Virus record (IMG/VR): IMGVR_UViG_3300043570_001741
Location: 64,001-128,000 of that record
DNA length: 64,000 nt
Source of the DNA: a virus
Direction: 5' to 3' (one strand)
Shown: positions 1 through 64,000 of the stretch, piece by piece
Numbering within the stretch: the first letter of the stretch is position 1
Layout: every line of letters begins with the position of its first letter
Position numbers and translations under genes: made by a program
The notes under the pieces: generated by a model
Told to the model about the DNA's origin: nothing
Seen by the model: the letters and a program-made list of their open reading frames with translations, nothing else
Database searches by the model: none

Positions 1-102
1 ATAGTTAAAAAAGAAGAAGTTATTAAGTACATTGAAAACTGTCCAGTACCAAAGGACATTATTGATGCACATAACGCAGCAGCTGCAATGGGTAAAAAAT
101 GA
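1..102 (+). CDS. C-terminal fragment of probable i-spanin (Rz-like)
   Basis: Frame 1 reads IVKKEEVIKYIENCPVPKDIIDAHNAAAAMGKK*, overlaps the start of a lipoprotein gene and precedes the endolysin. Confidence 0.5.
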   Translation: MVKKEEVIKYIENCPVPKDIIDAHNAAAAMGKK

Positions 103-365
103 AAGCTGTTATATTAACTATTACTTTTTTGTTGTCTGGTTGCACTATGTTTGTTCCTGTCAAAAGGAATTTCCCCGAAGCACCTGTTACTTTAATGGTT
201 AAATGTCCTCAGTTAGAAACTGTACAAGGTGATAAAGTTGCTATAACGGATATGTTGAAGACTATTGTTAACAACTACCGTTTATATTACGAATGCTCTA
301 ATCGTGTTGAAGGTTGGGGTGATTGGTACGTAGAACAAAAGAAAATATTCGATAGTGTTAAATAA
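99..365 (+). CDS. Lipoprotein, probable o-spanin (Rz1-like)
   Basis: Lipobox LLSGC, Pro-rich segment, extra Cys residues, lysis-cassette position. Confidence 0.65.
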   Translation: MKAVILTITFLLSGCTMFVPVKRNFPEAPVTLMVKCPQLETVQGDKVAITDMLKTIVNNYRLYYECSNRVEGWGDWYVEQKKIFDSVK

Positions 366-375
366 AGGATAAGAT

Positions 376-639
376 ATGAAACTAATAATTATTCCATTGA
401 GCCTTCTATTGTTAGTTGGCTGCGCTAGTAAAGATTATGCAGTATATGTTGATGCTCAAAAGTCTATGTCTAAAGACCTAACAATCAGCGAGACCGCAAG
501 ACTTGCCGCTTTGACAGATATGGCAAAGAATTCCGATCCAGCAGTTCGTGCTACTGGTATCATGTTACTGCAACAACTACAACAAGGTAGTAAAACTGTC
601 ACAGTTGAACCACCTAAGAAGAATTGGTTAGGCCTTTAA
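376..639 (+). CDS. Lipoprotein of unknown function
   Basis: Lipobox LLVGC, AAGGA RBS. Confidence 0.6.
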   Translation: MKLIIIPLSLLLLVGCASKDYAVYVDAQKSMSKDLTISETARLAALTDMAKNSDPAVRATGIMLLQQLQQGSKTVTVEPPKKNWLGL

Positions 640-648
640 GGATACAAA

Positions 649-1272
649 ATGGAATTAACAGTACAACAATTAAAACAACTATTACCAAAGAATCCATATG
701 TGGATCATTGGCACCATGCATTAGAACAGTTATTGCCTGACTATGAAATCAATACACCAGAACGTATTGCAGCCTTCATTGCTCAATGTGCTCATGAATC
801 TGGTGGTTTCACGGCACTCAAAGAGAATTTGAATTACAAAGCCGCATCTTTACGTAAACTATTTCCAAAGTATTTCCCTGATGATGCAACAGCAAGCCAC
901 TATGCATCACTACCAAACAAACAAGAAGCAATTGCGAACCGCATCTATGCCAGTCGCATGGGTAATGGTGATGAGGCCTCTGGTGATGGTTATCGGTTCT
1001 GTGGTCGTGGTCTGATTCAATTGACCGGCCGTGATAACTATACATTTTTTGCAGGCAGCTTAGAAATTTCTGTAGAAGAAGCAACTGAGTATTTGGCCAC
1101 ATTTGAAGGTGCCGCTCAATCAGCATGCTGGTTCTGGGAAACAAACAAACTTAATCAATGGGCAGACAAAGGTGATATTGTTACATTGACTAAGAGAATC
1201 AATGGCGGTACTATTGGACTTGAAGACCGTATCAAACATTATGAACACGCATTACATGTCTTAGGAGTTTAA
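649..1272 (+). CDS. Glycoside hydrolase family 19 endolysin
   Basis: FIAQCAHESGGF, ENLNY, GRGLIQLTG, INGG..GL.DR motifs. Confidence 0.92.
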   Translation: MELTVQQLKQLLPKNPYVDHWHHALEQLLPDYEINTPERIAAFIAQCAHESGGFTALKENLNYKAASLRKLFPKYFPDDATASHYASLPNKQEAIANRIYASRMGNGDEASGDGYRFCGRGLIQLTGRDNYTFFAGSLEISVEEATEYLATFEGAAQSACWFWETNKLNQWADKGDIVTLTKRINGGTIGLEDRIKHYEHALHVLGV

Positions 1273-1273
1273 G

Positions 1274-1798
1274 ATGGCCAAAGAAGTTAAAGAAGTAAAG
1301 AAAAAAGACGAAGATTGGATGACCAAAAAGTGGCGTCCAATGATGGCGATGATGTACATGGTATGCTGTCTTTTCGACTTTGCTTTATTTCCAATCATGT
1401 TCACAGTTGTTCAGTTCTGGGAAGTTCAGGCTGCTAATGATGCATTCAGACAATGGGTTCCAATTACATTGCAAGGCGGTGGATTGTTTCACGTTGCAAT
1501 GGGTGCCGTATTAGGTGTTTCAGCATATGGTCGTACACAAGAAAAGGTTGCAGGTGCAGCAAATGTTTCAACCGGTTTACCAACAGGCGGAGTTTCAACA
1601 CCTACACTATCTTCAGCAGTACCAATGCAAACCAGTTTTAACGCACCAATGCAGTCAAATGCTTACGCACCATCATTTGGCACACCAACAGGTTTCAACG
1701 GAACTTCACAACAAGATTTCAATCAACAACCAATCTCAGTAACAGTAGGCTTTGGCGGTAAAATGGCGCCACCAGCTGCACCTCAACCATTACTCTAA
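1274..1798 (+). CDS. Probable holin (3TM/GTA-holin-like)
   Basis: KWRP motif, hydrophobic helices, LGVSAYGRTQEK, directly after endolysin. Confidence 0.65.
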   Translation: MAKEVKEVKKKDEDWMTKKWRPMMAMMYMVCCLFDFALFPIMFTVVQFWEVQAANDAFRQWVPITLQGGGLFHVAMGAVLGVSAYGRTQEKVAGAANVSTGLPTGGVSTPTLSSAVPMQTSFNAPMQSNAYAPSFGTPTGFNGTSQQDFNQQPISVTVGFGGKMAPPAAPQPLL

Positions 1799-1807
1799 GG
1801 AACTATT

Positions 1808-2017
1808 ATGAAAAAAATTATATTTGTAGCAGGTTTATGTTTGGCATTATCAGGTCAGGCAATGGCTGAAGGTGAGACAAAGAAAGTTTGCGTTGACGTT
1901 AAAGACAAAGCAGGTAAGGTTGTCAATGACGCCAAAACAGGTAAACCAAAACAGTCTTGCAAAGAAATGAAAGTCCATAAGAAGTTGGAAGGTACTAAAG
2001 TGCCTGAGAAGAAGTAA
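1808..2017 (+). CDS. Small secreted Lys-rich protein
   Basis: Signal peptide ending AMA, two Cys, AAGGA RBS. Confidence 0.55.
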   Translation: MKKIIFVAGLCLALSGQAMAEGETKKVCVDVKDKAGKVVNDAKTGKPKQSCKEMKVHKKLEGTKVPEKK

Positions 2018-2451
2018 TGTCTGACCAAGAGCTTGTTGACTTAAAGGTAGATGCTGGTGTTTTAAAGACCCAAGTATCGACAATAATCATCCTTTGTGAT
2101 AAGATGGACAAAGTTATTGAAAAGTTAGCTAACGCTCAAGAAAAGATTGTCGAACAAATTTATACCGATATGAGAAAACGAGAAGATGAAAAGGACGCTG
2201 ATGTGAAAGAATTACATTCACGAATTACCACAATCAGCCGTGAGTTATCTGATAAGGTAGAATTAACTGAGCGTAGGATTATGGATGAAATCAAATGCCT
2301 ACGCAACGACATTGCCGAACACAACAAGAAAGAAGATTCTGAACTGAAGAAGATTCTCGAATGGAAATGGATGGCTGCAGGTGGTATAGTGGCACTTGCG
2401 TGGTTGTTCTCACATGTTAACCTAGATATGCTCGGCAAATTAGTTAATTAA
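2017..2451 (+). CDS. Coiled-coil protein with C-terminal TM helix
   Basis: Heptad-rich body, WMAAGGIVALAWLF. Confidence 0.55.
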   Translation: MSDQELVDLKVDAGVLKTQVSTIIILCDKMDKVIEKLANAQEKIVEQIYTDMRKREDEKDADVKELHSRITTISRELSDKVELTERRIMDEIKCLRNDIAEHNKKEDSELKKILEWKWMAAGGIVALAWLFSHVNLDMLGKLVN

Positions 2452-2453
2452 AC

Positions 2454-2482
2454 TTGACAAACACCTTCGAGTGTGTTATATT
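2454..2482 (+). promoter_or_regulatory. sigma70-type promoter for primase block
   Basis: TTGACA-17-TATATT with TG extension. Confidence 0.6.
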
Positions 2483-2490
2483 ATGAGTCT

Positions 2491-3522
2491 ATGTCAATAT
2501 CTACAGATTCAAAATATATCAAACTGGTGTCTTCCCGCTTGCGTAACTTCAAGCAGAAAGATGCCTATCTATGGAACTTCTCTTGCCCTATTTGTGGTGA
2601 CAGCCAAAAGAACAAATTAAAGGCAAGAGGGTATGTGTTCAAAAAAGGCAATGATTTATTCTATCGTTGCCACAACTGTGGTTCTGGAGTAAATCTTGCC
2701 AACCTTCTCAAGCATGTCGATTCAGCCTTGCACAAAGAGTACGTTCTTGAAAGATACAAATCAGGAGAATCGGGAGCGACACGCCTTCTACCAGAAGCGA
2801 TTTCAGTCCCATCTCCAAGATTTGGAAAAGTCGAGAGAGTTCGTACCTACGAAAAGGCAGAATATTGTGACCGCCTTCAAAGTGGACATTTTTGTTTAGA
2901 GTATCTCCAACGCAGGCAGATACCTGAGAAGTATTACAAATCGTTACTATTTACTAATAAGTACAGACAATTTGTAATTGAGGCATTTCCTACGAATGAT
3001 AAAGATATTGTAGATGATGCTCGTCTGGTCATTCCCTTCTATGACCAATACAATGAACTGATTGCTCTATCTGGTCGTGCATTAGAAAATTCTAGTGACA
3101 AACTACGATATGTGACAGTTAGAACCAATGATAGTACAGACAAACTTATCTATGGTTTGGATAGAGTCGACCTAACCAAACCAGTTAAGATTGTAGAAGG
3201 TCCTATCGATTCCCTTTTCCTTAATAACTGTGTTGCCTCTGGTGATTCAAGTCTAGCTATTGCTGCTAAATTTGTTGATGCAGAACAAAAAATATTATTA
3301 TTTGATAATGAACCTCGAAATAAAGAGATTGTGAAGTTAATGCAAGATGCAATCAAATTAGGTCACAATGTTGTCATTTGGCCTAATACTATGAATGGCA
3401 AGGATATTAATGAGATGGTGATGAATGGCATTTCGGTGGATGAAATAGAAAGTATTATAAGTAGTAACACCTTCACAGGTCTTGAGGCGCAAGCCAAATT
3501 TACATTTTGGAAGAAAATATGA
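2491..3522 (+). CDS. 61: T4-like DNA primase (gp61)
   Basis: CPICGDS...CHNC zinc finger, TOPRIM VEGPIDSLF, DNEPRN, KDINEM. Confidence 0.93.
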   Translation: MSISTDSKYIKLVSSRLRNFKQKDAYLWNFSCPICGDSQKNKLKARGYVFKKGNDLFYRCHNCGSGVNLANLLKHVDSALHKEYVLERYKSGESGATRLLPEAISVPSPRFGKVERVRTYEKAEYCDRLQSGHFCLEYLQRRQIPEKYYKSLLFTNKYRQFVIEAFPTNDKDIVDDARLVIPFYDQYNELIALSGRALENSSDKLRYVTVRTNDSTDKLIYGLDRVDLTKPVKIVEGPIDSLFLNNCVASGDSSLAIAAKFVDAEQKILLFDNEPRNKEIVKLMQDAIKLGHNVVIWPNTMNGKDINEMVMNGISVDEIESIISSNTFTGLEAQAKFTFWKKI

Positions 3523-4199
3523 AGATAGAATTGATTAGTTATTCTCAACGTCCAGCTGGAGTTGACCACGATGATACGTTAACAGATTTGGTAGCATACT
3601 GTGCAAGGGTCTCAAACCCAAGTAATCAGAACAATAAAGATACCGCTGAGAAGTTGATTCGCTATTTGGTCAATAACCAACATTGGTCGCCACTTGAGAT
3701 GGTGAGTATGTGTTTAGAAATCGAAACTACACGGGATATTGCAAGGCAAATGCTGAGACACAGGTCATTTTCATTCCAAGAATATAGTCAACGATATGCT
3801 GACCCTACAAAGGACTTGGAATTTGTAACAAGAGATGCTCGCAAACAAGATAATAAAAATAGACAAAACAGCATAGACTTAGACATTCAAAATAACGATT
3901 CGGATAGGTTCCTACAATATCAATGGGAACGTATGCAAGAAAATGTTATTAAACAATCTCAAAATGCTTACGAATGGGCAATAGTAAAAGGTATTGCCAA
4001 AGAGCAGGCTCGTGCAGTATTACCAGAAGGCCTGACTGTTTCACGTTTGTATATGAACGGAACTTTGCGTTCTTGGATTCACTATATACAACTCCGTTCC
4101 GCTAACGGCACACAAAAAGAACACATGGACATAGCACTCAAATGTGCAGAAGTAATTGCCAAAGTATTTCCGATGGCAAATGAGTATATCACAAAATAA
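3519..4199 (+). CDS. thyX: Flavin-dependent thymidylate synthase
   Basis: HWSPLE, RHRSFSFQEYSQRY, EQARAVLP motifs. Confidence 0.95.
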   Translation: MKIELISYSQRPAGVDHDDTLTDLVAYCARVSNPSNQNNKDTAEKLIRYLVNNQHWSPLEMVSMCLEIETTRDIARQMLRHRSFSFQEYSQRYADPTKDLEFVTRDARKQDNKNRQNSIDLDIQNNDSDRFLQYQWERMQENVIKQSQNAYEWAIVKGIAKEQARAVLPEGLTVSRLYMNGTLRSWIHYIQLRSANGTQKEHMDIALKCAEVIAKVFPMANEYITK

Positions 4200-4216
4200 T
4201 AATAATTGGAGTAATA

Positions 4217-6007
4217 ATGAATATCATTCATGGTATTAAGGTAGACTATTCTCGGGACAATTTGTTCGATGAATTGGGTCATAAAAGATTAAAAGAAAGC
4301 TACATGAAGGAGGATGAGGTATCACCACAAGAAAGGTTTGCTTATGTTTCAAAATCGTTTGGGTCTAACGAAGCACATGCACAACGTTTGTATGAGTATT
4401 CTAGTAAGCATTGGCTTTCCTATTCTACACCTGTGCTCAGTTTTGGGCGTTCTAAGCGTGGCTTGCCTATATCATGTTTCTTACCTTATCTACACGATAG
4501 TGCAGAAGGCCTTGTCGATTGTTTGGCGGAAGTAAATTGGCTCAGTATGCTGGGCGGAGGAGTTGGAATTGGAATTGGAATCAGGTCTACAGATGATAAA
4601 AGCGTTGGCGTTATGCCTCATCTTCGCACTTATGACGCTAGTAGTTTGGCATACAGACAGGGGAGGACGAGGAGGGGGTCTTATGCTGCTTATCTTGATG
4701 TTTCTCATCCCGATATTCTTATCTTTTTAGAGATGCGTAAGCCGACTGGTGATCCCAATATGCGATGTATGAACCTACATCATGGTATCAATATTACTGA
4801 TGACTTCATGCAAATCGTTGAGAGGTGTATGCTAGATAAAGATGCTGATGATTCATGGGAACTAAAAGACCCTAACAACAATGAGGTGCGTGAAGTTGTA
4901 TCAGCCAAAGACCTTTGGCAACGTATCTTAGAAATGCGTATGCATACTGGTGAACCTTACTTACACTTCATTGATGCAAGTAATCGTGCCATGCCTGAGT
5001 TTCAAAAGAAACTAGGCCTAAGTATTAAACAATCGAATTTGTGTAGTGAAATTATATTACCGACTGATAAAGACCGTACTGCTGTATGTTGCTTATCGTC
5101 ACTAAATTTGGAGTATTATGATGATTGGAAATCTGACAAACTTTTTCTTCGGGACGTTGCTGAGATGCTTGATAACGTTCTCCAGTATTTCATTGATAAT
5201 GCTCCTGACAGCATATCAAGAGCAAAATATTCAGCTAGCCGTGAACGCTCTATTGGTATTGGCGCCCTCGGCTATCATGCTTATCTACAGAAGAATTCAA
5301 TCCCGTGGGAATCAGCATTGGCAACAGGCCGAAACATTCAAATCTTCAAATACATAAGAGAACAATTAGATGATGCAAATATCCAATTGGGTACCGAAAG
5401 AGGCGAAGCACCCGATGCGGCAGGTACTGGACGGCGTTTCTCTCATATGCTTGCTATTGCTCCTAACGCTTCTTCTTCTATTATTATGGGTAATACTTCT
5501 CCCTCTATTGAGCCCTTACGTGCGAATGCGTATAGACAAGATACTCTCAGCGGTTCTTCCTTGAATAAGAACAAGTGGCTTGATAGAATCATCAAGGGAC
5601 TTACGCAAACTCAAAATGAGTACAATGATATCTGGTCATCTATCATTGCGAATGATGGCTCTGTACAACATTTAACTTGGTTGTCAGATTGGGAGAAAGA
5701 TGTATTCAAAACCTCAATGGAAATTGACCAACGATGGGTTATTCAACATGCAGCTGATAGACAACAGTATATTGACCAGGCTCAATCATTGAACCTATTC
5801 TTTAGACCTGATGTGAACGTAAAGTATCTACATGCAGTACATTTTCAAGCATGGAAACAAGGCCTGAAAACACTATACTATTGCCGTAGTGAGAAGTTGG
5901 CCAAGGCAGATAAAGTGTCGAAGCGTATTGAACGCCAAGTTATTGAAGAAATTGACTTGAAAGCTCTTGCGGCCGATGATTCAGTTTGTTTGGCTTGTGA
6001 GGGATAA
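4217..6007 (+). CDS. nrdA: Class I ribonucleotide reductase alpha subunit (no ATP cone)
   Basis: PISCF, NLCSEI, IAPNASSS, KTLYY, C-terminal CLACEG. Confidence 0.95.
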   Translation: MNIIHGIKVDYSRDNLFDELGHKRLKESYMKEDEVSPQERFAYVSKSFGSNEAHAQRLYEYSSKHWLSYSTPVLSFGRSKRGLPISCFLPYLHDSAEGLVDCLAEVNWLSMLGGGVGIGIGIRSTDDKSVGVMPHLRTYDASSLAYRQGRTRRGSYAAYLDVSHPDILIFLEMRKPTGDPNMRCMNLHHGINITDDFMQIVERCMLDKDADDSWELKDPNNNEVREVVSAKDLWQRILEMRMHTGEPYLHFIDASNRAMPEFQKKLGLSIKQSNLCSEIILPTDKDRTAVCCLSSLNLEYYDDWKSDKLFLRDVAEMLDNVLQYFIDNAPDSISRAKYSASRERSIGIGALGYHAYLQKNSIPWESALATGRNIQIFKYIREQLDDANIQLGTERGEAPDAAGTGRRFSHMLAIAPNASSSIIMGNTSPSIEPLRANAYRQDTLSGSSLNKNKWLDRIIKGLTQTQNEYNDIWSSIIANDGSVQHLTWLSDWEKDVFKTSMEIDQRWVIQHAADRQQYIDQAQSLNLFFRPDVNVKYLHAVHFQAWKQGLKTLYYCRSEKLAKADKVSKRIERQVIEEIDLKALAADDSVCLACEG

Positions 6008-6646
6008 ATGTCTCACATTATTGCAAATTTACCACCGGTAAAGTGTTTTGTGCATAAAGAATTCTTATATGATTTTGAAAAAGGATTTGGTGAACTTGTT
6101 CCTTGCTGGTGGGTAAGTATTAAATCTCTGAGAGGACAAGCCTTTCGTATTGAATCATATTTAAATGAATATGGTGCTTTGTATGATAAATTGCCAATTA
6201 GTGCATACTGTTGGAAACCAATTGAAGGCGAACCGTTACCATTAGATTGTCTGCAATTATGGGATTGTTTAAGTTATGATATTACTGTATTGAAGAAAGC
6301 ACAACTTCAATCTATGAAATGTAAATTTAAACTAAAGACAGGAGACTGGATGTACGGTGAATATATGTTCACAATAGATTCAGCTCATCCAGATTTTAAT
6401 GTTATAGATACTGGCTTCTCTGAAGATGTTGAGGACCATAAGTCATATAACTTTATTAAATGTGACAATGGACAATTTGCGTGTCAACCAAATAATAGAA
6501 TGATTGTATTTGAACCTTCAAGTAATCCTAAAGAATTAAAATATCCAGACTTTAAAGTATCAACCAAAAAATGGTCTGTTGAAACCGAAGCCAAATGGTC
6601 TCTCGGTGACACAGACACTTACATGTATGAAAGAAAAGAAAAATGA
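6008..6646 (+). CDS. Hypothetical protein between nrdA and thioredoxin
   Basis: 212-aa ORF translationally coupled on both sides. Confidence 0.6.
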   Translation: MSHIIANLPPVKCFVHKEFLYDFEKGFGELVPCWWVSIKSLRGQAFRIESYLNEYGALYDKLPISAYCWKPIEGEPLPLDCLQLWDCLSYDITVLKKAQLQSMKCKFKLKTGDWMYGEYMFTIDSAHPDFNVIDTGFSEDVEDHKSYNFIKCDNGQFACQPNNRMIVFEPSSNPKELKYPDFKVSTKKWSVETEAKWSLGDTDTYMYERKEK

Positions 6647-6888
6647 AAAAAGTAATAAGATTTACCGCCTCATGGTGCCAACCATGTAAAATGTTGGCTA
6701 AAACATTAGAAGATGTACAGACCAACTTACCAATTGAAATTGTCGATATTGATAAAGATTCTGATGTTGCAATCGAATATGGCATTCGTGGTGTGCCAAC
6801 ATTGGTTATGGTTGAAGATGGTACGATATTGAAACGCTTAGTTGGTATGCAGAACACAAAACAATTACAGGAATGGTTCAATGATTAA
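6643..6888 (+). CDS. trxA: Thioredoxin
   Basis: WCQPC active site, GIRGVPTL. Confidence 0.9.
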   Translation: MKKVIRFTASWCQPCKMLAKTLEDVQTNLPIEIVDIDKDSDVAIEYGIRGVPTLVMVEDGTILKRLVGMQNTKQLQEWFND

Positions 6889-7864
6889 AAAAACTAACAG
6901 CCGATTGACCGATGAGCGGTCAGCATTCAAACCCTTTAATTATCCATGGGCATATGATGCATGGTTGAAACATGAACAATCACATTGGTTGCATACGGAA
7001 GTACCAATGGCTGAAGATGTTAAAGATTGGAAAAAGAAACTATCTACAAGTGAGAAAGAGTTTTTGACCAATATTTTCCGTTTCTTTACACAAGGTGATA
7101 TTGACGTTGCAGGGGGTTATGTTAATAATTACTTGCCATATTTTCCACAACCAGAAGTTCGAATGATGTTGTTAGGCTTTGCAGCTCGTGAAGCATTACA
7201 CATTGCGGCTTATAGCCACTTGATTGAAACTCTTGGCCTGCCTGATACCACATACAACCAATTTATGGAGTATCAGGAGATGAAGGACAAACACGATTAT
7301 GTGATGAACATCTCAGCTCAGAATACTACAAAAGAAAATACAGCAACACATATTGCCGTGTTCTCAGCATTCACAGAGGGTATGCAACTGTTCAGCTCAT
7401 TTGTTATGTTGTTGAATTTCCCACGTACAGGTAAAATGAAGGGTATGGGTCAAATTGTTACTTGGTCTATTGTTGATGAAACAATGCATGCCGAGAACAT
7501 GATGAAGTTATTTAAGACCTATATACAAGAAAACAATGAAATCTGGAATGATGATTTGAAATCTAGAATCTACACCATTGCTGAAAAAATGGTTGAACTA
7601 GAAGATAAATTTATTGATTTGGCATTTAGTAGTGGTGAGATGGAAGGTCTTACAGCGGATGAATTGAAGAAATACATCCGTTACATTGCTGATAGAAGAC
7701 TCATTGGCCTTGGTATGAAAGGCATTTTTAAAGTTAAACGTAATCCACTCCCATGGGTTGAAGAAATGATTAATGCACCAACGCATACTAATTTCTTTGA
7801 GAACCGGTCTACTGACTATGCTAAGGCTGCTCATACTGGTACATGGGATAATGTGTGGGCTTAA
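6881..7864 (+). CDS. nrdB: Ribonucleotide reductase beta subunit
   Basis: FFTQGD, REALH, EGMQLFSSF, DETMH, NFFE. Confidence 0.95.
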   Translation: MIKKTNSRLTDERSAFKPFNYPWAYDAWLKHEQSHWLHTEVPMAEDVKDWKKKLSTSEKEFLTNIFRFFTQGDIDVAGGYVNNYLPYFPQPEVRMMLLGFAAREALHIAAYSHLIETLGLPDTTYNQFMEYQEMKDKHDYVMNISAQNTTKENTATHIAVFSAFTEGMQLFSSFVMLLNFPRTGKMKGMGQIVTWSIVDETMHAENMMKLFKTYIQENNEIWNDDLKSRIYTIAEKMVELEDKFIDLAFSSGEMEGLTADELKKYIRYIADRRLIGLGMKGIFKVKRNPLPWVEEMINAPTHTNFFENRSTDYAKAAHTGTWDNVWA

Positions 7865-7891
7865 TTTAAATACAACAAAAAAAGGATTAAT

Positions 7892-8329
7892 ATGAAAAAA
7901 TTACTAGTTATCGCACTTATGGTGCCTTTCATTGCTTTTGCTCAGGGCAAACAAAAACCTGGTGTGACATATGATGCAGTATTGACCAGAGTGGTTGATG
8001 GTGATACAGTTGCATTTCAAGCCAACTTTCTACCTGAACCACTAAAGAAAGAACTTAGCATTCGTGTCTTTGGTGTTGATACACCAGAGAAAGGCCATCG
8101 TGCATTGTGCCCTAGTGAGGCCACAAGAGGTGAAGCTGCAAGTGCTTTCACTAAGGCAGCCGTAAATGCTTCAACTAAGCGCCAAGTTGTCCTAATGGAT
8201 TGGGACAAGTATGGTGGCCGTGTGTTGGGTGATGTATTACTTGATGGTAAAAGTTTGCGCCAAATGTTAATTTCAAATGGCTTTGCCCGTGAATACTATG
8301 GCGAGGCAAAACAAAGCTGGTGTAACTAA
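7892..8329 (+). CDS. Thermonuclease (SNase-like) with signal peptide
   Basis: VVDGDT, IRVFGVDTPE, DKYGGRVLG. Confidence 0.88.
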   Translation: MKKLLVIALMVPFIAFAQGKQKPGVTYDAVLTRVVDGDTVAFQANFLPEPLKKELSIRVFGVDTPEKGHRALCPSEATRGEAASAFTKAAVNASTKRQVVLMDWDKYGGRVLGDVLLDGKSLRQMLISNGFAREYYGEAKQSWCN

Positions 8330-8475
8330 TGGCTACACTACATCACGTATGCGATAACTGCGATTCACAATTCACAATCAAATATGATGTGGAAAAATGT
8401 GAAGATGATCCTCACTTCTGTCCATTCTGTAGCGAATACATACTAGAGAATGACACAGAAGATGAGGATGATTAA
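8329..8475 (+). CDS. Small zinc-ribbon protein (48 aa, not in ORF track)
   Basis: MATLHHVCDNCDS...FCPFCSE, acidic tail, TAATG coupling at both ends. Confidence 0.7.
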   Translation: MATLHHVCDNCDSQFTIKYDVEKCEDDPHFCPFCSEYILENDTEDEDD

Positions 8476-8876
8476 TGTGGTTATATAACAATATAGAATT
8501 TACAGAAGACATGGTTGGTGATTGGTTTGGGTATATCTACGAAATCACCAACCTCATCGATGGCCGCAAGTATGTGGGTAAGAAATTATTCACACGAGCT
8601 GGTACAAAACAAATCAAAGGTAAAAAGAAAAAGGTTCGCCTTTCCTCTGGATGGGCGAACTATTGGTCTTCGTCCAGAGAATTGCAAGAAGATGTTAAAA
8701 AACTAGGAGAGAAGAACTTCAGTCGTAAGATATTGTACCTATGTAAAACTAGGTCAGAATGTTCATATAGAGAAACTAAGGAGATTTTTATCAGAGATGC
8801 ACTACTAACCACGGAGTATTATAATAGTTGGGTTTCGTGTAAGATACACAAGGCTCACGTATTGAATAAACTATGA
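8475..8876 (+). CDS. GIY-YIG family endonuclease
   Basis: GYIYEITNLIDGRKYVGKK, YWSSS, YYN motifs. Confidence 0.85.
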   Translation: MWLYNNIEFTEDMVGDWFGYIYEITNLIDGRKYVGKKLFTRAGTKQIKGKKKKVRLSSGWANYWSSSRELQEDVKKLGEKNFSRKILYLCKTRSECSYRETKEIFIRDALLTTEYYNSWVSCKIHKAHVLNKL

Positions 8877-8920
8877 AACATTGTAAAGAACCTGATTCGT
8901 TACCTAAGAGAAGGAAAACC

Positions 8921-9667
8921 ATGGCTCGTAAGACAACCGCCAATACAATCATTGAAACCGAAAGAGTTTCAAGACCATCCAATCACCTCAGACTGAGGCT
9001 TGATGACCTTAAAACATTTGACCCGTTGACAGAAAATCAAAAACTATTCTTTGATGCATACAAACGTGGAGATTATTTTGTAGCACTACATGGTGTTGCA
9101 GGTACAGGTAAAACCTTTTGTGCCTTGTATAAGGCCATTGAAGAAGTCATGGACAAATCTAACCCATTTGCTAAGATTATTATTGTTCGCTCTGCCGTAC
9201 AGAGCCGTGAGATTGGTCACCTGCCAGGTGATGTAAATGAGAAGATGGAAATCTATCAACAACCGTATCGCCAAATCTGTGAGACACTATTTGGTCGCAA
9301 GGACGCATGGGATAGACTAGAGGAACAAGGCCACATTGAATTCATATCTACATCATTCATTCGTGGTATGTCCTTTGATGATGCTATCATTATCGTGGAT
9401 GAGATGCAGAATATGACCTTTGAAGAAATAGATACAGTTATGACCCGTGTTGGTTACCGCTCAAAGATTATATGGTGTGGTGATTACAGGCAGACCGACC
9501 TGAATAAGAAGAAGAATGACGTAACAGGCATTCTCAAATTCTTTGATGTAGCACACCACATGAATGCCTTCACTCGCATTGAGTTTACACCTGATGACAT
9601 TGTACGCTCATCATTGGTTAAAGATTACATTCTTGCCAAACTACAATATGAGGATGCAATGGACTAA
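8921..9667 (+). CDS. phoH: PhoH family ATPase
   Basis: GVAGTGKT, IGHLPG, RGMSF, DEMQN, GDYRQTD, VRSSLV. Confidence 0.93.
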   Translation: MARKTTANTIIETERVSRPSNHLRLRLDDLKTFDPLTENQKLFFDAYKRGDYFVALHGVAGTGKTFCALYKAIEEVMDKSNPFAKIIIVRSAVQSREIGHLPGDVNEKMEIYQQPYRQICETLFGRKDAWDRLEEQGHIEFISTSFIRGMSFDDAIIIVDEMQNMTFEEIDTVMTRVGYRSKIIWCGDYRQTDLNKKKNDVTGILKFFDVAHHMNAFTRIEFTPDDIVRSSLVKDYILAKLQYEDAMD

Positions 9668-9695
9668 GGCAATAGAGTTCGGACTCTAGTGAAAA

Positions 9696-9727
9696 ATGTT
9701 GCAGCTGCACATATATAATAGTATAAT
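9696..9727 (+). promoter_or_regulatory. Near-palindrome ATGTTGCAGCTGCACAT followed by TATAAT boxes (possible PhaR-type operator)
   Basis: Inverted repeat at 9696-9712, TATAAT at 9714 and 9722. Confidence 0.4.
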
Positions 9728-9746
9728 CACTAATATCGTAAACACT

Positions 9747-9905
9747 ATGTTCAAACTCTTTTCTTACCTATTATCCTTCTTTGAAGGCACCAGTTACCAA
9801 TCACGCTTGGACAGATACCTTTCCAATCGTAGTGTAACTGATGCATCACAGCTAGAATACTATGTCAGAGAGTTTGAACGTAATCAACATAAGGCATATC
9901 TGTGA
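9747..9905 (+). CDS. Small protein resembling DUF3563 family
   Basis: YL..S..D..QLE...R.FER pattern recalled for DUF3563. Confidence 0.45.
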   Translation: MFKLFSYLLSFFEGTSYQSRLDRYLSNRSVTDASQLEYYVREFERNQHKAYL

Positions 9906-10029
9906 AAAACATTCTAAACACTATTTACAAAGCATTTGTAACCCTTGGTAGTTTCACTAAGGAATACCGAGAAACCAAATACGGTGCATACCGCACCGGC
10001 AAATAACCTATCGTCTAAGGAGATAAACC

Positions 10030-10278
10030 ATGGCCAATTCTATTTTTACACCATTATATTTTGCAAACTACTTCGTTGACCAAGTACAAGATGCAAAGAA
10101 CAAGGTCGTTGACACATTCGTGTTTGATGACAAAATCAAAGAATCTATTAAAGATTTCGTTGAAGCACAACGCTCATTCACAAAACAAGTGAACCGTACA
10201 ACCAATGAGGTGGCTGAGTTGACTACAGTAACTCTCAAAGAAATGGCTGAGAAGACAGTCAAAGCCGCTAAGATTTAA
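10030..10278 (+). CDS. Small helical protein, possibly phasin-like
   Basis: Strong RBS TAAGGAG, amphipathic helical composition. Confidence 0.4.
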   Translation: MANSIFTPLYFANYFVDQVQDAKNKVVDTFVFDDKIKESIKDFVEAQRSFTKQVNRTTNEVAELTTVTLKEMAEKTVKAAKI

Positions 10279-10577
10279 TTGTTATACATATGCTTTGGAG
10301 GATATCTGAAGCATATGAAAAAACTAGTAGCGCATCGTGCAAATAAACGATTTATGGATATAGCATTCAAATCACAATCGTGGCAACCAACTGAACGCAA
10401 TGGATGGATTATAAAATTCTCCATTTTTAATGATGACAAGATATTGTTTGTGTTTCTCTCCAGATATACAGGCCAGACAGTTATCAGAGAGTTTGGTGAT
10501 GAAGATGCCGCTGTGGACTATATCAACCTCATAACCGATTTAGATGCCGAAGAATGGCACGTACTATAATCAGGTAT

Positions 10578-10604
10578 AAACCCGCTTCGGCGGGTTTTCT
10601 TTTT
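10578..10604 (+). terminator. Rho-independent terminator
   Basis: AAACCCGC-TTCG-GCGGGTTTT-CTTTTT, C(UUCG)G tetraloop. Confidence 0.9.
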
Positions 10605-10669
10605 GGCCACTATATAATTGTACCGCAATAAAATTATGGTTAGTATATAATGTTACATTAGGAGGAAAC

Positions 10670-10891
10670 ATGAATGATAAGTTGAAAGAGATTGCCCTAC
10701 ATGCAGGTGGCAGTCATTACCCTGTTGTTGGTGGGGAAACACTAGAGAAATTTGCCCGTCTATTGATTGCCGAGTGCATTGATGCGGTAAAGAATACACC
10801 AACAACAGCCGCATTTACTACATTTGACAAAGCTGTGGTTGATAATACGATTGCAAATAGTGTCAAAGCCATTGAGCAGAGGTTTCTATGA
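10670..10891 (+). CDS. Hypothetical protein, paralog of 18726 and 18914
   Basis: MN..L.E.A...EKFA.L.I.EC motif shared by three ORFs. Confidence 0.65.
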   Translation: MNDKLKEIALHAGGSHYPVVGGETLEKFARLLIAECIDAVKNTPTTAAFTTFDKAVVDNTIANSVKAIEQRFL

Positions 10892-11307
10892 AAATAGGCT
10901 TTACCTGTTCGGCATTTGATTTACTACATGCCGGTCACATTCTAATGCTCAAAGAGGCAAAGGCACAATGTGACCACCTGATTGTTGGGTTACAGACTGA
11001 CCCAACCATTGACAGAGCAACTAAGAATAAACCTATCCAAAGCGTCTTGGAACGATACATCCAACTGTCCGCAGTAAAGTATGTGGATGAGATAGTGGTT
11101 TATGAAACAGAGCATGACCTGTTACAAATACTCAAGGCATACAATATTGATATTCGGGTATTAGGAGAAGAATATGAGAACAAGCCATTTACTGGCCATG
11201 ACCTACGAATTGAAACACACTTCAATAAACGTACCCATAGTTTTTCCACTACCGAATTGAGAAACCGTGTCATTGACAGGTACAATGAGCAGGAGTATAA
11301 GAAATGA
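10888..11307 (+). CDS. Cytidylyltransferase (TagD/glycerol-3-phosphate CT-like)
   Basis: FDLLHAGH (HxGH), RTHSFSTT. Confidence 0.85.
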   Translation: MKIGFTCSAFDLLHAGHILMLKEAKAQCDHLIVGLQTDPTIDRATKNKPIQSVLERYIQLSAVKYVDEIVVYETEHDLLQILKAYNIDIRVLGEEYENKPFTGHDLRIETHFNKRTHSFSTTELRNRVIDRYNEQEYKK

Positions 11308-11421
11308 TAGACCTCATAAATGCCTTTATGATGGGTGTATTTGCCACACTACTGTATCAAATTGTGAGAGAATTAGACCTCGTTGGTAATTTAATACAAT
11401 TATTTAAAGATTGGTCTAATA

Positions 11422-11673
11422 ATGAGCAAACAAGAAGATAAAGACAAACGAAGCAGCCGCATTCATGCCGATGAAACTGCTGTTAAGAAACAGGTTAAGA
11501 TTGCTAAAGTGCATGGCATTGAGGTGAAAGAACCTCATAAGTTTGCCAAGCACCATGCGCTAGATTGCGGCAACCCTAATTGTCCAATGTGTGCTAGTCC
11601 ACGTAGAATATACAAAGAGCCAACTATACAAGAGAAATCATTTCAACAAACTGAAAATTGGAATAAAGAGTGA
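11422..11673 (+). CDS. Hypothetical basic protein with CxxxxCxxC
   Basis: HHALDCGNPNCPMC. Confidence 0.55.
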   Translation: MSKQEDKDKRSSRIHADETAVKKQVKIAKVHGIEVKEPHKFAKHHALDCGNPNCPMCASPRRIYKEPTIQEKSFQQTENWNKE

Positions 11674-12017
11674 ATCATTATCAAAACTATAACATTAATG
11701 GCGATGTGTACCGAGACACCGAGGTCTATTCTGTTATAGATAACCTACAGTTGGATAAGCTTGTATTGTCTCAGGTCACCTTGCATAAGCATCAGGAGAC
11801 TAGAGGCCATGTGCATGATGGCTGTGAAGAAGTATATTTCTTCCAGTTTGGCCAAGGTCATATGGTTATTGGTACTGAGTCTGAAACCGTAACTGCTGGT
11901 TCTATTGTATTGGTGCCAGATGGCCAGTTTCATAGAGTTATCAATACAGGCCTATCCGACCTTGTATTTCATACAGTTTACAACAAGACACAAAGCAGAA
12001 CAGTATATGCAAAATAA
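11670..12017 (+). CDS. Cupin domain protein
   Basis: GHVH...EEVY, G.FHRVINTG. Confidence 0.8.
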   Translation: MNHYQNYNINGDVYRDTEVYSVIDNLQLDKLVLSQVTLHKHQETRGHVHDGCEEVYFFQFGQGHMVIGTESETVTAGSIVLVPDGQFHRVINTGLSDLVFHTVYNKTQSRTVYAK

Positions 12018-12181
12018 CCATTGGGGTGAACCGGATGATATCGAGCCAATGCCAGATTGGATGTTGGCTGAGACACACCGCAACCCGAACTACAGACCAT
12101 CCAGAGGCAAGAGTTTAACCGAGATGATTGAAGATGCCTTGAAGAAACCTCCAGTACCAATTATCATACAGGAACCAAGAA

Positions 12182-12595
12182 ATGATTAACTTTAAAACCT
12201 TTCTTAATGAACGTGTCCGAGTTGGCCGAGTACAACGCTTTGGCGCCAAGGCACATGATGAGTGGCGTAAGAACTTTGACCCAACAGGTACCAAAGAACG
12301 AATTAAGGACAATAGTGATGGTACAAAGGGCAATATCAATGTGCCGTTTGATAAATTACATCCTGATTGGAAACGAGAAAACCTTGCCGCAGGTAAGGCT
12401 GCAATGGATGCTAACAGAATACATCCAAAAGATACTGAAAAGGCTGCAGAGCATGTCCACAATGAGTGGATGAAACGTAATCCAAAGGGTGAACACAATG
12501 CCTCTCAGCATGTACCATATAACCAACTATCTGAACCTGAGAAAGAAAAAGATAGAGTCCATGTCCGAAGAATGCAGAGGATAAAGAATAGATGA
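12182..12595 (+). CDS. Tandem RyR-domain-like protein with putative capsid-targeting N-terminus
   Basis: Two repeats AH(D/N)EW...VP(F/Y)..L...(W/E)K..(N/D); N-terminus MINFKTFLNE. Confidence 0.6.
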   Translation: MINFKTFLNERVRVGRVQRFGAKAHDEWRKNFDPTGTKERIKDNSDGTKGNINVPFDKLHPDWKRENLAAGKAAMDANRIHPKDTEKAAEHVHNEWMKRNPKGEHNASQHVPYNQLSEPEKEKDRVHVRRMQRIKNR

Positions 12596-13037
12596 TTGAA
12601 TTCAAAGATTTACAATCGGATGATCCGATTATTCAAGGAGAACTTGATATGCTAAAAGAACTAAACCCTGTATTCCTACGCATAGAAGAACTGCCGGATG
12701 ATTATGAAATGACGCCTTACCATGACCATTGATTTCATTATTTTTATTGCAATAATAGTCGTTACCATTTGTGTAATAGCATGGGACAAGAACAAGTGAT
12801 GCACCAGAAGATGAGTAATCCAACCAATATTCCAACACCTCAAACCTTCCACGTTGAGATGATGATAGACCCTGTACTATTTGAAAAGATAATGAGTGAT
12901 GAGAAATACAAAGAGCATATCAAAGACAGGTTAGCCATTGATTTGGCCAAACATTTGCTTGAGAGTGCCCGTACCACATTCACCTATTCAGAGGACATTG
13001 ATAGTGATAACTACTATGTCCGTGCGAAGATAATAGT

Positions 13038-13538
13038 ATGAAACTAGATTTTTGTGCCGTTTGCGGTGTAACAACCGATTTACACCAACACCATATAGAA
13101 CCAGTCATTATGACCGGTGTTAAAAGAAAAAAACTAAAAGGTTATGATCCGAATAAGAAGCTGAAAGAGTGTGAACCGACTGAAGTATTTGCTTGGTTAT
13201 TTGACCAAGGCATTATATCCGATGATGGTGAGATAACCGTATGCTCATATCATCATCACCTGATCCACGGTATAGTTAAATTTCAATTAGCAGAACATCA
13301 TAAGTTAATTAGAGAAGGCCAACAAAAGGCTCGAGCAAGAGGTGTAAAATTTGGTAGACCAACTAAACAAGATGACCAAACTATATTCAAAGTAAAAGAA
13401 TTAAGAGAATCCGGTGTAGGTATTAAGAAAATTGCTAAAGAACTTAGCCTTGGTATAGGTACGGTCTATAGTATAATGGAAAAGACCAATGAACCAACCT
13501 TTGCGGACATGTATAAGGATCGGTATAATAATGGATGA
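13038..13538 (+). CDS. HNH-like domain fused to resolvase-type HTH
   Basis: CAVCG..HHI...VC..HH..IHG then EG...ARARGVKFGRP and GIKKIAKELSLGIGTVY. Confidence 0.65.
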   Translation: MKLDFCAVCGVTTDLHQHHIEPVIMTGVKRKKLKGYDPNKKLKECEPTEVFAWLFDQGIISDDGEITVCSYHHHLIHGIVKFQLAEHHKLIREGQQKARARGVKFGRPTKQDDQTIFKVKELRESGVGIKKIAKELSLGIGTVYSIMEKTNEPTFADMYKDRYNNG

Positions 13539-14103
13539 AATATACCAACCAGACCACTGGCGTAGTATATCCAGACTAGTCTCCGACATTGCCTTGCCTA
13601 TCTTTCCACATATAAAAGGGAAGAAACTAAAGTCGGAGATTATGTCCAACCTGTTCGAAACCCAATCGGCCAAGTATTTCAATTCAATTAATATACCAAC
13701 CCAATCTGCTCAGAACGACCGAGAACCAGACCTATTATTCACCGACCATTCAGTTGAGATAAAGGTTTCTGGTATAGACCATCCATTCACCAAGAATGCT
13801 AAGTGGATGGGTGGTAAGTATAGTAAGAGAGAATGTGATTATATCTTTATCCTCTGGTACTACCAACAACCAACCGATAATTATATCATAGAAGAACCAG
13901 AATACCTGTCCTTTGCCATAATCCAATGCCATTCCACTATAGAGGACTGGAAGACAATAGACAACGATAAGAATAATTACTATGCCACCGTTATGTCCCT
14001 TGATAGAATCTATAGTAAACCACATAGAATACTGTTAGGGAATAAGGTGATAGATGATATAGTCCTTGAGAATACCTATGAAACCAAAAACATTCACATA
14101 TAA
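13531..14103 (+). CDS. PD-(D/E)xK nuclease-like protein
   Basis: EPDLLF...VEIK motif. Confidence 0.5.
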   Translation: MDEIYQPDHWRSISRLVSDIALPIFPHIKGKKLKSEIMSNLFETQSAKYFNSINIPTQSAQNDREPDLLFTDHSVEIKVSGIDHPFTKNAKWMGGKYSKRECDYIFILWYYQQPTDNYIIEEPEYLSFAIIQCHSTIEDWKTIDNDKNNYYATVMSLDRIYSKPHRILLGNKVIDDIVLENTYETKNIHI

Positions 14104-14292
14104 CGAAATAATAAAATTCTTCCTGGCCAATGGTCTGCCACTATCAGATAAACAAGTATATCTAATAGGGACAAAGGTAAAGGAAGAACTGGCCGCATTA
14201 GAGATATACCATATAGAGCAGAAGAAAAAGCGAGAGGCCAAGATGCTTAAAATGGTAAAAAGAAAAGAATCCAAACAAAAAAGTAAAACCTC

Positions 14293-14323
14293 TGTGGATA
14301 ACTAGTGTATAACCTGTGTATAA
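14293..14323 (-). promoter_or_regulatory. Three tandem DnaA boxes at 11-bp period
   Basis: Reverse complements TTATCCACA (14293), TTATACACT (14304), TTATACACA (14315). Confidence 0.65.
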
Positions 14324-14369
14324 GTAGGTAGTAACCGACCTGTAGTAAACCAGCGAGAATCCGTGACCA

Positions 14370-14666
14370 ATGAGTGGCCAATATAAATTAAAAGAATGTC
14401 CGACCTGTAATAAAGAACACCGTAAACGTGGACTATTCTGCAGCCAATCGTGCTCTAATGTTGACCGACCTGTTACTGATAATATGCGAAGTGCTATGCG
14501 TAAGGTCGCCGTAGAGTATAATAGAACGCCTGAGGCCATCGCAAAACAGAAAATGATTGGTACCCCGTTGGCCAGTTTGACTATCGAAGATTTTGCCGTA
14601 GATATACCAGACCTGCCACCTGACCTCTCAGATTGGTCAGAGTATGATAAAGCGTCAGACTGGTAG
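14370..14666 (+). CDS. Zinc-finger protein
   Basis: CPTC...FCSQSC. Confidence 0.6.
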   Translation: MSGQYKLKECPTCNKEHRKRGLFCSQSCSNVDRPVTDNMRSAMRKVAVEYNRTPEAIAKQKMIGTPLASLTIEDFAVDIPDLPPDLSDWSEYDKASDW

Positions 14667-14739
14667 TTGAAAACGAAAGTTCTCATTTTTCCATAGTAGC
14701 CAGCCGCCATGTCCACCCCAGCCGCTTTCGAATGGTACC

Positions 14740-14768
14740 ATTATACCCGAAACCGCTGCTTTTGTCAA
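14740..14768 (-). promoter_or_regulatory. Consensus sigma70 promoter on minus strand
   Basis: TTGACA-17-TATAAT exact consensus, back-to-back with promoter at 14817. Confidence 0.8.
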
Positions 14769-14786
14769 CCCCCCCCACCGCTACGC

Positions 14787-14844
14787 CGTTGCAGGCATAC
14801 AACAGCCAAATAACGCTTGACAATCCCACTGGTTCTGTTATACT
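14787..14844 (+). promoter_or_regulatory. Early promoter with upstream GTTG-N8-CAAC palindrome
   Basis: CGTTG-N8-CAACA at 14787, TTGACA 14817, TGtTATACT 14836. Confidence 0.8.
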
Positions 14845-14873
14845 TACAGGTGTTCCGTTGAAAAGTAAAGGTT

Positions 14874-15098
14874 TTGGATATGGGCTGGAATAAGAATGGT
14901 TCTACTGTAATGGCTGATTATCTTGGCCAAAAGGTTACTGGTATTGTTACTGAGAGCCGTGTTAAGTATGGTGGTCAGGTACAATATACTCTGGCTGTTG
15001 ATAATATCTTTATTAATGTCCGCGGTGATTATGCCAATATCTTATTGGTTGACGAGGATAATATAATGGTTGATTTTGGAGTTATTAATGATGTTTAA
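14874..15098 (+). CDS. Hypothetical early protein
   Basis: ORF directly downstream of promoter; start may be 14880. Confidence 0.55.
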   Translation: MDMGWNKNGSTVMADYLGQKVTGIVTESRVKYGGQVQYTLAVDNIFINVRGDYANILLVDEDNIMVDFGVINDV

Positions 15099-15271
15099 TG
15101 AGATTAATTATGAGCTTGAGGTTATTGCTGATAGCTTGAAAATGGAGCTGGTTAATCAGCAATACCATGATATGGTGCAGGAGATAATGGCTGGTTTCTA
15201 TGAGGCCGTGGATGAAGCCTGTGAATTTGACCGAATAGTTGACCTGGCCGTGTGAGAACCTTTTTCTACGG

Positions 15272-15299
15272 TTGACAATCCCACTGGTTCTGTTATCCT
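15272..15299 (+). promoter_or_regulatory. Early promoter, 25-nt duplicate of 14817 promoter
   Basis: TTGACAATCCCACTGGTTCTGTTAT identical at both sites. Confidence 0.7.
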
Positions 15300-15325
15300 C
15301 TATCCATAGATTAAGAAAGCAAGAA

Positions 15326-15475
15326 ATGAAATTCAAGTGCAAAACCTGTGATAAAAAATTCTTCAGCAATGTTGTTTTTGAGCAACACTCCTGTGTGAAA
15401 GCTTATGAGAAAATGACACTTGAGCAATTGTTGCAAGAATACAACAATGCTAAAAATAGTGCTAAAAGCGCTTGA
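15326..15475 (+). CDS. Small C2H2/C2HC-like zinc-finger protein
   Basis: CKTCDKKF...EQHSC. Confidence 0.5.
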   Translation: MKFKCKTCDKKFFSNVVFEQHSCVKAYEKMTLEQLLQEYNNAKNSAKSA

Positions 15476-15499
15476 CATTCTTGCCTGTTCTGTTATACT
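15429..15499 (+). promoter_or_regulatory. Early promoter with TGTTG-N8-CAACA palindrome
   Basis: Palindrome 15429-15446, TTGACA 15472, TATACT 15494. Confidence 0.8.
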
Positions 15500-15532
15500 C
15501 TATCCATAGATTGAAATTTTAAAGGAAACTAA

Positions 15533-15838
15533 ATGACTAAAGTCCTCTCCCCCCTCGCAATTGAATTAGCTTCTGCTCGTCAATCCCTCTCTTTCTTTAA
15601 GAGCGAAGTCCAGTTCTTGGCCGCAAAGGTTAAACTGGAAAGAATTGATGCTAAACTGGCAAAGGCTGATGCCCGCCGTGCTCGCCGTGATGCTGCTATT
15701 GCAAAAGCTCAGGCTAAACTTGACCGCTTAATGGCTCCCGTTGGTTCTAAAGCCACTAAGGCTAACCGCAAACCTTCAAGAGCAAAGACCACTAAATTTG
15801 CTTCCGTTGTAACCGAATTGGATACAGCGACAGCATAA
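15533..15838 (+). CDS. Ala/Lys/Arg-rich basic early protein
   Basis: AAAGGA RBS, strongly basic helical composition. Confidence 0.6.
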   Translation: MTKVLSPLAIELASARQSLSFFKSEVQFLAAKVKLERIDAKLAKADARRARRDAAIAKAQAKLDRLMAPVGSKATKANRKPSRAKTTKFASVVTELDTATA

Positions 15839-15839
15839 C

Positions 15840-15957
15840 CACTTTGAGACCGCATGAGGAACTGTGGTATTACAAAGGCCCATGCCAACATGGGCCCTCA
15901 AAGTGTAAAGCAAAGGGATCGCATCCCCGAGGCTCCAGTTGAAAAATTACTGGGAAT
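15840..15957 (+). ncRNA. Structured intergenic RNA element (three-way junction plus two hairpins)
   Basis: CACTTTGAG/CTCAAAGTG encloses ACCGCA/TGTGGT and GGCCCATG/CATGGGCC. Confidence 0.5.
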
Positions 15958-15973
15958 TAATTTAGGATAAAGT

Positions 15974-16189
15974 ATGACCAATTTTGCTATGTTCTCCGAT
16001 GCTGGTAACCAGAAGGTTGCCGCCATTGTAGATTTCGCTTCAAAGCACCAACTGGGATGGCAAGAGGTCATGCCGTTGTTGCGTAACCTTGCTAGCTCAG
16101 ACTATGAGCTCTATGGTGAGGCTACCGATACTGCTGTGCGTGAGGCAGTTTATGAAGCCCTCCTTTTAACCACCGATTCTTACGTATGA
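15974..16189 (+). CDS. Hypothetical early protein
   Basis: AGGA RBS, coupled to next ORF. Confidence 0.55.
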   Translation: MTNFAMFSDAGNQKVAAIVDFASKHQLGWQEVMPLLRNLASSDYELYGEATDTAVREAVYEALLLTTDSYV

Positions 16190-16404
16190 AAATTGAGACA
16201 GCCATTAGTATCCTGAATAAGGAAAGAGAATTTCTAGGCATGACCTTTTTAGGCCTGCTGGTTGATATTCAGAAGGAACAGAGCACCTTCCCAGACATGG
16301 TGTATAGCCAGAAGGTCATACAGGCCTACAATAGGTTCATGGTGGATGGACAGAATTTATTTGCACCCGTTGCAGAAAAACAACAGAGTCCAATTAGTGC
16401 TTGA
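16186..16404 (+). CDS. Hypothetical early protein
   Basis: ATGA overlap with upstream ORF. Confidence 0.55.
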   Translation: MKIETAISILNKEREFLGMTFLGLLVDIQKEQSTFPDMVYSQKVIQAYNRFMVDGQNLFAPVAEKQQSPISA

Positions 16405-16428
16405 CATTACCACCTCCTGTGTTATACT
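16368..16428 (+). promoter_or_regulatory. Early promoter with palindrome
   Basis: CGTTG-N8-CAACA 16368, TTGACA 16401, TATACT 16423. Confidence 0.8.
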
Positions 16429-16559
16429 CCATCCATACATTGAGAAAGCAAGAAAATGATTGATTTTATTAACGACCACTTTGAGACCACCATCCTTCCC
16501 ATCCTGTTTGCGCTGGGTGTGGCCGTGGTGATCCTTGACCTTTTCTTTTGGAGAGCAGT

Positions 16560-16799
16560 ATGAGCAAGATGAGCAACCTAATGATAGCCATTCAGGAAGA
16601 CCTGAGTGCAGCCCGCCTGTCCTTTGCTGAGATAGCAGCCAAGCATGAGGTACCACTTGATTGGGTGGACTCTGTGGCCAATGAGATGGCCGACCATTAT
16701 GATGAGAGCATGGATGGAGACTTTGATTCAGCCATGGCCAGTGCAGGCTATGGTACGGATGAGGACTATGGTTGCTACGGTGCTGACGACTATTATTGA
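16560..16799 (+). CDS. Small acidic protein
   Basis: C-terminal DESMDGDFDSAMASAGYGTDEDYG. Confidence 0.6.
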   Translation: MSKMSNLMIAIQEDLSAARLSFAEIAAKHEVPLDWVDSVANEMADHYDESMDGDFDSAMASAGYGTDEDYGCYGADDYY

Positions 16800-16967
16800 G
16801 GTGGTCAAGGAAAGCCTTCCAGACAGTCCACGGGAGTCCTCTACAAGCAGACTACAATTGTCTAAGGTTGTTACCATCGCTCTAACGAAGACTTAACTAT
16901 GGTCAATCCCAGTCCATCCACAGAAATTTTCTAAATTTTTTTTTCGGCCAGGAATTGGCCTCAGGAG

Positions 16968-17426
16968 TTGGTTATGCCGTTAGAACGGAATGTTGATTTA
17001 TGGGGTGAAGAATCTATCATAGAAACCAATGAGTGTTCTATGTCTGGTTGTACTAATCCTAGAGATAATGCAGGAAATGGAAATTATCATTCATTATGTT
17101 CAACGCACCATAAAGAAAAATATCTAATGAGTGGATGGAATTACAAGCAATATCGCAAAAATTATTGTGAGAATATTGATGGTCGTTTTGGATTTAAATG
17201 TACCACTACGATTATCATGGATGCACAATTGACGGTTGACCATATTGATGGTAATAATAAGAATAATAATCTAAGTAACCTACAGACACTTTGCTTTGAT
17301 TGTCATGTGATAAAGACTAATGTTAATGGTGATAGGCAGAAGGATCATAGGCCTACAGAAGGACAGCGAATATTACGCTGGGAAAAATTTCTAAATTCTA
17401 TGAAAGAAAAGGAAATGTTGATATGA
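16968..17426 (+). CDS. HNH endonuclease
   Basis: VDHIDGNNKNNNLSNLQTLCFDCH. Confidence 0.85.
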   Translation: MVMPLERNVDLWGEESIIETNECSMSGCTNPRDNAGNGNYHSLCSTHHKEKYLMSGWNYKQYRKNYCENIDGRFGFKCTTTIIMDAQLTVDHIDGNNKNNNLSNLQTLCFDCHVIKTNVNGDRQKDHRPTEGQRILRWEKFLNSMKEKEMLI

Positions 17427-18725
17427 TTTTTAATTGGATATAATATGACCACTGCTATTTTTTCTAATTGCCCTATTGATACCCTCGACCATTTCCGTCA
17501 GGTAATGGCTTCCCGTGGAAAATTCTTCCGTATCCGATATAGAGGACCACGAAATACTCCCAAAGATATGGGTCGTGGATTCATGTCGAGGCAGTCTACT
17601 TGCCTCAAGGCTAATGCTAAAACTTTTTCTGTTTATACCTACTAATATGAATAGCATTGAAAAGGTCTGGGCTCGTGCAACGGGTCACTTGATGGGACAT
17701 ACGGATGATGATAGACCGGATGTTCCTGTTCTTACTCTACGTGAAGCAAGGGTTGCGTTATTTCTCAAAACTTTTTGGGTTATTATACATACAGTAACTT
17801 GCTTCTTTATTATGGCTAATACAATAAGGCATTGGTGATGAAGGTCTATATACTAGAAAAATATTCTCCCGAGGATGATTATGATGAGGATCGTCTGGTC
17901 GACCGTTTGACAGTTTTAAATGTTTTCTCTACAAGGGAGAAAGCAAAGGAATGGATGGATTCTTACATAAGGGAAGAATGGCAAATTGAGGATGATTTCA
18001 CGGATGACTTGGAAGATGAAGTTTATCCTGTTGAATTTTTTATTAAATCATATGAACTATTGGATTAAAAATGACACCTAAACAAACTGCACTTAAAAAT
18101 GTATCAATCTTTGCGGCTACGGCACTTACTGTCGGTGTTGCATTGGCTTATGTAATTGCATATGTCAGCCTTGCTACTGTGGTAACTATTACCATGGCGG
18201 CTCTATTCGTTTACCTTTTGAAGGTTCTATATGATATGGAATTGTACAAGGCAGAGGCTTTGGATAAGCTGAATGGAAAGAACAATGACGATACGCTATA
18301 ATACCAACTGGATGGGTCCAATAAACATGGAGTGGATCCGGCAGAATGGTGATGGTTGGTCGGTTGGTCGCATTGATTGCCGAGGTACTGGACTGGATAT
18401 GTACGGAGAAGAACTGGATCTTCCTCCTATGAAGTCTGAGGACTGGCATAGGTTTAGTGAGTGGCTCTGGAACTTTGAAACCGAGGATCTCTGGACTCTT
18501 GAGCAATTGGTGGCGGAGTATGAAAAGACTAGCCCAAAAATTGTATGGTTAAGGAATGAATTATATGACTAAAGATGAAATGCTAAACGCTCTGGCACAG
18601 GCCGCTAACCAATGTTCTGATGTTTACTTTGCGGCCCGTACATCGGGTGATACTGAATTGGAAGACTTAATGTCGGCCGTGGATAGCTGTATTATGGAAG
18701 CCATAGATAAGGTCGAGGAGTTAAA

Positions 18726-18917
18726 ATGAATGAACAAATAAAAAAACTAGCAGCTAAGGCTAATTTTGGCCATATAGAAAATGGTGAGGTGGTGTATGAC
18801 CATCGATTGGAAAAATTCGCCGAGTTGATTATACTGGATTGTGCCAAGATTGCTGATATTGCGGAACCCTATAAATATTCTGACTTAATTAAAAACCATT
18901 TTGGAATTAAAGAATGA
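18726..18917 (+). CDS. Hypothetical protein (paralog family)
   Basis: EKFAELIILDC...HFGIKE. Confidence 0.65.
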   Translation: MNEQIKKLAAKANFGHIENGEVVYDHRLEKFAELIILDCAKIADIAEPYKYSDLIKNHFGIKE

Positions 18918-19159
18918 ATGAGCGGATACAAGAACTAGCCGAACAATGCGGGTTTAAACCACAGCCGAGTATCTATGACCGAAACCAATCGTTTGACATT
19001 GAGAAATTTGCCAAGTTAATTATCCAAGACTGTGTTGCTCAGGTTGCGCTTGTGGGTATCAGCAATACAAGCTTCGAGAGATGGGTGGGAGAAGATATAG
19101 CATGGGGATGTAGTAAGTCCATTGAATGCATTAAAGAACATTTTGGAATTAAAGAATGA
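18914..19159 (+). CDS. Hypothetical protein (tandem paralog)
   Basis: EKFAKLIIQDC...HFGIKE, identical 3' DNA end. Confidence 0.65.
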   Translation: MNERIQELAEQCGFKPQPSIYDRNQSFDIEKFAKLIIQDCVAQVALVGISNTSFERWVGEDIAWGCSKSIECIKEHFGIKE

Positions 19160-20087
19160 GTGAAACACCTGCAAGCTCTAGTCCAGGCATATCGGGCTTT
19201 ATTGAAATCTTTGATGGTAGGCTTAATAAGATGAAGCTACACCTTAAAGAAGAATTGAGTAAAGCCAAACACGATAGAGACCGTAAAGCTATACGCAGGA
19301 TTATTGCTGATGCCAGGAAACTTAACAAGACACTAAAAGAAATGCGTAATGCAAATACCAAACTGTGTCCACATTGCGGAGAGAAATTATGAAAACAGAT
19401 GATATACAACAAGAGGTTAATCGTATGACCGAAAGTAGAATGAATAAAGTTATACGTGACGGCAAAGTGGCCGTTCTAGTATCACCCGGCCATGGTGCCG
19501 GTTGGTCAACATGGAATAGTTTGGTTGAAGGCCGAGAGAACCTTCTTTTTGACCCTGAAATTGTGGAATGCGTGGAGCGTGGAGACCTGGATATGGCTCA
19601 ATACGTTGCAGCCAAAAAATACCCTAATGGTTATTGGGGTGGAGCTGACCAGCTGACTATATGCTGGGTACCAGTGGGAACACATTTTAGAATCCATGAA
19701 TATGATGGGTTCGAATCGGTGGAAATCCGTGATGATATTAATTGGGTTGTAGCATAAGGTTTATATGGAAATTGATGTAGAAAAAATTGGTGGTTATATT
19801 AAGACAGGTTTTAAAATCGTCTTGTGGGTGTCTGTTCTTATGGCATTCTACTTTACCGATTGGGGCTGGGCAACCGCTTCAGCAGCACTCTTAGCAGTCC
19901 TTGAGTTGGAAGAAATTAATGGAAAACTCGACTGACGAGCAAGCCATTGAATTGTGGAATAAACTGGTAGAATATTATGGCGATAATTTACCAAGTTTTG
20001 AGCATGAGCCAATACAGTTTGAGCATTGTGTCAAGCTGTATCGGTATTACAACTAAAGTATTCATTTCCTAATGAGTATCCATGCGC

Positions 20088-20139
20088 TGTTGTTTATAGG
20101 CAACAGGGCTCTTGACATTTACTCCAGTTCTGTTAGAAT
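20088..20139 (+). promoter_or_regulatory. Early promoter with palindrome
   Basis: TGTTG-N8-CAACA 20088, TTGACA 20112, TAGAAT 20134. Confidence 0.8.
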
Positions 20140-20145
20140 GGACCA

Positions 20146-20463
20146 ATGATGAATAGAAAAAAGCGCTCTGACCGCAACCACGTTTTGTATCGGGTTATTT
20201 GTACTGATACTGGCGATTCTTATATTGGCCTAACCGTAGCACAAGGCCAGGCTTTTGTTCGCTCTGTTAAAGTTCGTTGGCAAAAGCATGTTAGCCGTGC
20301 TGTGCGTGAGGACAAGGATTGGTCAATGTGCCAATTCATCCGTGATAATGCGGAAGCTGAATTCAGATATGAAGTTCTGGAAATTGTACGTGGTAGAAAA
20401 CCAGCTCACCAACGTGAGCGTGAGTTGATTGCCGAATTGGAACCAACCTTAAATACCTTTTAA
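20146..20463 (+). CDS. GIY-YIG nuclease family protein
   Basis: VLY...SYIGLT, R..KH, E..LI....PTLN. Confidence 0.75.
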   Translation: MMNRKKRSDRNHVLYRVICTDTGDSYIGLTVAQGQAFVRSVKVRWQKHVSRAVREDKDWSMCQFIRDNAEAEFRYEVLEIVRGRKPAHQRERELIAELEPTLNTF

Positions 20464-20711
20464 TGGAGGAAACTAGTATGAACGAATGGGATAGAGATAA
20501 TCTGAATTTTATTTTAAATACCGGTGAAAATGAATTCGCAAACTGGATGTTACAGGCTGATGCCGATGATATCAATTATGCCTTAGAATTGATTGATACA
20601 CACCGCATGGAATTAAACATAAAACAATCCTTGCTTCGAGAGACTGGCGAGGATATTGATATTACACAAGCGAAACAAGTATTAAATAAATTCCGCTGTT
20701 GAAAGAATAAA

Positions 20712-21185
20712 ATGAACCTTATATTAGATATGCGGAAAAGTGACCGCAGGGATTTAATTGAAGCCTGCGTTAAGTTTTATTCGCAAGAATTGAAGATTGA
20801 CAAAAAAAGGTTCACCCTTGCTGTGTTCTCTAAAAAGGATTTAGCAAAAGACCATGCAGCCAATGGAGTTGCTATGAGACTGACCGATGGAATCTATGGA
20901 ATGGATTTAGATTCACGGCTCAGTATGGAAAAATTAATTGAAGTGATTGCACATGAAATGGTGCATATTAAGCAGTTCGCCACTGGCCAATTGAAATACA
21001 AAGGCCGCAGTTTATTCTGGCGTGGCGAAAAAGTTATTAGAAGTAGGATTAACTATTATGACCATCCTTGGGAAATTGAGGCATGGTCAAAAGAAAAGGT
21101 GCTAGCAGCTAAAGTGTTTAAACTTTGGATGAAAGCCGAGGATGTTCACAATGGAAAATATAACAGAAATAAAAGCAAAGCGTAG
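20712..21185 (+). CDS. Zn metallopeptidase-like protein (HExxH)
   Basis: IAHEMVHIKQ, PWEIEA. Confidence 0.75.
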   Translation: MNLILDMRKSDRRDLIEACVKFYSQELKIDKKRFTLAVFSKKDLAKDHAANGVAMRLTDGIYGMDLDSRLSMEKLIEVIAHEMVHIKQFATGQLKYKGRSLFWRGEKVIRSRINYYDHPWEIEAWSKEKVLAAKVFKLWMKAEDVHNGKYNRNKSKA

Positions 21186-21303
21186 TATATTGTTCAAGGA
21201 CTTACGTAGCCCGAAGTATCGCCAGCGTGTGGTCAATAGCAAGAAACAATATAACCGTAATGTTGAGAAACAAAATTTTAAAAAGCAAATCGATGGAACA
21301 TGA
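21151..21303 (+). CDS. Small basic ArfA-like protein (50 aa, not in ORF track)
   Basis: DLRSPKYRQRVVNSKKQYNR; GAGGA RBS upstream. Confidence 0.5.
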   Translation: MENITEIKAKRSILFKDLRSPKYRQRVVNSKKQYNRNVEKQNFKKQIDGT

Positions 21304-21628
21304 TGGTATCTTTTTCACCCCTGCAAATGATTACGATTTAGAGTTATCATTTTTTGATTTGAAAGAAAACCGCGGAACGCCAATTGATGGAAGTAAATAT
21401 GGTGACAAATACCATATTGCTTTCTTTAAAGGATTACCGGATGGTGAAGTGGTATTTGACGAATCATTTGAAGCTATCTTTGCCGACCCTGTGACTTATA
21501 TCAGAGGGCTGGTTGGGTGTGAATTGTTCGGATGCATTCTCAAAAAAACAACAACCTCAACAAAATGGTTCGAAGATTACCTCACAAGAACTAAAGAATC
21601 TGTTAAGCTACTTAATGAAAACTCTTAA
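21293..21628 (+). CDS. Hypothetical protein
   Basis: ORF overlapping the upstream stop. Confidence 0.55.
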   Translation: MEHDGIFFTPANDYDLELSFFDLKENRGTPIDGSKYGDKYHIAFFKGLPDGEVVFDESFEAIFADPVTYIRGLVGCELFGCILKKTTTSTKWFEDYLTRTKESVKLLNENS

Positions 21629-21639
21629 AGGAAACTGAA

Positions 21640-22155
21640 ATGCCTAATTGGTGTAGTAACTCTGTAAAAATTTCTGGCTCTAAAGAACAAATTGATGCCT
21701 TGGAACAATTCTTAAAAGAATCAAATGGTAAAGACTGGTTCGATTTCTTTCGACCTATTCCACCTGAATATAAAGAAGGTGAATTGTGGTATGGTTGGTC
21801 TATCAACAATTGGGGTTGCAAATGGAATTGTGATGCTCAAGATTGGTCAAGAGAAGATGTTGAGGATGAAGATGTATCAACGATTTCATTTTGGTTTGAT
21901 TCTCCTTGGGGTCCGCCAATTGCTTTATATGAAGCCGCTACTGAAGATGGTTATTATATTGAAGCATATTACCTTGAAGAAGGTATGGGCTTTGTAGGAA
22001 AGTTTGAAGATGGTTTTGATGATTATAATGAGTTTGATTTAGCAGACCCTGATTCTTTAGACCTCATTGATGATGATATTATTGAATTTTGGGATTTGAG
22101 AACACGCCTAGAAGATTGGCAAGATGAAAATCCACCGGAGGAAGATGATGAATAA
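21640..22155 (+). CDS. DUF1281/YubB ferredoxin-like fold protein
   Basis: MPNWCSN, NWGCKWN, FDSPWGPP. Confidence 0.7.
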   Translation: MPNWCSNSVKISGSKEQIDALEQFLKESNGKDWFDFFRPIPPEYKEGELWYGWSINNWGCKWNCDAQDWSREDVEDEDVSTISFWFDSPWGPPIALYEAATEDGYYIEAYYLEEGMGFVGKFEDGFDDYNEFDLADPDSLDLIDDDIIEFWDLRTRLEDWQDENPPEEDDE

Positions 22156-22357
22156 TACATTTTCTATTTTAATTGCAATTGTTGTAATTTTATTTCTCTT
22201 AATTGTTGCTCCTTTCTTAACAATTTGGTCTTTGAACACGCTTTTTCCTGTTTTGGAGATTCCGTACACATTTGAGACTTGGTCGGCAACAATTTTATTG
22301 ACAGCTGTGCTGCAATCTTCAAGCTTGAGTTTTAAAAATCGTAAATAAGGTGAAAAA

Positions 22358-22633
22358 ATGAGTGAAAAATTTGAATTTAAGACAAAAAAAGAGAAAAATT
22401 GGCTTTTGAGTGCTCTCCGTGAAAGTGAAGTGACTGTAAAATTCACAAAAAAAGACGGAAGTGAACGGACAATGATTTGTACTTTGAAAGAAGACAAAAT
22501 CCCGACTGAAAAATTGCCAAAAACTGCTGAAAAACAGAAAAATGAAGAAGTTGTTCCCGTTTTTGACCTTGAGAGTCAAGGTTGGCGTAGTTTTCGCTGG
22601 GACTCAATCAAAGAAATTCATTTTACAGTATAA
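22358..22633 (+). CDS. WYL_2/SH3-like beta-barrel protein
   Basis: VKFTKKDGSERTM.CTL, VFDLE..GWRSFR. Confidence 0.75.
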   Translation: MSEKFEFKTKKEKNWLLSALRESEVTVKFTKKDGSERTMICTLKEDKIPTEKLPKTAEKQKNEEVVPVFDLESQGWRSFRWDSIKEIHFTV

Positions 22634-22636
22634 ATA
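22629..22636 (+). promoter_or_regulatory. T4-type late promoter
   Basis: TATAAATA 10 nt upstream of tRNA. Confidence 0.65.
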
Positions 22637-22646
22637 GTAGCATTAC

Positions 22647-22721
22647 CGCAGGTAGGTCAAGTTGACCCGAATGGTCTCATAAGCCATATCGAGAGTGGAG
22701 CGTTACCACTACCTGCAACCA
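22647..22721 (+). tRNA. tRNA-fMet-like (CAT), atypical T-loop
   Basis: C1:A72 mismatch, CAT anticodon, ACCA end, T-loop AGCGTTA. Confidence 0.75.
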
Positions 22722-22741
22722 CATTTTTAGTATATTATAGC

Positions 22742-23191
22742 ATGTTACATTTAATAGAATCACTAACTGATAAATTTTTTGACTTGTTGAATCAAGATCC
22801 GGTACGCCCGAATATTCCACATGTGGACCGAATTGGTCCTAATAAAGATATTTTTGTTTTCCGTGATGCTGATGATAAAGTTAAAGCTATTACATGTGTG
22901 AGTTATCAACATTCAATTCCAACAAAGGAATCTGAATTATTTGAAAATACAGACACTCCTAACGTAGCCGTATTTTACACAATCTGGTCATATGTGCCAG
23001 GTGCTGGTCGTACATTGATTTTTGATGCGGTTCGCCACATTAAAGAGACAAGGCCGGAAATTACAAGATTTGTGACTTTAAGTCCAAAGACTGAAATGGC
23101 TAAACGTTTTCATACAAAGAATGGTGCAGGTGTTTATCGTGAAAACATCGAAACTGTTAATTATGAGTATGAAAAAGTGGAAAATACTTGA
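22742..23191 (+). CDS. GNAT-fold protein resembling malonyl-CoA decarboxylase catalytic core
   Basis: AVFYTI, FVTLSP, A..FH.KNGA. Confidence 0.5.
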   Translation: MLHLIESLTDKFFDLLNQDPVRPNIPHVDRIGPNKDIFVFRDADDKVKAITCVSYQHSIPTKESELFENTDTPNVAVFYTIWSYVPGAGRTLIFDAVRHIKETRPEITRFVTLSPKTEMAKRFHTKNGAGVYRENIETVNYEYEKVENT

Positions 23192-23221
23192 CCTTTTTAC
23201 TTGTAATACTAAAGTTTACGC

Positions 23222-23250
23222 TTGACAAATACTAAATAATAGACTATAAT
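23222..23250 (+). promoter_or_regulatory. Consensus sigma70 promoter of tRNA array (P1)
   Basis: TTGACA-17-TATAAT. Confidence 0.9.
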
Positions 23251-23256
23251 ACACAA

Positions 23257-23385
23257 ATGATGCAAAATTTAAGACTCTCACCGATAACGCTAAGTGCTAT
23301 GTCACCGACATGGCAGGCCAACTATCGTTGTGAGAATCATGGCTTTATTGGAACATCAAAGGATCCAGCAGAGGTTTGTGTTTAG
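23257..23385 (+). CDS. Putative leaderless attenuator leader peptide (42 aa, all 20 amino acids)
   Basis: MMQNLRLSPITLSAMSPTWQANYRCENHGFIGTSKDPAEVCV; ATG at predicted +1; 3' end complementary to terminator arm. Confidence 0.7.
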   Translation: MMQNLRLSPITLSAMSPTWQANYRCENHGFIGTSKDPAEVCV

Positions 23386-23422
23386 AATAAATTAGTAAAA
23401 TAGTTTTTTAATCACAAACCTC
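23371..23422 (+). promoter_or_regulatory. Antiterminator pairing
   Basis: GAGGTTTGTG (23371-23380) perfectly complementary to CACAAACCTC (23413-23422). Confidence 0.75.
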
Positions 23423-23452
23423 AGACCTAAAAAATCTGAGGTTTTTTGTTTT
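23416..23452 (+). terminator. Intrinsic terminator (attenuator) upstream of first array tRNA
   Basis: AAACCTCAGA-9nt-TCTGAGGTTT followed by TTTGTTTT. Confidence 0.85.
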
Positions 23453-23469
23453 GGGCATCGTCCCTTTTA

Positions 23470-23495
23470 GTTCTTTAAAAATTTGTAGAGTTAAT
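23470..23495 (+). promoter_or_regulatory. boxA-like element plus pairing arm (copy 1)
   Basis: GTTCTTTAAAAA then TTTGTAGAGTTAAT; complement at 26100-26118. Confidence 0.6.
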
Positions 23496-23499
23496 ATAT

Positions 23500-23573
23500 T
23501 CCCGAATGGTGTAGTGGTAGCACAGCAGACTTTGACTCTGTTAGTATAAGTTCGATTCTTATTTCGGGTGCCA
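23500..23573 (+). tRNA. tRNA-Gln(TTG)
   Basis: Cloverleaf, loop CTTTGAC, CCA. Confidence 0.9.
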
Positions 23574-23606
23574 TATAAAAACATATTGTGAAGTGTGTTT
23601 CTATAT

Positions 23607-23694
23607 GGAAGTGTGGTCGAGTGGTCTATGGCTCTAGTCTTGAAAACTAGCGATTCGAAAGGATCCGTGAGTTCGAATCTCACCGCTTCCGCCA
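23607..23694 (+). tRNA. tRNA-Ser(TGA)
   Basis: Loop CTTGAAA, long variable arm, GCCA. Confidence 0.93.
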
Positions 23695-23698
23695 AATT

Positions 23699-23787
23699 GG
23701 AGAGTGGGCAGGATGGTAATGCAGCAGATTGCTAATCTGTCATCGGATTAAACCGGTGAGTGGGTTCGATTCCCACACTCTCCGCCA
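23699..23787 (+). tRNA. tRNA-Ser(GCT)
   Basis: Loop TTGCTAA, long variable arm, GCCA. Confidence 0.92.
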
Positions 23788-23788
23788 T

Positions 23789-23864
23789 GTAGGTGTGACC
23801 TGAAAGGCTAGGGAGCGGATTGCAAATCCGTATAATGCAGGTTCGAGTCCTGTCACCTACTCCA
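23789..23864 (+). tRNA. tRNA-Cys(GCA)
   Basis: Loop TTGCAAA, TCCA end. Confidence 0.9.
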
Positions 23865-23881
23865 TTTGAAAACAAAAGTAT

Positions 23882-23942
23882 TGTTGTATAAAAACAACGA
23901 TGCTAAAATAGTTGTTGACTAAATGTGTGGTTCATGTATAAT
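23882..23942 (+). promoter_or_regulatory. Internal tRNA-array promoter (P2) with palindrome
   Basis: TGTTG-N8-CAACG 23882, TTGACT 23915, TATAAT 23937. Confidence 0.8.
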
Positions 23943-23949
23943 ACACACA

Positions 23950-23978
23950 TGTTATTTAAAAAGTTGTAGAGTTAATTT
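23950..23978 (+). promoter_or_regulatory. boxA-like element plus pairing arm (copy 2)
   Basis: TGTTATTTAAAAAGTTGTAGAGTTAATTT. Confidence 0.55.
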
Positions 23979-23980
23979 TT

Positions 23981-24055
23981 GCTCCGTTCGTCTATCGGTT
24001 AGGACGCTGCCCTTTCAAGGCGGAAAGACCAGTTCGATTCTGGTACGGAGTACCA
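23981..24055 (+). tRNA. tRNA-Glu(TTC)
   Basis: Loop CTTTCAA, CCA. Confidence 0.92.
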
Positions 24056-24176
24056 TTTGTTTTGCTGACGTAAGCGCCTGAGTAAACGTCAACTCTAACT
24101 AACTATGTACATAAACGGTAATGCTGCAGCTAATTCCGTTGAGCATAGCAAATAGTGCGTCAGCAAAACAAATGGT
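24052..24176 (+). ncRNA. Unknown structured RNA closed by a perfect 19-bp stem
   Basis: ACCATTTGTTTTGCTGACG / CGTCAGCAAAACAAATGGT with nested internal stems. Confidence 0.6.
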
Positions 24177-24181
24177 TGTTT

Positions 24182-24256
24182 GGAGGCATAACTTAACGGC
24201 TAAAGTAACTGGCTTTTAACCAGTAAATCAGAGTTCGATTCTCTGTGCCTCTACCA
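24182..24256 (+). tRNA. tRNA-Lys(TTT)
   Basis: Loop CTTTTAA, CCA. Confidence 0.9.
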
Positions 24257-24265
24257 GTAGAATTT

Positions 24266-24350
24266 GGAGATGCCGCCGTAATGGTATGGCAGGAGACTGT
24301 AAATCTTCCGACTTAGGTCACAATAGGTTCGATCCCTATCATCTCCACCA
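24266..24350 (+). tRNA. tRNA-Tyr(GTA)
   Basis: Loop CTGTAAA, variable arm, ACCA. Confidence 0.9.
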
Positions 24351-24354
24351 AATT

Positions 24355-24429
24355 GGTTTCAAAGTGTTCACGGACGCACGCTAGCTTGTCACGCTAGAAG
24401 AAGGGGATCGTTACCCCTTGAGACCGCCA
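24355..24429 (+). tRNA. tRNA-Asp(GTC)
   Basis: Loop TTGTCAC, GCCA, T-loop ATCGTTA. Confidence 0.87.
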
Positions 24430-24438
24430 AGTTTTTAT

Positions 24439-24513
24439 TCCACAGTAGCACAGCGGTAGTGCAGTTGACTGTTAATCAATTGGTCGTAGGTTCGATCCCT
24501 GCCTGTGGAGCCA
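24439..24513 (+). tRNA. tRNA-Asn(GTT)
   Basis: Loop CTGTTAA, GCCA. Confidence 0.93.
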
Positions 24514-24518
24514 ATATC

Positions 24519-24595
24519 GGGGACGTGATGGAATTGGTATACGTGTTGGTCTTAGAAGCCAAATTTTGTGAGTTCGAGTCTCACCGTCCCCACCA
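24519..24595 (+). tRNA. tRNA-Leu(TAG), short variable loop
   Basis: Loop CTTAGAA, ACCA. Confidence 0.88.
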
Positions 24596-24599
24596 ATTT

Positions 24600-24673
24600 G
24601 CCCTTTTAGTATAATGGTATTACGCCTGTTTTGTAATCAGGTTACGGCAGTTCGATTCTGTCAAGGGGCACCA
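24600..24673 (+). tRNA. tRNA-Thr(TGT)
   Basis: Loop TTTGTAA, ACCA. Confidence 0.9.
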
Positions 24674-24678
24674 ATTTT

Positions 24679-24752
24679 CTCGGTATAGTTTAATGGTAGA
24701 ATTCGTGGTTTGGGACCATGTGATGGAAGTTCGATTCTTCCTACCGAGACCA
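24679..24752 (+). tRNA. tRNA-Pro(TGG)
   Basis: Loop TTTGGGA, ACCA. Confidence 0.9.
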
Positions 24753-24757
24753 GTTAT

Positions 24758-24831
24758 GGGGAATTAGTATAATGGGATTACGGCAGCTTTGCAAGTTGTT
24801 TATGGGAGTTCGATTCTCCCATTCTCCACCA
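24758..24831 (+). tRNA. tRNA-Ala(TGC)
   Basis: Loop TTTGCAA, G3:U70, ACCA. Confidence 0.9.
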
Positions 24832-24835
24832 TTCA

Positions 24836-24910
24836 GGTTCAGTAGCACAGCGGTAGTGCAATTGCTTCATACGCAATAGGTCGTTGGCTCGAATCCAACC
24901 TGAACCACCA
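24836..24910 (+). tRNA. tRNA-Met(CAT), elongator-like
   Basis: Loop TTCATAC, ACCA. Confidence 0.85.
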
Positions 24911-24916
24911 AGTTAC

Positions 24917-24991
24917 GGGCGATTAGTAAAATGAATATTACACAAGGCTACGAACCTTGAAGTGGGAGTTTGATTCTCTCATCGCCCTCCA
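24917..24991 (+). tRNA. tRNA-Arg(ACG)
   Basis: Loop CTACGAA, CCA. Confidence 0.87.
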
Positions 24992-24994
24992 GAA

Positions 24995-25192
24995 CCAGCT
25001 AAGGTAACGCTTGGCTACTGTGACACGCAGGAAGTGAAGTGAGTTCGTTACTCAAGTGTGGTACTACTCTTACCGAAGTAGCGTTGGCAATACGAGAATT
25101 CTTTTTGGTCGGGAAGCGGGTGGAAGGTACATGGGAGAGGTATGATAGCGTCATATCTTTTCGTACTATAATTACCGCCGCAGAAAGAAAGC
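24995..25192 (+). ncRNA. Unknown multi-hairpin RNA within tRNA array
   Basis: Four short hairpins then a long interrupted stem; GC-richer than other spacers. Confidence 0.55.
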
Positions 25193-25195
25193 AAT

Positions 25196-25270
25196 GCCGT
25201 TGTAGCTCAGAGGAAGAGCATTCGCTTGATAAGCGAAAGGCCGACATTTCGAAATTGTCCAACGGTACCA
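25196..25270 (+). tRNA. tRNA-Ile(GAT)
   Basis: Loop TTGATAA, ACCA. Confidence 0.88.
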
Positions 25271-25275
25271 ATTTT

Positions 25276-25349
25276 ATCTCGCTGGTGTAATGGCAGCACG
25301 ATGGTCTCCAAAACCATTAGTCGGGGTTCGAGTCCCTGGCGGAATGCCA
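25276..25349 (+). tRNA. tRNA-Trp(CCA)
   Basis: Loop CTCCAAA, GCCA, one acceptor mismatch. Confidence 0.85.
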
Positions 25350-25368
25350 AGTTTTAAAGGTTGTCAAT

Positions 25369-25857
25369 ATGAAAAAATTCGATATAGAAGAAGTCAAACA
25401 GTTCCTTGCAAAACAAGGACCAAACACCAAAGTATATCTTGGTGCTGATTCAGAAAGAATCAGAGTGAATGAAGTTTGGTATGCTGACTACGCTTTAGCT
25501 GTTGTAGTTCATATTGATGGTTGTCATGGTTGTAAGATTTTTGGTTTTGTTGACCGTGAATTAGATTACGACCATAAAAAAAGTAAACCTGCTATGCGTC
25601 TAATGACAGAGGTGTACAAGGTTTCAGAATTGTTCCAATCACTACAGGATGTGTTGGAAGATTATCATGTTGAAGTCCATTTGGACTTAAATAAATCAGA
25701 TGAGTTCGGTAGTTCTTGTGTTGTTCAGCAAGCAATTGGTTATATCAAAGGTACATGTAACATGACACCAATGGTTAAACCTGATGCACCTGCGGCTTCA
25801 TTCTGTGCAGACCGTTTAAAACGGATTCTAGCAGAACAAGAATTGTCAACTATATAA
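25369..25857 (+). CDS. RNase H-like YkuK/DUF458 family protein inside tRNA array
   Basis: YLGADS, RLMTEV, EVHLDLN, KPDAPAASFCADR. Confidence 0.8.
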   Translation: MKKFDIEEVKQFLAKQGPNTKVYLGADSERIRVNEVWYADYALAVVVHIDGCHGCKIFGFVDRELDYDHKKSKPAMRLMTEVYKVSELFQSLQDVLEDYHVEVHLDLNKSDEFGSSCVVQQAIGYIKGTCNMTPMVKPDAPAASFCADRLKRILAEQELSTI

Positions 25858-25863
25858 AAATAT

Positions 25864-25937
25864 GCGGGATTAGTTTAGGGGCAAAACAGCAGATTTCCAA
25901 TCTTCGGTCATCGGTTCGATTCCGATATCCCGCTCCA
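25864..25937 (+). tRNA. tRNA-Gly(TCC)
   Basis: Loop TTTCCAA, TCCA. Confidence 0.9.
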
Positions 25938-25943
25938 GTCAAT

Positions 25944-26019
25944 GCAGTTGTTAGTGTAAAGGTTAACACCACGGATTGTGATTCCGTTAATATGGGTTCG
26001 ATTCCCATACTTCTGCCCA
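25944..26019 (+). tRNA. tRNA-His(GTG)
   Basis: Loop TTGTGAT, G-1:C73, CCA. Confidence 0.85.
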
Positions 26020-26023
26020 ATTC

Positions 26024-26098
26024 ACATCGTTAGCTCAGCGGTAGAGCAGGGCCCTTACAAGGCCAAGGTCAAAAGTTCAATCCTTTTACGATGTACCA
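26024..26098 (+). tRNA. tRNA-Val(TAC)
   Basis: Loop CTTACAA, ACCA. Confidence 0.88.
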
Positions 26099-26118
26099 AA
26101 TTAACTCTACAAATTTTT
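26098..26118 (+). repeat. Reverse complement of the two leader arms (long-range pairing)
   Basis: AAATTAACTCTACAAATTTTT; 19/19 complementary to 23477-23495, 20/21 to 23958-23978. Confidence 0.8.
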
Positions 26119-26193
26119 CTGGCCTTAGTATAATGGATAATACAGTTGCCTTCTAAGCAATCAATACAGGTTCGATTCCTGTAGGCCGGGCCA
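26119..26193 (+). tRNA. tRNA-Arg(TCT)
   Basis: Loop CTTCTAA, GCCA. Confidence 0.9.
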
Positions 26194-26198
26194 ATTAC

Positions 26199-26274
26199 AC
26201 GCTTGTAGCTCAATGGTTAGAGCAGGAAACTCATAATTTCTTGGTTGGGGGTTCGAGTCCCTTCGAGCGTACCA
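26199..26274 (+). tRNA. tRNA-Ile2(CAT) or Met
   Basis: Loop CTCATAA, ACCA; third CAT tRNA in window. Confidence 0.82.
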
Positions 26275-26284
26275 TATATAATTA

Positions 26285-27031
26285 ATGTCCGTGAAAAATC
26301 TAATCTTTTCATTTCTACTGTTAACAACAAATGCCTTTGGTGTGAGTTTAACTGCTCACACTTGGTTAGTTGCGGATGGTGACGGTAGAATCATACAAAG
26401 TGAAAATGGCCAAGAACTAAGGTCGATTGCCAGTATCACTAAACTTATGACTGCAATGGTCATAATAGATGCTGGTCAGAATCCAAAAGAGAAACTCGGA
26501 AATTTAACAAGAGAGCAACATATTCAAATGGCTCTTGTTATGTCAAGCAATGAATCTGCTATTACTTTATGTGATAATTATCCAGGTGGTAAATCAAGTT
26601 GTATTAGGGATATGAATTCTAAAGCTGTTGCTATGAATATGCCTAACACCAAATTTGTTGAAGCATCTGGACTAAGTCCGATGAATATCAGTACAGGAAA
26701 AGATTTGATTGAATTGGTGCTTGCTGCAAGTTATTATCCCGATATCATTCAGGCTAGTAAAACTGCTCAAGTGAAGATTCAAGTTAAAAAGAAGTGGTTC
26801 TTTTTCAACAATACGAATCCAATTATTGGTAAACGCCACGATTTCATAGTAAGTAAAACAGGATGGACAAATGCGGCCGGTGGTTGTATCGTAATGTTAT
26901 TGGATACTGATATTGGCCGCAGGCTTGTTGTGGTACTCGGTTCTAAGAATACTAGAACACGAATACCAGAAGCTGAGTTTATTGCTTTACAGAATAATTG
27001 GCAACCACAACCAAATACCTTGGCTCATTAA
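26285..27031 (+). CDS. Peptidase S11 D-Ala-D-Ala carboxy/endopeptidase (PBP7-like)
   Basis: Signal peptide, SITK, SSN, KTG motifs. Confidence 0.88.
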   Translation: MSVKNLIFSFLLLTTNAFGVSLTAHTWLVADGDGRIIQSENGQELRSIASITKLMTAMVIIDAGQNPKEKLGNLTREQHIQMALVMSSNESAITLCDNYPGGKSSCIRDMNSKAVAMNMPNTKFVEASGLSPMNISTGKDLIELVLAASYYPDIIQASKTAQVKIQVKKKWFFFNNTNPIIGKRHDFIVSKTGWTNAAGGCIVMLLDTDIGRRLVVVLGSKNTRTRIPEAEFIALQNNWQPQPNTLAH

Positions 27032-27535
27032 CAAAGCAGATAAAGCACCAACTACTATACTTGCCAAATACAATGCAGGTGCTACAGCTAAGATACTAGC
27101 TGATAATAGAACAATTGAAATCTGAAAACCTGATCCTGCAAATGTCATCCAAGGACCAGATTTGCGAATTTCATCACGTTCAGCTTCAAGTGCCTTTGCT
27201 TTAGCAAATAGTTCTTTTTTGCCTTCACCCGTTGCAGGTTCAGATTCATATCTATTGATTTTTGCAGTTAACTTATCTGCCTTCTCAAATTGTTTTCTGT
27301 CAATAGCATCATCTCTAGCCATTTCAGCAAGAGTCTGTTTAATTGATTTTGCCTGAAAGAATGCCCAAGTGTCATTAGCCTTAATTGTATTGTTCAGTAC
27401 CTTAGAACTATTGCCACTAGCAATATAAGTATTAATGGCCAACAAAGCAGCCAAAACGGTAATAAGCCATCCCGCTTTGTCTTTGATTTGTGCTTCTCTT
27501 TCGCTTCTACTAAGTGGTTTTTTTTCTTCCGCCAT
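26987..27535 (-). CDS. DUF4337-like membrane protein
   Basis: AALLAI, DTWAFFQAKSIKQ, QISIVLLSAS. Confidence 0.7.
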   Translation of the reverse strand: MAEEKKPLSRSEREAQIKDKAGWLITVLAALLAINTYIASGNSSKVLNNTIKANDTWAFFQAKSIKQTLAEMARDDAIDRKQFEKADKLTAKINRYESEPATGEGKKELFAKAKALEAERDEIRKSGPWMTFAGSGFQISIVLLSASILAVAPALYLASIVVGALSALLMSQGIWLWLPIIL

Positions 27536-27691
27536 TATCATCTCCTTTTGGTTGATAGTTCTTTCTTTCACGCCATTCTAAACATACCACTTTACGATTA
27601 TAAACATCACCTGTCCATGTCCATCGGATGCATTCGTGAGTTGGCCATCCATATGTCGTTGTATTTAGTGCTACTGCTAAAATAAAGGCAA

Positions 27692-28183
27692 TCATCGAGT
27701 TAAAGCAAAGAAAGCTAAACCAACAATTGGAACAAGAATCATAAAGGTGCCAACGCCAATCAATGATAACATAATCAATTCAGCTATCTGTTCTTTTTTC
27801 TTTTTATCAGCAATTGCTTGTCTTCTAAGAAATTCTTTCTTCTCTTTAATTAATCTGGTTTGTTCAGACAACATTTCATCCCATATATCTCCATTGCCTG
27901 AATATATTAAAAGTTCTTTCAACTCTTTTGCATACATTCTAAGCTGCTTGGCCGCCATAGCAAGTTGCAAGGCTTGTTGACCAATTTGAGCATCTGTTTT
28001 ATTTGCATTGTCGGCTTTTATTTTATTAGCCGCGGCCAGCACATCATTACTAGCACTAAAAAATCTACTAAAGTCACCAATGATACCATTAATATCTTTA
28101 CCCATATTAATGGCAGCCTTGATGCCATTAACAGCACCCTGAGCAGTAGCAAATGCAACACTAATGCTTACAGGGTCTATCAT
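27692..28183 (-). CDS. Hypothetical protein with C-terminal TM
   Basis: MIDPVS N-terminus, coiled coil, TM helix. Confidence 0.6.
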   Translation of the reverse strand: MIDPVSISVAFATAQGAVNGIKAAINMGKDINGIIGDFSRFFSASNDVLAAANKIKADNANKTDAQIGQQALQLAMAAKQLRMYAKELKELLIYSGNGDIWDEMLSEQTRLIKEKKEFLRRQAIADKKKKEQIAELIMLSLIGVGTFMILVPIVGLAFFALTR

Positions 28184-28184
28184 A

Positions 28185-28805
28185 TTACTTGTTAGCTAAA
28201 GGGTTATCAATAGCCTTTTGAATTTTGCTATCAACTTCTTTTTTGAGTGTCTCAACTTCACGGTTAATTTCTCTGCGAGCTGAGGTAAATTCACTGTTGA
28301 TTTCTTTGCGAGTTGTTTCCATATCCTTACGAATAGCGGCAGCTTCAGTTCTGGCTCTTTCTAGGTCTTCTCGAACTGCCTTACGCATATCACGCATTTC
28401 AGACTCAGTTTCACGTTGTGCATTTTTAACACTACGCTCAACCTGTTCGGTTACGGTTTCATTGCGGCGAATGTCATTCTTCAAATCAACTTTAATATCA
28501 CGAGTATAGTCTGCACCCTTTTGACTATTTTCTTCAATGACTGCTAGGCGTTTGTCAAATTCTGAAAGGTCTGGTGCTTCGTAGGAAGCAATCTTCTTTT
28601 TCATACCTTGATAGTCTTTGTAAACCTCAAAGGTACCATAAAGACCGCCTAGAGCGGATGAAACAAGAGTGAATGCAACCATTAGTTTGGCTGGTGTAAA
28701 TTCATACCCACCGATACTAATGACTGTATCTTTGCTTGCATACTTTTTTACTGCCGCTTCGGCTTCATCAATTTTAGCATTTACATTTTTGATTTCTTCT
28801 GCCAT
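28185..28805 (-). CDS. Membrane-anchored coiled-coil protein
   Basis: TM segment then long heptads, ends DNPLANK. Confidence 0.6.
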   Translation of the reverse strand: MAEEIKNVNAKIDEAEAAVKKYASKDTVISIGGYEFTPAKLMVAFTLVSSALGGLYGTFEVYKDYQGMKKKIASYEAPDLSEFDKRLAVIEENSQKGADYTRDIKVDLKNDIRRNETVTEQVERSVKNAQRETESEMRDMRKAVREDLERARTEAAAIRKDMETTRKEINSEFTSARREINREVETLKKEVDSKIQKAIDNPLANK

Positions 28806-28814
28806 TTTCTTTCC

Positions 28815-30683
28815 TTATTTGTATTGTAAGTTGACTAATTCTTGGTGTAATCTATCAGAACTAAGTTGTCGCAAAACCATTACATTATCGATAACTTTTT
28901 GATCCTTGTAAACTTCTTTAGGTGGATAAAAAGTTGTGTCCCTTATAGTAAATGAATATAGCTCAAATCCTCTTGGTTGAGTAGCCATCGAGGCAATATC
29001 AACACCACTAGCTAAATCATTTGGTTGCACATTTCTATTAACCGATGGACCACGTTGTTCTATATTTGATTGCATCATTTCAAAATTTTGTTGCGTCATC
29101 ATCTCTGATAATGGATTACCAGGACGACTGGTACCACTAAAAGATGCTACTTGCATAGGAACTTCAACTTCAGTTTGCCGTATTGTAACTCTAGGTTGAT
29201 ACATTGCTACTGTTTGAGGTTGTTGATTGTTATTCAAAGACAATCCGTTATTGGTTGAATTGAAACCAAATGAATTGTTATTGACTGTGATTCCTGTTCC
29301 AGAACTATACTGGATTGACTGTGTGCTTGATTGTGTTGCCTGTATGTTTTGAAATGATTGTGTTGTTTGTTGTGTCGATTGTGTGGTTTGTTGTGTTTGA
29401 TTCAATTGCGTTGCCACTTGCATTGAAGATTGAGTTGTTTGACTAGAAAATTGTGCAGCTGCAGCCGCACTTGCTGAACTCATTTCATTCAATGAGGCAA
29501 TTGTAGATGTAACTGTTGCCTGTGATTGTTGTGTTGAACCCTCTACAACTTTGGCTGCATTTTGTACGGCCATTTGTTGAGTTGCTTTATCCTTCTCTTG
29601 TACAGATTTAATAATACTTAAAGCCTGACTTGTGGTCATTTTTGGACCATCATTGCTTTTTGCAGGTGATCCACTAGACGTTGGTCCAGAACTTGAAGCC
29701 GTTGCAGATTGTTGCGCTACTTGCGGAGGACCTCCAGCGGGTTGAGGACTTGTGGGTGCGGGACCTGCTTGTGTTGGACTAGGTTGTGCCGGATCCATTT
29801 GAGCAACGGATGGGTTTTGATTTACATCTTGAGTTTGCGATACTGGACCCTGTTGTGTAGGTGTAGAAACTTGTTGTGATGGTTGAATCGCAACATTGAT
29901 AGACTCAGGTAATGATTGTGTAGCAGTAGGCGTTGTATATGTGGTTGTAGGAATATAAGAAGTTGTAGGACTCAATATTGAATTTTTAATATTGGCTATG
30001 GCATATCCTGAACAAGTAGGGCTTGACAATGGATCAGCAATACAAGGATCAGGTTTAACTGAATACTTTAAACTGAAACTAACATTATAAATTTCAGGAC
30101 CGTAATTACCAGACCAGAAATTATTATCTCTACCTACAAAACCTACTTGTGCATTACCAAGGGTTGCTACTGTATATGGTGTTGTAAATGTTTCGCTAAA
30201 GTTAAACTGTGTCCAATTATATCGCCTGTTAGTTTGACTTGTGTAATCATAGTTAGCAACCTGATTACCAGTGCTCCCATACAATTTTACATATGCAGAC
30301 AAATAGTCTTGCCGGCCATCATCCCAACCGTTACCATTCTTAGCCATAAAACCAAAATTGAAACCGCTAAGTTGTACACCACTACCACCAATGGACAAAG
30401 CCTTGTTTATGCTAACAATTTGATTTAAATCTACAGTACCATACGAGAAGTTAATAACACCGTTTGGTCGTACACTAGGATTTGGCCCGCAGTTTCCAGG
30501 TTGACCATACTGAAAACACAATTGGTCAACGTACACACCATTATTCCATTTACTTGTCGTATCTGTAGGTGTACTACCGTAATTAATTAAATTGCCGGTA
30601 GTAGATATATCTTGACTGTTAGAATAACTTGTGAACAAGAACGCCGAGAACAGCGCCAATGCCAATTTTCTTATGAGTGTCAT
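28815..30683 (-). CDS. Secreted protein, beta-rich N-domain plus Q/S/T/P-rich region
   Basis: Signal peptide, DPC..DPLSSPTC.GY, low-complexity C-half. Confidence 0.65.
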   Translation of the reverse strand: MTLIRKLALALFSAFLFTSYSNSQDISTTGNLINYGSTPTDTTSKWNNGVYVDQLCFQYGQPGNCGPNPSVRPNGVINFSYGTVDLNQIVSINKALSIGGSGVQLSGFNFGFMAKNGNGWDDGRQDYLSAYVKLYGSTGNQVANYDYTSQTNRRYNWTQFNFSETFTTPYTVATLGNAQVGFVGRDNNFWSGNYGPEIYNVSFSLKYSVKPDPCIADPLSSPTCSGYAIANIKNSILSPTTSYIPTTTYTTPTATQSLPESINVAIQPSQQVSTPTQQGPVSQTQDVNQNPSVAQMDPAQPSPTQAGPAPTSPQPAGGPPQVAQQSATASSSGPTSSGSPAKSNDGPKMTTSQALSIIKSVQEKDKATQQMAVQNAAKVVEGSTQQSQATVTSTIASLNEMSSASAAAAAQFSSQTTQSSMQVATQLNQTQQTTQSTQQTTQSFQNIQATQSSTQSIQYSSGTGITVNNNSFGFNSTNNGLSLNNNQQPQTVAMYQPRVTIRQTEVEVPMQVASFSGTSRPGNPLSEMMTQQNFEMMQSNIEQRGPSVNRNVQPNDLASGVDIASMATQPRGFELYSFTIRDTTFYPPKEVYKDQKVIDNVMVLRQLSSDRLHQELVNLQYK

Positions 30684-31779
30684 CTGCTATTACCTTGTCA
30701 AGTGCTGGAATTTTTTCTGGATTTGCTTCCCAAGATGCTTTAGCTTGAGCACCAATTTGACCTTCATACGGGCAAGGTGTGCCTGCGGCCATCATAGCGT
30801 CAAACACTCTACGGTCTTGGCACATAGTAGCAACTGCAGCTACTTTCATACCCATATCATAAAGAGTCTTGGACAACTTCAGGCGTTCGCAATTCAGGTC
30901 TCTGACAGTACCACCACTAGACACACCAAAAATCTGCGTCTGAACAGAACCAGAAGTTCCTGTTGAACACAAATCGGTATTTCCACCACTCATCATTGCC
31001 GGTGCAACAGCTGTTGGAGGAGGTTGAATAACTTTCTGAGTGATAGTTGATTCATTTATGTTACGATTCGTCATGTCACCAGAGTTAATGTTTTGGTTAA
31101 CATTAGCATTTTGGTTAACACTTGTACTGGTACTGGCTGATGTTGAAGCATTGATATTACGATTGGTCATATCGCCACTATTCACATTATTGTTTTGGTT
31201 AACACTAGTGCTTGTATTAACGTTTGTATTTCTACTATCACTGGTTGAAGCATTGACATTGTTGTTATTGTATGTCATTGTACCGGTGTTTTCACTTTTA
31301 TTGATATTGGTTGATGTACTGGTGCTATTATTGTTATTGTTAAATGTCTGAGTTCCGCTATTGACGTTGTTGTTTGTGTTTACGCTGGTAGAGGTTGAAG
31401 CATTGACATTATTGTTATTGTTGGTCATTGTGCCGCTATTGACGTTATTATTGTTAAACGTCTGAGTACCAGAATTTACGTTGTTGTTATTGTTTGTATA
31501 AGTGACTGAACCACTCATAACGTTGTTGTTGTTATTGTTGTTTGTCAGAGTACCGCTATTGACATTGTTATTGTTGTTGGTATTGGTACTTGTACTGCCA
31601 ACTGTAGTTTGGTTGATATTGGTTATAGTGCCACTGTTAACATTATTTGTGTTAACGGTACTTGTGCTGGTGCTTGTGCTATTTGTGTCTACCAGACTTT
31701 TAGTATCATATGTGGTCTGAGCGAAAGCCCCGCCACCAATCATAACAAAAAGAAGCGCAGCTATCTTTTTGCGTAGCAT
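30619..31779 (-). CDS. Secreted Asn-rich repeat protein with Cys-containing C-domain
   Basis: Signal peptide, about 11 NNN(V/I)N(SG/AS) repeats, PPPTAVAP, NCER, MCQD, GTPCP. Confidence 0.7.
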   Translation of the reverse strand: MLRKKIAALLFVMIGGGAFAQTTYDTKSLVDTNSTSTSTSTVNTNNVNSGTITNINQTTVGSTSTNTNNNNNVNSGTLTNNNNNNNVMSGSVTYTNNNNNVNSGTQTFNNNNVNSGTMTNNNNNVNASTSTSVNTNNNVNSGTQTFNNNNNSTSTSTNINKSENTGTMTYNNNNVNASTSDSRNTNVNTSTSVNQNNNVNSGDMTNRNINASTSASTSTSVNQNANVNQNINSGDMTNRNINESTITQKVIQPPPTAVAPAMMSGGNTDLCSTGTSGSVQTQIFGVSSGGTVRDLNCERLKLSKTLYDMGMKVAAVATMCQDRRVFDAMMAAGTPCPYEGQIGAQAKASWEANPEKIPALDKVIADDTHKKIGIGAVLGVLVHKLF

Positions 31780-31835
31780 TTCTTTTTCCTTTTATGTTTT
31801 TGTTTCCTATCAAATGGTTCATTAAACTATATGGG

Positions 31836-31843
31836 TATTTATG
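31836..31843 (-). promoter_or_regulatory. Probable late promoter for minus-strand cluster
   Basis: CATAAATA on minus strand, about 57 nt upstream of 31779. Confidence 0.5.
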
Positions 31844-31863
31844 CCTCCATTGACTCCACACGC

Positions 31864-31917
31864 TGTTGTTTTGGCACAACATAGGCTCTTGATTAATTTG
31901 ACTACATATGTTATACT
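31864..31917 (+). promoter_or_regulatory. Early promoter with palindrome
   Basis: TGTTG-N8-CAACA 31864, TTGATT 31889, TATACT 31912. Confidence 0.75.
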
Positions 31918-31939
31918 AGAACATAAACAAGGACTTTAT

Positions 31940-32206
31940 ATGTCAGATGGAATCTACATACTAAAGACGGCTGATGGTTTTCGTGTTACTTACTCAAAAC
32001 GATATGATGATTTTGTGACAATTGAAGGCAAGTTGGTTGGTCTTTCGGTAAATGAATGTTTTGGTTCATGTGAACCTTTACGAACACAGGAAAATGCTAT
32101 GGATGTGGCACAACGGCTTGCGAGAAAATACCACGAAACCGATGATGGTATTTGTTTGATTGAAATAGGTAAAAAACAAACATTTGATGAAATTGTAGGA
32201 ATTTAA
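31940..32206 (+). CDS. Hypothetical protein
   Basis: AAGGA RBS, MSDGIYIL start. Confidence 0.6.
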   Translation: MSDGIYILKTADGFRVTYSKRYDDFVTIEGKLVGLSVNECFGSCEPLRTQENAMDVAQRLARKYHETDDGICLIEIGKKQTFDEIVGI

Positions 32207-32207
32207 A

Positions 32208-33260
32208 ATGGCTACTAGACATTTAAAAATTGAAGAACCAAAATTTATTAATGAGATGACCACTATTCAATTAATGAATAGTTTAAATTGGTATCATCAG
32301 AATAAAGAATATAAAGAAGGTGTTAATTACATCCAAGATTATGCCAAGAAGCATAAAATTGAAGGCCGTGTTGATACCTCAAAAAGCATTTTAACATTAG
32401 CTTGGGCTTGCCGTCTTGTGATGAACGGAAATGATATTGGTGAAAAAGGTCGAAACTTTTTAAATGCCGAAATCAGAAATGTCATGCAAAAAGAAGTTGA
32501 AGAAGCATCGGTTAAAGTTGATACAACACCGACAGTTTCAATTCAGGAAAGATTGCGTGAAAAGGTTGCAGAAATTGCTGGTGACCTTGAAGGTGCTATT
32601 GACGATTATATTGAAAATGACTTTGCCCACCCAGCGTCACCTTTTGCTATTATGCAAGACAGAGCTAAAGGCGTTCATGCACAAAGGTTGATTGAGCAGT
32701 TTAAGAAACGCAGGATTGAATTTGATGAAGTGTTACACACCAAAGATGCTGAAATTAAAGAAGGTTATGGCAACTTTACTAAACCACAACTGAAGAAGAT
32801 TGTGGCTTTGTGTGATGCTATCATTACTGATGCCATGAAGATTGCTGGTGAAGCCAAAGTTAATCGTAAACCACGTAAACGTAAACAAAAATCTGCCGAT
32901 GAATTGGTGGCTAAGATGAATTACTGCCAAGAGTTTGCAGAATTGAAGTTAAAATCGGTTGCACCAAAAGAAGTCATTGGTGCGTTACAAGTTTGGGTAT
33001 ATAATACCAAGACTAGAAAATTAGGTTGTTATCATGCAGAAGATGCTGGCGGCATTTCAGTCAAAGGGTCATCGCTGTTGAATTTCAATGAGACCAAATC
33101 GGTACAGAAGAAACTCAGAAAACCAGAAGTTACTTTGCCTGAAGTATTGAAAGGTGGCAAAATTTATCTAAGAAGTGCAATAGATAACATTAAAGCTGTA
33201 GATTCAGCCTTGACAGGACGTATCAATGGTGATACAATCTTGGTGCGCTGTATTAAATAA
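32208..33260 (+). CDS. Hypothetical protein (350 aa)
   Basis: Long ORF with AGGA RBS. Confidence 0.65.
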   Translation: MATRHLKIEEPKFINEMTTIQLMNSLNWYHQNKEYKEGVNYIQDYAKKHKIEGRVDTSKSILTLAWACRLVMNGNDIGEKGRNFLNAEIRNVMQKEVEEASVKVDTTPTVSIQERLREKVAEIAGDLEGAIDDYIENDFAHPASPFAIMQDRAKGVHAQRLIEQFKKRRIEFDEVLHTKDAEIKEGYGNFTKPQLKKIVALCDAIITDAMKIAGEAKVNRKPRKRKQKSADELVAKMNYCQEFAELKLKSVAPKEVIGALQVWVYNTKTRKLGCYHAEDAGGISVKGSSLLNFNETKSVQKKLRKPEVTLPEVLKGGKIYLRSAIDNIKAVDSALTGRINGDTILVRCIK

Positions 33261-33268
33261 GGATTATT

Positions 33269-34102
33269 ATGAAGATTGCTGTTTGTTCCGATATTCACCT
33301 AGAATTCGGTCCTATTGAATTAGAAAACACCGACAATGCCGATGTGCTGATATTGTCTGGTGACATTTGTGTAGCTAAAGACTTGCCTTATAGTGATTCT
33401 AAAAAGGGTGGTATAGCTAGAGACTTTTTTAGAATGTGTGCTTTGAGATTTCCGCATGTACTCTATGTTATGGGTAATCATGAGCATTATAATGGAGATT
33501 TTGCCAAGAGTGCCAAGATTATCAAAGAAGAACTTGCTCAATATGCTAATGTCCATCTACTTGATAAAGAAATCAAATTGATTGGTGATGTTACCTTTAT
33601 TGGTGGAACATTGTGGACTGATATGAACAAGGAAGATGGAATCACTTTATATCATATGAAAACTATGATGAATGATTTTATGTGTGTAACAAATGCAAAC
33701 CGAGAAACGTCTTATAAAGATGAAGGTGGAATGAATCATACAAGAAAAACTCGCTTTACTCCAGAAGATGCGGTTGAAGACCACAAAAAAATGGTAGGTT
33801 ACATTAAACAAATTGTTGTTGAGAAGCCTGATGAGAAATTTGTTGTGGTTGGCCATCATGCGCCAAGTAAAGCTTCTACTCATCCTAGATATATCAAAGA
33901 AGAAATTATGAATGGTGGATATAGCTCTGATTTGTCGGAGTTTATACTAGATAGGCCACAAATTAAATTGTGGACACATGGACATACGCATGAAGAATTC
34001 GATTACATGATTGGGTCTACCCGTATTGTTTGCAACCCACGTGGTTACATTAATTACGAAGACCGTGCTGATAAATTTACTTTAAAAACTGTGGAGATTT
34101 AA
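33269..34102 (+). CDS. Calcineurin-like metallophosphoesterase
   Basis: SDIHLE, SGDI, GNHE, HHAP, HGHTH. Confidence 0.9.
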   Translation: MKIAVCSDIHLEFGPIELENTDNADVLILSGDICVAKDLPYSDSKKGGIARDFFRMCALRFPHVLYVMGNHEHYNGDFAKSAKIIKEELAQYANVHLLDKEIKLIGDVTFIGGTLWTDMNKEDGITLYHMKTMMNDFMCVTNANRETSYKDEGGMNHTRKTRFTPEDAVEDHKKMVGYIKQIVVEKPDEKFVVVGHHAPSKASTHPRYIKEEIMNGGYSSDLSEFILDRPQIKLWTHGHTHEEFDYMIGSTRIVCNPRGYINYEDRADKFTLKTVEI

Positions 34103-34103
34103 A

Positions 34104-34625
34104 ATGGGATACAATTATAGCCGATACGAAGAACTAGTCACGATGCTCATGGAAGCTTCATGGCGTGACCCCGAAGATTTGGAAATTGGTAGGGATATTT
34201 CAGACCAACCAGAAGTTAAAATTATTTTTGATGGTTATGGTGATTTAGAAATTGACAATGGTGTTGATGAGTATCAATATAAAGAAGGTGGCAACACCAA
34301 GATGGAATCATATGCCATCTTTATTCACAAGGATGCATTAGAACCTGAGTTTATATTCCCTGAGCATGAGCTGACTCCTTGGGCTTTGATTCATAGACCA
34401 AAAGAAGAAATCTGCATCTATGCATGGTATGACGTAGAGAATGACATTTGGGATATCTTACCAATTGAAGATAGGCTAGATGAAGATAATACAATGACTG
34501 CCGAAGATGTAATGGTAATACTTGAAGGCCTCTATGAGTATTATTTTAAACCATGGGAAGGCAAGTTTACGAATGACCCCGAAACTGGTTTGCCTAATTG
34601 GCCATTCCCTACCGCCAAACCTTAA
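34104..34625 (+). CDS. Acidic hypothetical protein
   Basis: ORF with GGAG RBS. Confidence 0.55.
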   Translation: MGYNYSRYEELVTMLMEASWRDPEDLEIGRDISDQPEVKIIFDGYGDLEIDNGVDEYQYKEGGNTKMESYAIFIHKDALEPEFIFPEHELTPWALIHRPKEEICIYAWYDVENDIWDILPIEDRLDEDNTMTAEDVMVILEGLYEYYFKPWEGKFTNDPETGLPNWPFPTAKP

Positions 34626-34666
34626 TTATTGCCTCACTAGTGATGAATTTGTGATATACTGACTGT

Positions 34667-35515
34667 ATGATTATATTTGATTTTAACCAAGTTGCTATTT
34701 CTAATCTGATGGAACAAATCGGTTCGTCTAAGACTGCGGTCGAAGAAAGTCTGGTTCGCCACATGATTCTTAATAGCTTGCGTACCTATGTGAAGAAGTT
34801 TCGTGACTCACATGGGCCAGAAGTTATCATTGCTTGCGACAATAAAAAATATTGGCGCCGTGATATCTTCCCACACTATAAAGCCAGTCGGAAGAAAATG
34901 CGTGAGGCATCTGGACATGATTGGGTTACTATCTTTGAATGTTTGAGTAAAATCAAACAAGAATTGAAAGACCATTCTCCATATAAAGTTATTGATGTTG
35001 ACTCATGCGAAGCTGATGATGTTATTGCTGTATTGGCAACAAAATACTCAGCTACTCAAAAGGTTATGATTCTGTCAAGTGATAAAGACTTTGCTCAATT
35101 GCAAAAGTTTCCTAACGTAGAACAGTATTCACCAATTCTAAAGAAGTTCATTCGTGAGCCTTTACCTTCAGCTCAACTCAAACAACTTATTATTCGAGGA
35201 GACAAAGGCGATGGCATCCCTAATATTCTTAGTGCTGATGATTGCTTTATTACTGCGACTAGGCAGAAACCAATAACTGAAGCAAAAATCATTAATTGGA
35301 TGAATCAGCAACCTTCAGAGTTTTGTAATGAAGATATGATGAGGAACTATTCTCGTAATGAGAATTTGATTGATTTGACGATGATTCCGTCAACTCTGAA
35401 GGTTGCTATACTAGATACCTATGATAACACCAAAGGTAAGACTAAACAAGAGTTTATGAACTATCTGATGGTGAATCGACTTAAAAATTTGTTAGAAGTA
35501 ATTGATGAATTTTGA
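34667..35515 (+). CDS. rnh: T4-like RNase H / 5'-3' exonuclease
   Basis: WRR..FPHYKASR, EADD, SSDKDF.QL, GDKGDGIPN. Confidence 0.92.
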   Translation: MIIFDFNQVAISNLMEQIGSSKTAVEESLVRHMILNSLRTYVKKFRDSHGPEVIIACDNKKYWRRDIFPHYKASRKKMREASGHDWVTIFECLSKIKQELKDHSPYKVIDVDSCEADDVIAVLATKYSATQKVMILSSDKDFAQLQKFPNVEQYSPILKKFIREPLPSAQLKQLIIRGDKGDGIPNILSADDCFITATRQKPITEAKIINWMNQQPSEFCNEDMMRNYSRNENLIDLTMIPSTLKVAILDTYDNTKGKTKQEFMNYLMVNRLKNLLEVIDEF

Positions 35516-35533
35516 TATAACCCACTTGAGAAC

Positions 35534-35965
35534 ATGATGAGCTCTGAAAAACTATACTCCGAAATTTTTGAAGATTTCGATAAATGCAAAAACAAAGAAG
35601 AACGTATTGGCGTGTTACGGAAGAATTTTCATCCACGCTTTGCTGAATTCTTGCAAATGGCATTTCACCCAAATATTGAATTTGATGTACCAATCCCGAA
35701 TTACAGACCGGCAACTGAACCTGCTGGTTTGAATTTCTCGTATATTGATACTGAGATTTCTAAGATGTATCGATTCATTAAAGGTCATCCAAAACGACCT
35801 GAAGGATTGACACCACATAAACAAACTAGTATTCTGTTGGTCATTCTAGAATCACTACATAAAGACGAAGCTGAACTGCTTGTTAAATTGTTCAAAAAAG
35901 ATTTAGGTGTAAAATACCTAACATTGAATCTTGTTAAAGAAGCATATCCAACTTTAAACATTTAA
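35534..35965 (+). CDS. Conserved T4-like hypothetical protein downstream of rnh
   Basis: LESLHKDEAELL...KKDL. Confidence 0.6.
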   Translation: MMSSEKLYSEIFEDFDKCKNKEERIGVLRKNFHPRFAEFLQMAFHPNIEFDVPIPNYRPATEPAGLNFSYIDTEISKMYRFIKGHPKRPEGLTPHKQTSILLVILESLHKDEAELLVKLFKKDLGVKYLTLNLVKEAYPTLNI

Positions 35966-35966
35966 A

Positions 35967-36392
35967 ATGAAATTTGTTGTTGTGACGGGTGGGTTTGATC
36001 CCATCCATTCTGGTCATATTGAATATATACGTGAAGCTGCCAAGCTTGGTGATGTGTTGATTGTTGGTGTAAATTCTGATGAATGGTTGACTCGTAAAAA
36101 AGGTAAACCATTTATGAATTGGAATGAACGATCCATTATCGTTAATGAATTGCGACACGTTGATTTTGTTTTGAAGTTTGATGACTCTGATGATTCTGCT
36201 TGTAGTTTATTAGAAGACTTGAAAAGAAGCTGGATTGGTAAAGGTGATGAGATTATCTTTGCAAATGGTGGTGATAGAAACAACACAAACAACCGTGAAG
36301 TTAAAGTTGAAGGTATAACATTTGTATATGGAGTTGGTGGCTCAAATAAAATGAATTCATCATCCGATATTTTGAAAGCGTGGAAAGAATGA
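35967..36392 (+). CDS. Cytidylyl/adenylyltransferase (RfaE-like)
   Basis: TGGFDPIHSGH, GVNSDEWL, ANGGDR, NSSS. Confidence 0.85.
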   Translation: MKFVVVTGGFDPIHSGHIEYIREAAKLGDVLIVGVNSDEWLTRKKGKPFMNWNERSIIVNELRHVDFVLKFDDSDDSACSLLEDLKRSWIGKGDEIIFANGGDRNNTNNREVKVEGITFVYGVGGSNKMNSSSDILKAWKE

Positions 36393-37141
36393 AAGTAGCA
36401 GTAATAACTCCTACAATTGGTTCAGAGTATTTGCAACAATGCATTAACTCTGTAGATAAACAAACTTATGAAAATTTAACCCATTACATTTTTGTTGATG
36501 GTGCTCAGTACGAGGAAAAGGTCAATGATACAATTCAAGGCGCTACCAAAGTCAAAACCATCCGTCTTGAGGAGAATGTTGGTAAAGGTTGGTATGGCCA
36601 CAGGGTTTACTCCGCTTGTTCTTTTCTTGTTAATGCTGATGTAATTTGTTATTTGGATGAGGACAATTGGTTTGACAGTTGCCATGTAGAAAAACTTGTC
36701 AAGAAAATTCAAGCTGGAAATGATTGGGCATATTCTTTAAGGAAAATTTATGATAAAGATGCAAACTACCTCTTTGAGGACAACTGTGAAAGCCTTGGTA
36801 AATGGCCTGTATATTTTGATGACCAAGTATTCCATATTGATACCTCAAGTTTTGCTGTTAAGCGTGACGTTGCTGCTCGCATCGGGCATGCTTGGTATGG
36901 CCAATGGGGCGCAGATAGGCAATTCTTTGCTAACTTGAAACAACACTTTCCAAGATTTGAATGCTCTAACACACATACACTTTGCTATCGTTTAGATGGT
37001 AATGATAATTCTGTTAAATCAGATTTCTTTGTTGGTGGTAATGAAAAGATGGAAGCAAAATATGGAAAAGATTTTCCATGGAAAAAACAAAACAACTTCC
37101 ATAAGATTCAAATTGCACCAGGTATTGTGATTGTAGAATGA
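36389..37141 (+). CDS. Glycosyltransferase family 2
   Basis: VITPT, SV..QTY, VDG, YLDEDN. Confidence 0.82.
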   Translation: MKVAVITPTIGSEYLQQCINSVDKQTYENLTHYIFVDGAQYEEKVNDTIQGATKVKTIRLEENVGKGWYGHRVYSACSFLVNADVICYLDEDNWFDSCHVEKLVKKIQAGNDWAYSLRKIYDKDANYLFEDNCESLGKWPVYFDDQVFHIDTSSFAVKRDVAARIGHAWYGQWGADRQFFANLKQHFPRFECSNTHTLCYRLDGNDNSVKSDFFVGGNEKMEAKYGKDFPWKKQNNFHKIQIAPGIVIVE

Positions 37142-37638
37142 TTGAGTTTACAGACCTAGAAGAAGTATTGTTGGTCACACCTCCTATGGTCTTTGAAGAT
37201 TTCCGTGGAACAAACGTAGAAATTTTCAATAAAGCCTTGTATGGGAATGGTGTCTTAGATAAAGTCAAATGGAAAATTGATAGTGTCAGCACATCGAGGC
37301 AACATGTCTTACGTGGTGTTCACGGAGACGAAAAGACCTACAAGTTGATTAGTTGTCTTTATGGTACAATCTATTTGTTGGTCGTTGATAATAGACCTTG
37401 GTCGCCACAATATAAAGAGTGGACATCTTTTACTTTATCCGACAAGAATCACAAACAAGTTTTAGTACCACCAGGCTTTGGCAATGGCCATCTGGTTATG
37501 TCTGAAACTGCGGTGTTTCATTACAAGTGGTCGGAGTATTATGACCAAGAAGCACAATTTACAATCAAATGGAATGATCCAGAATATGAATTCTGGTGGC
37601 CAGTTAAACACCCTATTTTATCCCTAAGAGATTACTAA
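37138..37638 (+). CDS. rmlC: dTDP-4-dehydrorhamnose 3,5-epimerase
   Basis: DFRG, VLRGVH, VPPGFGNG, YK, IKWNDP, PILS..D. Confidence 0.85.
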   Translation: MIEFTDLEEVLLVTPPMVFEDFRGTNVEIFNKALYGNGVLDKVKWKIDSVSTSRQHVLRGVHGDEKTYKLISCLYGTIYLLVVDNRPWSPQYKEWTSFTLSDKNHKQVLVPPGFGNGHLVMSETAVFHYKWSEYYDQEAQFTIKWNDPEYEFWWPVKHPILSLRDY

Positions 37639-38201
37639 TGAAAAAAGAAGACTTGATGATTCCTGCCGAAGAAAAGATTAGTATCGGTTTATTGAACGCA
37701 CACGTACATTTTCTCTCAGGCGAAATTAATGAGGAAACTGTAAAGAGTGCTATTCAATGGATTGTATATGAAAACTTGAATACGTCAAGTGATACTCCCC
37801 TCAGTTTGTATATCAATTCAACTGGTGGTGATTTGAGTGAAGCTTTTGCACTTACAGATATAATGCGTAATTCAAATCGTGTTATCAGAACGTTTGGTTT
37901 GGGTTCAGTATGCTCAGCCGCCTTTTTAATCTTTGCTTCAGGAACTCAGGGGCATAGATATATCGCTAAGAATACCAGTATTATGTGTCACCAATATGCT
38001 TCTGAAATGAATGGTAAATACCATGACATGAAAGCCTATGTACGTGAAAGTGAGCTTGCTAATACCCGAATGAATAAGTTATTGCAAGAATGTACTGGTA
38101 TGGATTCTAGAAGCGTTAAAACTAAACTTCTTCCACCAAGTGATGTTTGGTTTACCGCTGAAGAATTAGTAGAACTAAGTGTAGCAGACCAAATTTTTTA
38201 G
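37638..38201 (+). CDS. clpP: ClpP-like protease subunit
   Basis: LYINSTGG, CSAA (Ser), IMCHQ (His), DVWFTAEE (Asp). Confidence 0.85.
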   Translation: MKKEDLMIPAEEKISIGLLNAHVHFLSGEINEETVKSAIQWIVYENLNTSSDTPLSLYINSTGGDLSEAFALTDIMRNSNRVIRTFGLGSVCSAAFLIFASGTQGHRYIAKNTSIMCHQYASEMNGKYHDMKAYVRESELANTRMNKLLQECTGMDSRSVKTKLLPPSDVWFTAEELVELSVADQIF

Positions 38202-38360
38202 GAGAAGTGTTTTCTAGTATGTTAAGCGGCGGTAAAAAGGTTGAAAAACCTCAAAGAACAAAATTTAGAAAGAATACGGATAATTTGAATCAGAAGAATT
38301 CGAATAAACCGAAACACCATGACCGATCCTTTTATCGGTTAGTAAAAGAGGAAAAAGAAT

Positions 38361-38528
38361 ATGTCTTATAGAAATAACCTCAGAGAACGAATTGCTGAAT
38401 TGCAAAAAGAAATTACCGAAGACAAAGGTCAAATCGAAGCCTTGAAAAAAGAATTGAAAAGACTTGAAATGGCTGAATTTGAAGAAGATTTGTCGGAAGA
38501 ATCTAATCAGCAACTACTAAAAGGTTGA
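38361..38528 (+). CDS. Small coiled-coil protein (not in ORF track)
   Basis: MSYRNNLRERIAELQKEI...QQLLKG, GAGGA RBS. Confidence 0.55.
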   Translation: MSYRNNLRERIAELQKEITEDKGQIEALKKELKRLEMAEFEEDLSEESNQQLLKG

Positions 38529-38581
38529 TGTTGTTTTAATACAACAACCCGCTTGACATTTCCATCAATATCTGTTAAGGT
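38529..38581 (+). promoter_or_regulatory. Early promoter with palindrome
   Basis: TGTTG-N8-CAACA 38529, TTGACA 38553, TG-t-TAAGGT 38573. Confidence 0.7.
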
Positions 38582-38587
38582 ATTGGT

Positions 38588-38971
38588 ATGAGTGAAATTC
38601 TGCAAGAAACTACAATTTGGACAGGCCATTATGGTGCCTGTAATCACACGTATTTACTAGATAATCAAAATAAGATTATCGCATATATCAAACAAAATGA
38701 TAATAAAGTAAATATATTAAAAACCCAAATCAAACTAGATAAACGTTATCGGACATTTAATAAAGTCCGTAATATTCAATTAGAATTATTATCTGGTAAA
38801 TCCATAAAGAATAATACCCGTATATTCAAAGTAAAAAGTAAAGATAAAGAATATAATGTTGAATTAATAGATTCTCATTATACCTGCACCTGTACTGGTT
38901 TTAATTTTCGTGGTAAATGTAAACATATTGACGCTGTTGCAAAAACACTACAGTCTGCCGAAATCGCTTGA
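38588..38971 (+). CDS. SWIM zinc-finger protein
   Basis: CTCTGFNFRGKCKH. Confidence 0.8.
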   Translation: MSEILQETTIWTGHYGACNHTYLLDNQNKIIAYIKQNDNKVNILKTQIKLDKRYRTFNKVRNIQLELLSGKSIKNNTRIFKVKSKDKEYNVELIDSHYTCTCTGFNFRGKCKHIDAVAKTLQSAEIA

Positions 38972-39021
38972 CAAACCTGCCCGAATCTGTATAATGGTAC
39001 CTGTTGAGTTGATAAGGACAT
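38935..39021 (+). promoter_or_regulatory. Early promoter with palindrome and repeated leader/RBS module
   Basis: TGTTG-N8-CTACA, TTGACA 38968, TATAAT 38990; 34 nt identical to 40766-40799. Confidence 0.8.
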
Positions 39022-39024
39022 CAA

Positions 39025-40697
39025 ATGAAAGATAAATTGACATGGGAATTGCAGGCATATGGCTCGCCTGCTGATGATATCATTGCTTCTGTGGAAGAAT
39101 CAATGACTTTTAAATTTTCAGGTGTGGGCATGGTCATTGCTTCGTACCTGTCGGATGCTCAAGAAATGTTAGAGCGTGACAACAAAAACGCTTCTCGCCA
39201 ATATATCAATATTGCTAAAATGTTGATAATGCATTATGACCTTGGTTTCAAACGTGCTTAAGGATAAAAAAATGTCTGCTACAAAAGAATACACCATCGA
39301 AATTTACAAAACCGACCGCCGCACAAAAGAAGGCCGCCGTCTGGTTGCTAAACAGGAATTTGCTCCTGTAACTAAAGATTACATCGGCTACGTAGCTGAT
39401 GCAAAGCGCAATTTAGGTTTTACTGTAGAAGTTTTTGAAACCTGGGTTACTAAAAAGAATTTAATTTCTGGAAAAGAATATCAGGAAAAATACGATACAC
39501 CGCATTTTTGCTCTGCTTCTTCAGAATCATATTGGTCAATGTAAGGATAAAAAATGAAATTGCTCATCACCACACAAAATTTAGAAAACTACGGCGCCCA
39601 TGATTGGGACGGAGTTGGCGAGTGCCCACAATATTGGAAAGCCAAGGGTGGTAGTGATTATGTGGTAAAGAATTTTACCAATTTCAATAATACCACAGAA
39701 GCCGTTATGGCTCTCCGTGGCCAAATTGAAGAGGACAGCGAGTATTATCGTTCCTTTATTATTGATTGGGAAGTTGTGGCTGATGACTACCTCACCGAGT
39801 TTGAGCAAATGCAGCTGGACTATGAAGGCAAGATTCGTTTTGCTGCCAAAGAATTGACATTGTAAGGATATATTATGTGGCGAATTGTTTATTTAAATGA
39901 CAGATATGGTATAATGAATTTGCTGACCGAAGAATGCTGCGGTTGGTATGAATTTAAATCGGATGCTAAAGAAGCTTTCGAATCTTTGCGTAAAAATGGA
40001 GAACTTTAATTATGGCTTATATGAACCAACAAAAGAAAGCAGTTATTGCTGCAGCTTTAAAACCTATTTTGAAAAAGTACAATCTCAAAGGTTCTTTGCG
40101 GGTTAACAATCATTCAAGCATTATGTTAAACCTGAAATCTGGCCCAATTGATTTTGGCGGTGATTATGTTCAGGTTAATCCTTATTGGCTCGATGACCAT
40201 TATGATGGTGTAGCCTTAGAAGCTTTGAAAGAAATCAAAGAAGCTTTGCTCTCGGCTGATTATTATGACCATTCCGATGCTCAGACTGATTATTTCAATA
40301 CGGCATATTATTACCACATTCATGTTGGTAAATGGGATAAACCATACGTATGTCAATAATTTATACTTACCAAAAGTCTAAAAAGAAAAGCAAGACCAAA
40401 AAGGAAATTGCTGAGTATCAGGCATGGCTTGATAGCGTCAACAATATGTCCACTGGCTTTTCTAAACTAAAACCTAAAGTGATAAATTCTGGTGTTCCGA
40501 AACTGACCACACCCGTTGGTCGTGAAACGCCAAAATATCCTAGTTTTGAAACGTTTGGTGGTTCTGCTACAAAACCAATTCAAGGTAAAGTTTATACTGG
40601 TACTGCTATGAAGGGTATTGGCACTTTGCACAAAAGCAATGCGGTTCCTATATTTTCGGATGAGGAAGCTCGTGACCAGGCATTGATGCGGAGATGA
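39025..40697 (+). other. Early operon of small hypothetical ORFs (39025-39261, 39272-39544, 39554-39865, 40012-40359, 40350-40697)
   Basis: Co-oriented ORFs, several preceded by TAAGGATA RBS. Confidence 0.6.
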
Positions 40698-40712
40698 ATA
40701 CTTTAGTATTAC

Positions 40713-40799
40713 TGTTGCTTTCACGCAACACCTGCCAAAAAGTGCTTGACTATCCTGCCAGTTTGTGTATAATGGTACCTGTTGAGTTGATAAGGACAT
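40713..40799 (+). promoter_or_regulatory. Early promoter with palindrome and repeated leader/RBS module
   Basis: TGTTG-N8-CAACA 40713, TTGACT 40746, TATAAT 40768. Confidence 0.8.
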
Positions 40800-40803
40800 T
40801 GAA

Positions 40804-41553
40804 ATGAATTTGCTATCTACAGGTAACCCCAAAATTTTAAAAGGTTTGGCACAAGGTTACAATACCTACATTTTGCACCTGGCTCCTGCTGACTTGTCAG
40901 GTTATGAAACCTGCGCTAAACGTACCATTGGTTGCACAGCTGCTTGCTTGAACCTCGCTGGTCGTGGCGGTATGTTCAAGCGTGGCGAATTTACCAACGT
41001 CATTCAAAAAGCTCGTATTCGCAAAACCAAAATGTTTTTCGAAGACCGTATTACATTTATGAATTTGTTGGTTAAAGATATTGAATTGGGCATTAAACAA
41101 AGCAAACGCCTTGGCTTAATTCCTGTTTTCCGTTTGAACGGCACCTCTGACCTTGCTTTTGAAAAGTATGAGGTCAACCGCAATGGACAAACCTATTCAA
41201 ACATTTTCTACGCTTTTCCTGAAGTGACATTTTATGATTACACCAAAATTCTTGGTCGTAAAATTAAAATGGTTCCCAATTATTCGTTGACATTTTCTGC
41301 CGCTGATGGTAATGATGCTGACGTTTATGCTGCCATTCAACAAGGTTACAATGTTGCTACGGTGTTCGGTTTGAAAAAGACTGAACCAATGCCTGATAGC
41401 TACATGGGTCGTCCTGTTTTTAATGGCGATGAATCAGACCTGCGGTTTCTGGATCCCAAAGGTGTTGTGGTCGGTTTGTATGCAAAAGGCAAAGCCAAAA
41501 AAGATACAACCGGTTTTGTAAAGTATCCAGTTCTAATGATGAAAGCTGCGTAA
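40804..41553 (+). CDS. GP88 family protein
   Basis: C...C...CL, RLNGTSD, FYDYTK, NYSLTFS, GDESDLRFLD. Confidence 0.7.
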   Translation: MNLLSTGNPKILKGLAQGYNTYILHLAPADLSGYETCAKRTIGCTAACLNLAGRGGMFKRGEFTNVIQKARIRKTKMFFEDRITFMNLLVKDIELGIKQSKRLGLIPVFRLNGTSDLAFEKYEVNRNGQTYSNIFYAFPEVTFYDYTKILGRKIKMVPNYSLTFSAADGNDADVYAAIQQGYNVATVFGLKKTEPMPDSYMGRPVFNGDESDLRFLDPKGVVVGLYAKGKAKKDTTGFVKYPVLMMKAA

Positions 41554-41687
41554 TGATAAAAGAATTTTTCTTCTACCTCGATGCATGGAAATTTTGTAGA
41601 GATAATGACCTTCCCGTATCTCTAATTGTCCGTAAAAATTGGAAAGTTTGGGAAGTTGATTTTGAAATGAATGAAATGGAGTCTTAA

Positions 41688-41924
41688 ATGAAAAGATTGT
41701 TAGTTATCCCTTTAGTGTTATCTTTGGTTGCTTGCTCGTCAACACCAACCTATAAATTGACGAACTATAAAGGCCCTGAAGCCATGGACCGAAACGAAGC
41801 AGTACAAGCTGCTAAACAATGTGTGTTCGCTAAAATGCGACCAAATGTGGAATATATTTCCGTAAAAACCGATGCTGGTCCCAAAGTTATGGTGCCTATA
41901 AATGTTCATTGCGAACCATTTTGA
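41688..41924 (+). CDS. Lipoprotein
   Basis: Lipobox LVAC. Confidence 0.65.
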   Translation: MKRLLVIPLVLSLVACSSTPTYKLTNYKGPEAMDRNEAVQAAKQCVFAKMRPNVEYISVKTDAGPKVMVPINVHCEPF

Positions 41925-41930
41925 TTGTAA

Positions 41931-42248
41931 ATGCTTAATCAGGAAACATTAGAACTGATTTTATTGGGTGGCATTGGTATTGTCATTCTTGGTTTTTTCT
42001 GGAGAATTATTGTTATTGGTGCTGCATTGCTTTTTGCTATTGTAGTTCTTGCTAACCATACACCACCTACTGAAACCAGAACCGTTGCACCTTCTGTGGT
42101 TGTGCAACAAGAGGTTGTAATAGAACCGCAAAAAGTGAACGACCCTCGCCGTGAGGAATACGTTCAAGGATGTGTAAGATATGGATTCACCAAGCAATCT
42201 TGTGAAGATTATTGGGATGGAAAAGTTGATAGTTTAATGGAGATTTAA
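41931..42248 (+). CDS. Membrane protein
   Basis: Two N-terminal TM segments. Confidence 0.55.
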   Translation: MLNQETLELILLGGIGIVILGFFWRIIVIGAALLFAIVVLANHTPPTETRTVAPSVVVQQEVVIEPQKVNDPRREEYVQGCVRYGFTKQSCEDYWDGKVDSLMEI

Positions 42249-42249
42249 A

Positions 42250-42630
42250 ATGGGAACACGTAGTTTGACTTTTGTTTATGAAGAAAACAAACCAATTATC
42301 AACATGTACCGCCAATTCGATGGCTATCCAGAAGGTCACGGCCAAGAACTGGCTGATTTTCTGTTGTCTGGTAAATTGGTAAATGGTTTTTCTGAAACTC
42401 AAACCGTGCAGTTTAATGGCATGGGTTGCTTGGCAGCTCAGATGATTGCCAACTTTAAGAAATCTGTAGGAGGTTTCTACATTTATCCTATTGAATCTAA
42501 TTCATGCTGGCAAGATTATGAATACCACGTTTATGAAGAAACTGTGGTTGTAAAGAATCCCGACCAAGTTATCTTTGATGGCACTTGGGAAGAATTCAAA
42601 GCTTTCTGTTGCGAAATGGCGACAGACTGA
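42250..42630 (+). CDS. Hypothetical protein (MGTRS...DGYP type)
   Basis: MGTRS, Y.QFDGYP.GHG, DYEY. Confidence 0.65.
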   Translation: MGTRSLTFVYEENKPIINMYRQFDGYPEGHGQELADFLLSGKLVNGFSETQTVQFNGMGCLAAQMIANFKKSVGGFYIYPIESNSCWQDYEYHVYEETVVVKNPDQVIFDGTWEEFKAFCCEMATD

Positions 42631-42679
42631 GGCAACAATGGCGATGCCTCTTGACAAACTCGCCTATTTGTGTTACACT
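42607..42679 (+). promoter_or_regulatory. Early promoter with palindrome
   Basis: TGTTG-N8-CGACA 42607, TTGACA 42651, TACACT 42674. Confidence 0.7.
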
Positions 42680-42710
42680 TGAAGTTCTTAAATTATATTG
42701 GAGTTATATT

Positions 42711-43139
42711 ATGGCCCGTGGAAAATCTACTAAACTAAAGCCCTTTCAGAAATTGTTGACCGTTATGATTAGCGGCAACCCAACAACAGTCGAAGAAATC
42801 GATGCCTTACTTGGCAAAGAAATCCAAATGTATCGCTTGTCGACCTACATTTGGCACATTAAGACCAATGCCGATGGCGTTGTTCGTGCAATCAAAGATG
42901 GTCGCAAAGTGACCGCTTATCAAATCGTTAACGTTCCTGACGTTAAAAAATACATGAGTCGTGTTGGCATTACCAACAGCGGATTCGTAGCAGGTCAACC
43001 TGCACCAGCGCCTGTAACTAAGGCTAAGAAAACTAAGGTTGAGAAACTGGCTGACTTGGCCGCCACACCAATCGAAACACCAGTTATTGTTGAACCAGTA
43101 GCTGAGTTACAAGTGACAGAAATCACCGTAACGGAATGA
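42711..43139 (+). CDS. Possible winged-HTH protein
   Basis: Helix-helix-helix then beta hairpin (KDGRKVTAYQIVN), low-complexity tail. Confidence 0.45.
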   Translation: MARGKSTKLKPFQKLLTVMISGNPTTVEEIDALLGKEIQMYRLSTYIWHIKTNADGVVRAIKDGRKVTAYQIVNVPDVKKYMSRVGITNSGFVAGQPAPAPVTKAKKTKVEKLADLAATPIETPVIVEPVAELQVTEITVTE

Positions 43140-43411
43140 AAGATGTGCAAAAAGAAATCCTTCTGATTGCTCAGGAGGAATGTGCAGAGGTCACCCAAGC
43201 TATTTCTAAAGTGTTTCGTTTCGGTATTGAGGCCAAATATAATGGCAAAACCAATCGTGAGCGCTTAACGGAAGAAGTTGGTGACCTTCTTTGCATGATT
43301 GATTTGATGGTTGAAAGAAAAATCATTGATGATACAAATGTACATGAAGCTATGCTAGCTAAAAAAGCAAAATTACAAACTTGGTCAAATATCTTTGGAG
43401 AAAATAAATGA
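43136..43411 (+). CDS. MazG-like NTP pyrophosphohydrolase
   Basis: EECAEV, EEVGDL. Confidence 0.8.
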   Translation: MKDVQKEILLIAQEECAEVTQAISKVFRFGIEAKYNGKTNRERLTEEVGDLLCMIDLMVERKIIDDTNVHEAMLAKKAKLQTWSNIFGENK

Positions 43412-43848
43412 GTTATATAATTACACTTGAGAACGATCCAGAAACTGGCGATTTGATTTTGCCATTGCCAGATGAATTGTTGAGAGAAGCTGGTTGGCAA
43501 ACTGGCGACACTTTAGACTGGAAAGATAATGGTGATGGAACATTCACTATGACTAAAAAAGAAGAAACTGAATGGGTACTTGTTGAAGCTATCTCTCAGT
43601 TCCGTGAACGCTATATGGTCGAAGTGCCAAAAGGCAAAGCAGAATGGGCTCTTGATACTGTAACCCTGAATGAAGCACAAGAATTTAGCCAAGAACATCT
43701 TGGTGAAGTGATTGTCTCTCACCGTGTTGTATCATTTGATGAAGCCTTGGAAATGTGTGATAAAGATAATCACTATTGTAAAGATTGGGACAATGAGCAC
43801 AAGATAAGAGCCTTCTTTTCAAAAGAAGGCGTAAAGTATGACGTATGA
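43408..43848 (+). CDS. Protein with AbrB/MazE-like N-domain
   Basis: LILPLPDELL..AGW..GDTLDW. Confidence 0.55.
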   Translation: MSYIITLENDPETGDLILPLPDELLREAGWQTGDTLDWKDNGDGTFTMTKKEETEWVLVEAISQFRERYMVEVPKGKAEWALDTVTLNEAQEFSQEHLGEVIVSHRVVSFDEALEMCDKDNHYCKDWDNEHKIRAFFSKEGVKYDV

Positions 43849-44393
43849 ATATTTTTTACCTAGACCATGATGTTTTAAAATGTGCTAAGATGCACAATGA
43901 CAAACACACAGTTAAAATGATTCTTGAATATGCTCAATTACTTTCTACTGCTCATCGTTATCTTGATGGTAATATCGTTACTGGCCTCAGTAAAACTGGT
44001 CGTAAACAAGTTAGATATGTACTTTCTGATAATCGTGAATCTATTTTGTATAGTGCTACTCATATCAACCATCCTTCAGCAATTTGGGTGAGACAGACAC
44101 ATGAGAATTATCGATGGTTGCAAGCTATGCTTGTAGCACTATGTGGTGAGTATTCTTATCGTTATGGTAAAATTCATAAATCTGAACGTGATGGTTTAGT
44201 TGACCAATTAGCACAGGTGCCAAATTCAATACCATTTGGCACATTTACTGAACCAACTCCTGCGATGCCTGATGAAGTGAAAGTTGCAGGCGATTCTATA
44301 GCTTCTTATCGTAGTTACTATATAAACAACAAGGCGCATTTAGCGTCATGGAAAAAGCGTAATCAACCGGAGTGGTATAGTGCCCTTGTATAG
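43845..44393 (+). CDS. Pyrimidine-dimer glycosylase (DenV)-like protein
   Basis: MNIFYLD, DKH.VKMILE.AQLLSTAH, H.NHPS..W. Confidence 0.75.
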   Translation: MNIFYLDHDVLKCAKMHNDKHTVKMILEYAQLLSTAHRYLDGNIVTGLSKTGRKQVRYVLSDNRESILYSATHINHPSAIWVRQTHENYRWLQAMLVALCGEYSYRYGKIHKSERDGLVDQLAQVPNSIPFGTFTEPTPAMPDEVKVAGDSIASYRSYYINNKAHLASWKKRNQPEWYSALV

Positions 44394-44673
44394 TTTTTTA
44401 GACACCGAAACAGGTGAAGAATTTGAATCATTTATGAGCATTTCTGCTCGTGAAGAATATCTACAAACCAATCCAACAATTCATTCAGTTGTAACATCGG
44501 CTGCAATTGTTAGTGGAGTTTCCGTTACTGGTAAAGTGCCTGATGGATTCAAAGAAGTGCTTTCTAAAATTTCAGAGAATCACAAATCAAGTGAAGTTGC
44601 TAGTCGTCATGGCCAGCGTTCATCAAAAGAAATTAAGACCAAACAATTGGTTGATAAACACATAGGAAGATAA
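44380..44673 (+). CDS. FmdB-like small regulatory protein
   Basis: MPLYSF...TGEEFE, DGFKEVL.KI. Confidence 0.6.
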   Translation: MPLYSFLDTETGEEFESFMSISAREEYLQTNPTIHSVVTSAAIVSGVSVTGKVPDGFKEVLSKISENHKSSEVASRHGQRSSKEIKTKQLVDKHIGR

Positions 44674-44675
44674 GT

Positions 44676-45368
44676 TTGGCATTTAATCATGTAAAATTGA
44701 AAGAGTTGGATTTCGATTTAAAAGCAATTACAACTGATAGTGGTCGTCAATATCTAACACCTGATGGCCATTCTTTTCCATCCGTAACCACAGTATTGTC
44801 GGATTATAATAAGAAGGCTTTATTTGAATGGCGTGAAAGAGTTGGTGCTGAAGAAGCAAATAGAATTGCAGCCAAAGCCTCAAGTCGTGGAACAAAGTTA
44901 CATACAATATGTGAAAACTATTTGATGAATGAATTGACTCCTATAAAAATGACATCCATGATGCCAGATACCAAAGAGTTGTTTCTGTCTTTGAAACCAC
45001 ATATTGATACGAACATTGGTAATGTATATTCAATTGAACAAGCATTGTATTCAACTCGCCTCAGATTGGCAGGCCGTGTTGATTGTATTGCAGAATGGAA
45101 TGGCCAACTATCAGTGATTGACTTTAAAACTTCTACTAGAGAAAAGTCAGAAGAAGGTATTTTAAATTACTTCATGCAATGTACAGCTTATGCAACCATG
45201 TTTGAAGAAATTACACATAAACCAATCAATCAATTGGTGGTTGCTATTGCAGTTGCTGATGGTAGTAATCAAATTTTTGTTAAAGAGAAAAGTCAACATT
45301 ACATTGATTCTTTAGATAGTTACATTGCTAAGTATTGGAAGAAAAAGTATAAACAACAAGGTGAATGA
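44676..45368 (+). CDS. PD-(D/E)xK exonuclease
   Basis: PSVTTVL, RGT..H, AGRVDCI, IDFKTS, Q..AY. Confidence 0.85.
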   Translation: MAFNHVKLKELDFDLKAITTDSGRQYLTPDGHSFPSVTTVLSDYNKKALFEWRERVGAEEANRIAAKASSRGTKLHTICENYLMNELTPIKMTSMMPDTKELFLSLKPHIDTNIGNVYSIEQALYSTRLRLAGRVDCIAEWNGQLSVIDFKTSTREKSEEGILNYFMQCTAYATMFEEITHKPINQLVVAIAVADGSNQIFVKEKSQHYIDSLDSYIAKYWKKKYKQQGE

Positions 45369-45369
45369 A

Positions 45370-45735
45370 ATGCCAATTACACGTAAACAAGGTTTTATAG
45401 AAAAAGGTTGGGGACACGAACTTATTTGGGCCACGAATGATAAATATGCTGGTAAGTTGCTGAAGTTTAACAAAGATGCCAGATTCAGCATGCACTTCCA
45501 TTCCGTTAAAGATGAAACATGGTATGTTTTGTCTGGTAAATTCGAAGTGAAATATATTCTAACCAAAGACGCTTCAATCAAGTCTCAAATTCTGGAACCA
45601 GGTTCTGTTTGGCGAAACGAACCTCTTGAACCTCATCAAATCATCTGCCTAGAGGAAGGCACAATCATAGAAGTTAGCACACCAGATTCCGTTGAGGATA
45701 ACTATCGTGTGTTTCCTGGAGATTCTCAGAAATGA
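45370..45735 (+). CDS. Cupin (mannose-6-phosphate isomerase-like)
   Basis: KGWG.E, SMHFH..KDETWYV, EVSTPD. Confidence 0.75.
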   Translation: MPITRKQGFIEKGWGHELIWATNDKYAGKLLKFNKDARFSMHFHSVKDETWYVLSGKFEVKYILTKDASIKSQILEPGSVWRNEPLEPHQIICLEEGTIIEVSTPDSVEDNYRVFPGDSQK

Positions 45736-46403
45736 AAGTTTACATAAGCAAGTATCGATATCACTGGATATCACCATATCATATCTTAGAAAAGGTTTGT
45801 TTTTGGGAAAAAGACAACGATGTGTTTTACAACCATGAAGAAAAGCCTGGTAACAAGTATGACAAATGGGTGAATCGTTTAAACCCTATCTGTAAAGCTT
45901 TACATAAGTTTTTAGATTTTGTTCATCCTAAAATTGACTATGTGAAGGTTGATAGATGGGACACTTGGTCAATGGATCACACCCTTGGTATGATTGCTTT
46001 GCCAATGTTGAAACAATTGCAAACAAGCAAACACGGTGCACCAAATGTCGATGATGAAGATGTGCCAGATGAATTGAAATCCACTTCAGCTCCACCAAAA
46101 GAGAATGAATGGGATACAGATGAGAACTGGCATAAGCGCTGGGATTGGGTAATGAATGAAATGATTTTTGCATTCGAACATCACCTTGACACTAAGTGGG
46201 AAGAAGCATATTCTAAAGGCAAATGGAGTACAAGAAGTGAAGCCTGTAAGTGGGATGAAAATAAGAAACCAAAGATGTTTAAAATGGTTTACAATGATGA
46301 CCACACACATGAAACTGATTATGAAGCTCTAAAGATTGTACATGAAAGAATTGCAAATGGTTTTAAGCTGTTTGGTAAGTATTATCGAAACCTTTGGGAC
46401 TAA
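45732..46403 (+). CDS. Hypothetical protein
   Basis: 223-aa Trp-rich ORF. Confidence 0.6.
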   Translation: MKVYISKYRYHWISPYHILEKVCFWEKDNDVFYNHEEKPGNKYDKWVNRLNPICKALHKFLDFVHPKIDYVKVDRWDTWSMDHTLGMIALPMLKQLQTSKHGAPNVDDEDVPDELKSTSAPPKENEWDTDENWHKRWDWVMNEMIFAFEHHLDTKWEEAYSKGKWSTRSEACKWDENKKPKMFKMVYNDDHTHETDYEALKIVHERIANGFKLFGKYYRNLWD

Positions 46404-46418
46404 AAAAGAAAGGATAGG

Positions 46419-46982
46419 ATGAAAAGTAAACCAATACTTTTTAGTCTTATATTTGCAACTCTAATTATAACGTTATCGTTTGTAAATATAAACAAATACA
46501 ATTTGCCAATCAAAGCACCATTTAGCTCATTGGCACCAGATGTAAAAAAACAAATCACATGTCTAGCCGAAAATATATATTTTGAAGCAGCACATGAACC
46601 TATTGAAGGCCAAACAGCAGTAGCTTTCGTTACATTTAATAGGTTACAAACAGGCAATTATGCAAATTCAATATGTGAGGTCGTACAACAAAAAACTGGC
46701 AATGTTTGTCAATTTTCGTGGTACTGTGATAAGACTATTACCTCAAAGCGCTTGACAATCAAGCATACTCCGTTGTATAATGATATATTAGAGATGTCCA
46801 CTAATCTTTATCTAAATTTTGAAAGAACGAAAGATGTAACAAACGGAGCAACTTATTATCATGCTGATTATGTAAACCCTGAGTGGTCTAAACTTAAAAA
46901 GGAGAAACAAATTGGCAGGCATATTTTCTACAAAAGCAAAGGTGACAAAATTGACAGAAACAAAGGAATTATCTATGAATAA
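46419..46982 (+). CDS. Cell wall hydrolase (SleB/Hydrolase_2)
   Basis: CLAENIYFEA, CQFSW, GATYYHADYV.P.W, IGRHIFY. Confidence 0.9.
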   Translation: MKSKPILFSLIFATLIITLSFVNINKYNLPIKAPFSSLAPDVKKQITCLAENIYFEAAHEPIEGQTAVAFVTFNRLQTGNYANSICEVVQQKTGNVCQFSWYCDKTITSKRLTIKHTPLYNDILEMSTNLYLNFERTKDVTNGATYYHADYVNPEWSKLKKEKQIGRHIFYKSKGDKIDRNKGIIYE

Positions 46983-47187
46983 AGATTTGATTACAATATG
47001 TGTATCAATAATTATTGTTGTTTGTACCGCAATCATTGGTGCATTCATCTATAATATCAATGACAGAAACAACATGGCGAAAAACATTGAAGCAGCGATT
47101 GCTAAAGGTGTTGATCCGCTATCTGTAAAGTGTGCATATGAAACGCACACAAACCCAACCTGCATTACATATGCAATGAAAAAGTAA
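46975..47187 (+). CDS. Small membrane protein
   Basis: N-terminal TM helix. Confidence 0.5.
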   Translation: MNKDLITICVSIIIVVCTAIIGAFIYNINDRNNMAKNIEAAIAKGVDPLSVKCAYETHTNPTCITYAMKK

Positions 47188-47201
47188 ACTAGGAGTATAT
47201 T

Positions 47202-47474
47202 ATGGCTATCCAGCAAGTGAGTGTCAATCAATTATCTAACCCAGCCGACCGAGATAAACTATTAAAAGTTATCCGTGAATGTTCTGATGCGATGGTTCGA
47301 GCGTCAGCGGAGAAAGACTTTATCAAAGAAGCAACCGCTGATATCAGCAAACAATTACAGTTACCTAAGAAAATCGTTCAACGAATGGTTAAGGTTTACT
47401 GGAAACAAAATTACGATGAAGAAGTGGCAGTCCACGACCAATTTGAAACTTTATATGAAACGGTGGTGAAATAA
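47202..47474 (+). CDS. T4 DsbA-like dsDNA-binding protein
   Basis: Size, YWKQNY.EE....FE.LYE tail, synteny before gp33. Confidence 0.65.
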   Translation: MAIQQVSVNQLSNPADRDKLLKVIRECSDAMVRASAEKDFIKEATADISKQLQLPKKIVQRMVKVYWKQNYDEEVAVHDQFETLYETVVK

Positions 47475-47887
47475 TGCCTAAATTTATCTTAACATGTGAG
47501 CACGATTATCCTACTGGCTCAAGAAACACATTAGAGTTTGAAGCTGACTTTTTACCAACTGTACTCGAACACTTTAGACAATTCTTAAAAGGTTGTACAT
47601 TTGAGTTTGATGGTGAGTTGGAAATTGTTGATGTTGACTATAGCCAAAAACCATCAGAAGATGAGTGTGAAGAAGATTATTCTGTTGCAGGTTCCCAAGC
47701 ATTCAATACCATGGCTGGTAATTTGATTCAACCTAAACAAAATGTAACAACTGAAGATTTTTGGAATGAAGCTCCATCTATCGGTGCATTCAACACAAGC
47801 AGTCCTAAATGTCCTGTGTGTGGTTTGCCAGAATCAATTATGAAGCGTAGCGTGTGCTTTGATAAAAACTGTGGACTTAAAAAATAA
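47474..47887 (+). CDS. Hypothetical protein with C-terminal Cys cluster
   Basis: F..FLKGC.F, CPVC...C....C. Confidence 0.55.
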   Translation: MPKFILTCEHDYPTGSRNTLEFEADFLPTVLEHFRQFLKGCTFEFDGELEIVDVDYSQKPSEDECEEDYSVAGSQAFNTMAGNLIQPKQNVTTEDFWNEAPSIGAFNTSSPKCPVCGLPESIMKRSVCFDKNCGLKK

Positions 47888-48111
47888 TGCCAACAAGAGA
47901 TGAAATGGTTAAATTCGCCAAAGCAATTGATGTTATTGTTGCTAGAACGGATTACAATTACATTGAAGCCATTCTGGAACATTGTAAAGAAACCGGTCTT
48001 GAACTTGAGATTGCAGCTACTCTAGTAAACGCTAATCTTAAATCTAAGATTGAGAATGATGCAATGGATAATAATATGTTGAAAGAAAAGGGTGCTAGAC
48101 TTCCTATATGA
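47887..48111 (+). CDS. 33: Late transcription coactivator gp33
   Basis: YIEAI...C....LE.E......LKSKIE..A...N, synteny. Confidence 0.8.
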   Translation: MPTRDEMVKFAKAIDVIVARTDYNYIEAILEHCKETGLELEIAATLVNANLKSKIENDAMDNNMLKEKGARLPI

Positions 48112-48701
48112 CTGGTTATGAAACCTTTGGTTTATATCAAGCACTTAAATTACACTTTACACAAGAATCATATGACTTCTTTAAGTACAATGGTAAAACT
48201 AATGTAAGTGTGACCACATTCGACAATAGAAAAGACAAGTATCATTTCCATAAACTTTCTCGTAGATTATCTCAAAAAGAAGATATGATTGATTTCATTG
48301 TTGCTAATCTTATTGAAGATGGAAATACTTGGGTCGGCTCTCTTTTGACAGAAGATGCTGAAGTGAATTATCGCAAGCACCAGAAGGTTATACAATCAAT
48401 TTCCTATATTTTTGAAAATGAATGTAGGAATGTCTTTAGTGGACTTGATAATCCAAACGAAGCATTGAAGACAGAAGGTGATTATCCTTTACTACTGAAA
48501 AGTGGTCTAAGGAAAGAAGTAAGTATTGAAACTGTTTGCCTATTAAATAATGTTCTTGGTTTTGTACCGATGTGGTCACGTAAGATTGCTGATACGATAC
48601 ATTGGCCTAATTACAGGATGAAATTGCTCAAGTATGCCGCATTCCTTCCTAAGGATGATGTAAAATATAAGTTATTATTAAAGAAAGTATTAGATACATG
48701 A
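48108..48701 (+). CDS. 59: Helicase loader gp59
   Basis: Y.ALKLHFT..YDFFKYNGK, RKDKY.F.KL. Confidence 0.88.
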   Translation: MTGYETFGLYQALKLHFTQESYDFFKYNGKTNVSVTTFDNRKDKYHFHKLSRRLSQKEDMIDFIVANLIEDGNTWVGSLLTEDAEVNYRKHQKVIQSISYIFENECRNVFSGLDNPNEALKTEGDYPLLLKSGLRKEVSIETVCLLNNVLGFVPMWSRKIADTIHWPNYRMKLLKYAAFLPKDDVKYKLLLKKVLDT

Positions 48702-49183
48702 AGGTAACTAAAATTTATTTGGATATGGATGGTGTTCTTTGCCATTTCCAAAAACGTTTCAATGAGTTGTTCGGTGTACAATCATCCGAAGTTCGTAATC
48801 GTAAAAACTTTACTGAACATTGGCCATTGTTTGTTGCACAAGAACAATTTGAAACACTTGAGTGGTTCCCAGGCGCTCATGAGCTTTTGGAATTTGTAAA
48901 CGCTTCTGGAATTGAGATTGAGATTCTTTCTTCCTCAGGCGGTGAAAGATTCCACACCGAAGTTCAGAAACAAAAGAACGTGTGGTTGAAAAGTAAAGGT
49001 ATTGATTATCCTGTCAATATCGTTCCGGGTCGTAAGTTTAAATCAGACTATGCAACACCGACCACAATTTTAATTGACGATACTGAGGATATTATTGTCA
49101 ATTTCAACGCTGCTGGAGGTATTGGTATTCTTCACAAAGATATCAATGAAACTTTAGACAGACTCAGGATTCTACTTAAATGA
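48698..49183 (+). CDS. HAD-family 5'(3')-deoxyribonucleotidase
   Basis: DMDGVL, ILSS, K..W, LIDD. Confidence 0.8.
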   Translation: MKVTKIYLDMDGVLCHFQKRFNELFGVQSSEVRNRKNFTEHWPLFVAQEQFETLEWFPGAHELLEFVNASGIEIEILSSSGGERFHTEVQKQKNVWLKSKGIDYPVNIVPGRKFKSDYATPTTILIDDTEDIIVNFNAAGGIGILHKDINETLDRLRILLK

Positions 49184-49260
49184 TATACTAAATAATGGTA
49201 CATTATGATATTGTGGATAAAACTTATACTACGTAATACAATTTATACAAGGAAAAATAT

Positions 49261-50148
49261 ATGACTTCATTTGCTAACCTCAAGCGTAACCGCAACTCAT
49301 TTGAGAAGCTCTCAAAAGCGGTAGAAGCAACCTCAACAGGTTCAGACGCAAACTCCAAAGATGACAATCGTTTCTGGCAACCAGAAGTAGATAAGGCAGG
49401 TAACGGCATGGCTGTTATTCGCTTCTTGCCTGCACCTGCTGTTGATGGTGATGATGCACTTCCATGGGTTCGCACATTCAGCCACGGATTTCAAGGTCCA
49501 GGCGGATGGTTTATTGATAACTGCTTGACAACTCTTAATGAGAAGTGTCCAGTTTGTGAACACAATAACACATTGTGGAATTCAGGAATTGAAGCTAACA
49601 AAGATATCGCTCGTAAACAAAAGCGTAAACTATCTTATGTTGCTAACATTTTGGTTGTGTCAGACCCTAGCAATCCTTCTAACGAAGGCCAAATCAAACT
49701 GTTTAAGTTTGGTAAGAAAATCTTTGACAAGATTACAGAAGCAATGAATCCAGATTTTGCTGATGAAACACCAGTTAACCCATTTGATATGTGGGAAGGT
49801 GCTAACTTCAAGTTGAAGATTCGTAATGTCGAAGGCTATCGGAATTATGACAAATCAGAATTTGCTGATGTGTCTGCTTTGTTTGATGGCAACGATGAGA
49901 AACTTGAAGAACTGTGGAAGAAAGAATTCTCTTTGAAGGATTTCACAGAACGTAAAAACTTCAAACCTTATGACCAATTGAAAGGTCGTTTGGATAAGGT
50001 TCTTGGTTTTAGTGGTGCACCTATCGCTAAGACAAAGGCTGAAGATACAGTTGCAACATTTAAAGATGATGTTTCTGTATTGGATAAACCAATTCAATCT
50101 GACGATGATGACCTGGATTATTTCAAGTCACTCGCTGAATCAGATTAA
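49261..50148 (+). CDS. 32: Single-stranded DNA-binding protein gp32
   Basis: AVIRFLP, HGFQG, CLTT...CPVC, GANFKLK, acidic tail. Confidence 0.95.
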   Translation: MTSFANLKRNRNSFEKLSKAVEATSTGSDANSKDDNRFWQPEVDKAGNGMAVIRFLPAPAVDGDDALPWVRTFSHGFQGPGGWFIDNCLTTLNEKCPVCEHNNTLWNSGIEANKDIARKQKRKLSYVANILVVSDPSNPSNEGQIKLFKFGKKIFDKITEAMNPDFADETPVNPFDMWEGANFKLKIRNVEGYRNYDKSEFADVSALFDGNDEKLEELWKKEFSLKDFTERKNFKPYDQLKGRLDKVLGFSGAPIAKTKAEDTVATFKDDVSVLDKPIQSDDDDLDYFKSLAESD

Positions 50149-50169
50149 ATAAATCCCATGCAAGTGTGC

Positions 50170-50193
50170 AACCCCGCTTCGGCGGGGTTTTTT
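50170..50193. terminator. Intrinsic terminator between convergent genes
   Basis: AACCCCGC-TTCG-GCGGGGTTTTTT. Confidence 0.9.
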
Positions 50194-52093
50194 ATGCGAC
50201 TCTACCAAACAAGGTAGTAAACACATCATCGAATGCTGATGGTATGTTTGGAGTGCCTTGAGTTCCTTGGCCACCGCCACCAGTTTTACTGTTGTTGGTG
50301 GTATTATTGTTTATGATAGTTGTTCCCGCTTGACCAGCACTTGCTACTTGTACTGAAGAAGTTGTTAATGCACTACCTGTTGATGGTCTAGGTGGAACCT
50401 GAGATGCGGATGCTACCATTGTTGAACTTGGAGGTGCAACAGAAGGAGAATAACCAGCAAACATGGTAGATTCTTCAGTTCTTCTTTTAACTAAACCAGT
50501 ATTTACAACATTTGAAGCTTTATTATATTCTAATATTTTTTGACCAATTTGTTCATTTGTTCTTGTTCCATTAGCTGTTAAAGAATTTAGAGAACCTGAT
50601 CCTAAATTGTAAACAAAAGAAGTTAGTGCATCCTTTTGGCCTTGATTCCAATCATATTTATTTTTCTTAGCAAAATTGTCAACAAAATCAACATCTTTTT
50701 TCAATCTTTCTCTTAAACGACTATCGGCTTCTTTCTCAGTGATAACTTCATTCTCACTATTAGCTTTTGTTCCATATCCTATAGACCATTGTTTATGATC
50801 CCAAATAGCCTTTGCTGTAAATCCTTCTTTTTTCTTCACATAGTTAACCAAATCTTCACTCAAACCATCTGATGGAACTGGAGTTGGACTAAGTTGTTCT
50901 GCTGTTGGCCCACCTTGGCCACCACGACCAGCACCTGCTCCACCATCGGACGTTGGTGTGGGTGCAATCTTCATTCTTCTCATTTCAGCTGCATCAATAC
51001 TTCCATCTGCTTGGCTTTTTAATGCATCGGCATGTTGTATATCTTGCTGTTCTTTAACGACACGAGATTCTTTAATTTCGATAGCTCTTTTACCTAATGC
51101 TTCAGCCTCAGCAATTTTAGCACGCAATTCATCTTTAGTCCTTATTTCACCTGAGGTAAAGTCAGATAGCTCTTCATCGGTTCTATCATCTTTTAGATAG
51201 GATTTCAATTCATCATTTATTAAAAAAGTTCTTCTTGCAACTTTTGATGATTGACTACCCCTGTCTTGAGCTATACGCAAATCAGTTTTTGCTTTTGTAT
51301 TAGCTTCTGAATTTTTCTTATCAATTAAGTCCATTAACCATTTTGCAGCCAACAGGCCACCAACAAGGCCTAAAAATACTGGACTTGTTAGTAAAGGTAA
51401 TAATGTACGAAATACGGTACTTATACCTTTAATAACATCTAAGCCAAGGCCAAATACTTTTACTAAATTATCTGGAGAAAATATTGATCCCAATGTTGCA
51501 GTAATTGCTGAAACAATTGTTCCACCAAGTGTTAAAAGTGGTGCAAAAAGTGTTGATAAGAATCCTAAGATTCCAGTGTTCTTTTCTGGTTCTTTTGATG
51601 TTACTGGTGTTGGTGCCACACCTTTTTGTTTGCCAAATTGTGTCTCATAAGCAGATTCACGCTCACTAGATTTTCTGAAGTACATATCAGCTTTATTGGT
51701 TGCTTCTCCGCCTTGGAGTTTAACCAGTTTGACAATGTTCTGTCTCATCACATTCATGTCTCTAGCTATATCAGGTAGAGTCATTGAATTTTTTGCAGCC
51801 AGCTGTGTGTTTAAACTTACATTTCTTGTTTCATTTGTTAACCCATCTATCTTAGATTCCAATTGCATTGTTGAAATCTGAGGAGCCGGTGCAGATAAAG
51901 ATGTTGGTGATTTACCAGTTGTTCGAGTTGCAGAATATGTTTTGAACAGAGATGGCGCAATGGCAGCTGCCAATCCTTTTTGATTGAACATTCGTCTTGG
52001 GTCAATTTTCTCTAAGGCTCTTTTACCCAAAGCTGATGCTATTCCACCACCTTTTGCTTTTTCTGATTTATAAATTTCTGCTAATCTTGACAT
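50192..52093 (-). CDS. Tape-measure/baseplate-hub-like protein with GH24 lysozyme domain
   Basis: Helical N-half with hydrophobic stretch; EGF...D....IGYG, DAL.SF.YNLG, GLVKRR.EE. Confidence 0.7.
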   Translation of the reverse strand: MSRLAEIYKSEKAKGGGIASALGKRALEKIDPRRMFNQKGLAAAIAPSLFKTYSATRTTGKSPTSLSAPAPQISTMQLESKIDGLTNETRNVSLNTQLAAKNSMTLPDIARDMNVMRQNIVKLVKLQGGEATNKADMYFRKSSERESAYETQFGKQKGVAPTPVTSKEPEKNTGILGFLSTLFAPLLTLGGTIVSAITATLGSIFSPDNLVKVFGLGLDVIKGISTVFRTLLPLLTSPVFLGLVGGLLAAKWLMDLIDKKNSEANTKAKTDLRIAQDRGSQSSKVARRTFLINDELKSYLKDDRTDEELSDFTSGEIRTKDELRAKIAEAEALGKRAIEIKESRVVKEQQDIQHADALKSQADGSIDAAEMRRMKIAPTPTSDGGAGAGRGGQGGPTAEQLSPTPVPSDGLSEDLVNYVKKKEGFTAKAIWDHKQWSIGYGTKANSENEVITEKEADSRLRERLKKDVDFVDNFAKKNKYDWNQGQKDALTSFVYNLGSGSLNSLTANGTRTNEQIGQKILEYNKASNVVNTGLVKRRTEESTMFAGYSPSVAPPSSTMVASASQVPPRPSTGSALTTSSVQVASAGQAGTTIINNNTTNNSKTGGGGQGTQGTPNIPSAFDDVFTTLFGRVA

Positions 52094-52282
52094 TTATTTT
52101 GCCTTTTGTTGTTTCAATCTCTCTTTTTCTTCTTCTAAAAACTTCACTAACATATCAATATATACTTGTCGTTCCCAAGGTAACATATTATCCAATTCTG
52201 TCAAACTATATTTGTGGTGTTGCATTAATGCAAAATTAGTTTGATAGTAATTACCTAGGTTATCATAATTAAAATTTAGACG
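52094..52282 (-). CDS. gp51-like hub/tail assembly chaperone segment (ATG at 52225, or reached by -1 frameshift)
   Basis: NYYQTNFALMQHHKYSLTELDNMLPWERQVY; not in ORF track. Confidence 0.75.
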   Translation of the reverse strand, partial: RLNFNYDNLGNYYQTNFALMQHHKYSLTELDNMLPWERQVYIDMLVKFLEEEKERLKQQKAK

Positions 52283-53013
52283 AAAAAATTTTGAATTCCT
52301 TCTACCTCGATTCTTTCCTCATATCCACACTTGGGACATTTAAAGTCCAAATCTTTTTTGATTTTTGGCATGGTTGAAAAGAAATTTTGAATCTTCTCTA
52401 TATCATCTTGTTGTAAGTTTTCAATAAACTCCACAAGCTCTTCTTTTGGTGTATCTTTTGCATAATACATTTGATTCTCATCATAGATGTAATCAATACA
52501 ATTCGCAATGATATCGATTGTCTTTTCTATATTGTTTTCAACTGATTCATCATTGAATGATGTTTCAAAACTAGGATACTTCATAACAAGTCCTAGTTTT
52601 GGTGAAATAACAATTTTAGTAGAATGTTCTTTATCAATTGTTGGTTCAATCTCCAACAATTTTAAATCAAACTTAACTAGACCACCACATGTCTTTTCTT
52701 CACCATCGTCTTTTTTGACAATGTTGTTGCAGTTGTATTTGAGGTTAACTACCTCACCCACAGACCTAGCACGAAGCTGCATGAATAAGTGTTCAAGGTC
52801 GAATGTTGGTAATGTTTCAACATCCACATCTGATAAAATACAATTATTCAAAACTTGTTTGATAACACCAACTGTTTCTTTAACATCAGTTGATTCTGAA
52901 GCCATCATAAAAAGTTTTTGTTCTTTAACTAAGAACGGTCTAAATTTAACCGTTTTTCCCGTTGAAACCAATTTAGTTTCATATACAGGCACATCAATTT
53001 TTGGTAAAGCCAT
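52276..53013 (-). CDS. 26: gp26-like baseplate hub assembly protein
   Basis: MALPKI..P.Y, FRPFLVKE.K, LRARSVGE, CPKCG, EGIQNFF. Confidence 0.85.
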   Translation of the reverse strand: MALPKIDVPVYETKLVSTGKTVKFRPFLVKEQKLFMMASESTDVKETVGVIKQVLNNCILSDVDVETLPTFDLEHLFMQLRARSVGEVVNLKYNCNNIVKKDDGEEKTCGGLVKFDLKLLEIEPTIDKEHSTKIVISPKLGLVMKYPSFETSFNDESVENNIEKTIDIIANCIDYIYDENQMYYAKDTPKEELVEFIENLQQDDIEKIQNFFSTMPKIKKDLDFKCPKCGYEERIEVEGIQNFFV

Positions 53014-53028
53014 ATTATATCCTCACAT

Positions 53029-53823
53029 TTAAAATATTAATCTACTAACTGGTGTAATCAGTCTTTCACTAATTGAGTTACCAGCTTTGTCGAAGAATCT
53101 GGATGCTTTGTCTCCAAATAGTTGAGCTGCCGCAGCAGCAATATCATATTGACCAGAATATACCACACGGTATTTTTGGTACGCAAATTGAACCGTCAAT
53201 CGGTGAAATCCTTCTTCAGACCATGACAATGGCTGAGCAGCAATGGAAATTGGATAAGCATCAATCATTTCCACCGCATAAATTTGTTTGATAAAATCAT
53301 CATACTGAATAACCTTAATATTGGTCATATAACCAGTACCAGTGTTACCGCCTTTTGGAAAACGCAAGTTGTTGGTATCAGATGGCATAATTGCATCTAA
53401 CCAGCGGTCAAATAACTTGCGCTCATAGAATTCGTTTGTGCATACAAAATTTAATGCAAGCTGATTATATTGAGTTTGATATGGAACTTTAAATGTTGGT
53501 CCATAAATTTTAACATCAGTTGTTATTAATTCTCTACCTGGCAATTCAGCACTTTCACATTGAAGTGCCAAATATCTGGACATAGATGCATTGCTAGTTT
53601 TAGATTGGCCGTCCGCAGATTCATTGCCTAAAATTTGATTAATAGCATCTGAAACATCTGTTACAATTGTTGTTGGTAGATTTAAAAGTTTTTCGAGTGC
53701 TGATGATTTAACGAAATCATTAACGTATTGTGGAATAGGAAGAATAACCTCGAAACGGTTGTTCTTTGCTAGGCCATCTTTAGCTTTGATATTGGACAGA
53801 AATGATTGTGGTGTAAAAGCCAT
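53029..53823 (-). CDS. Tail-tube-fold baseplate protein (gp54-like)
   Basis: NRFEV, CESAELPG, AYPISI...LSW, LTVQFAY. Confidence 0.7.
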   Translation of the reverse strand: MAFTPQSFLSNIKAKDGLAKNNRFEVILPIPQYVNDFVKSSALEKLLNLPTTIVTDVSDAINQILGNESADGQSKTSNASMSRYLALQCESAELPGRELITTDVKIYGPTFKVPYQTQYNQLALNFVCTNEFYERKLFDRWLDAIMPSDTNNLRFPKGGNTGTGYMTNIKVIQYDDFIKQIYAVEMIDAYPISIAAQPLSWSEEGFHRLTVQFAYQKYRVVYSGQYDIAAAAAQLFGDKASRFFDKAGNSISERLITPVSRLIF

Positions 53824-54401
53824 TAGAATTTTCCCTCTGAGTCGGCATAAACCTTACTTGTTGAAGCACCGACAAAACTTTCCATTGGTAATAATGCAGC
53901 TATATCCCACTCATCAGCTGTAATTTCCAAAAATCTGGAACCAACATGTGAATATAGATAACGTTTGATACATGGTTGCGCCTCAAATATCTTAGAAGCC
54001 GATGCCAATACGGCATAACTTAAACGCAATTTGGTGCTCTTATCAAAGTTTTTATTGGTCGCAAAACTACTCAATTTATCCAACAAAATCATCCGTTGCT
54101 TTGGGTGAATGTAATGTAAATTCAACCCTAAAAATCCGTCATTGTATTGTTCTATTGGTAGTACCAAAGGGAACCGGTCGTAGTATGGCAACGAAGCTTT
54201 CGTCTTGGGACTGTATGAATAGAAATACATTTTCCCAATTATGGTATTATCCTTTAGACGGGTTCTATCCTGTAGTAATGCTTGTCTTGTGGGATTCAAT
54301 TCAGTTATTTTAGATTGAAGCCACGAGCGTGCTTGGTTTGTTCTTGGTGTCAAACCTTGTTTCATCAACGATTGATTTATTCTGTCTAATAGATATGCCA
54401 T
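53823..54401 (-). CDS. 2: DNA end protector gp2
   Basis: Y.PKTK..LPYYDRFPL, GLNLHY, CIKRYL. Confidence 0.88.
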   Translation of the reverse strand: MAYLLDRINQSLMKQGLTPRTNQARSWLQSKITELNPTRQALLQDRTRLKDNTIIGKMYFYSYSPKTKASLPYYDRFPLVLPIEQYNDGFLGLNLHYIHPKQRMILLDKLSSFATNKNFDKSTKLRLSYAVLASASKIFEAQPCIKRYLYSHVGSRFLEITADEWDIAALLPMESFVGASTSKVYADSEGKF

Positions 54402-54405
54402 TGGT

Positions 54406-54413
54406 TATTTATA
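54406..54413 (-). promoter_or_regulatory. T4-type late promoter
   Basis: TATAAATA on minus strand just upstream of gp2. Confidence 0.75.
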
Positions 54414-54860
54414 TTAAAGTCCAAGTTCTTTTTCAGTCAATATTTGAAATTGCCATCCATGTTCCTTACAGAATAGGTCGGCTGCTCGCCACTTCTCTTG
54501 ATTAATGGCGTAAGTTGCCGCCTCTTGAATGAATCGTTTTGTCTGCCGTTTCTGTACTGGCATCTTGGTTTGGGCGTTTGGTTTTACCTCAATCATTACA
54601 GTTTTTATCAGGCCAGTTTTCACTTTGAGTTTTGCAACAAAATCAGGGTAATACTTGTGCATTCTGTTGTCCACTGGAGACTTGTAAGGAATTGATAATT
54701 CTTCGGAAGCCCACCAAATCACGTTTGGATTGTCATCAAAATATTTCATAACCCTGAGTTCCCACGAAGAACGATAAATGATGTTTGACGCATCTCCGTT
54801 ATATTTTGCTGGGTTCTTTGGTTTGAATATTCCTTTGTATGTTTTATTTAAGGAAGTCAT
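54414..54860 (-). CDS. 4: Head completion nuclease gp4
   Basis: YKG.FKPKNP.KY.GD, YRSSWE, YYPDF, IEVKP, N..KW.AA. Confidence 0.9.
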   Translation of the reverse strand: MTSLNKTYKGIFKPKNPAKYNGDASNIIYRSSWELRVMKYFDDNPNVIWWASEELSIPYKSPVDNRMHKYYPDFVAKLKVKTGLIKTVMIEVKPNAQTKMPVQKRQTKRFIQEAATYAINQEKWRAADLFCKEHGWQFQILTEKELGL

Positions 54861-54867
54861 ATAAATA
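54860..54867 (+). promoter_or_regulatory. T4-type late promoter
   Basis: TATAAATA upstream of gp48-like gene. Confidence 0.75.
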
Positions 54868-54892
54868 TATAGTAAATTCTATAGGACCACAA

Positions 54893-56071
54893 ATGGCACT
54901 TTTCTCTTTAACGGACATAAATTTCAAACCGGACGCTACAAGAAATTTCAAATCATTGAATTCTTATAGTGTCGATAATAAAAGATATCCAATAGACCTT
55001 GGCGCAACAGATAAGGGACACTATATGATGTTTTTTATCAATGTCCAAAGACGAACACAATTTGAAGCTAATTATGATAACTCTGGTCCAATGCCAACAG
55101 TTCTTGCCAATGCTCAGAAAAATAACAATAATACATTGACTGGTGCACTAAGTAATGTGGGTGAAAAAATTAAATCTGTTGTATCATCTTCCATATCAGG
55201 CCTTGTAACAAATGCTGATAATGAATATGTGAATAAAGCTAGTGATGTTATTGGTCAAGAAATAAATGCTGGCTTTGGTAGATTGAAAGAAGGAAATCTC
55301 TTTCGTTCCATTAAAAGAACGAAAGATACAATTGCCTTGTATATGCCAGACACATTGAATTTTAATTATCAACAGAGTTATTCAGACGTTTCACTAACTG
55401 ATGCTTTTGGTATACCGGGTGCGCTTGCTCAAGGTGCTGCGGCAGGTTTAGATGCTTACAATGATTATAAAGCAACAGGCAGAGTTAATCTTCAAAACAT
55501 GTCTCCTTTTGCAGTTGCAGCTTTAACATCGAAATTTGGTGGTTCTCAAGGACCACTCTTTACTGCATTGACTTCGGCAACTGGTGGTGTGATTGCACAG
55601 AATCCACAATTAGAGTTAATTTATAGTAAGCCACAATTTAGACAATTTAGATTTTCTTTTATGTTCTATCCAAGGAGTCAAAGAGAGGCTAGAGAAGTTA
55701 TTGACATTATTGAAATGTTTAAATATCACCAAGCACCAGAATTATTGAATGGTACTTATGGTAGATTTTTAGTTCCACCATCTGAATTTGATATTCAATT
55801 CATGTACAATGGCCAAGAAAATGTGAACATTCCAAAAGTTTCAACCTGTGTACTAACCGGTCTAGATATAAACTATGCACCAACAGGTACTTTTGCAGCT
55901 TATGAAACAATTGATTCCAACTCACCATCAAAAGGCGGAACTGGTATGCCAGTTGGTATTGGTTTGGATTTGTCATTTACAGAAACCGAAATTATTACTA
56001 AAAATTATTACAATCCAACACTAAGACAAAACGCACCAAATCAATTTGATATTGCTAATGGAGGTGTTTAA
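54893..56071 (+). CDS. 48: Baseplate tail-tube cap gp48-like
   Basis: IALYMP, NP..EL.Y..P.FR.F.F.F.F.PRS, LSFTETE. Confidence 0.8.
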   Translation: MALFSLTDINFKPDATRNFKSLNSYSVDNKRYPIDLGATDKGHYMMFFINVQRRTQFEANYDNSGPMPTVLANAQKNNNNTLTGALSNVGEKIKSVVSSSISGLVTNADNEYVNKASDVIGQEINAGFGRLKEGNLFRSIKRTKDTIALYMPDTLNFNYQQSYSDVSLTDAFGIPGALAQGAAAGLDAYNDYKATGRVNLQNMSPFAVAALTSKFGGSQGPLFTALTSATGGVIAQNPQLELIYSKPQFRQFRFSFMFYPRSQREAREVIDIIEMFKYHQAPELLNGTYGRFLVPPSEFDIQFMYNGQENVNIPKVSTCVLTGLDINYAPTGTFAAYETIDSNSPSKGGTGMPVGIGLDLSFTETEIITKNYYNPTLRQNAPNQFDIANGGV

Positions 56072-56072
56072 T

Positions 56073-56720
56073 ATGGCAAAATACTTTAAACATTTCCCAA
56101 AAGTTTATTATACTCCAAACTCCGAAATGGAATCTTTGGATGTTTTAACTAACATCACAACAAGATTTTCTTTTGAACAGGAGTTTAAGAAAAACAGTTC
56201 TATTTACTATGAGTATAGTGTTGAAGATGGTGAAACACCTGAAATTGTTGCTGCTAAAATTTATGGTTCTTCCGAAAAACATTGGATTATTATGAATCTT
56301 AATGACATTGTTGATCCAATGTATGATTGGCCTCTTACACAAAGAAACGTTATTAAATACATTGAAGCTAAATATTCTGCCAATGCAGCTGCCGGTCAAA
56401 CAGGTTACGAATGGGCGGTACAAACCACACATTCTTATTATCGAATTGAAACACAAACAGAACCAGTTTCTGGTATATCTACGATAATTAAAAAAGAAAT
56501 CGATTCTGCAACGTATGCTAATGTTGCATCTTCAACAACAACTTATACATTACCTGATAGTAATACCATAACGATTGATATTGGCAAAGAGTTTAAAACA
56601 TATTATGAATATGAAGTTGAAGCTAATGATGCTAAAAGGTCAATAAAAATTTTAAAACCTGAATTAGTTGATGTTGTTGAAAAAGAATTTAAACGTGTGA
56701 TTGCTGATATCATTGTATGA
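56073..56720 (+). CDS. 53: Baseplate wedge gp53
   Basis: YFKHFP, GETPE.VA.KIYG...HWII, DWP, R.IKILKP. Confidence 0.88.
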   Translation: MAKYFKHFPKVYYTPNSEMESLDVLTNITTRFSFEQEFKKNSSIYYEYSVEDGETPEIVAAKIYGSSEKHWIIMNLNDIVDPMYDWPLTQRNVIKYIEAKYSANAAAGQTGYEWAVQTTHSYYRIETQTEPVSGISTIIKKEIDSATYANVASSTTTYTLPDSNTITIDIGKEFKTYYEYEVEANDAKRSIKILKPELVDVVEKEFKRVIADIIV

Positions 56721-58051
56721 ACGAAAACCAATTGCTACAACCTACAGATTTTGATATTCAGAGATTGGATCTGGTAACAAAATTTGGTTCGGTTGATTTA
56801 CGTGGCATGTTTGAAGAAATCAACCTGTATGATAGTATGTTGGCACCATGTGCAACCGGCAATATGTTGATTGTCGATGCTATTGGTTTATCACAAAAAT
56901 TACTATTAGATGGAACAGAATATTTGTTGGTGGAAATTGACAAGGGTGATGGCCTTTTTCCAATAAAAAGAAAGTATCGTGTTCATAGCCAAACTGATAG
57001 AAAGACTATGAATCAAACCAGTGAGAGCTATATTTTAAAGTTTTCTTCGGAAGAATTAATTTTCTCTGAGCAACAAAGAGTCAGTCATTATTATGAAGGC
57101 ACATATACTGAAATTATTTTGGCTATCATTAGGGATTATTTAAAACCTGATAATGTAACATTAACTGGTGTTTATGACGCTTCAAATGGTTTGAATAAGG
57201 TAGTCATACCAAACTTAAAACCATTTGATGCTATTCAATGGTGTGTCAAAAGAGCTTTAAATAATAATTCTAAACCGAATTTCATGTTCTTTCAAAACAA
57301 TGATGGTTACAATTTAAGCACATTAGATACAATTATGTCTAGTGAACCACTTTTAAATTTGACGTTCTCTGTTAAAAACTTGCCCGATGGAACATTAAAT
57401 GAAGAAATGATTGGCGTTAGACACATGCAAGTAATGACACAATCAGACTTCATAAAAAATACTAGAGCTGGTGTATATTCTGGTAGTGTTGTTGGTTTTG
57501 ATCCAGTAACTAGAACGTTGAAAAAAACAAATTACACCTTCAATGATATATACGAAGGTTCGGCTCATGCTAATCCAAATAGAATTGTAGCAAAATCTCA
57601 AACGAAGTATGGTAATAGTAACTATGATATGAATAACTCCAGAAAAATATTTTATTTGGATACAACTGAGCGACAAACTACTGCATACATTAATGAAAAT
57701 GATCCAGAGCCTTTGCAGAATCAAGACACTCCTCAACAATACATTTTTCAACGAGAATCAATTCTGCAAAATTTTGTGAGTCAACGATTAAGACTGGTTA
57801 TTCCTGGTAACTTTGCGGTAACATCTGGAAAAACATTGTATCTAAATGTACCACGTAGAGGTTTTGATTCAGATGATACAGATAATTTTGATATTACGTT
57901 AAAGGGCAAATACGCTATTTTGGCTACAAGACATATGATACGACATAATAGGTTTGAAACCATTGTGGAAGCGGTAACAGATTCAACCGAAAGACCTGAA
58001 TTTACTGCAAATCAGCAGGAGATGGATAAACAAATGGAATCGTTTAAGTAA
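56717..58051 (+). CDS. Baseplate hub protein (gp27-like)
   Basis: Position between gp53 and gp5, IPGN, GKY.I...RH. Confidence 0.65.
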   Translation: MNENQLLQPTDFDIQRLDLVTKFGSVDLRGMFEEINLYDSMLAPCATGNMLIVDAIGLSQKLLLDGTEYLLVEIDKGDGLFPIKRKYRVHSQTDRKTMNQTSESYILKFSSEELIFSEQQRVSHYYEGTYTEIILAIIRDYLKPDNVTLTGVYDASNGLNKVVIPNLKPFDAIQWCVKRALNNNSKPNFMFFQNNDGYNLSTLDTIMSSEPLLNLTFSVKNLPDGTLNEEMIGVRHMQVMTQSDFIKNTRAGVYSGSVVGFDPVTRTLKKTNYTFNDIYEGSAHANPNRIVAKSQTKYGNSNYDMNNSRKIFYLDTTERQTTAYINENDPEPLQNQDTPQQYIFQRESILQNFVSQRLRLVIPGNFAVTSGKTLYLNVPRRGFDSDDTDNFDITLKGKYAILATRHMIRHNRFETIVEAVTDSTERPEFTANQQEMDKQMESFK

Positions 58052-59169
58052 TGAAGACAGAATATAAACAACACCAAGGTATGTACCATGGTATCATTGA
58101 AGATATTGATGACCCATTAAAACTGCATCGTTTGAGGGTTAGAGTTATTGAAATACACGATGATGATAAACAAAGAATTCCAACTACAACGTTGCCGTGG
58201 TTTCAGCCATTATTTGCAGTAAACAATTCTGATAAAGCTTCTGCACCTAAACTTGGTGATTGGGTTTTGGTGTATTTTCCTGATCCTGATTCTGCACAAT
58301 TTGGTTATGTGATGGGTGTAATTCCTGGTATTGTATCTGAAGAAGAAGTGCCAGAACTTGTGGTAACAGCAAAAAGACCAGTTAAACCGGCCGGTGATCC
58401 AGCGGGAAATGTAGGTTATCCCTCAACTGCACCAACAGGTAGAAGTGTTGTCACGGGCACTGGTGTTGATAGAACAAACAACAAACTTATTCACGTTTGT
58501 GATATTACAATTGAAACGGACCGAGTTGTTGGTGCTGTAACAAGACAATTTAGTGAAGTTGTTGCTGCAATTAAAGCTGCAATAGCTGCTTTACTGAAGA
58601 CTCTTGGAGCTACAGATAGGTCTGGCGAAGTTTTGAAACTTACTGAAATTGCTAAAAATATTGCAAGAGAAATAAAAAAAGTTACTGATTTTATTAAAGA
58701 CATTAATCAAACAATTGCCGGTTATTTAAAAATTGTTGCAAAGATTAGAGCAATGATTGCATACATCTTAAACTTGCCTGCAAAATTATTAGCAGAATTT
58801 CAACAATGTTTGGCTAACTTATATAAATCATTACTTGCTGGTTTTACAACAGGTTTTGCTGATATTGGTTTAGTTTCTGATTTAAAAGAATTGGCCACTG
58901 CTGTTAATGAAGTTGGTACTGAAATTGCGGAAGTTGCTAAACAAGGTGCTATTTTGGCCAGTACACCACAACAATTAGGTGCAGTTCTTGTGGCACCATC
59001 AAGTGCGGCCGACATTAAAGCATCTGAAACCGCATTTACAAATTACATGGCATCACCTACAGCATATAGTTCATTGGTGCCATCTACATCGTCTTTGACA
59101 GCATCAACAGAAGCAACAGCTATTTCTAATGCTAATATCACAGACCCAACTAATGCGAAACTGGCTTAA
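58051..59169 (+). CDS. gp5 N-terminal OB-fold protein with helical extension
   Basis: DPLKLHRLRVRV...H, LPW, P..GDWV...F.D...Q...V.G. Confidence 0.75.
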   Translation: MKTEYKQHQGMYHGIIEDIDDPLKLHRLRVRVIEIHDDDKQRIPTTTLPWFQPLFAVNNSDKASAPKLGDWVLVYFPDPDSAQFGYVMGVIPGIVSEEEVPELVVTAKRPVKPAGDPAGNVGYPSTAPTGRSVVTGTGVDRTNNKLIHVCDITIETDRVVGAVTRQFSEVVAAIKAAIAALLKTLGATDRSGEVLKLTEIAKNIAREIKKVTDFIKDINQTIAGYLKIVAKIRAMIAYILNLPAKLLAEFQQCLANLYKSLLAGFTTGFADIGLVSDLKELATAVNEVGTEIAEVAKQGAILASTPQQLGAVLVAPSSAADIKASETAFTNYMASPTAYSSLVPSTSSLTASTEATAISNANITDPTNAKLA

Positions 59170-59174
59170 ATAAT

Positions 59175-59984
59175 ATGGCAATTACTAATGAATATTCTCC
59201 ACCAGATTATAGTTGGAGACAAAGAGAGTCTGAGGCTTCGGTAGAAAATCCTCCAAAGTATCCTGACAATAACGTTACACAAACAAAATCGGGACACTTA
59301 TTTGAATTGGATGATACGTTTGACCGTGAACGTATCCGCATTCACCACAGAACAGGTACATTCATTGAAATGCATTCTAATGGTGATGAGACACATAAAA
59401 TCGAAGGCGATGGTTATGAAATCATTGCTGGTAACAAATACGTACACATTACTGGATTTTGCAACATCACTATTGAAGGTGATGCTATTGTCAATATTAA
59501 GGGCAATAAAACAGAATTGATTGAAGGCAATTTGAATCAAGTTGTTAAAGGTGATTACACACAAGTTGTTAAAGGTGAATCTAGAATTTTAGCCGATGGT
59601 AACATGACTGTTGGATGTGGTTCTGATTTTCTTGGTTCTCTGAGGTTAGTTACTGGTGACCACATGAGACTTGAGGGTGACCTATCAGTTAATGGTGGTA
59701 TCTCCGCAACAAACATTACGAGTGAAAATTGGGTTGCAGCTGGCGTGGGTGTAAATGCAGGACCATCCGGTTTTGTTTCTATACTTGGTGGTTTAGCTGT
59801 AGGTTTTCCAATTGCTATTCCAGGTTCTGTGACTGCTGCTGTGCAAGTTAAAGCACCACTTGGTTCATTTGGCACAATGTCAGCCGTATTGATGACTGAT
59901 ATGATTAATACAAAAATATTTGACACACATATTCATATGGCTAAAGGTCCAACTTCTCCACCAATTTCTGGTCCAATGATTTAA
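59175..59984 (+). CDS. gp5 C-terminal beta-helix spike protein
   Basis: YP.N.V..T.SGH..E.DDT...ERI...HRTGT, VxG repeats, HIH tip motif. Confidence 0.8.
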   Translation: MAITNEYSPPDYSWRQRESEASVENPPKYPDNNVTQTKSGHLFELDDTFDRERIRIHHRTGTFIEMHSNGDETHKIEGDGYEIIAGNKYVHITGFCNITIEGDAIVNIKGNKTELIEGNLNQVVKGDYTQVVKGESRILADGNMTVGCGSDFLGSLRLVTGDHMRLEGDLSVNGGISATNITSENWVAAGVGVNAGPSGFVSILGGLAVGFPIAIPGSVTAAVQVKAPLGSFGTMSAVLMTDMINTKIFDTHIHMAKGPTSPPISGPMI

Positions 59985-59994
59985 GGAATATATT

Positions 59995-60852
59995 ATGGCT
60001 TCTTTGTTTTCCCGATTAAATTATAACTACGTAGATACCAATTCAGTTATTAGTGAATTATCTACTGAAGTGAGAACGACACTAGATTCTATGCCGAAGA
60101 TGTTGACTTCTTGGCAAGCTGCTGATTTAGCTAATAATGATACTGGTGGTTACTTTATTAATCCTTGTGCTAATGTGACAAGTAATATTTGGAGTGTATC
60201 TAATAATTTGGTGAATGTTACAAGCTCACTACAAGGCTCAGGTAATTTGACTGGTCTGTGGACTCATATTCGTAGCACTTTTGCTTACATCAGTAATAGC
60301 GCAACCGGTAACACACAAGCTGGTGACTTCCTTGCTCACACGAACAGAATTTCAGGTGTAACTTCTATAACAGTATCATCTGACCAAGGTGTTGCAAATT
60401 TACCACATTATGAGACTGCCGTTCAAACAGGCAAAGCAGTAGTCTCATTAATTTACCAAACAGAAGGTGTATCCAACAATGCACCAATTATGGGCAACTT
60501 TACGAGCTTGTTTGTGGCTAATGATTTGATATCAATCTATAATACTGTGGTCACATATGCAAATACGATTAACAGTAGTATTTCGATTTCAGGTTCTGGT
60601 AGCGAAATGGATCCATTCATTAGAACTTCCAATCTGACATTCAACACAGTAAATGCCATAGCAACCACAGCTAATTCTGCTAACTCCATCTTCTATGACC
60701 GCAGAGTCCATGATGAGCAGTTTTATAAGAATTCGTTAAGTATTCTTACAGACTACAAAAAGGCTCGTGGTGTTGGAAGTACAGGTCAAACAGAAGACTT
60801 TTTAATTAAAAATTATATTGGCTCAAGTAAACTATTATATAGGATAGGTTGA
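59995..60852 (+). CDS. Hypothetical virion protein
   Basis: S/T/N-rich ORF within baseplate module. Confidence 0.55.
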   Translation: MASLFSRLNYNYVDTNSVISELSTEVRTTLDSMPKMLTSWQAADLANNDTGGYFINPCANVTSNIWSVSNNLVNVTSSLQGSGNLTGLWTHIRSTFAYISNSATGNTQAGDFLAHTNRISGVTSITVSSDQGVANLPHYETAVQTGKAVVSLIYQTEGVSNNAPIMGNFTSLFVANDLISIYNTVVTYANTINSSISISGSGSEMDPFIRTSNLTFNTVNAIATTANSANSIFYDRRVHDEQFYKNSLSILTDYKKARGVGSTGQTEDFLIKNYIGSSKLLYRIG

Positions 60853-60863
60853 ATAAATAGAAA

Positions 60864-61268
60864 ATGGCAATAGGAATAACCACAACCGTAAGAGAATATC
60901 GTGACTTGGATTTGAATTTTAAGATTCATCCAATCAGGAAAGATATCAATAAACATACTGCTGAGATGGCGGTAATCAATTCCATTAAGAATTTGGTACT
61001 GACTCAGCATTATGAAGTGCCTTTTCAACCAGAAATTGGTTGTAATATCCAAAAGTTACTATTTGAGCCTTTGGATCCAGTATCGGCAACTCTCATTCAA
61101 CGTGAGATAACGCAAACAATTCAAAACTTTGAGCCTAGAGTTAGTGTCTCAAAGGTACAAGTATTTCCAGATTATGATAAGAATGGTTTTAGGATTGCGA
61201 TGGAATTTTTCATTGTCAACAGAACCGAACCAGTAACAATACAATTTTTCTTAGAACGAGTACGATAA
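60864..61268 (+). CDS. 25: Baseplate wedge gp25
   Basis: DLDLNF..HP, E.PF.P.IG, LLFE, FEPRV. Confidence 0.9.
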   Translation: MAIGITTTVREYRDLDLNFKIHPIRKDINKHTAEMAVINSIKNLVLTQHYEVPFQPEIGCNIQKLLFEPLDPVSATLIQREITQTIQNFEPRVSVSKVQVFPDYDKNGFRIAMEFFIVNRTEPVTIQFFLERVR

Positions 61269-63320
61269 ATGGCACAAAATCGTTTACAGGTAACAGACCT
61301 TGATTTCGATACAATCAAGACCAACCTAAAATCATTCCTAAAACAACAAACTGAATTCCAAGATTATGATTTTGAGGGTTCTGGTTTAAATGTTTTGGTT
61401 AATCTTTTAGCTTACAATACACACTATAATGCCTACTATCTAAACATGGTTGCCAACGAGGCATTCTTAGATACTGCCCTGTTGCGTGATTCTGTGGTTT
61501 CTCATGCCAAGACATTAGGCTATGTGCCTTATTCTAAAACTGCACCTACAGCAACTATCAACCTAACAATCAATAGTGGTAACACAACATTGGATACATT
61601 AACTATTCCAAAGGGATATGTTTTTAATTCTAAGTTGGTAGATAAACGTATTTTTGGTTTTGTGGTTATGAATGGCGTTACTGTCACAAAATCTGACACC
61701 AGTTATTACTTTGAGAATTTAGAAATCAAAGAAGGCCAGTTATTGAATTACACTTTCAATTATGATGAGAGTGCTAATCCAAAGTCAATATTTACTTTGC
61801 CTGATATGGACATTGATACATCCACAATTACTGTATCAGTAAATCCATCCACAAGTAATACATCAACCACAGTTTATAACAAAGTGACGGATATTTTGGA
61901 TGTTGGCGCTGACTCTGCCGTATTCTATTTGCAAGAATCTAAAGGCGGAAAATATCAAATCTATTTTGGTAATGGAACTGTTGGTCGTAAGATTGAAGAT
62001 GGTTCTGTAATTTCAGTTGGCTATTTGTCAACAAACGGCACTTTAGCCAACAAGGTTGATGGTTTCGGAATGTCTTCTGCCATTGGCCCTTACAGTACCG
62101 GTGTAATTCAAGTTGTCTCTGTTGCAGCTGGTGGCTCAGATAGAGAAACAGTTGATGAAATTAAATCAGCATCACCAGTTCAATTTGCCACGCAGAATCG
62201 TTTAGTTACTAAGGTGGACTATGAGTCCTACATTAAGAAGAATTATCCAAGTATTGATTCATTATCAGTATGGGGTGGTGAAGATGAAATTCCACCAATC
62301 TATGGTAAAGTTTTGATTTCTTTGAAACCAAAAGAAAACTACTATATCACAGAATCAGAAAAGACAAGAATTATCAATGAGATTATTAAACCAAAGGCCA
62401 TTGTTTCAGTTAGCGCTGAAATTCGTGACCCCGAGTATTTGTATTTGATTTTAAACTCGGTTGTGAAATATGATGATAGAAAAACATCTCTTAATGAAAA
62501 CACATTAAGAACTCTAATCAGGAACGGAATCATTGGTTACAAAAATACTTACCTTAATAAATTTAATAGTGTTTTCGCTCTCTCGAAATTACAAGACGAA
62601 ATTGACAATGTTAGCTTCAATGGTATCATTGGTTCAGAAACGATTGTTAGATTACAAAAAAGATTCCAACCAGAAGTAGGAACAACGTCTAATTATACTA
62701 TTAATTTTGGTGTTCCACTACATCGTGGCACAATCACAAACAGAATGACCTCATCGGAGTTTACTACAGTTGATAATAGTGGTGTTAGTCGTACTGCTGT
62801 CATTGAAGAAATTCCACAATCTTCAACCGGCATTTCTTCTATCGAAATTTCAAACGCAGGCTATGGTTTTCAAACTGTGCCAACGGTAACAATTACTGGA
62901 GATGGCGTAGGTGCAACAGCTGTGGCTGTAATCCAAAATGGTAGAATTACTGAAATCAAAATGACAAATCGTGGCTCTGACTATAGCCGTGCAGTTGTTA
63001 CTATTACAGGTGGTGATGGTTATAACGCTGCAGCATCGGCTGTAATCGATACTAAAGTTGGAACAATTAGAACAATTTATTACGATAGTACCGCCAATAG
63101 GCAAGTTATAAATCCAAGTGTAGGTACAATTAATTACTCAACTGGTATTATTACAATCAACGATTTAAGAATTTTAGCAGTTGCTACTTCAGATGGTTTA
63201 ATTCGTTTGAGTATAGAATCTGAATCTGGTATTATTGAATCGATTAGAAACACTATTATTACTATTGATGAAACAGACCCATCAGCAGTTGCTACGCAAT
63301 TATTAAAAGTTAATTCGTAA
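61269..63320 (+). CDS. 6: Baseplate wedge gp6
   Basis: LDFD.IK.NL, DYDFEGSGL, LAYNTHY, QNRLVT..DY, WGGE. Confidence 0.92.
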   Translation: MAQNRLQVTDLDFDTIKTNLKSFLKQQTEFQDYDFEGSGLNVLVNLLAYNTHYNAYYLNMVANEAFLDTALLRDSVVSHAKTLGYVPYSKTAPTATINLTINSGNTTLDTLTIPKGYVFNSKLVDKRIFGFVVMNGVTVTKSDTSYYFENLEIKEGQLLNYTFNYDESANPKSIFTLPDMDIDTSTITVSVNPSTSNTSTTVYNKVTDILDVGADSAVFYLQESKGGKYQIYFGNGTVGRKIEDGSVISVGYLSTNGTLANKVDGFGMSSAIGPYSTGVIQVVSVAAGGSDRETVDEIKSASPVQFATQNRLVTKVDYESYIKKNYPSIDSLSVWGGEDEIPPIYGKVLISLKPKENYYITESEKTRIINEIIKPKAIVSVSAEIRDPEYLYLILNSVVKYDDRKTSLNENTLRTLIRNGIIGYKNTYLNKFNSVFALSKLQDEIDNVSFNGIIGSETIVRLQKRFQPEVGTTSNYTINFGVPLHRGTITNRMTSSEFTTVDNSGVSRTAVIEEIPQSSTGISSIEISNAGYGFQTVPTVTITGDGVGATAVAVIQNGRITEIKMTNRGSDYSRAVVTITGGDGYNAAASAVIDTKVGTIRTIYYDSTANRQVINPSVGTINYSTGIITINDLRILAVATSDGLIRLSIESESGIIESIRNTIITIDETDPSAVATQLLKVNS

Positions 63321-64000
63321 TGTCAGATTTTAAAAATTCAATTCTTGTAAATCAACAAGTACCCGAGTATGTTCGGGAAGAATATCCATTATTCGTAAAC
63401 TTCTTAGAAGCTTACTATGAGTTCCTTGAAACTAAACAAGGAACCCAACAGAATGATTTAGTTACTCAGGCCAAAAACTTACGATATATTTCTGACGTTG
63501 ATGATTCAATTGATGCGTTTGGAGAAAGTTTCGTATCAAATTTTGCAACGCTTTTGCCGCAAGCAGAACAGATTGATAAAGCATTTTTAATTAAGAATGT
63601 TCTTCCATTGTACCTATCAAGAGGTAGTGAGAAGTCTTTCAGTTTGTTGTTTAGAATTCTTTATGGTGAAGAAGTTGAATTTACTTTGCCAAAAGACAAT
63701 ATTCTTAGAGCATCCGCTGGCGATTGGGTTGTTGAGAATGTTCTTAGAATTGACAATGATGTATATACCTCTTATGTTGGTGATGGTGAAACCACCACAT
63801 TCTATTTGGCTCAGCAAGCACTTATAACAGACCTTCGTGTGTATGAAAATGGTGTTTTGTTGAATAGTGGATATACTGTACGTAAAGAAACTAAAAAGTT
63901 AATCTTTTATACCGCACCGCCAGTTGGCATGGTTATCAAAGTATATTATCCAAGCTTTGACTTTGACGCATTTAATTCCAGAAGAATTATTGGTACAACA
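63320..64000 (+). CDS. Baseplate wedge gp7-like, truncated by window end
   Basis: MSDFKNSILVNQQVPEYVREEYPLFVNFLEAYYEFLE, follows gp6. Confidence 0.7.
   Translation, partial: MSDFKNSILVNQQVPEYVREEYPLFVNFLEAYYEFLETKQGTQQNDLVTQAKNLRYISDVDDSIDAFGESFVSNFATLLPQAEQIDKAFLIKNVLPLYLSRGSEKSFSLLFRILYGEEVEFTLPKDNILRASAGDWVVENVLRIDNDVYTSYVGDGETTTFYLAQQALITDLRVYENGVLLNSGYTVRKETKKLIFYTAPPVGMVIKVYYPSFDFDAFNSRRIIGTT

Follow-up and report, generated by a model that had tools for sequence, protein, structure and literature searches.

What decides when a phage makes its own tRNAs? Phage tRNA arrays are usually explained by codon usage, and to our knowledge the control of their expression is essentially unknown. 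More recently, such arrays have been explained as replacing host tRNAs that are destroyed during infection or by defence nucleases (PMC11555353). The question is raised here by a short element in the genome of an uncultured phage, in which a promoter, an open reading frame (ORF) that uses every amino acid, and a terminator with a predicted alternative fold stand directly in front of a tRNA array. An initial annotation, made from the sequence alone, had described this element as a candidate attenuator that senses tRNAs of every kind.

Setting and parts of the element

The window, by which we mean the whole stretch of 64,000 nucleotides that was analysed, corresponds to bases 64001-128000 of a 157.7-kb IMG/VR viral contig with an estimated completeness of 95%. 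With ribonucleotide reductase, baseplate wedge and tail proteins among its genes it looks like part of a T4-like myovirus; the G+C content of the source phage is ~38%. The phage genome carries 23 tRNA genes for 19 amino acids. There is no tRNA-Phe among them, yet a Phe codon is kept in the leader ORF. The 22 tRNAs that the initial annotation placed behind the element do follow its terminator, but the 23rd, a tRNA-Met (22647-22721), sits upstream, so that the tRNA region begins before the switch. Between this tRNA-Met and the element lies a 149-codon gene, and a gene with a WYL_2 domain is found shortly upstream of the element, both in the window and in many contigs of its family. The features to which we refer are as follows.

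23222-23250, plus strand: promoter P1, a sigma-70 -35 box, 17-nt spacer and -10 box (12 of 12 consensus positions matched)
23257-23385, plus strand: 42-codon leader ORF of leaderless type, followed by TAG, every amino acid represented (ORF call, family conservation, pN/pS)
23296-23314, plus strand: hairpin H1, codons 14-20, candidate RNA-polymerase pause hairpin (RNAalifold consensus, 16 lineages)
23315-23345, plus strand: hairpin H2, overlapping the conserved peptide core (RNAalifold consensus)
23371-23380, plus strand: arm A, 5' strand of the putative antiterminator, in the last ORF codons (10 of 10 nucleotides complementary to arm B)
23413-23422, plus strand: arm B, the shared strand, predicted to pair with arm A or with the terminator 3' arm (folding; preference for its own arm A, P = 8e-5)
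23417-23452, plus strand: intrinsic terminator with a 9-bp stem, a 9-nt loop and a U-run (folding, stem covariation)
23470-23485, plus strand: boxA-like motif between the terminator and the first tRNA (conserved position in the family)
23500-23573, plus strand: tRNA-Gln(UUG), first array gene behind the switch (ARAGORN, Rfam)
23915-23942, plus strand: internal promoter P2, a paralogue of P1 without a leader (11 of 12 consensus positions matched)

P1 has the perfect TTGACA-17-TATAAT sequence that had been reported, and it is the sole perfect promoter match within 21000-27500, a region in which the total count of promoter-like sites is not above that of shuffled sequences. In the window the ATG of the leader ORF, at 23257, follows the -10 box by 6 nt, which makes it plausible that transcription starts at the A of this ATG. 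Across the family the ATG stands 5-9 nt after the -10 box, and no Shine-Dalgarno sequence precedes it in the window or in any family copy. A P1-like promoter with the same layout is present in 21 of the 22 family members; the remaining one, L094, has a T4-late-like TATAAATA box instead. A second gene start of leaderless type occurs in the same genome at 20112-20146.

Distribution and family

Relatives were collected from lake and other metagenomes by peptide searches followed by growing alignments. The resulting family comprises 22 copies in ~12 lineages (<75% peptide identity), all from uncultured freshwater phages and always upstream of a tRNA array, with a common order of promoter, ATG, ORF, terminator, boxA-like motif and tRNA array. 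The short ORF thus lies at the 5' end of the transcript of the genes taken to be regulated in the window, with the same layout in ~12 lineages. When related phages were compared, as the initial annotation had recommended, they were seen to keep the ORF, its all-20 composition (with compensating changes), the two pairing arms and the position before tRNA arrays.

The neighbouring 149-residue gene has hundreds of relatives on viral contigs, mostly inside tRNA arrays, and the element is found at the same place solely beside the closest of these (88% identity). DNA and protein searches of cultured phages gave no relative of the element, all peptide matches having E values of at least 3, and a six-frame profile search of the phage genome gave no second family copy. 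Four long repetitive proteins (P0003-P0006) that matched the peptide profile were discarded, since their scores sum many weak repeats. An Rfam scan of 22000-27000, with E values up to 1, returned tRNAs and chance matches only.

Coding character of the leader ORF

The ORF has the 42 codons, 20 amino acids and 32 distinct codons originally described; the probability of at least 32 distinct codons in 42 is P = 0.013. Its length is 41-48 codons in 21 of the 22 sequences. The exception, L082, is a 607-nt low-coverage contig in which an ORF of 67 codons lacks arm A. The reading frame is open in all copies despite amino-acid divergence of up to ~55%. For the lineage to which the window belongs, nine haplotypes were compared; pN/pS is 0.27 in the ORF frame and 0.55 and 1.09 in the other two, and the variable sites fall 15 times at codon position 3, nine times at position 1 and seven times at position 2. 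Two of these haplotypes have a one-codon insertion, and in-frame insertions or deletions of one to four codons separate the more distant lineages. These signs suggest that the ORF is very likely translated.

What kind of peptide would it encode? No Pfam family matches it. A role as the precursor of a ribosomally synthesised and modified peptide (RiPP) was considered and dropped, there being no modifying enzymes nearby, as was a role as a toxic small peptide, the leader peptide having no hydrophobic stretch. The initial annotation had expected a peptide free to diverge. This expectation did not hold: a core is conserved across all lineages, and it overlaps the two conserved RNA hairpins, H1 and H2. 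A conserved core is unusual for the leader of a pure sensor. The core resembles no ribosome-arrest motif of the SecM or TnaC type that is known to us. In H1, two pairs show compensatory changes (CG in 8 and UA in 5; UA in 9 and CG in 3). The pairs of H2 are mostly invariant or show wobble changes only, giving weak covariation support. Since both hairpins overlap the core, part of the peptide conservation may reflect a constraint on the RNA, or the reverse. The two hairpins could pause the polymerase until a ribosome arrives, as in the trp and his leaders.

Selection on the amino-acid composition

How unusual is an ORF of this length that contains every amino acid? The proposal in the initial annotation would have lost much of its force if random 42-codon windows commonly did so, and they do not: the all-20 composition is rare, at 0.3-0.5%. 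It is found in 0.46% of the 42-residue windows in the long ORFs of this genome, in 0.33% of all its stop-free windows, and in 2 of its 161 short ATG ORFs. Within the family, 18 of 21 peptides contain all 20 amino acids. The other three each lack a single residue type, which is Val in lineages L112 and L116 and His in L090, a single-contig variant.

Two tests address whether this composition is maintained as the peptide changes. In the first, residues were shuffled inside each column of the peptide alignment, a procedure that keeps the conservation of each column and breaks the links between columns; all 20 amino acids are present in 10 of the 11 representatives, whereas shuffled alignments have a mean of 4.2 such peptides (P = 1e-4, with 2 of 20,000 shuffles reaching 10). 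In the second, a spanning tree served as an approximate phylogeny, and its edges with at least five differences were resampled by redrawing the differing positions from the variable positions of the family; the full set of 20 persists along 13 of 15 such long edges, where 5.3 were expected (0 of 20,000 simulations, P < 5e-5), the P values of both tests being rough because extant sequences are taken as ancestors and replacement as random. In direction the tests are clear, and they point to selection for the all-20 composition.

The compensating changes can be seen in individual residues. His occupies position 7 in most lineages and in L092; in the window, position 7 is Leu and His is at position 28. 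Pro is at position 27 in L027 and is lost there in its close relative L029, which gains two Pro residues at 36-37. Lineages without Asp in the conserved core carry Asp elsewhere. Whole lineages (L112 and L116) have dispensed with Val and with no other residue; in most lineages Val is encoded inside or beside arm A.

The predicted antiterminator and terminator helices

The 10 of 10 pairing between 23371-23380 and 23413-23422 is real, and the resulting helix is contained in the minimum-energy fold of 23257-23455 (-56 kcal/mol; z = -4.4 compared with shuffles). The intrinsic terminator said to overlap arm B is present as well. Its stem, formed by 23417-23425 with 23435-23443, has an energy of ~-12 kcal/mol and is followed by a U-run at 23444-23452; it is missed by a simple scan because its loop is 9 nt. 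Two characteristics of leader-peptide attenuators are thereby found, namely mutually exclusive helices that share one strand, and an intrinsic terminator upstream of the genes taken to be regulated. When both conformers were folded, as had been suggested, their energies lay within a few kcal/mol of each other in all 16 lineages, as is expected for a switch.

A single alignment is unusable for the A:B helix, as short and long C-terminal variants place arm A in different columns, and duplex energies together with a permutation test were used in its place. The A:B duplex of the window has an energy of -17.5 kcal/mol, compared with -9.2 +/- 2.7 kcal/mol for shuffles. When the final 48 nt of the ORF were paired with the 5' region of the terminator, the best duplex came to -15 to -26 kcal/mol in 16 of 16 lineages, and to just -2 to -12 kcal/mol when the first and middle parts of the ORF were used; shuffles of arm A are weaker in every lineage (z -1.3 to -4.4). 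Arm B also prefers the arm A of its own lineage. Over 13 lineages the summed energy is -258.5 kcal/mol, against -213 +/- 11 kcal/mol when the arms are reassigned (P = 8e-5). In the terminator stem, 6 of 11 pairs are changed on both sides, and none of 500 shuffles reaches its covariation score. Both the antiterminator and the terminator pairs therefore covary among the relatives, as the attenuator proposal predicted.

Matched changes in the A:B helix take several forms. One A-U pair of the window is G-C elsewhere; the T run of arm A and the A run of arm B have two, three or four members according to lineage; and L112 and L116 have C-G in place of a T-A pair. Pairing is preserved even though arm A encodes a changing set of residues (Val, Phe, Ser, Asp), which implies that the constraint in this part of the ORF is on the RNA.

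Measured in 15 lineages, the distance from the stop codon to the U-run is 48-58 nt. Arm A falls on the last four codons in the short variants, the window among them, and a ribosome halted at the stop codon would there block the antiterminator strand. In the variants with a long C-terminus (L093, L095, L112, L116 and L118), some 13-18 nt separate the stop codon from the end of the arm A core, which a ribosome at the stop codon would cover only marginally.

The array behind the proposed switch, and promoters that would bypass it

A boxA-like motif of 13-16 nt follows the terminator in every family member whose sequence extends that far. In L093 and L114 it is one base away from the consensus of the E. 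coli rrn boxA, and a degenerate copy follows P2. In the window tRNA-Gln begins 48 nt beyond the terminator, at 23500, which agrees with the distance of about 50 nt first given. Wherever the sequence reaches a tRNA, tRNA-Gln(UUG) is the first, with the exception of L100, which has tRNA-Ser. Where there is enough flanking sequence, as in L002 (24 tRNAs) and L029 (27 tRNAs), the tRNAs that follow the leader include at least one for each of the 20 amino acids.

The internal promoter P2, matching 11 of 12 consensus positions, is where it had been placed, and would allow tRNA-Glu and the genes beyond it to be transcribed independently of the switch. The P1 and P2 units have a start region and a pre-tRNA leader motif in common. 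No promoter is recognisable between the terminator and tRNA-Gln in the window and L093, so that the genes from tRNA-Gln to tRNA-Cys would there depend on read-through; in the window, solely tRNA-Gln, two tRNA-Ser and tRNA-Cys would rely on the switch alone. In L094, L095, L111 and L113 a consensus promoter stands directly after the terminator. Such constitutive promoters, both P2 and those found behind the terminator in four lineages, would bypass the switch partly or wholly, and so limit its reach.

Discussion

We consider it probable, if well short of certain, that the element is an attenuator placed ahead of the phage tRNA array, leaderless and ribosome-mediated, and that it samples all amino acids. 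The reading put forward at the outset, that a ribosome on the leader sets the outcome, is supported by the conservation of the family, by the apparent selection on composition and by the covariation of the pairing arms. How would such a device work? Host RNA polymerase would start at, or a few nt from, the ATG, giving a leaderless mRNA. A ribosome would load at the 5' end of this transcript and translate the ORF of 41-48 codons, while H1 and H2 may pause the polymerase so that the ribosome catches up. If translation ran smoothly to the stop codon, the ribosome would unwind or cover arm A, arm B would form the terminator, and the transcript would end at the U-run. If the ribosome were slow, absent, or stalled in roughly the first 34 codons, arm A would instead pair with arm B once this was made, blocking the terminator, and the polymerase would pass the boxA-like site into the tRNA genes. 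Transcription yields arm A first, then arm B and last the 3' arm of the terminator, so that an arm A free of ribosomes should form the antiterminator first and lead to read-through. Slow decoding of any amino acid, with the probable exception of Val, would then turn the array on, and unimpaired translation would damp it. A control loop of this kind would be self-limiting.

Transcripts that arrive from upstream genes carry the ATG internally, with no ribosome-binding site, and would read through by default, so that the switch would act only on transcripts from P1. Leaderless initiation is usually weak in Proteobacteria. If the default fold of an untranslated leader gives read-through, this weakness means that the terminator might seldom be used.

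Which amino acids could such a leader sense? The number of residue types in the sensing zone upstream of arm A is 17-20, depending on the ribosome footprint that is assumed, with Val, Phe, Gly, Ile, Lys and Asp sometimes borderline. The initial annotation had set Val apart, its codons lying in the pairing arm and probably escaping detection. That Val alone is lost from whole lineages is in keeping with this idea, but Val is not a special case in the window: Lys and Asp have no codons there other than those found within ~12 nt of arm A. A stall at any of these Lys, Asp or Val codons, all within ~12 nt of arm A or inside it, would be too near the arm and would mimic the termination state. Classical attenuators need runs of codons for their sensitivity. 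The leader ORF has no codon runs and none of the clustering of regulatory codons that is typical of classical attenuators, most amino acids occurring one to three times (range one to four), so that any single stall may be brief. Nor does it favour codons that tRNAs of the phage can read: 17 of its 42 codons are matched exactly (P = 0.5), and 33 of 42 when wobble is allowed (P = 0.08).

Could the promoter, ORF and terminator instead make up a stand-alone gene that merely adjoins the array, and whose small protein product acts in trans, perhaps on tRNAs or in translation? The A:B hairpin would then be a 3' structure of the mRNA, and the composition would reflect the role of the peptide. Such a gene would account for the conserved length of the ORF and for a peptide core common to all lineages, and the four lineages with a separate tRNA promoter after the terminator suggest that the unit can be a closed transcription unit. 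One would not expect it, however, to preserve through matched changes a helix in competition with the terminator of the same unit, and the free variation of the residues in arm A, with pairing kept, is difficult to reconcile with it. The tRNAs of the window and L093 lack a post-terminator promoter of their own, the peptide has no Pfam match, and we know of no 42-residue peptide whose function requires all 20 amino acids with compensating replacements. We therefore think this explanation unlikely. In another rival, the element would be a structured non-coding leader or small RNA with an incidental open frame, and the conserved hairpins would be what matters, whether for RNA processing or for making a stable RNA. 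The T4 tRNA cluster, which includes stable RNA species other than tRNAs, offers a model for it; the structure is strong (z = -4.4), H1 shows compensatory changes, and among close relatives the 3' part has 3 variable sites in 129, compared with 22 in 114 in the 5' part of the ORF. Against this stand a frame that remains open at 41-48 codons in 21 of 22 copies (67 in L082) through up to ~55% amino-acid divergence, insertions and deletions that are in frame, an excess of synonymous changes, and a composition signal that exists at the protein level alone; no Rfam family is matched either, at E values up to 1. We regard a non-coding role as very improbable.

A rival of a different kind accepts the attenuator and changes what it reads. 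In place of individual tRNAs, it might sense timing or the general capacity for translation (free 70S ribosomes, initiator tRNA, the speed of coupling), with leaderless initiation as the sensed step and the diverse composition secondary. That the leaderless layout is the most strictly conserved feature of the element would then be expected, as would a leader without codon runs whose codons are unmatched to the phage's tRNAs; the other leaderless-type gene start in the genome (20112-20146) may be counted on the same side. What general capacity leaves unexplained are the compensating changes that keep all 20 amino acids, together with the complete tRNA sets behind the leaders, and for these reasons we judge it improbable. 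Where the array itself supplies tRNAs for all 20, as in L002 and L029, an all-20 leader makes sense as an overall test of decoding. We put forward, tentatively and as a serious possibility rather than an expectation, a pan-amino-acid sensor in which a stall at almost any codon would turn on a complete replacement set of tRNAs and smooth translation would turn it off.

A conserved leader ORF with codons for every amino acid, linked to what would be a conditional transcription stop, suggests that the phage probably makes its tRNAs when protein synthesis slows. If the sensor reading is true, the tRNA supply of the phage would be self-regulating and would respond to depletion of host tRNAs, including depletion by a tRNA-cleaving defence; a link to anticodon nucleases, which the initial annotation had offered as an example, is speculation. 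The element would also be the first attenuator known to control tRNA genes, the first with a general rather than an amino-acid-specific read-out, and a natural case of leaderless translation serving the coupling of transcription and translation. A literature search that took in few of the subscription journals found no report of leader-peptide control of tRNA genes or of an all-amino-acid leader. For practical purposes, the ~230 nt of the element would make a compact and testable reporter of global decoding speed. Further elements of the kind may be sought by a simple signature, the composition rule that ~45 codons include all 20 amino acids and that compensating changes preserve the set.

Comparison with known systems

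The closest counterparts are the leaders of amino-acid operons (trpL, hisL, pheL, thrL and the multivalent ilvGMEDA leader). The phage element shares with these a short 5' ORF, an antiterminator and a terminator with a common strand, leader hairpins that could pause the polymerase and, in its short variants, a stop codon so placed that a finishing ribosome would disable the antiterminator. There are differences as well. The amino-acid-operon leaders have runs of regulatory codons, where the phage leader has every amino acid once to a few times; they are led by Shine-Dalgarno sequences, where the phage leader is leaderless; and their targets are biosynthetic enzymes, where the phage element would control phage tRNAs. 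A conserved peptide core also sets the phage leader apart. In trp, the absence of translation leads to termination, whereas the phage element would by default be read through. The pyrBI leader, with an ORF of 44 codons, is similar in length, and there too the outcome is set by the distance between ribosome and polymerase. The pyrBI ribosome melts the terminator and so brings about read-through; the phage ORF ends ~30 nt before its terminator, and the opposite sign is predicted.

Two other systems invite comparison. Like the phage element, rrn leaders, which act through Nus-factor antitermination, have tandem promoters (P1 and P2) and a boxA-like motif between the promoter region and a long array of structured RNAs, the likeness of the phage motif to boxA being putative; they have no translated ORF and no attenuator. 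T-box riboswitches share the principle that the status of tRNA decides between terminator and antiterminator. Unlike the phage element they sense one tRNA, by base pairing and without a ribosome, and they control synthetase or amino-acid genes. No T-box was matched within 22000-27000 (Rfam, E values up to 1), and no other non-tRNA family rose above threshold there. On the evidence of its sequence, the phage element corresponds in its parts and its logic to a leader-peptide attenuator; it follows an unusual design rule that has statistical support, and it would act on a new class of target.

Other starts resembling that of the leader

The unit of P1, the promoter of the 42-codon leader, and that of P2, the internal promoter 5' of tRNA-Glu, are identical in sequence from the -10 box to the ATG and have a pre-tRNA leader motif in common; P2 (region 23915-23980) is a paralogue of P1. 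The P2 unit lacks the ORF-terminator insert of ~215 nt found in the P1 unit, and the ATG 3' of P2 opens a frame of only 6 codons. Starts of a similar kind are found at two further places.

20112-20463, second leaderless-type start, with a near-consensus promoter and ATGATG 6 nt 3' of the -10 box
G000:C1:29747-29900, outside the window, further perfect consensus promoter

The ATGATG start opens a 105-codon ORF, for which a weak GIY-YIG match (E=0.0025) falls below the Pfam cutoff. At the locus outside the window, the promoter is followed by a start motif identical to that of P1 and P2 and then by a G+C-rich structured stretch, where the frame has only 23 codons; this locus may thus be a small RNA gene.

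Variation around the leader and within the array

22358-22633, gene with a WYL_2 domain (E=1e-17), a short distance upstream of the leader
24992-25195, spacer of ~200 nt between tRNA-Arg(ACG) and tRNA-Ile
25369-25857, gene of 162 codons within the tRNA array, flanked by tRNA-Trp and tRNA-Gly

The WYL_2-domain gene is also present in many contigs of the leader family, a case of conserved synteny. One member of this family, the low-coverage 607-nt contig L082 (391-594), retains the promoter and the first 36 leader codons and is divergent past codon 36, giving an ORF of 67 codons in total without arm A, the 5' antiterminator strand. Either recombination produced this variant or the contig was assembled from unrelated pieces as a chimera.

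The ~200-nt spacer, which recurs near-identically, base for base, at a different place in the array of the distant relative L009 (6450-6730), matched no Rfam family and is probably a structured non-tRNA RNA. In Pfam, the 162-codon gene matches an RNase H-like domain at E=2e-14. Between tRNA-Val and tRNA-Arg(UCU), the close relative L002 (9778-9960) has tRNA-Phe and tRNA-Leu(UAA), whereas the window has a spacer of only 20 nt (26099-26118), so both tRNAs have been lost in the window's phage. No tRNA-Phe was found anywhere in its genome.

A boxA-like motif and a recurring 14-nt motif

23470-23485, plus strand, boxA-like motif 5' of tRNA-Gln
23951-23963, degenerate boxA-like copy 3' of P2
26100-26113, minus strand, inverted 14-nt motif between tRNA-Val and tRNA-Arg(UCU)

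The boxA-like motif 5' of tRNA-Gln is kept in all relatives whose sequence extends that far. The 14-nt motif lies directly 3' of it and occurs a second time 3' of P2. Taken together, the boxA-like motif, its degenerate copy and the recurring and inverted 14-nt motif suggest both long-range leader-trailer pairing and Nus antitermination like that of rrn operons.

Follow-up and report, generated by a model that had tools for sequence, protein, structure and literature searches.

A boxA-like leader and a covarying leader–trailer helix suggest an rRNA operon-style design for the tRNA array of a T4-like phage

Overview of the tRNA array

The tRNA array of IMGVR_UViG_3300043570_001741, an uncultured T4-like lake-water phage with a full virus record of 157,713 nt, appears to be organized as an rrn-style unit, in which a single-stranded boxA is followed by a leader–trailer helix that encloses the main tRNA block. 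We hold this reading to be probable, with appreciable room for doubt. The likeness to an rRNA operon had been put forward in an earlier note on this DNA, and both a match to boxA and a helix that covaries among related phages now speak in its favour; judging by the sequences, it looks as if the tRNA block is transcribed and looped out like pre-rRNA. The window, a stretch of 64,000 nt from the record, contains the features listed in Table 1. Related arrays hold 20–30 tRNA genes, and boxA stands at the array start in this phage and in about fifty relatives.

Table 1. Coordinates of features in and around the tRNA array of the window
Feature	Position	Strand	Remarks
Promoter P1 (TTGACA-17-TATAAT)	23222–23250	+	12/12 consensus match
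Insert between P1 and leader 1	23257–23452	+	41-codon ORF and terminator-like hairpin (about 23418–23450)
boxA-like element 1, GTTCTTTAAAAA	23470–23481	+	First 11 bases, GTTCTTTAAAA, match GYTCTTTAANA exactly
Helix 5′ strand, copy 1	23477–23495	+	19/19 complementary to 26100–26118
Enclosed block	23500–26098	+	20 tRNA genes, Gln to Val (ARAGORN)
Internal promoter P2 (TTGACT-16-TATAAT)	23915–23942	+	11/12 consensus match
boxA-like element 2, GTTATTTAAAAA	23951–23962	+	C4-to-A; variant common to L005 and L006
Helix 5′ strand, copy 2	23958–23978	+	20/21 (95 %) complementary to 26098–26118
Two structured or abundant non-tRNA RNAs in block	24052–24176; about 25005–25124	+	
RNase H-like ORF inside tRNA block	25369–25857		Pfam PF04308
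Trailer, helix 3′ strand	26098–26118	+	Fills the whole 20-nt tRNA-Val/tRNA-Arg spacer
tRNA-Arg(tct) and tRNA-Met(cat)	26119–26274	+	Outside helix

A search of positions 21500–27500 against Rfam returned tRNAs and no other family. Stored contigs of four metatranscriptome runs, compared with positions 23200–26300, were mostly tRNAs of related phages and are silent on the leader and trailer ends and on continuity. Near relatives of this phage were not found in the 'phages' isolate collection. The comparison set comprised 81 sequences, i.e. 80 related IMG/VR loci and the window, of which 52 carry a boxA leader (51 related loci and the window).

Promoters and leader layout

In the relatives, the leader runs from a sigma70 promoter through a near-invariant GTTCTTTAAAAA and a variable stretch of 12–20 nt to tRNA-Gln or tRNA-Glu. 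Promoters homologous to P1 adjoin boxA in relatives, and in most of these both leaders lie directly 3′ of promoters. Both array promoters of the window had been described as being followed by the same element; this is the case for P2 and element 2, but an insert with a short ORF and a hairpin intervenes between P1 and element 1. The insert is confined to the lineage of the window, L005 and L006, and other relatives are without that upstream context. The second boxA starts 9 nt past the −10 element of P2, and the equivalent distance in relatives ranges from 8 to about 30 nt. Since promoter–boxA distances vary (8, about 30 and about 220 nt), boxA is not a promoter element. In many relatives the tRNA-Arg/tRNA-Met end group is served by a separate promoter, P3, that overlaps the trailer, and boxA is absent from these short P3 units. 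Taken alone, the leaders are unstructured, with no significant local fold.

The boxA-like element

The published boxA consensus is GYTCTTTAANA (PMC5725501). It is matched exactly in leader 1, and the corresponding 11-mer of leader 2, GTTATTTAAAA, has one mismatch. Comparisons were made with E. coli rrn, for which the boxA forms were TGCTCTTTAACAA (leader) and TGCTCTTTAAAAAT (spacer), and with Burkholderiales rrn. The phage 12-mer is identical at 11/12 positions to the boxA of the E. coli rrnB 16S–23S spacer, GCTCTTTAAAAA, with one base differing. Of 26 sampled Burkholderiales 16S loci, 6 have GTTCTTTAAAA upstream of the gene, and most others carry GCTCTTTAACA. In several sampled Burkholderiales genomes a 16S-leader boxA identical to the phage 12-mer is located 110–240 nt upstream of 16S, an identity that does not name the phage host. 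Among unique leaders of the phages the 12-mer is identical in 54 of 64, with flanks that vary freely; a T5-to-A change is found in the leaders of six relatives. The consensus fit, the match to the E. coli spacer, the identity with some Burkholderiales 16S leaders and the invariance among phage leaders together uphold the boxA assignment of the earlier note. In RNA letters boxA reads GUUCUUUAAAAA.

The hairpin-plus-boxA string of phage Glu leaders, TTGAGAAATCAA-N-GTTCTTTAAAAATTT, is also seen at two ends of contigs from Parasutterella muris, where the sequence looks like an rrn leader; as the assembly is without 16S, the link is made through likeness to verified Burkholderiales leaders. A scan of a genome collection for hairpin plus boxA gave 11 matches, nine of which resemble chance matches inside other sequence; the P. 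muris contig ends are the only two with the look of an rrn leader. A NusB gene of the phage's own was looked for and not found.

Pairing of leaders and trailer

Element 1 (GTTCTTTAAAAATTTGTAGAGTTAAT, 23470–23495), element 2 (TGTTATTTAAAAAGTTGTAGAGTTAATTT, 23950–23978) and the trailer (AAATTAACTCTACAAATTTTT, 26098–26118) are present at the positions given, and their reported complementarities of 19/19 and 20/21 were recovered by an inverted-repeat search. Their core, TTGTAGAGTTAAT, has exactly three copies both in the window and in the whole record, two forward and one reversed. Each lies close against tRNA genes: 4 nt separate arm 1 from tRNA-Gln (23500), 2 nt separate arm 2 from tRNA-Glu (23981), and the trailer is set between the end of tRNA-Val (26098) and the start of tRNA-Arg (26119). 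Leaders and trailer are 2.1–2.6 kb apart in the window. Duplex energies with the trailer (RNAduplex) are −21.6 kcal/mol for copy 1 and −20.1 kcal/mol for copy 2. When the 2678-nt precursor is folded as a whole, its MFE structure retains the copy 1 helix at 19/19, and in that of the 2182-nt P2 RNA 20/21 positions of copy 2 are paired with the trailer. Judged from the window alone such an inverted pair is only suggestive, and one unrelated perfect 18-mer inverted pair is present elsewhere in the 64 kb; it is conservation in relatives that makes the leader–trailer pair more than chance.

Conservation and covariation

The trailer is present in 46 of the 52 boxA-leader loci, and the other six hold at most 5.2 kb downstream of the leader. 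There is one inverted copy per genome, on the same strand, 2.1–7.3 kb downstream, where the main tRNA block ends. The variable part of the helix takes at least eight different sequences, each with its matching trailer. Covariation was assessed in 54 unique leader/trailer rows from the 46 loci, rows that are phylogenetically related and whose counts overstate independent events. The pairing register was fitted by complementarity; as controls, trailers were reassigned to rows by shuffling, and copies in the same orientation were searched for. Numbered from the first base of boxA, columns 15–22 are Watson–Crick in 54/54 rows (100 %), each with 2–4 pair types. Overall, 97 % of the variable part is paired, versus 62 % (maximum 72 %) with shuffled trailers. 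Internal non-Watson–Crick positions comprise 7 distinct G.U events, no A.C and 2 transversions, which points to RNA pairing rather than a DNA site. In L072 and in L075 a C/U difference distinguishes one leader from the other, and the single trailer has G. The compensatory changes that the earlier note had proposed to look for in related phages are thus present, in a conserved, covarying complement with at least eight helix types and internal mismatches that are mainly wobble pairs.

A new leader type in a related 156.7 kb genome (G064) served as a prospective test of pairing. The reverse complement of this leader is matched perfectly at a single other place, which lies between two tRNAs on the same strand, 5.4 kb downstream, as pairing predicts. 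For the second leader of the L077/L079/L080/L082 lineage and of L040, which has a different variable part, a trailer was searched for and not found.

Helices are 11–23 bp long (median 16 contiguous), AU-rich and of −20 to −31 kcal/mol. They start within the A-run of boxA, and duplex boundaries shift between lineages. The 'boxA masking' suggested previously is at most partial: the 3′ A-run (positions 8–12) is covered, but the GUUCUUU core is free in most genomes. Full masking as a general feature was rejected, the helix rarely covering boxA positions 1–7. The position of the trailer relative to P3 also varies; it may fall in the −35/spacer, on the −10 or downstream, or there may be no promoter, as in the window. 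Because the trailer overlaps a sigma70 promoter in many relatives (TTGACT-17-TATAAT, with the trailer in the −35/spacer or over the −10), there is room for a DNA-level role.

Comparison with known systems

Leaders of rrn operons are of boxB–boxA–boxC makeup, with a leader–trailer helix that is cut by RNase III (PMC10250234). With E. coli rrnB the phage array shares the order of promoter, optional GAAA-loop (boxB-like) hairpin, boxA and then, at once, a strand of a long-range helix. Likewise, the helix partner is 3′ of the mature RNA, the boxA sequence is essentially equal, and the helix covaries and includes wobble pairs. In both, the 5′ strand lies just 3′ of boxA, beginning 3 nt after it in rrnB and inside the boxA A-run in the phage. 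At 16–23 bp (19–21 bp in the window), the phage helix is shorter than the 25–40 bp leader–trailer helices of Enterobacteriaceae (PMC10250234), and is not a long helix by that standard. It encloses about 20 tRNAs and an ORF instead of rRNA. In further contrast to rrn, the array is without a conserved boxC sequence, its helix strand is hypervariable, and two alternative leaders share one trailer.

The nut sites of lambda are likewise phage leader RNA with a boxA of the host NusB/NusE type, putative in the present case. However, an N-like protein and boxB are not evident in the window, nut has no long-range helix, and the hairpin-then-boxA order of the relatives is that of rrn and opposite to nut; the cargo here is untranslated tRNA genes. 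Non-rRNA boxA elements, in the suhB 5′ UTR and others, have the same consensus no more than 50 nt from a start codon, where the suhB-type boxA represses translation and so promotes Rho termination (PMC5725501). The phage boxA, unlike these, precedes tRNAs and a long-range helix. The T4 tRNA cluster is similar in belonging to a T4-type phage, in having tRNA-Gln first and in including small stable RNAs (T4 rnaC and rnaD, at the end). Its leader, GGTTCTTGTTAGAG..., misses the boxA consensus, unlike leader 1 of the phage, and we know of no leader–trailer helix in T4. Two tRNA-rich phages at a greater distance, Stenotrophomonas DLP6 and Synechococcus BUCT-ZZ01, also have the RNase H-like gene, and boxA was not seen before their tRNAs. 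Given the lack of boxA ahead of the tRNAs in DLP6, BUCT-ZZ01 and T4, the boxA/helix design seems clade-specific among the phages examined.

Proposed mechanism

In an rrn-style unit, host NusB/NusE and other Nus factors would load on the leader boxA, and RNA polymerase so loaded would resist Rho termination along the long untranslated array. The Nus complex may tether the leader near the RNA exit, where it could pair with the emerging trailer, and the resulting 16–23-bp helix would close the tRNA block into one domain. Tethering and a covarying leader–trailer helix have both been described for rrn (PMC10250234). Host RNase III would probably cut the helix, which may also shield the ends; on its predicted length and strength the helix is borderline for RNase III cleavage, and an RNase III gene was looked for in the phage and not found. 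Once the block is separated from downstream RNA, RNase P and 3′ trimming enzymes would free the tRNAs.

A doubtful further possibility is that the pairing acts as an end-of-array switch. Trailer pairing would then strip or remodel the boxA–Nus anti-termination complex, or form a split terminator with a U-run, so that anti-terminated transcription ends, independently of distance, where P3 restarts normal transcription. A U-run follows the helix in most lineages and is missing in several. The split intrinsic terminator was demoted as a main reading, the stems being AU-rich and several lineages being without a post-helix U-run.

Alternative explanations

The helix may be real while GTTCTTTAAAAA is the site of another RNA-binding protein or nuclease (RNase E entry, a phage factor) or a conserved single-stranded spacer, which we think unlikely but worth serious consideration. 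GYTCTTTAANA is short, with a rough expectation of about 1.7 chance matches in an AT-rich 157-kb genome, where about three are seen. Variants are tolerated at boxA positions 4 and 5, the tRNA-Gln leader of T4 itself does not conform to the consensus, and T4-type phages alter host RNA polymerase in ways of their own. These points are countered by the identity of the 12-mer with genuine 16S-leader boxA elements, by the upstream hairpin that relatives share with bacterial rrn-leader-like sequence, and by the near-invariance of the 12-mer between variable flanks, in a placement relative to the helix as in rrn operons. Improbable, in our view, is a role of the three elements as DNA operators of a lineage-specific regulator, with P1/P2 transcripts blocked at +12 to +30 and the third promoter repressed, perhaps through DNA looping. 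The sites are asymmetric and without dyad, and on the transcribed strand two invariably run forward and the third is reversed. Their placement relative to P3 is inconstant, and duplex boundaries shift between lineages. The 7 G.U versus 0 A.C internal mismatches, and a trailer G whose partner is C in the one leader but U in the second, also count against operators, although the sites are lineage-specific in sequence, as in immunity systems, and in many relatives the trailer sits within the −35/spacer or over the −10 of a perfect promoter.

Pairing in trans, in which the excised 20-nt trailer spacer or a freed leader fragment would be a small antisense RNA, e.g. in feedback on nascent leaders, is given little probability. 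Complementarity data do not separate cis from trans, and the window trailer, being the exact inter-tRNA spacer, could be excised by RNase P and 3′ processing. Excised spacers are, however, normally short-lived, and in relatives P3 starts downstream of the trailer, which would thus be made only on read-through P1/P2 RNA, its cis partner; the rrn precedent is also in cis (PMC10250234). Chance or neutral inverted duplication, or recombination sites that invert the tRNA block, can be regarded as very improbable: the unrelated 18-mer pair in the window lends such an origin some credence, but covariation is kept across at least eight sequence types, and with 1752/1752 tRNA genes in the 81 sequences on the same strand there is no inverted variant.

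Significance

A literature search did not find a published account of boxA and a leader–trailer helix on phage tRNA genes. If the rrn-style reading is true, this would be the first case found in which a phage has copied the rrn leader logic in its entirety for tRNA genes. Leader (about 30 nt) and trailer (about 20 nt) together form a compact, portable module that is testable with reporters. Its hypervariable helix, 2–7 kb loops and non-rRNA cargo would put the 'tethered leader' chaperone model of rrn anti-termination to a natural test. The design also suggests how large phages may evade Rho along tRNA arrays that are long and untranslated, and how they may process them.

Leader and trailer elements of the tRNA array

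The virus record in which the window takes up positions 64001-128000 (157,713 nt, estimated 95% complete in IMG/VR) has its closest isolates among Methylophilales and Pelagibacter myophages, at about 40% protein identity, and many lake-water metagenomes hold DNA nearly identical to the window. The virus is a T4-type myovirus, encoding a gp6-like baseplate wedge protein, a gp5-like lysozyme and a ribonucleotide reductase. All 23 tRNA genes predicted by ARAGORN lie on the + strand. The three elements described in the earlier note stand at the positions it gave, the trailer pairing with arm 1 at 19/19 and with arm 2 at 20/21 positions, and their 13-nt core has only these three occurrences in the full 157,713-nt record. 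tRNA-Gln begins 4 nt past the end of arm 1 and tRNA-Glu 2 nt past that of arm 2; the reversed copy (the trailer) wholly occupies the 20-nt tRNA-Val/tRNA-Arg spacer. That both array promoters are followed by the element is accurate for P2, directly before arm 2, but inexact for P1 in this genome, since a 41-codon ORF and a terminator-like hairpin stand between P1 and arm 1.

Features of the tRNA array and of related loci (L-numbers)
Feature	Position	Strand	Remarks
Promoter P1	23222-23250
41-codon ORF and terminator-like hairpin	23257-23452		Inserted between P1 and first boxA; window/L005/L006 lineage only
Arm 1	23477-23495		5′ helix strand
tRNA array	23500-26274	+	22/23 tRNA genes in one array; ARAGORN
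Palindrome TGTTG-N8-CAACA (ttgttgtataaaaacaacg)	23888-23908		Directly upstream of P2 -35 element
Promoter P2	23915-23942
Arm 2	23958-23978		5′ helix strand
125-nt element	24052-24176		Between tRNA-Glu and tRNA-Lys; hairpin fold
Abundant RNA of ~120 nt	25005-25124		In 204-nt tRNA-Arg(acg)/tRNA-Ile gap; metatranscriptome contigs
RNase H-like ORF	25369-25857		Within array; PF04308/DUF458, YkuK-type, phrog_11311
Trailer	26098-26118		3′ helix strand
P3 overlapping or adjoining trailer	L015:7180-7215; L075:8495-8535; L251:1468-1525; other relatives		Trailer in -35/spacer or over -10, or promoter just upstream of trailer

Conservation and covariation of the helix

With the RNase H-like ORF as anchor, 80 related IMG/VR loci were taken from 174 matches. 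Their arrays share an architecture in which tRNA-Gln(ttg) comes first and tRNA-Glu(ttc) follows an internal promoter, and all 1752 tRNA genes of the 81 sequences (80 loci and the window) are on one strand. Leaders run from a sigma70 promoter through GTTCTTTAAAAA and a variable stretch of 12-20 nt to the tRNA. This variable part differs strongly by lineage (TTTGTAGAGTTAAT, TTTGTTGTAGTTA, TTTGTCGTAGTT, GTTAAGTGTAATTT; further types are TTAGATTGTATTT, TTTGCATTGCTTT, TTAGATGTAACTTGT and TTTATAGAGTTATT). The complement is conserved and covaries across lineages, the outcome for which the earlier note had proposed looking in related phages. A boxA leader is present in 52 loci, the window and 51 related ones. 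In 46 of them the best downstream reverse-complement match scores 12-23 and lies on the same strand, 2.1-7.3 kb away; in the six that lack a trailer, the sequence past the leader is no longer than 5.2 kb. A search for extra same-orientation copies gave background scores only (median 9.5), and in one lineage no trailer was found for the second leader.

All 54 unique leader/trailer rows are Watson-Crick at columns 15-22, counted from the boxA start, and each of these columns shows 2-4 pair types. Pairing in the variable part reaches 97%; shuffling the trailers among rows lowers it to a mean of 62% and a maximum of 72%. Since complementarity was used to pick the alignment register and the rows are related to one another, these figures describe co-variation and carry no calibrated probability. 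A prospective search was made with the leader type of a short locus, L158, in the 156.7-kb record from which it comes (G064). Apart from the leader itself, the variable part has a single perfect match there, as its reverse complement, 5.4 kb downstream on the same strand; this copy stands between tRNA-Leu(caa) and tRNA-Gly(gcc).

Selection at the RNA or the DNA level

The trailer is always close to the end of the main tRNA block, although the preceding tRNA differs by lineage (Val, Leu, Thr, Arg, Phe, Gly or Met). It amounts to a bare spacer between two tRNAs in the window, which has lost P3, and in some relatives. In many relatives it lies inside the -35/spacer of a third, perfect sigma70 promoter, P3 (e.g. 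TTGACT-ACAACAAATTTTTGTGT-TATAAT), from which the final one to three tRNAs or the mRNA that follows are transcribed; P3 units have no boxA. The case for reading the elements as a DNA operator rests mainly on this overlap. Its placement relative to P3 varies, however: the trailer covers the -10 element in L068 and the full record G064 and sits directly past it in L084. The site is also asymmetric, and a DNA-level repeat, whether an operator or a product of concerted evolution, should show transition mismatches of both kinds, whereas the helices contain 7 distinct G.U events, no A.C and 2 transversions. One G.U position is confounded, being the same as the G of a -35 TTGAC; the others are unaffected.

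On the basis of this wobble pattern and several further features, we conclude that selection for the complementarity acts on the RNA. The two leaders of L072 and of L075 differ by C/U and their single trailer has G, pairing with both. Duplex boundaries move between lineages, the helix reaching into boxA in L055 and L075, where it complements the T5-to-A variant, and extending in the opposite direction in L048 and L066. Helix arms end at tRNA ends. Taken by themselves, the leaders are unstructured (z = -0.4 and +0.5), and when the predicted precursors of 2678 nt and 2182 nt are folded globally, their MFE structures retain the helix at 19/19 and 20/21 positions. The RNA helix is very probably functional.

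Identity of the boxA-like motif

Of 64 unique leaders, 54 share the same 12-mer and ten depart from it at one base; the twelve positions upstream vary freely. The 12-mer stands 8 nt, ~30 nt or, in window leader 1, ~220 nt from the -10 element, and so does not belong to the promoter. GTTCTTTAAAA fits exactly the boxA consensus GYTCTTTAANA published for gamma-proteobacteria (PMC5725501). The second boxA of the window bears a C4-to-A change. In E. coli K-12, the rrnB leader boxA is TGCTCTTTAACAA, preceded by a GAGAAAAA-loop hairpin, with ATCAGACAATCTGTGTG three nt past boxA and its complement CACACAGATTGTCTGAT behind 16S; the phage motif is 11/12 identical to the 16S-23S spacer boxA TGCTCTTTAAAAAT. 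By rough calculation ~1.7 chance matches are expected in one genome and about three are seen, so the motif alone is not significant and the boxA argument is carried by position and conservation. The 12-mer is probably a working Nus site.

Many Glu leaders have an extra hairpin between promoter and 12-mer (TTGA/TCAA stem, GAAA loop, core TTGAGAAATCAA). A scan for TTGAGAAATCAA-N(3-8)-GTTCTTTAA across ~186,000 species genomes returned mostly chance matches, plus two contig ends of Parasutterella muris (L094:222-246 and L096) with a promoter, GCTTGAGAAATCAAGC, AA and GTTCTTTAAAAATTTATCGACGACCGATAAG, which share hairpin core and boxA (TTGAGAAATCAAGCAAGTTCTTTAAAAATTT) with the Glu leaders of the relatives. 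Among 61 sampled genomes of Burkholderiales (GTDB; the order of Parasutterella), 26 loci were examined upstream of 16S; most have GCTCTTTAACA 110-240 nt before 16S, and six have GTTCTTTAAAA. The P. muris assembly contains no 16S, and its ends are read as probable rrn leaders from their resemblance to these verified leaders. Given that likeness in the tail of the sequence, the Glu leaders of relatives are, as judged by sequence, an almost letter-for-letter reproduction of a bacterial boxB-like hairpin and boxA module.

Other elements within the array

The RNase H-like ORF is kept at its place within the array in more than 170 IMG/VR contigs and is annotated as 'ribonuclease' in some isolate phage genomes; an RNA-processing role is possible. 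The 125-nt element has a 21-bp perfect stem (-46 kcal/mol, z = -5.45) starting within the ACCA end of tRNA-Glu, and a gap of 116-131 nt is retained here in most relatives examined. The element has the appearance of a small RNA or of a good substrate for a double-strand nuclease. The ~120-nt RNA appears as an adapter-flanked contig in one of four metatranscriptomes examined and at a depth of ~4900 in another; it has no Rfam match and its folding energy is not unusual. Because the T4 tRNA cluster ends with the stable RNAs rnaC and rnaD, it may be their analogue.

Comparison with rrn operons

Ribosomal operons have the order boxB-boxA-boxC with a covarying leader-trailer helix, and in one model NusB-bound boxA holds the leader strand close to the RNA exit while the trailer has yet to emerge (PMC10250234). 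The phage arrangement is of the same design with tRNAs as cargo, its helix being shorter than those of enterobacteria. Nus factors would bind the leader boxA and array transcription would resist Rho; cleavage of the helix by RNase III is a more tentative proposal, to which we give somewhat less than an even chance. No RNase III gene and no NusB gene were found in the phage, so host factors would be needed. T4, DLP6 and BUCT-ZZ01 have no boxA motif before their tRNAs. The T4 tRNA-Gln leader GGTTCTTGTTAGAGAGCCTTTGTTAATAAT (L255:12531-12580, minus strand) is faintly like the window leader (GTTCTT...GTAGAG...GTTAATA) but off the boxA consensus; it may be a degenerate relative. Full-text literature on phage tRNAs with boxA, anti-termination or leader-trailer pairing yielded nothing of this kind.
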